A stretch of 6,165 bases of DNA. It comes from a virus. Under the pieces are notes generated by a model that was given only the letters and a program-made list of their open reading frames with translations, was not told the DNA's origin and searched no databases. The stretch covers positions 1 through 6,165 of IMG/VR virus record IMGVR_UViG_3300009609_000022, one strand, 5' to 3'. Below are positions 1-6,165 of the stretch, one piece after another (within the stretch, counting starts at the first letter, position 1; each line of letters starts with the position of its first letter). The position numbers were made by a program, and so were the translations under genes.

Positions 1-123
1 GGGCGAATGGGCCACAGCAGAAAACTTCGCCACCCAGGAGCGCGGCACCGGGAGCATTACTCCGGTCTCGATGGGCGGGGGCGGGTCATGTCCCGCAGAC
101 ATTCCGCTTCCGAAGGGGCTCAC
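1..123. repeat. Terminal direct repeat, copy 1 (identical to 6043-6165). Marks circular closure of a 6042-bp unit.
   Basis: The string gggcgaatgggccacagcag...cttccgaaggggctcac is present at both window ends with offset 6042. It lies inside one continuous ORF, so it is an overlap of a circle (or tandem copy), not an LTR or IS end. Confidence 0.95.
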
Positions 124-235
124 GTTCACGTATAGCGGCTTCTGCTACGTCGCGGACGGTGTGCGCCCTGCTCTGCTCGCGGTTGGGTGGCTGCTCGCGG
201 CCCTGATCGTCGTGGGCGGTTTCAAGGGGGAGTAG
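2..235 (+). CDS. 3' portion of the pIII-like adsorption/minor coat protein gene that starts at 4796 (wraps around the circle).
   Basis: The reading frame continues without a stop from 4796 through 6165 (=123) to TAG at 233-235. The C-terminus ...SCPADIPLPKGLTFTYSGFCYVADGVRPALLAVGWLLAALIVVGGFKGE ends in a hydrophobic membrane anchor, as in pIII-type proteins. Confidence 0.85.
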   Translation, partial: GEWATAENFATQERGTGSITPVSMGGGGSCPADIPLPKGLTFTYSGFCYVADGVRPALLAVGWLLAALIVVGGFKGE

Positions 236-239
236 ATCG

Positions 240-521
240 ATGGCGCTTCCCTTCGCTGGTTGGCTCCTGGCCGGTGCGATCCCTCTCGTCAAAAAGGCGC
301 TGATAGGTATCGGCATCGGCGTCATTACTTACGAGGGCGTGACTCAGGCGCTGAACTACGCCCGCGACCAGGTTGTCGCGTCCTGGGGGTTGTTGCCTGG
401 GAACGTCGCCCAGGTGCTTGCGCTCTTCGGCTTCAATGAGTTCTTCGGTATCGTCCTGGGTGCGATAGCGGCGCGTGCCGCGTTCACTGCAGTCGCCAGG
501 TTCGGCCGCATCACTTCATGA
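240..521 (+). CDS. pVI-like minor coat / membrane protein (DUF2523-like, the Ace position of CTX-type phages).
   Basis: 93 aa and very hydrophobic (AGWLLAGAIPLV, IGIGIGVI, VLALFGFNEFFGIVLGAIAA). It sits immediately upstream of, and ATGA-overlapped with, the Zot/pI gene, the conserved inovirus position. SD-like aaggggga lies upstream of ATG 240. Confidence 0.7.
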   Translation: MALPFAGWLLAGAIPLVKKALIGIGIGVITYEGVTQALNYARDQVVASWGLLPGNVAQVLALFGFNEFFGIVLGAIAARAAFTAVARFGRITS

Positions 522-1744
522 TCACGCTTATCACCGGGGGCAACGGGCTCGGTAAGACGGCCCTTGCTCTCTCGATGGCGCTTGAAGAAAAGGCGCGACC
601 GCTCTACGTGGTCGGCGTGAAGGATCTGTGCATACCGCATGAAATCGCGCCACCGATAGAGGAATGGACGGAGGTGGTTGATGATCCTTCTTACGTCGGC
701 GGCAAAAAGCTACGCTTCACGTTCCCGCCTAATTCGCTCATCATCATCGACGAGTGCCAGAGCATCTACCGGCCCAGGGCCGCGAGCTCGCGCGTTCCTG
801 ATTATGTGGCCGCGTTCGAGACGCATCGGCATGAGGGGCTGGACTTCTGGCTGATCACGCAGCATCCAGGGCTCCTGGATGCCAACGTGCGGAAGCTCGT
901 CCGGCGGCACATTCATTTGCGCGACACCTGGGCGGGCCGAAAGCTAATCGAGTGGCCCGAGCTCGGCGATCCGGAGTCCAGGGCTTCGCGTGAGCTCGCG
1001 GCGCAGCGGCGCTACAAGCTGCCGCGTCACGTTTTCGATAAATACACTTCGGCCCAGGTGCACACCAAGCTGCAGAAGCGGGTGCCCTGGTATGTGTATG
1101 TGTTTTTCCTGATGGTGTTTGTTTTCTTGGGTCTGATGGTCTACATCTATCGGAACATCTCCGCGAAGCTTGAGCCGGTGGCGGCGAGCTCTTCCACCAA
1201 GGCCTGGGCCAAGAAAGACGCGGGTTCGAGCTCGAGCGCGAGCGCGGGCGGGAAGGGTGCGCCGCTTACTCGCGCTCAGTGGGTTGCAGAGCGTGAGCCC
1301 AGGTTACCGGGGATTCCTCATACGGCGCCGGTCTATGACAAGGCGATGGAGGCGAGGGTGGCGCCTTTCCCGTCCGCTTGCGTTGTTCTCAAGGGCAAGT
1401 GCGGGTGCTATACGGATCAGGCGACCAGGCTGCATCTCCCTGATACCGTGTGTCGCGACATCGTTGCTAACGGTTTCTTCAATCCTACCGGTGTCGGTCG
1501 CGCCCGGGCTCATGGCGCGATCGGTGCGCCCCCCGTCGTCGCGCCGGTTTATGCGCCCCCTGTCGCGCCGGTTCCGGCCCCGAGCTCGCCGGCGCAGCCC
1601 GTTGCCGGTGAGGTCTATCACACCGGAGCTCCTGGCGGCTTCGAGATGGGGCCACCTGTCGGTGGTGGCGGATCGGGAGCGGGTGGCGGGTCTCAGGCGC
1701 CTGCGGCGCTGCCTGAACGCGCTTTTTCGCGTGGCGGGCACTGA
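518..1744 (+). CDS. Zot-like / pI morphogenesis (assembly) P-loop ATPase.
   Basis: Walker A GGNGLGKT (aa 7-14, nt 536-559). Walker B LIIIDECQ (aa 74-81, nt 737-760). Single TM segment PWYVYVFFLMVFVFLGLMVYIY (about nt 1085-1150). Then a periplasmic part with a Cys motif (CVVLKGKCGCYTDQATRL...C) and a Pro/Ala/Gly-rich tail. The start overlaps the upstream stop (ATGA at 518-521). Confidence 0.9.
   Translation: MITLITGGNGLGKTALALSMALEEKARPLYVVGVKDLCIPHEIAPPIEEWTEVVDDPSYVGGKKLRFTFPPNSLIIIDECQSIYRPRAASSRVPDYVAAFETHRHEGLDFWLITQHPGLLDANVRKLVRRHIHLRDTWAGRKLIEWPELGDPESRASRELAAQRRYKLPRHVFDKYTSAQVHTKLQKRVPWYVYVFFLMVFVFLGLMVYIYRNISAKLEPVAASSSTKAWAKKDAGSSSSASAGGKGAPLTRAQWVAEREPRLPGIPHTAPVYDKAMEARVAPFPSACVVLKGKCGCYTDQATRLHLPDTVCRDIVANGFFNPTGVGRARAHGAIGAPPVVAPVYAPPVAPVPAPSSPAQPVAGEVYHTGAPGGFEMGPPVGGGGSGAGGGSQAPAALPERAFSRGGH
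1538..1573 (+). repeat. 12-nt exact direct repeat gtcgcgccggtt at 1538-1549 and 1562-1573 (24-nt period) within the pI C-terminal tail.
   Basis: It is in frame and encodes VAPVYAPP / VAPVPAPS, a proline-rich octapeptide duplication. Confidence 0.8.
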
Positions 1745-1767
1745 CCCACCTCGTAGACAGCGCGGCC

Positions 1768-1986
1768 TCACCTGTGGCGGCTCCGGTGGCGGCCTCTCAA
1801 GGCCAACCGGCTCATTGAGCGTTCGAGGGCATCCGCCTTTTCTGCTTTGATCTTCGCGGCGACGTTCCAGTACTTGATGTAGTATCGTCCGCGCCAGGAG
1901 CTCGGGTCGAAGCCTACTCTTTCCACCCATTCCTCGACTTCGCGGACTGTGACCTGCGGACTATCGGGCCACAATTCGAACTGCAT
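1768..1986 (-). CDS. Hypothetical 72-aa basic protein, distal gene of the minus-strand regulator operon.
   Basis: The ATG at 1986 lies 13 nt after the regulator stop (2000-2002). The sequence is non-repetitive and protein-like (MQFELWPDSPQVTVREVEEWVERVGFDPSSWRGRYYIKYWNVAAKIKAEKADALERS...) with an Arg/His-rich tail, and the third codon position is mostly G/C. No family was recognised and the SD is weak. Confidence 0.5.
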   Translation of the reverse strand: MQFELWPDSPQVTVREVEEWVERVGFDPSSWRGRYYIKYWNVAAKIKAEKADALERSMSRLALRGRHRSRHR

Positions 1987-1999
1987 CGCGCCAGCGATG

Positions 2000-2341
2000 C
2001 TATGCGGGCTTCATGTTTTTGTCTGTCAGGAATTCTCTGATGAGGGCTGTCAGGCGGTGCCTGAGCCATTTGACATAATATACAGTGACCCGCGTCATGT
2101 TCTGCGCGGCCTCAGCGGAGGGGAGCGTCTGCCAGGTGAGGAATGCCCCCGTTATCGTCACCAGGCACATCTTTCCCAGGAGCTTCAGTATTGCGGCCAT
2201 GTTGTCCGTTGATGGTTTCGTGATGCCGTTGCGCATCTGCGACACCGCACTGGCCGTCACTCCGAGGTACCGCGCGAGCTTGTTTCCGCTGCCCGCTTTC
2301 TCTATGGCCGCCGCTACGATCGGCTTGTAGTCGAACTTCAT
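2000..2341 (-). CDS. Cro/CI (Xre)-type HTH transcriptional regulator (putative phage repressor / immunity factor) with an atypical roughly 55-aa C-terminal extension.
   Basis: The N-terminal 55 aa carry a classic HTH: GSGNKLARYLGVTASAVSQMRNGITKPSTDNMAAILKLL. The gene is divergent from the rep operon. A G-run SD (gggggg) lies 7 nt upstream of the ATG on the minus strand. The C-terminal half (MCLVTITGAFLTWQTLP...VYYVKWLRHRLTALIREFL) is not part of a normal Cro fold. Confidence 0.8.
   Translation of the reverse strand: MKFDYKPIVAAAIEKAGSGNKLARYLGVTASAVSQMRNGITKPSTDNMAAILKLLGKMCLVTITGAFLTWQTLPSAEAAQNMTRVTVYYVKWLRHRLTALIREFLTDKNMKPA
2068..2095 (-). other. dif-like site (candidate attP for XerC/XerD-mediated integration).
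   Basis: The minus strand reads ACGCGGGTCAC TGTATA TTATGTCAAAT. E. coli dif reads GGTGCGCATAA TGTATA TTATGTTAAAT. The central region matches 6/6, the XerD arm 10/11 and the XerC arm only 2/11. It is an AT-rich island in a GC-rich gene. Confidence 0.65.
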
Positions 2342-2444
2342 TTTTCGGCCCCCCTGGTTGACTGGGTTTAGTGTCCCTTACCCCGTCTTCGTTGACAAGG
2401 GTTTAGCGATGCTTTAGGGTTAAGCATCGCTTGGGGGGGGCCGA
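2342..2444. promoter_or_regulatory. Divergent promoter/operator region between the regulator and the rep operon.
   Basis: TTGACAA at 2392-2398 reads as a -35 on both strands. On plus, TTGACA with a 17-nt spacer leads to TAGGGT at 2415-2420. On minus, TTGTCA with a 17-nt spacer leads to GACACT at 2375-2370. There are three GGGTTWAG boxes (2364-2371, 2399-2406, 2417-2424) and a direct repeat GTTGAC-N2/3-GGGTTTAG (2357-2371, 2391-2406). An 11-bp inverted repeat ttcggcccccc / ggggggccgaa (2344-2354 / 2435-2445) brackets the region. Confidence 0.6.
2405..2431. promoter_or_regulatory. Perfect 10-bp-arm palindrome (candidate operator) whose 7-nt spacer is the rightward -10.
   Basis: agcgatgctt (2405-2414) and aagcatcgct (2422-2431) are exact reverse complements. 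The loop tagggtt contains the proposed -10 TAGGGT. Confidence 0.6.
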
Positions 2445-2708
2445 ATGGCAAGGATGGGGGGTAAGGCGCGGGCTGAGGCGGATCAGCTTCCGCTGTTTGA
2501 CAATGAGCCACCGTTCGCCTGGTCGCTCGGTTCACCCCTTGTCCTGCCCCCCGCTACCGGCGCCCCCGGCGCCGGGGCGGGGGGGCGGCAAGGGCTTTAC
2601 GTCCCAGTTACACGTAAAGATAGTGCCACCGGTGACACTCGGCCCCTTCCGATCTCCCAGGGCTTCTGCCCCCTGTGCGCGGTATTCGGGCGCTGCCTGG
2701 GCTGCTGA
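2445..2708 (+). CDS. Hypothetical 87-aa protein, first ORF of the rightward operon. The C-terminus has CPLC-x5-CLGC. Coding status is uncertain.
   Basis: The ATG at 2445 follows a G8 run, and its leader GGGGGGCCGAA mirrors the leader of the divergent regulator gene. The third codon position is mostly G/C by eye. Against coding: there is a low-complexity PPATGAPGAGAGG stretch, and several strong DNA palindromes lie inside it that could instead be an origin. Confidence 0.4.
   Translation: MARMGGKARAEADQLPLFDNEPPFAWSLGSPLVLPPATGAPGAGAGGRQGLYVPVTRKDSATGDTRPLPISQGFCPLCAVFGRCLGC
2557..2639 (+). other. Cluster of three DNA palindromes/hairpins: candidate replication origin and/or packaging signal.
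   Basis: (1) ccggcgcc-ccc-ggcgccgg, 8-bp GC stem, 2557-2575. (2) ctttacgt-N9-acgtaaag, 8-bp stem, 2595-2619, in a local AT-rich island. (3) An 18-bp imperfect palindrome agtgCcaccggtgAcact at 2622-2639. All lie just upstream of the rep gene, in the only extended region not covered by a confidently called gene. Confidence 0.4.
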
Positions 2709-3718
2709 TCGTGTCCGCTCTGCCGCTATTCGTGGACTGGTTGACGATGCGGCAGGATCATCCCGAAGGCGGCTTGCCAGTCCTCAACGGCGGGCACGTT
2801 ATGGCCGTGGACAGCGACGGGGCTGTCGAATGGCACACCGATCGGCGGCTCGGCTTCGAGGGGTCGTTCGACTCCCGCGTCGAGCTCCGTTGCGATGGCT
2901 ACTCGGTGGAGTTCTCCGGGAACATCGCTCGCTACAACCGGCGAGATAACCTGTTCGGCTACACCTGGCCGGAGACGATCTACCGGGTTAACTCGCTTCT
3001 CAATCTTTTTTCACTTCCACCGTTCACGTCCGGGAAGCTTTTCCGGTTCGCTGACAAAGGATGGACATGGACCGGTGCCAGGGCCTCACGTATCGACATT
3101 ACCGTGAACTATTCCTGTTCCACTGCCGATGCACTGGCCGCACTCATGCGCTCACTATCGGGGCACCACATCGGCAGGCAGAAGGGCAAGTTGTCTCCCG
3201 ATGGTATGACCGTGGAATACGGGCGGGGCTCCCGTTATGTGTACGGCAAGTTCTACTCGAAATCGGCGGAGCTCGTGGCGCACCGCGGTCGCAAGTCCGG
3301 CGCGCACGTTGACCAGGAGGTCGTTGATTTCTGCGACCGCCTCGGCGTCGGGCGCGAGGAATTCACGCTCAAGAGCCGGTTCCTCACGCAGAACAATCTC
3401 GCTTACCTGGGCGGGATCACACACGAGGCGCTTGTCTCGGTCTACTACCACCGCTCACAGCTACGGAGGTTGGGCGCCGTGAAATACGAAAGCTTGGAAG
3501 GGCTGCCGCGCCATTTGCGGGCGACGTATTGCTGCTGGCGCGATGGAATGCCGCAGCAGATCAGCAGGCGCACGCTCTACCGGCACCGCGCCGCGCTACT
3601 CGAATATGGCGTGGACATATCCATTCCATCGAACGTGCGCTCTATGCCGATCAAGGTGCGCCAGGTGGAAGTAGCCGCGCTCGAAGCGCCGTCCTGGTAT
3701 CTGCGGAAGTTCGGTTGA
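2675..3718 (+). CDS. Rolling-circle replication initiation protein, filamentous-phage gpII / CRI family.
   Basis: The N-terminal signature FVDWLT...GG.V..VDSDGAVEW......FEGSFDSRV.....G..VEFSGNIARYNRRDNLFGY is typical of the gpII/X (CRI) family, and the gene sits directly upstream of the gpV-like gene. The start is uncertain. 2675 is a GTG. GTG 2711 lies 2 nt after the ORF87 stop. GTG 2732 would give the MDWLT N-terminus typical of the family. Confidence 0.85.
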   Translation: MRGIRALPGLLIVSALPLFVDWLTMRQDHPEGGLPVLNGGHVMAVDSDGAVEWHTDRRLGFEGSFDSRVELRCDGYSVEFSGNIARYNRRDNLFGYTWPETIYRVNSLLNLFSLPPFTSGKLFRFADKGWTWTGARASRIDITVNYSCSTADALAALMRSLSGHHIGRQKGKLSPDGMTVEYGRGSRYVYGKFYSKSAELVAHRGRKSGAHVDQEVVDFCDRLGVGREEFTLKSRFLTQNNLAYLGGITHEALVSVYYHRSQLRRLGAVKYESLEGLPRHLRATYCCWRDGMPQQISRRTLYRHRAALLEYGVDISIPSNVRSMPIKVRQVEVAALEAPSWYLRKFG

Positions 3719-3781
3719 TTTCATCGCGCCTGGATTCGCCGCCCAGGATCACGCGTAAACAGGCGACAAGGAGCTAACAGC

Positions 3782-4078
3782 ATGGCAACGGAAACGGTGA
3801 AGGTGATGGGTGTGAAGTTCTTCAAGGGCACGATTGACGACAAGGCAATCGATAGCGGCAAGATTTTCGTAGAGGAAGCGCTTGACTTCACGCGGGGAAC
3901 CGCGAAGGGCTACGCCAGCCAGGAATACGCCCTGGGCAATGCGGAGGCGGCGCAAGTGTTGATGAAGCTCGAATTTCCGCTCATGGCGGTAGTCGAGTTC
4001 CAGCGCGTTACGAACGGCGACACCAGCAAGAACGTCGTCATGAGCGTGCGGCCTGCTGATGTCAAGAAGGCGGCGTGA
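3782..4078 (+). CDS. Putative ssDNA-binding protein (gpV position).
   Basis: 98 aa, soluble, directly after rep and before the coat gene, with a strong SD aaggag at 3769-3774. The call rests on size and synteny only; no motif was recognised. Confidence 0.6.
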   Translation: MATETVKVMGVKFFKGTIDDKAIDSGKIFVEEALDFTRGTAKGYASQEYALGNAEAAQVLMKLEFPLMAVVEFQRVTNGDTSKNVVMSVRPADVKKAA

Positions 4079-4139
4079 TGCATTCGGCTGTTTTTCCCGT
4101 TGGGCCGAGTCTGTGAAGGAACGGGGAAGGAGTGAAGGG

Positions 4140-4343
4140 ATGAAACCCCTCATTGGTCTATACGTGTTGGTGTGCTCGCTGTTCACCTGGTTGCTTCCGG
4201 CCCCTGCGCTGGCGGCGGTTCCTGCTGCCGTGACCACGGCGATCAGCGATATGCAAGCGGACGCGCTCACGGTCGCGACGGCGTTCCTGGTCGCCACGAT
4301 CGTGGTCATCGCGTTCCTGTTCATGCGCAAAGGCGCGCGCTAG
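4140..4343 (+). CDS. Major coat protein precursor (gpVIII-like).
   Basis: 67 aa. Signal peptide MKPLIGLYVLVCSLFTWLLPAPALA, then a roughly 42-aa mature peptide. The mature peptide has an acidic N-terminus (SDMQAD), a hydrophobic core (LTVATAFLVATIVVIAFLF) and a basic DNA-binding tail (MRKGAR). SD gaaggag lies 8 nt upstream of ATG 4140. The upstream in-frame ATG at 4059 overlaps the gpV-like gene and lacks an SD. Confidence 0.85.
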   Translation: MKPLIGLYVLVCSLFTWLLPAPALAAVPAAVTTAISDMQADALTVATAFLVATIVVIAFLFMRKGAR

Positions 4344-4362
4344 GGCAGGGGAGGGCTGCGGC

Positions 4363-4719
4363 ATGGGCTACGTCGTGAACACTCGATGCCTGATTGATGT
4401 TCAGTCGGCGCACGATTACCACTACGGGTCCATGCCGCACGCCTACTCGCACGATGATGTGAGCACGTATGAAGTGGCCTACGTGCAGAGCTCGACGGTT
4501 GGGCGGAGCTCGGATTCCGGGTGGTCGCGGCAGACGACGGCATACCCGCTCGGCGGCGGATCGGTGACGGGGACGTCCTATATCGACCTGGACGCGCTCG
4601 CGTTTCCCTCTTGTGATCCAGCCGAAAGTTTTCTCGATGGCGTTGCGGTCGCCTGGGGATTCGGCGCGGCGCTCGTCATGGTTGCGTGTCTCAAGCTCAT
4701 GTCGAAGGGGGCCAGGTGA
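4363..4719 (+). CDS. 118-aa C-terminally anchored protein with a coat-like tail (putative minor virion protein).
   Basis: SD aggggaggg lies upstream of ATG 4363. There is no signal peptide. The N-terminal 90 aa are polar and rich in His/Tyr/Ser. The C-terminal TM GVAVAWGFGAALVMVACL is followed by KLMSKGAR, mirroring the coat tail FLFMRKGAR. The stop overlaps the next start (TGATG at 4717-4721). Confidence 0.6.
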   Translation: MGYVVNTRCLIDVQSAHDYHYGSMPHAYSHDDVSTYEVAYVQSSTVGRSSDSGWSRQTTAYPLGGGSVTGTSYIDLDALAFPSCDPAESFLDGVAVAWGFGAALVMVACLKLMSKGAR

Positions 4720-4799
4720 TGGAGTTCGACGCTTATTTTCTGATCGGCTTCGGCGGCACGATTCTCGTTCTTTGGGCGGCGGCGGGCTGGTGGTCATGA
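4719..4799 (+). CDS. 26-aa hydrophobic micro-protein (pVII/pIX-like minor coat candidate).
   Basis: MEFDAYFLIGFGGTILVLWAAAGWWS. It is too short for the ORF track. It is translationally coupled at both ends: ATG overlaps the upstream TGA at 4717-4721, and its TGA overlaps the next ATG at 4796-4799. It sits immediately before the pIII-like gene. Confidence 0.55.
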   Translation: MEFDAYFLIGFGGTILVLWAAAGWWS

Positions 4800-6165
4800 A
4801 AAAAGCTTGCCAGGATTCGCCAGGAGCGCGCCGCGGTCGGTCGTTGATGCCGTGGTATGTCGGTTTTTTCGAGTGGGCGAGTCTCGCGTTTCTTTTCGGG
4901 CTCCTGGTCGCGCCGTCGATTTCGTTCGCCACCTTTCCGGCGAGCTCGCCGCCGTCGCCGATTAATCGCAGCACGAACGGCGTTTACTCGTATACGTGGA
5001 ACCCGTGGGCGGGGTGCTCTGCAAGTGGGACGAAAAGCTCTGTCGGTGAAGTTCGGGCATTGACACAGGCATGCGCGAATGCCAACGGTGAGTTCGGCGG
5101 GCAGACGGGCACAGTGAATCCTCATACTTCGACGCAGTTTGTCGAGATTTATTTCGAGAATACGAATCGCCAGGTGAACATTACTTCACCCTGGGCGGCG
5201 TGTCCTGCGGGCTACACCGTGACCGGCACTGGCGCGAATTACGCCACGTGCACGGCTAACGCGGGCTCGCTCACGTGTCCTTCTAATGCAACCCTTAGCG
5301 GAAGTGATTGCAATTGCAATGCGAATTTTGTGCAGCAAGGGGCCGGCGCGGGAGCTACGTGCCAGGCGCAGTCGAGCTACTGCCAGGACTTGTCGACGAC
5401 GGGAACGGGCAAGACGACCATCACCACGTTCGTGGGCTATGACACGAATGGCGACGGCCTGGCTGATGTGTCGAGCGGCATCGGCTTCGGATCGCGCAAC
5501 GCGAACGGCTGCAAGGCGATTCTCGCGTTGATGGACCCTCAAAATTGCTTCAGCTACGACGACGCGCCCACGAAAATCTATTGCACTTCGACGTTCAGCT
5601 ACACGGGTGACGTTGCCACCGGTGGCGATCCGGGGCCTGATACGCCGAACGGATCGAATCCATGCCCGACTGGTCAGGGGCTCGCCCAGGTCAACGGGAT
5701 TTCCCGTTGTCTGCCCACTGGGGGGCCGCCCACGATTGCGCCCGCTCCCGCGACTACTCAGCAGACCACCGGCACCGTCACGAATGGCGACGGTTCCACG
5801 ACGACGACGACGACGACCACGAACGGCACGACGACGACCACGCAGACCACGAATTGCAACGCCGACAAAACTCTGTGCACCACGTCTACGACGTCTACGC
5901 AAAGCGGCGCGTCTACCGGGCAGGCGGGGAACAGCGACCAGGCGCAGTTCTGCCGAGACAATCCCACGGCTGCGATGTGCAAGCCGGTCAACGATTTTTG
6001 CGCTCAACCGGAGAATGCGGGCAAGGTGCAATGTCTTGACCAGGGCGAATGGGCCACAGCAGAAAACTTCGCCACCCAGGAGCGCGGCACCGGGAGCATT
6101 ACTCCGGTCTCGATGGGCGGGGGCGGGTCATGTCCCGCAGACATTCCGCTTCCGAAGGGGCTCAC
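4796..6165 (+). CDS. pIII-like adsorption / minor coat protein, 5' portion. The gene continues through the circular junction to 235, for 493 aa in total.
   Basis: I translated codon by codon from ATG 4796 (alternative in-frame ATG at 4847) and found no stop before the window end. Signal peptide ...WASLAFLFGLLVAPSISFA. The ectodomain is Cys-rich (about 20 Cys). A Thr/Gly-rich linker reads GSTTTTTTTNGTTTTTQTTN...CTTTSTTSTQ. The C-terminal anchor is in 2-235. It is absent from the ORF track because it runs off the end. Confidence 0.85.
   Translation, partial: MKKACQDSPGARRGRSLMPWYVGFFEWASLAFLFGLLVAPSISFATFPASSPPSPINRSTNGVYSYTWNPWAGCSASGTKSSVGEVRALTQACANANGEFGGQTGTVNPHTSTQFVEIYFENTNRQVNITSPWAACPAGYTVTGTGANYATCTANAGSLTCPSNATLSGSDCNCNANFVQQGAGAGATCQAQSSYCQDLSTTGTGKTTITTFVGYDTNGDGLADVSSGIGFGSRNANGCKAILALMDPQNCFSYDDAPTKIYCTSTFSYTGDVATGGDPGPDTPNGSNPCPTGQGLAQVNGISRCLPTGGPPTIAPAPATTQQTTGTVTNGDGSTTTTTTTTNGTTTTTQTTNCNADKTLCTTSTTSTQSGASTGQAGNSDQAQFCRDNPTAAMCKPVNDFCAQPENAGKVQCLDQGEWATAENFATQERGTGSITPVSMGGGGSCPADIPLPKGL
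5798..5848 (+). repeat. Threonine-codon microsatellite-like tract: (ACG)5 ACC ACG AAC GGC (ACG)3 ACC ACG CAG ACC ACG.
   Basis: Read directly from the sequence. It is in frame with the pIII-like gene and encodes TTTTTTTNGTTTTTQTT. Confidence 0.9.
6043..6165. repeat. Terminal direct repeat, copy 2 (identical to 1-123).
   Basis: Same evidence as copy 1. Confidence 0.95.

Follow-up and report, generated by a model that had tools for sequence, protein, structure and literature searches.

In the Xanthomonas phages XacF1, Cf1c and φLf-UK, which integrate by means of host XerCD, a plus-strand Zot gene is followed on the minus strand by a small-protein gene (ORF11/PSB15, DUF3653) and an HTH regulator (ORF12/cp8/18.2K, DUF3693) with a dif-like core in its 3′ part; in φLf-UK, this core lies at 5393-5407 inside a regulator gene at 5299-5844. 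The authors of the XacF1 study noted that integration splits the regulator ORF12 (PMC4076744). ORF13 of φRSS0 has 156 aa before integration and 130 aa after it, and the published interpretation is a two-isoform hypothesis (PMC3816273). A repressor-attP-XafT/P15 operon that is split to the prophage termini has also been described (PMC12715192). Activation of XerD by XafT has been demonstrated, and PSB15 is not needed for φLf integration. The splitting of a regulator or repressor module by integration is thus not new, with precedents in XacF1 ORF12, φRSS0 ORF13 and the RstR-attP-XafT module.

The window (the whole stretch of 6,165 nucleotides analysed here) is a circular inovirus genome of approximately 6.04 kb, and the genes called in it are inovirus core genes, a regulator and ORF72 only. 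No integrase or recombinase Pfam match is present in its gene table, as is expected of an IMEX, a filamentous phage that depends on Xer for its integration. The original prediction for this locus was that integration at an internal dif-like site would rewrite the C-terminus of the regulator and detach ORF72, so that the episomal and integrated states would express different products. We found that the geometric part of this interpretation is backed by comparative data, and sequence comparison partly supports the interpretation as a whole. The coordinates and counts given with the prediction all hold, and the features on which the argument depends are as follows.

518-1744, plus strand: Zot/pI assembly ATPase (Pfam Zot, 58.7 bits), convergent with ORF72 and the other boundary of the module
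1986-1768, minus strand: ORF72, 72 aa, a conserved small-protein family (PHROG 10187)
1987-1999, minus strand: 13-nt spacer from the regulator TAG to the ORF72 ATG, with no terminator-like site on the minus strand
2341-2000, minus strand: XRE/Cro-CI-type HTH regulator, 113 aa (Pfam HTH_3; AlphaFold2 pLDDT 84)
2003-2068, minus strand: basic helical 22-aa tail, W92-A113 (WLRHRLTALIREFLTDKNMKPA, net charge +3), defined by the predicted AlphaFold2 helix 76-106 and by comparison with relatives
2068-2078, minus strand: XerD arm, encoding Y89-V90-K91 and the first base of W92
2079-2084, minus strand: central (crossover) region, TGTATA on the sense strand, overlapping codons 86-88
2085-2095, minus strand: degenerate XerC-side arm (ACGCGGGTCAC on the sense strand), matching ATTTCGCATAA at 3 of 11 positions
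2126-2209, minus strand: long, partly hydrophobic helix predicted by AlphaFold2, residues 45-72 (...AILKLLGKMCLVTITGAFL...)
2174-2326, minus strand: N-terminal HTH DNA-binding domain, approximately residues 6-56 (HTH_3; AlphaFold2 helices 6-16, 19-26 and 30-37)
2342-2444, no strand assigned: divergent control region separating the regulator from ORF87/Rep; its inverted and direct repeats are candidate operators

The dif-like site reads ATTTGACATAA-TATACA-GTGACCCGCGT on the plus strand (2068-2095) and sits within codons 86-92 of the regulator; the crossover region had been predicted at about codon 87, and its position agrees with this. The 17-mer formed by the exact central region and XerD arm, TGTATATTATGTNAAAT, occurs once in the window, and none of 200 shuffles contained a match even when two mismatches were allowed. 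The perfect XerD arm and TGTATA supply the arm and 6-bp central region by which an IMEX is recognised. When we looked for the exact 17-mer elsewhere, we found it in 73 IMG/VR contigs, and in approximately 25 viral contigs it lies in the 3′ end of a gene for an HTH regulator with a hydrophobic segment. Across these regulators it is translated as CILCQI, VYYVK or LYIMSN, that is, in all three frames, indicating that it is conserved as DNA. The same XerD arm is found in other contigs in full dif sites with canonical XerC arms, and the central region is identical in host dif and in the junction sites of relatives. On the XerC side, the consensus of 21 regulator-embedded attPs is weak and non-canonical: G(-6), A(-4), C(-3), A/T(-2) and C(-1). 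A CTX-type attP, in which two inverted sites fold in ssDNA, was rejected because the window has a single dif-like site.

The regulator had been described as a Cro/CI HTH with an extension carrying a hydrophobic stretch and an amphipathic-looking end. Its coordinates hold, residues 21-56 match Pfam HTH_3 at 31.4 bits (cut-off 23), and a single-sequence AlphaFold2 model (pLDDT 84) predicts two long helices, residues 45-72 and 76-106, that correspond to the two parts of the extension. The maximum Kyte-Doolittle 19-residue mean of the hydrophobic helix is 1.74 (1.3-2.2 in the family). The residue 45-72 helix is the counterpart of the hydrophobic segment found in all family members. In a Foldseek search, the model matched only XRE/Cro/C-protein HTH domains, and the top matches were not significant. 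The closest relative, the regulator of episomal locus L087, is 36% identical across residues 1-107 and conserves both the extension and the tail; sequence homology beyond the HTH could be shown with L087 alone. DUF3693 gave no match to either the window or the L087 regulator at E <= 1, with scores elsewhere of 58 bits for φLf-UK, 30 for L016 and 24 for L015. The window regulator has the N-terminal HTH, the hydrophobic segment, the attP in the 3′ coding region and the basic tail of the embedded-attP architecture, and judged by sequence it is a short form of that architecture, analogous to the DUF3693/Cf1c cp8-like regulators but without the linker. The same architecture occurs in φLf/Cf1c, in φRSS0 and in numerous uncultured inoviruses.

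The order of genes in the Xanthomonas phages is that of the window, and the φLf-UK regulator resembles the window's in having an HTH, a hydrophobic segment, site-encoded residues and a basic tail (YVRRLLAWLAAAI...). In contrast, the Xanthomonas attP keeps the XerC arm and central region (TATACA-TTATGCGAA) whereas that of the window retains the XerD arm, the DUF3693 linker is missing from the window regulator, and the second gene of the window is not a DUF3653 gene. φRSS0 ORF13 (156 aa) is, like the window regulator, a reverse-oriented HTH regulator with a hydrophobic segment, and its PSPAEAAP motif has a counterpart, LPSAEAAQ, in the window. The φRSS0 attP lies in the 3′ end of ORF13, shares the XerD arm and central region with dif and is followed by a basic tail, ARRLRERLQQALRAV; however, its central region is of the GATAAA type rather than TATACA, its site is read in another frame, and BLAST similarity between the two regulators is confined to the HTH (E = 5e-5). 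We detected no member of the ORF72 family downstream of ORF13.

The TLCφ XafT, CTX-I RstR/P16-attP-XafT/P15 and PM2-like modules also consist of a leftward repressor-attP-small gene unit that is split by integration, and the 17-bp left-armed attP of the CTX-I/PM2-type modules (ATTTAACATAA+TATAAA) is of the same type as ATTTGACATAA+TATACA in the window. The attP of CTX-I and PM2-like modules is intergenic, whereas in the window it lies inside the repressor coding sequence. Unlike the proteins of the XafT modules, ORF72 has no DUF3653 or HTH_XRE domain, and the role of XafT has been demonstrated whereas ORF72 is known from sequence only.

To see what integration does to such a module, we compared episomal and integrated forms, as the original prediction had suggested, using relatives. 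Hybrid attL/attR sites at a chromosomal dif were found in L005, L072, L057, L088-L090 and L093, whereas the exact phage was found only as circular contigs. The L005 prophage is bounded by half-dif sites, and L072 is bounded on the left by a site with a canonical arm and on the right by one with a degenerate arm. In L088-L090 and L093, the sequence passes from host genes (TatD, ankyrin repeats) through a canonical dif and a tail remnant to an ORF72 homologue. Episomal L086/L087, L015 and L067 repeat the order regulator, attP, ORF72, and the convergent order of Zot and ORF72 recurs in L086; in the prophage L057, the regulator lies at one end and the ORF72 homologue at the other. The predicted move of ORF72 to the opposite prophage end is thus seen in L057, and the L088-L090 and L093 junctions show ORF72 homologues next to a regenerated dif. 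In all 10 episomal relatives, the regulator continues past the site with a tail of 12-33 aa and a net charge of +2 to +6, irrespective of the frame in which the site is read. In contrast, the regulators of integrated relatives stop 0-6 aa past the site. The L057 regulator stops within the XerC arm, before the crossover, and ORF72 is convergent with the regulator in this prophage, hence its orientation varies. In L089 and L092, ORF72-like genes lie beside dif without inovirus genes, so these loci are remnants or other elements. The comparison therefore supports the attL/attR geometry and the truncation of the regulator in relatives, but no integrated copy of the exact phage was found.

The only carriers of the exact phage were two circular contigs of approximately 6 kb, and among 5.8 billion proteins none shared words with the regulator. 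A word-indexed homology search with the regulator and with ORF72 returned only the proteins themselves, and a near-identity DNA search against phages gave no match. When we searched 50,697 phage records by tblastn, the window regulator matched at the HTH level only (Salmonella phage cI), and ORF72, two more members of its family and the L087 regulator had no match. Rep is at most 35% identical to that of any deposited phage, and no related loci were found among viral contigs searched with Rep or with alignment A5. A scan of genome contigs yielded one prophage, L004 (Sulfuritalea MAG), which is cut 738 nt upstream of Rep; it has no dif-like match either and is uninformative on the module. The Rep relatives L008 and L009 have a resolvase and no dif-like site, indicating that the Rep module is not inherited together with the lysogeny module.

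We consider it likely that the window carries a leftward XRE-HTH repressor/ORF72 unit with a one-armed attP in repressor codons 86-92, and that this unit integrates via host XerC/XerD and is split as a result. The attP would comprise the XerD arm and the central TGTATA, and the host recombinases would recombine it with chromosomal dif, with the crossover in the 6-bp central region. At one prophage end, the repressor would then run up to ...TVYY and into the host XerD arm, most likely encoding VK again, so that ...TVYYVK would be kept and the last 22 residues (W92-A113) replaced; the truncated repressor would continue into host sequence until the next stop codon. At the other end, a canonical dif would be regenerated from the XerC arm of the host, the central region and the XerD arm of the phage, and beyond it would lie the orphaned 22-codon tail and then ORF72, severed from the promoter of the repressor. 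By analogy with its relatives, the exact phage probably integrates at dif. On this view, the full-length and truncated repressors would behave differently, and a move between episome and chromosome would change both the regulator isoform and the expression of ORF72, which is the switch that had been proposed.

ORF72 begins 13 nt past the regulator stop, as first described, and in relatives the regulator and the second gene overlap or are 4 nt apart (L087, L067, φLf-UK). A promoter scan of 1600-2750 predicted no sigma-70-like promoter and was uninformative, so that it is the spacing that makes co-transcription of the regulator and ORF72 probable. The control region upstream contains an 11-nt inverted repeat (2344-2354/2435-2445) and a palindrome with 10-nt arms (2405-2414/2422-2431), and TTGAC..GGGTTTAG can be seen by eye twice within it.

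ORF72 has a GC3 of 0.75, like real genes, and its family comprises 17 representative clusters, four of them at 49-58% identity. In an alignment of 18 family sequences, L5, W20, R32, Y36 and K45 are invariant, and on these sequence data ORF72 is a real, conserved gene. The protein has a net charge of +5 and a pI of 10.1, its N-half being acidic and its C-half basic. The earlier remark that it contains no recognisable motif holds for curated databases, since Pfam, PADLOC and NCBIfam gave no match (nor did Pfam for 7 family members), but it overlooked membership of a conserved family. Profile searches with the family against PDB sequences gave nothing, and the single-sequence AlphaFold2 model (pLDDT 57) was too poor for a fold search. 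What the original prediction had named as counting against it, such as a regulator that ends right after the HTH in homologous phages or an ORF72 that is not conserved as a protein, was not what we found: ORF72 is conserved as a protein, and the closest relative keeps the regulator extension and tail.

ORF72 starts 81 nt beyond the XerD arm, and homologues lie 45-110 nt from the site in at least 10 loci. Homologues of ORF72 directly adjoin dif, as do DUF3653 genes, and the two take the same attP-adjacent slot and are never found together in one element. An alignment of DUF3653 that included PSB15 gave an hhalign probability of 0.1% against ORF72, indicating no sequence homology. The ORF72 family always lies next to attP and fills the slot held in known phages by the DUF3653 proteins XafT and PSB15, without being homologous to them. 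PSB15 of φLf-UK is, like ORF72, a small protein encoded straight downstream of an attP-bearing regulator. Its N-terminal motif is rich in aromatic residues and is followed by a helix and a basic tail rich in Pro and Arg, and members of the ORF72 family likewise share conserved W/Y residues and have variable, basic C-termini with many Pro and Arg residues; however, the PSB15 motifs WAGFXF, LTG and TPE are absent from ORF72, and the likeness is one of position and composition only. By analogy, ORF72 may be a functional analogue of DUF3653 proteins, and our guess is that the episomal state needs it as an accessory factor in Xer recombination or else in packaging/assembly. Because PSB15 is dispensable for φLf integration, the slot does not dictate a Xer function. 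A bolder and rather doubtful version holds that the ORF72 family is a new attP-linked accessory factor for one-armed dif-like sites, unrelated to DUF3653 and acting in Xer activation/directionality or as a packaging checkpoint. Since attP lies between ORF72 and the repressor promoter, such a factor would be expressed only from the episome, and together with the loss of the repressor tail, integration would be a physical two-output switch between productive and silent states.

A different account accepts a functional attP but takes its position in the regulator as mere genome compaction, with a dispensable tail, equivalent isoforms and no regulatory meaning in the detachment of ORF72. This is possible, though we judge it less probable than not by some distance. 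The tails are poorly conserved and range from 12 to 33 aa, the three reading frames imply that the encoded residues themselves are not selected, and the orientation of ORF72 is not fixed. Embedding is also not universal, since the L057 regulator ends ahead of the crossover and the PM2 and CTX-I modules have an intergenic attP, so truncation may be incidental. However, every one of the 10 episomal genomes retains a positively charged tail in whichever frame, this tail aligns between the window and L087, and structure prediction places it with confidence as one half of a helical hairpin. That embedding recurs in phages of Xanthomonas and Ralstonia and in many uncultured betaproteobacterial ones likewise suggests that it is maintained.

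It is improbable that the exact phage is episomal only and that its dif-like site is a relic or has another use, such as Xer resolution of replicative-form multimers. The XerC-side arm does match the consensus at just 3 of 11 positions, but relatives with equally degenerate XerC sides are integrated (L072 and the L016 group), and integration has been shown by experiment for φRSS0, whose match to dif is likewise limited to the XerD arm, the central region and one base more. The circularity of all known contigs of the exact phage has to be set against a perfect XerD arm and central region and against the regenerated dif sites that adjoin close ORF72 relatives. The alternative offered in the original prediction, that the regulator and ORF72 are an antitoxin-toxin or superinfection-exclusion pair unrelated to integration, found no support, and we regard it as very improbable indeed. 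Toxin-antitoxin loci commonly encode an HTH protein and then a small basic one, and Yamada reported that φRSS0 ORF13 could not be cloned under lacP, a hint of regulator toxicity. The regulator also matches Pfam YdaS_toxin at 24.6 bits; however, this is below the cut-off of 30 and reflects the Cro-like HTH itself, and the regulator is otherwise similar at the HTH level only (RmrA N-terminus). The blank database results for ORF72 likewise argue against a toxin, and its family is tied to attP, staying beside dif with the regulator at the other end or absent, and it alternates with DUF3653 proteins, which are known to act in Xer activation or packaging.

Because the layout favoured here, a repressor/ORF72 unit split at an embedded attP, is already documented, the window represents a new and very divergent member and not a new principle. 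A dif-like attP embedded in the 3′ end of a repressor gene is widespread in uncultured betaproteobacterial inoviruses and is maintained as DNA in three frames. Episomal forms always retain a net-positive tail that integrated ones lack, which puts the two-isoform hypothesis on a family-wide, testable footing, and the slot beside attP is held in turn by DUF3653 (XafT/PSB15) or by a second, non-homologous protein family. If ORF72 is a Xer activation or assembly factor, this would broaden the range of ways in which mobile elements hijack XerCD and would improve the prediction of IMEX borders.

We found that the regulator, the dif-like site inside its 3' part and ORF72 are all present in the window as the original prediction described them, as seen from the Pfam HTH_3 domain match of the regulator (score above threshold), the sequence of the site and the spacing of the two genes.

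Features of the window
518-1744, plus strand: Zot/pI gene, convergent with ORF72
1986-1768, minus strand: ORF72, 72 aa
2341-2000, minus strand: XRE-type HTH regulator, 113 aa
2068-2095, read on the plus strand: dif-like site (attP), ATTTGACATAA-TATACA-GTGACCCGCGT
2344-2354 / 2435-2445: perfect 11-nt inverted repeat, TTCGGCCCCCC / GGGGGGCCGAA
2376-2384 / 2458-2466: 9-nt inverted repeat
2405-2414 / 2422-2431: 10-nt palindrome, AGCGATGCTT / AAGCATCGCT
2445-2708, plus strand: ORF87, 87 aa, overlapping the Rep start
2747-3718: G2P-type replication initiator (Rep)

The window (6165 bases) is a circularly permuted contig of ~6040 nt, positions 1-123 of which recur at its end, and its inovirus gene set is complete. 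Besides Zot/pI and Rep, the set comprises a ssDNA-binding-size small protein, a Phage_Coat_B major coat protein, a DUF2523 pVI-like protein and an adsorption-protein-size ORF (476 aa); we found no recombinase gene among the window's genes. The 476-aa ORF has a long Thr/Gly-rich low-complexity linker (...TTTTTTTNGTTTTTQTTN..., window ~5700-5900) of the kind usual in pIII-like receptor-binding proteins. Between the regulator and ORF87/Rep, the divergent control region (2342-2466) holds the three repeats listed above, and TTGAC(t/aa)GGGTTTAG can be seen in it twice by eye; these repeats are candidate operators or origin elements. Residues 37-66 of ORF87 (...GLYVPVTRKDSATGDT...) are weakly conserved directly upstream of Rep in related loci (L010/L011, L005-L007, L004 and L008/L009); either a small protein or a DNA element such as the origin could be what is conserved here. 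Other copies of the phage are limited to L001 and L002, both circular metagenome contigs; megablast found no close deposited phage, and Rep identity to deposited phages is <=35%. Because many Rep relatives at 55-72% identity occur in Betaproteobacteria (Sulfuritalea, Georgfuchsia, Nitrosomonas, Castellaniella, Oxalobacter), part of them on chromosomal contigs, the comparison points to a betaproteobacterial host. A 65%-identity Rep relative (L008/L009, 17622-18209) belongs to a prophage with a serine resolvase, a ParB-like gene and a secretin, in which no dif-like site was found, so the replication module is common to Xer-dependent and recombinase-dependent inoviruses.

At the site itself, the XerD-type arm is perfect, the XerC side is degenerate and the centre is the reverse complement of the E. 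coli-type TGTATA. The 17-mer formed by the central region and the XerD arm occurs once in the window and was matched in 0 of 200 shuffles with two mismatches allowed. A single-sequence model of the regulator (pLDDT 84, confident) shows the HTH followed by long helices at 45-72 and 76-106. On the regulator sense strand the central region covers codons 86-88, in agreement with the crossover predicted near codon 87, and the XerD arm codes for Y89-V90-K91; crossover would thus retain ...TVYYVK and replace the 22 residues W92-A113.

When we scanned IMG/VR for the exact central region and XerD arm, we found 73 contigs, mostly inovirus-sized, and ~25 of these carry it in the 3' end of an HTH-protein gene. 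The layout of this family is an N-terminal HTH, a hydrophobic segment (often then a P-S/T-P-x-E-A-A-like motif), the site and a tail. Terminal repeats in eight regulator-bearing contigs identify these as circular episomal genomes. All three reading frames of the site are used across the family (giving CILCQI, VYYVK or LYIMSN), which shows that selection acts on its DNA and not on its encoded residues. The XerC side is degenerate in the regulator-embedded sites, whereas in some of the remaining contigs canonical XerC arms (ATTTCGCATAA, AGTGCGCATAA, ATTGCGCATAA) precede the 17-mer, which marks a genuine dif or a junction. Across 21 regulator-embedded attPs (window 2085-2095 and its equivalents in 20 other loci), the XerC-side arm is non-random: G(-6) in 12/21, A(-4), C(-3) and C(-1) in 13/21 each and A/T(-2) in 19/21, where the canonical arm reads CATAA. 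This suggests a non-canonical yet selected half-site.

ORF72 starts 13 nt past the regulator stop. Its GC3 is 0.75, as compared to 0.47-0.57 in the other sense frames, and its codon-position GC signature matches that of the phage's real genes. An exhaustive phmmer search gave 17 representative clusters, four of them at 49-58% identity over the full length, and the 18-sequence alignment has a core of ~55 aa, (D/E)L(F/W)..xPVT..E(V/I)..W(V/I)...SWR..YY(I/V).HWNVAEKI.AAK, after which the tails vary and are often basic and rich in Pro/Arg. The sole database match is PHROG 10187, a function-unknown family; no relatives were found in Pfam, PADLOC, NCBIfam or PDB, and no family member in the deposited phages searched. 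At every locus that has it, the gene lies 45-110 nt from the dif-like site, with the phage Zot end on its other side. ORF72 is thus a genuine gene, conserved and linked to attP. Across the fetched loci, all searched with local HMMs, a DUF3653 protein or an ORF72-family protein occupies the slot following attP, but no element has the two together; homology between the families is undetectable (hhalign probability 0.1%). Many 17-mer contigs (L072 at both ends, L057 6504-7004, L030, L047, L022 and others) have a DUF3653 (XafT/PSB15-like) gene directly past the XerD arm. In P0118 (303 aa), one of the protein matches, a unit (...KLWEENPQITGAEMEQALKEKGF...TYYNWLKSF...) occurring three times in tandem matches HTH_Tnp_Tc3_2 and is similar to the ORF72 core (E = 6e-6); this weak similarity hints that the core may be a helix-turn-helix-like DNA-binding unit. 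XafT is a XerD activator, and PSB15 binds the packaging signal and is dispensable for integration; by positional equivalence, both functions are candidate roles for ORF72.

To compare episomal and integrated ORF boundaries, we used relatives of both kinds. With the closest ORF72 subgroup as query, a metagenome scan gave eight loci, among which L086 and L087 are the closest relatives of the window's module and keep the episomal order, with a degenerate XerC side. Their 127-aa regulator is 36% identical to the window's over residues 1-107, a similarity that extends over the hydrophobic helix, a same-frame TVYYVK and a tail LLNRLRRWLSG..., and its end is overlapped by an ORF72 homologue (61-68% identical), followed by a convergent Zot (38% identical). 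In contrast, L088, L089, L090 and L093 have a canonical XerC arm (...GCGTATAA), TGTATA and the XerD arm, after which an orphaned remnant of the tail (SVMRRLVTG..., SLLRRLTEG..., SWIARLRLR...) precedes an ORF72 homologue; these are the attL-type junctions that were predicted, in which a canonical dif is regenerated and ORF72 is separated from the regulator. Upstream of the L089 site are chromosomal genes, for TatD and an ankyrin-repeat protein, and TatD also flanks the L005 prophage. No inovirus genes were found downstream in L089 and L092, so these are remnants or small elements. ORF72-like genes adjoin a canonical chromosomal dif in L089 (1345-1983), L092 (2-300) and L090 (93-470); TatD and ankyrin-repeat genes lie upstream, an ORC/CDC6-like ATPase and a CptA-type toxin downstream, and inovirus genes are absent. 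The L089 ORF is lengthened to 178 aa and includes a hydrophobic segment. Such loci could be prophage ends in decay or a small element integrated at dif.

Among further integrated relatives, the L005 prophage, on a 95-kb contig, is bordered by ATTAATTGCATAA-TGTATA-(degenerate) and (phage arm)-TGTATA-TTATGTTAAAT, with an extra half-site within its 154-aa regulator. In L072, the left-end site has a canonical arm, and at the right end a 98-aa regulator, read through the degenerate arm, TGTATA and XerD arm, reaches its stop two codons later; joining the ends restores a regulator with a basic tail (...SRMLRRLFRQCEL...). L072 resembles a tandem array of dif-integrated elements, each site followed by a short basic peptide and a DUF3653 gene. 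In the L057 prophage, the regulator, which stops inside the XerC arm, and the ORF72 homologue, co-directional with Zot, are at opposite ends. At prophage edges in L020 and L063, ORF72 homologues directly adjoin a full dif whose orientation is reversed, as it is in φLf.

The regulator tails differ between the two states. In all 10 episomal genomes (the eight circular contigs and the isolates φLf-UK and φRSS0), 12-33 aa with a net charge of +2 to +6 follow the site, whereas in integrated-looking copies the regulator stops 0-6 aa past it (L016/L064, L036, L072, L057). L016/L064 are isolate-genome UViGs, and L026 and L079 encode the same regulator ending. PSB15 binds cardiolipin through a basic helix; together with the constant positive charge and the predicted half of a helical hairpin, this suggests, by analogy, that the tail may serve oligomerisation or membrane association.

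Most likely, the one-armed attP recombines with dif through host XerCD. One prophage junction, with the non-canonical XerC side, would then carry a truncated or re-tailed repressor, and the other a regenerated canonical dif adjoined by the orphan tail and ORF72. Before integration the two genes are probably co-transcribed, as judged from the 13-nt gap here, the 4-nt gap in L067, the overlaps in L015, L087 and φLf-UK and our finding no terminator-like site on the minus strand. The original prediction read this arrangement as a switch between regulator isoforms: its geometry agrees with the junctions and truncated regulators of relatives, while the functional switch stays a proposal and the concept is already published. 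Its alternative, an antitoxin-toxin-like pair, found no support.

This layout has been documented before. φLf-UK has an annotated xerC/D core (5393-5407) inside an XRE-HTH gene (5299-5844), with PSB15 directly downstream. In XacF1, attP lies within ORF12, and integration may split ORF12 and alter its function (PMC4076744); in φRSS0, ORF13 goes from 156 to 130 aa upon integration, and the free and prophage forms were suggested to have different roles (PMC3816273). A 2025 study (PMC12715192) described a repressor-attP-XafT/P15 module with a 17-bp 'left-armed' attP, both genes of which become prophage termini. Compared to these systems, however, the window's regulator is short and lacks the DUF3693 segment, the XerD arm is kept and located within coding sequence, and the second gene comes from an unrelated family. 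The interest of the window thus lies mainly in the ORF72 family and in how episomal and integrated tails differ throughout the regulator family.

Follow-up and report, generated by a model that had tools for sequence, protein, structure and literature searches.

The regulator gene of the uncultivated inovirus described here carries, towards its 3' end, a 17-bp sequence, TGTATA-TTATGTCAAAT, that is probably the functional attP core of an integrase-less phage of the RSS0 type, by which this phage would integrate into the chromosome of its host. The design is not a new class: the phage is a new, uncultivated and minimal member of the group that carries the RSS0-type, or "left-armed", module. The window (the whole stretch of DNA analysed, 6,165 nt) corresponds to a circular genome of 6,042 bp, bases 1-123 being exactly duplicated at 6043-6165 as a terminal repeat, with an overall G+C content of 61.7%. 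Its ten ORFs, scanned against Pfam and PHROGs, make up the standard inovirus complement. They are listed here together with the parts of the predicted attP.

240-521, plus strand: g6p-like minor coat protein (DUF2523)
518-1744, plus strand: Zot-like assembly ATPase (Pfam Zot, PHROG 197)
1768-1986, minus strand: ORF72, small three-helix protein of 72 aa
2000-2341, minus strand: HTH regulator of 113 aa, putative repressor/immunity protein (Pfam HTH_3, 31.4 bits; PHROG repressor families)
2000-2067, minus strand: last 22 codons and stop codon of the regulator, predicted to be swapped for host sequence upon integration
2068-2078, minus strand: predicted XerD-binding arm of attP, TTATGTCAAAT (10/11 identical to the E. 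coli arm)
2079-2084, minus strand: central (crossover) region TGTATA, predicted site of strand exchange, identical to canonical dif
2085-2095, minus strand: XerC-arm position, ACGCGGGTCAC, unrelated to XerC arms
2342-2444, no strand assigned: putative divergent control region that separates the regulator from the replication genes, with putative operators
2445-2708, plus strand: 87-aa ORF
2747-3718, plus strand: rolling-circle Rep (gII-like; Pfam Phage_CRI and G2P_X_C)
3782-4078, plus strand: 98-aa protein in the slot usual for the ssDNA-binding protein
4140-4343, plus strand: major coat protein (Coat_B)
4363-4719, plus strand: 118-aa ORF
4796 to 235, spanning the circle junction, plus strand: large g3p-like ORF

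Inovirus backbone families and one HTH were the only families matched in the Pfam and PHROGs scan, three small ORFs giving no match. No integrase, transposase or recombinase family was matched by any of the ten ORFs, which bears out the earlier note's claim that neither an integrase nor a transposase is encoded. A whole-genome DNA search of 50,697 phage records returned no described phage close to the window, and the regulator had no tblastn match in the same records. Look-ups of the exact gene products found just two circular metagenome contigs, both 100% identical to the window; they possibly come from one dataset and so are not independent evidence. The nearest homologues of Rep, with 60-72% identity, belong to Sulfuritalea, Georgfuchsia, Oxalobacter, Castellaniella and Nitrosomonas (Betaproteobacteria), and Rep therefore points to a betaproteobacterial host. 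The Rep relatives (L003-L014) mostly carry other lysogeny modules: the Castellaniella relative has a tyrosine integrase, L007 has a resolvase, and L003 has the opposite half-site.

The predicted site lies on the minus strand, where positions 2095-2068 read ACGCGGGTCAC-TGTATA-TTATGTCAAAT; the plus strand at 2068-2095 reads ATTTGACATAA TATACA GTGACCCGCGT. Over the central region and the XerD arm, it matches E. coli dif (TGTATATTATGTTAAAT) at 16 of 17 positions, with a single mismatch, and this 17-mer is the sole match in the window when up to 3 mismatches to the E. coli central region and XerD arm are allowed. None of 200 dinucleotide-preserving shuffles of the window gave any match at this threshold, and the dif-like sequence reported in the earlier note is thereby confirmed. 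Many Betaproteobacteria and Xanthomonadales have exactly this XerD arm, TTATGTCAAAT, in their dif. The XerC-side arm had been described as unrelated, and the count agrees: ACGCGGGTCAC matches the E. coli XerC arm GGTGCGCATAA at 2 of 11 positions and, by hand count, agrees with 2 of the 8 positions specified in nnTnCGCATAA, the consensus for Betaproteobacteria. Equally, the description of the site as an AT-rich island in GC-rich coding DNA holds, the 17-mer having a G+C content of 18% within a 61.7% G+C genome. The 28-mer is in frame with the regulator from codon T83 onwards and reaches into codon W92 by a single base, so that 22 regulator codons remain 3' of the site. A predicted 17-bp attP composed of a XerD arm and a central region is thus associated with a putative repressor gene, as in left-armed modules.

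VGJ-phi and CTX-phi are inoviruses that exploit XerCD at dif, as the window phage is predicted to do. In the VGJ type both arms are recognisable, whereas the XerC-arm position of the window agrees with the E. coli arm at only 2/11 positions. In the CTX type the site is built from folded single-stranded DNA, and CTX-phi provides a precedent in the literature for an inovirus attP assembled in this way; on this reading, the half-site of the window would pair with an inverted partner once the packaged single strand folds. The window does contain an 11-mer resembling a XerC arm, GGGGCGCATAA, at 1559-1549, but it is in direct rather than inverted orientation and lies 520 nt away. Moreover, no inverted repeat takes in 2068-2095, and in the single-strand fold computed for 1990-2180, the stability of which is unremarkable (z = -1.1), the site is unpaired. 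We therefore regard a CTX-type attP as extremely improbable. An 11-mer like that at 1549-1559 was found in 19 of 200 shuffles, and the one in the window is likely a chance occurrence.

The half-site recurs in a stereotyped setting. A total of 73 IMG/VR contigs, mostly 4-15 kb in length, contain the exact 17-mer. A good XerC arm precedes it in 21 of these, which represent either a host dif or the junction of a XerC-armed phage, and in none of the 21 does a profile-matching regulator ORF run through the site. In 20 of the 73 contigs, an HTH regulator ORF matching our profile passes through the site; in all 20 the ORF is read from the XerC side to the XerD side and reaches its stop 0-52 codons past the site, and in all 20 the sequence at the XerC-arm position is unrelated. 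All seven circular contigs (L018, L038, L040, L051, L054, L070 and L084) fall into this regulator group. The 20 other members of the class have 18 different sequences at the XerC-arm position, none resembling any XerC arm and with no consensus among them; a hand count of these unrelated arms gave at most a weak C-(A/T)-C preference beside the central region. The regulator ORFs pass through the site in all three reading frames (VYYVK, LYIMSN and CILCQI), so that it is the DNA rather than the peptide that is conserved. Altogether, 22 of 22 loci matching the regulator profile are read in one direction; the profile, which covers the HTH domain, was built from 8 of the recovered sequences, and 14 of the 22 matches are thus independent. 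The position of the site inside a coding gene, which had been taken as unusual, is accordingly the rule for this module. The survey shows that an attP in the repressor tail is a common, stereotyped design and not a peculiarity of RSS0.

In two relatives the module was found in the integrated state with both junctions visible. L075 is a 7.7-kb prophage with both junctions present in direct orientation. At its 102-129 junction, ACTTCGTATAA-TGTATA-TTATGTCAAGT, the XerC arm of the host and the XerD arm of the phage flank the central region, and at its 7595-7622 junction, CTGAGGTGCAC-TGTATA-TTATGTCAAAT, the phage arm and the XerD arm of the host do so; the regulator stops one codon past this second site, and the first gene past the first site has a DUF3653 match below threshold (17.7 bits for a cut-off of 22.4). 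L082 comes from Xanthomonas, with a backbone 98% identical to XacF1/Cf1c, and is a tandem of a XerC-armed and a XerD-armed phage. The XerD-armed phage starts with ACTTCGCATAA-TGTATA-TTATGTCAAGG and ends with its regulator and CGCGCATAGTC-TGTATA-TTATGTCAAAT, followed by the host flank. The hexamer TGTATA is thus present at both junctions of L075 and of L082. The truncation of the regulator predicted for the window phage is seen in integrated relatives, with 6 aa past the site in L019, L029, L067 and L082 and 1 aa in L075. By hand count, the phage arm agrees with the host XerC arm at 3/11 positions in L075 and at 2/11 in L082, which is the level of chance and indicates that the XerC arm is truly absent in this class rather than adapted to a particular host. 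The earlier interpretation of the window phage as an IMEX-type phage that would use host XerCD is well supported by comparison with these relatives.

Complete dif sites containing the same 17-mer occur in many genomes. In a scan of species-representative genomes, the exact 17-mer had at least 120 matches; among the 120 listed, 64 have a canonical XerC arm (no more than one mismatch to CGCATAA) ahead of the 17-mer, and these genomes therefore possess a complete dif. The betaproteobacterial ones are mainly Gallionellaceae, Sideroxydans, Nitrotoga, Nitrosomonadales, Methylophilaceae and Burkholderiales, and the Gammaproteobacteria are represented by Rhodanobacteraceae and Steroidobacteraceae. This distribution agrees with the betaproteobacterial affinity suggested by Rep. 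Genomes were scanned in fixed 8-kb blocks, so that ORFs close to a block edge are cut and give no match to the regulator profile there; L156 (a Gallionellales genome) has the same site and flank as L073 and is cut 170 nt from the block edge.

The same list bears on the possibility that the XerC arm of the window is not missing but fits an unusual host arm, making the site a full two-armed attP of the VGJ type. Many listed Burkholderiales do have non-canonical arms ahead of the 17-mer, for example A(T/A)(G/C)CGCGACGA and AGTTGATACGA, and a hand count gave 6/11 matches between ACGCGGGTCAC and ATGCGCGACGA. However, this 6/11 is the best pick among several G+C-rich variants, which is near chance, and the four innermost positions differ. 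The readable phage/host arm pairs of L075 and L082 and the diversity of arms in the 20 other members argue in the same direction, and we consider a host-matched second arm very unlikely.

Integrated copies of the window phage itself were sought at several levels, and none was present in the collections searched. The phage-specific junction 18-mer GACGCGGGTCACTGTATA was absent from IMG/VR, searches of 5.8 billion clustered proteins with the regulator and ORF72 returned self-matches only, and the exact-product look-ups gave the two circular contigs already mentioned. The search for prophage copies advised in the earlier note was therefore negative for this phage and positive for its relatives L075 and L082. 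This result, together with the recovery of the window phage only as circular copies, is what would be expected if the phage were episomal, its site binding Xer proteins for the resolution of replicative-form multimers (in the manner of cer or psi), or merely binding XerD, with no integration. Plasmid resolution sites, however, keep both arms and need accessory sequences. In addition, RSS0, L075 and L082, which carry the same module, sit at dif with hybrid junctions, and the placement of the site is always such that recombination would sever the repressor gene, an arrangement not easily reconciled with a role in multimer resolution. A purely episomal role is in our opinion unlikely.

The lack of an integrated copy in these collections, and a XerC arm that looks wholly degenerate, could also be accounted for if the site were a decaying remnant, left by an earlier excision or recombination and devoid of present function. 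Against this, the 17 bp are intact and A+T-rich amid G+C-rich coding DNA, and the same 17 bp occupy the same place in the gene, in three frames, in at least 20 otherwise diverse phages. Such recurrence across frames and phages implies selection on the DNA and not on the protein, and a functionless relic appears highly improbable.

The closest experimental parallel is RSS0 (Restivirus). Its attP lies at the 3' end of the reverse-oriented regulator gene ORF13, and attL and attR have been determined experimentally at the Ralstonia dif site (PMC3816273); the statement in the earlier note that Ralstonia RSS-type inoviruses have an att site within a regulator ORF is correct. Integration shortens ORF13 from 156 to 130 aa, with a loss of 26 aa (PMC3816273; PMC4471427). 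The coding strand of ORF13 has CAGGTCAACGA-TTTATC-TTATGTAAAAT in the RSS0 record, an unrelated arm followed by a central region and a XerD arm. Like the window phage, which is probably betaproteobacterial too, RSS0 is a betaproteobacterial inovirus without integrase and with a reverse-oriented HTH regulator. The site has the same orientation in both, with about 24 codons past it in RSS0 and 22 in the window. In both regulators the HTH is followed by about 15 hydrophobic residues and then by a P-x-AEAA motif; the site comes next, and a basic tail ends the protein. The two phages differ in the central region and XerD arm, TTTATC-TTATGTAAAAT in RSS0 fitting the Ralstonia dif, in the reading frame through the site and in the length of the regulator (156 aa in RSS0 and 113 aa here). 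Furthermore, the regulator is the last annotated gene of the RSS0 module, with no ORF72-like ORF downstream in the ORF listing, and the two backbones are not closely related.

A second parallel is offered by PM2 and the CTX-I phages, whose hosts are Gammaproteobacteria. In these, a leftward operon contains a 17-bp "left-armed" attP, with the repressor gene (P16/RstR) on one side and the gene for a XafT homologue (P15) on the other, and these two genes become the termini of the prophage (PMC12715192). As in the window, the attP consists of 17 bp with a XerD arm and a central region, and is found where an HTH repressor gene gives way to a small accessory gene; the accessory gene encodes a DUF3653/XafT protein there and ORF72 here. 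The order in the PM2 record is an HTH gene, a small ORF with the site and a DUF3653 gene, so that the PM2 site is in a separate small ORF (b) and not in the repressor ORF as in the window. The window lacks a DUF3653 (XafT/P15) gene on the far side of attP, and no similarity between ORF72 and XafT/DUF3653 was detectable.

Several other integrase-less phages use the opposite arrangement. The attP of TLC-phi of Vibrio cholerae is also a half-site, but the mirror image of that of the window: next to its central region only the XerC arm is good and the XerD arm is absent, whereas the window keeps the XerD arm. In TLC-phi, the gene beside attP encodes XafT, which activates XerD independently of FtsK (PMC6744903); XafT is a protein with HTH and DUF3653 domains, and the window encodes none. 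In VGJ-phi, XafV, whose gene adjoins attP, is a proven Xer activator (2026 preprint). XacF1, Cf1c and phiLf from Xanthomonas, as well as L003, are integrase-less inoviruses like the window phage and integrate at a dif with the same TGTATA core, but what they retain beside that core is the XerC arm. In L003 the junctions read TAATTGCATAA-TGTATA-CAAACGCCATT and AAGTTGGATAA-TGTATA-TTATGTTAAAT. The suggestion that the site fits no described class therefore holds for the three Vibrio classes whose mechanism has been studied (CTX, VGJ and TLC) and fails more generally, the half-site being known from RSS0, PM2 and the CTX-I phages.

In the regulator of the window, the HTH is at the N terminus; a hydrophobic segment and a PSAEAA motif come next, ahead of codons T83-W92, which hold the predicted attP, and of a basic tail of 22 aa. 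By BLASTP it resembles RSS0 ORF13 in the HTH only (E value 5e-5, 38% identity over 47 aa); it also matches the class profile, of which it is one of the seeds. The putative control region at 2342-2444 contains three GGGTT(T/A)AG motifs and a perfect hairpin of 10 bp, and no match to the sigma-70 consensus was found in it.

ORF72 starts 14 nt past the regulator stop and is probably co-transcribed with the regulator. Seventeen homologues were found among 1.84 billion representative proteins; they form an uncharacterised family with a conserved core of about 50 aa (DLFGE-PVT--EV--WVE---G----SWR--YY---WNV--KIRA-K). The AlphaFold model is a confident three-helix structure (pLDDT 79.7), for which no structural match was found among BFVD and PDB folds. 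The family profile likewise matched nothing in the PDB sequences and Pfam; ORF72 itself had no Pfam match even at E values up to 1, and none of 16 relatives matched DUF3653. Within the 17-mer set, the profile matches 10 loci, in 9 of which the ORF72-family gene is roughly 50-130 bp or less from the dif-like 17-mer and transcribed away from it. All these loci were picked for containing the 17-mer, so that the association is suggestive rather than an unbiased statistic. Where the half-site is embedded in a regulator (the window, L018, L070 and L032), the ORF72-family gene is on the side of the XerD arm; at full sites (L164, L066, L023 and L097), it is on the side of the XerC arm. In other phages, the slot of ORF72 holds a DUF3653 protein, above the Pfam cut-off in L054 and annotated as such in PM2, or a protein with a weaker, sub-threshold DUF3653 match (L075 and L040). 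We hypothesize, from position only, that ORF72 is a candidate accessory factor for Xer recombination.

For the window phage, we infer the order of strand exchange, the recruitment of XerC and the role of ORF72 as follows. The substrate would be the double-stranded replicative form. Host XerD would bind its arm and, by analogy with other Xer systems, may draw XerC to the unrelated arm through cooperativity. This complex would then pair with a chromosomal dif having the same 17 bp, the host dif being expected to match TGTATATTATGTCAAAT in the central region, and exchange would take place across the identical 6-bp central region, probably with XerD acting first. As with XafT in TLC-phi and XafV in VGJ-phi, activation could be provided by a phage factor and not by FtsK. 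One product would be a perfect dif (host XerC arm, central region and phage XerD arm) and the other a copy of attP. The expected junctions are ...CATGACGCGGGTCAC-TGTATA-TTATGTCAAAT followed by non-phage sequence, and a host XerC arm with TGTATA joined to TTATGTCAAATGGCTCAGGCAC. From the geometry of the site, the regulator would keep residues 1-91 and exchange its basic tail of 22 aa for host sequence, and ORF72 would be split from the repressor promoter and placed beside the regenerated dif. In the predicted prophage, the Zot-like ATPase gene would be the final backbone gene ahead of the ORF72 end.

The ORF72 family could, as a rather speculative proposal, represent new, non-DUF3653 accessory factors of Xer recombination, with the attP inside the repressor perhaps forming a built-in switch. 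If so, the family would enable recombination by XerCD at a half-site lacking a XerC arm. The episome would then express a full-length repressor with co-transcription of ORF72, and the prophage would express a tail-less repressor with ORF72 uncoupled from the repressor promoter.

The phage of the window is an uncultivated, minimal (6 kb), probably betaproteobacterial addition to the IMEX that integrate with only a XerD arm and a central region. The module of the window is small enough for direct testing, and its candidate factor, ORF72, differs from the known activators.

Besides its half-site, which joins a TGTATA central region to a XerD arm within the regulator gene, the window shows the following sequence features.

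1549-1559, minus strand: XerC-arm-like sequence GGGGCGCATAA, inside zot, one mismatch relative to the E. coli XerC arm
1739-1777 and 2083-2121: imperfect direct repeat, 28 matches out of 39
1768-1986, minus strand: ORF72, member of a small gene family
2344-2445: intergenic control region, with two copies of GGGTTTAG and one of GGGTTAAG
2344-2445, within: perfect 11-bp inverted repeat TTCGGCCCCCC / GGGGGGCCGAA, enclosing 80 nt
2405-2414 / 2422-2431: perfect 10-bp hairpin of the control region
5797-5907: short ACG/ACC-rich repeats, coding for the threonine-rich linker of the g3p-like protein

The XerC-arm-like sequence is adjoined by neither a central region nor a XerD arm, and is probably a chance occurrence, since an equally good match to the XerC arm was obtained in 19 of 200 shuffled sequences. 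The motifs, hairpin and inverted repeat of the control region may correspond to operators or origin elements.

The imperfect direct repeat is the top-scoring one of the window genome (28 matches, against 25–27 in 12 mononucleotide shuffles). Its second copy begins where the central region meets the unrelated arm, and the 344-bp segment bracketed by the two copies carries ORF72 and the tail of the regulator gene, together with the XerD arm and central region. By analogy with the passage from RSS0 to RSS1 in Ralstonia inoviruses, this repeat, whose significance is marginal, could provide a route to the loss of the segment.

ORF72 belongs to a small uncharacterised family whose genes adjoin dif-like sites, with transcription directed away from the site; other members were found in L018, L070, L032, L164, L066, L023, L097 and L060. 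Searches of Pfam, PDB and BFVD with ORF72 returned no match. In related modules, the slot of ORF72 is occupied by DUF3653/XafT-like genes. One integrated XerD-armed prophage (L075) carries cargo between its XafT-like gene and Rep (L075:505-2475), which includes a Vsr mismatch endonuclease along with a C-5 cytosine methyltransferase.

The half-site TTGAATTCAAA-TGTATA-TTATGTCAAAT, embedded in a regulator gene in the IMG/VR contig L073, has a betaproteobacterial genome copy with an identical downstream flank in a 1.25-Mb contig of Gallionellales bacterium GWA2_54_124 (L156), where the block of genome sequence that was scanned stops 170 nt from the site, short of readable junctions. Among the matches listed, many Burkholderiales display one of two kinds of non-canonical arm, nnnCGCGACGA or A(G/C)T(T/A)GATACGA, ahead of the 17-mer formed by the dif central region plus XerD arm (L091, L095, L135, L137, L163, L175, L194; L133, L142, L152, L178, L185, L189, L205). 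The genera concerned are Rubrivivax, Pseudaquabacterium, Acidovorax, Ramlibacter, Caenimonas and Brachymonas, and these arms may be lineage-specific XerC arms.

Other half-site arrangements were noted at the following loci.

L003:7281-16130: integrated relative in a 95-kb JGI contig, Rep 67% identical to that of the window
L082:1-13427: Xanthomonas, IMG/VR 2870168456, dif-like site at 6282-6309
L029, reverse-complement coordinates about 2190-2220: internal ATTTCGCATAA-TGTATA-GAGGGTGGGTA of a Xanthomonas prophage

The left junction of L003 reads TAATTGCATAA-TGTATA-CAAACGCCATT and the right one, directly past zot, AAGTTGGATAA-TGTATA-TTATGTTAAAT. The attP of L003 therefore retains part of a XerC arm and has no XerD arm; this relative is integrated with the half-site opposite to that of the window. 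The L029 prophage possesses a XerD-armed junction in addition to its internal site, which consists of a XerC arm and central region only; both kinds of half-site may therefore coexist in one element. In L082, two XacF1-like backbones, 98% identical across 3.8 kb, are inverted about the dif-like site, one belonging to a XerC-armed phage and the other to a XerD-armed phage. A single backbone type thus bears both opposite attP/regulator modules.
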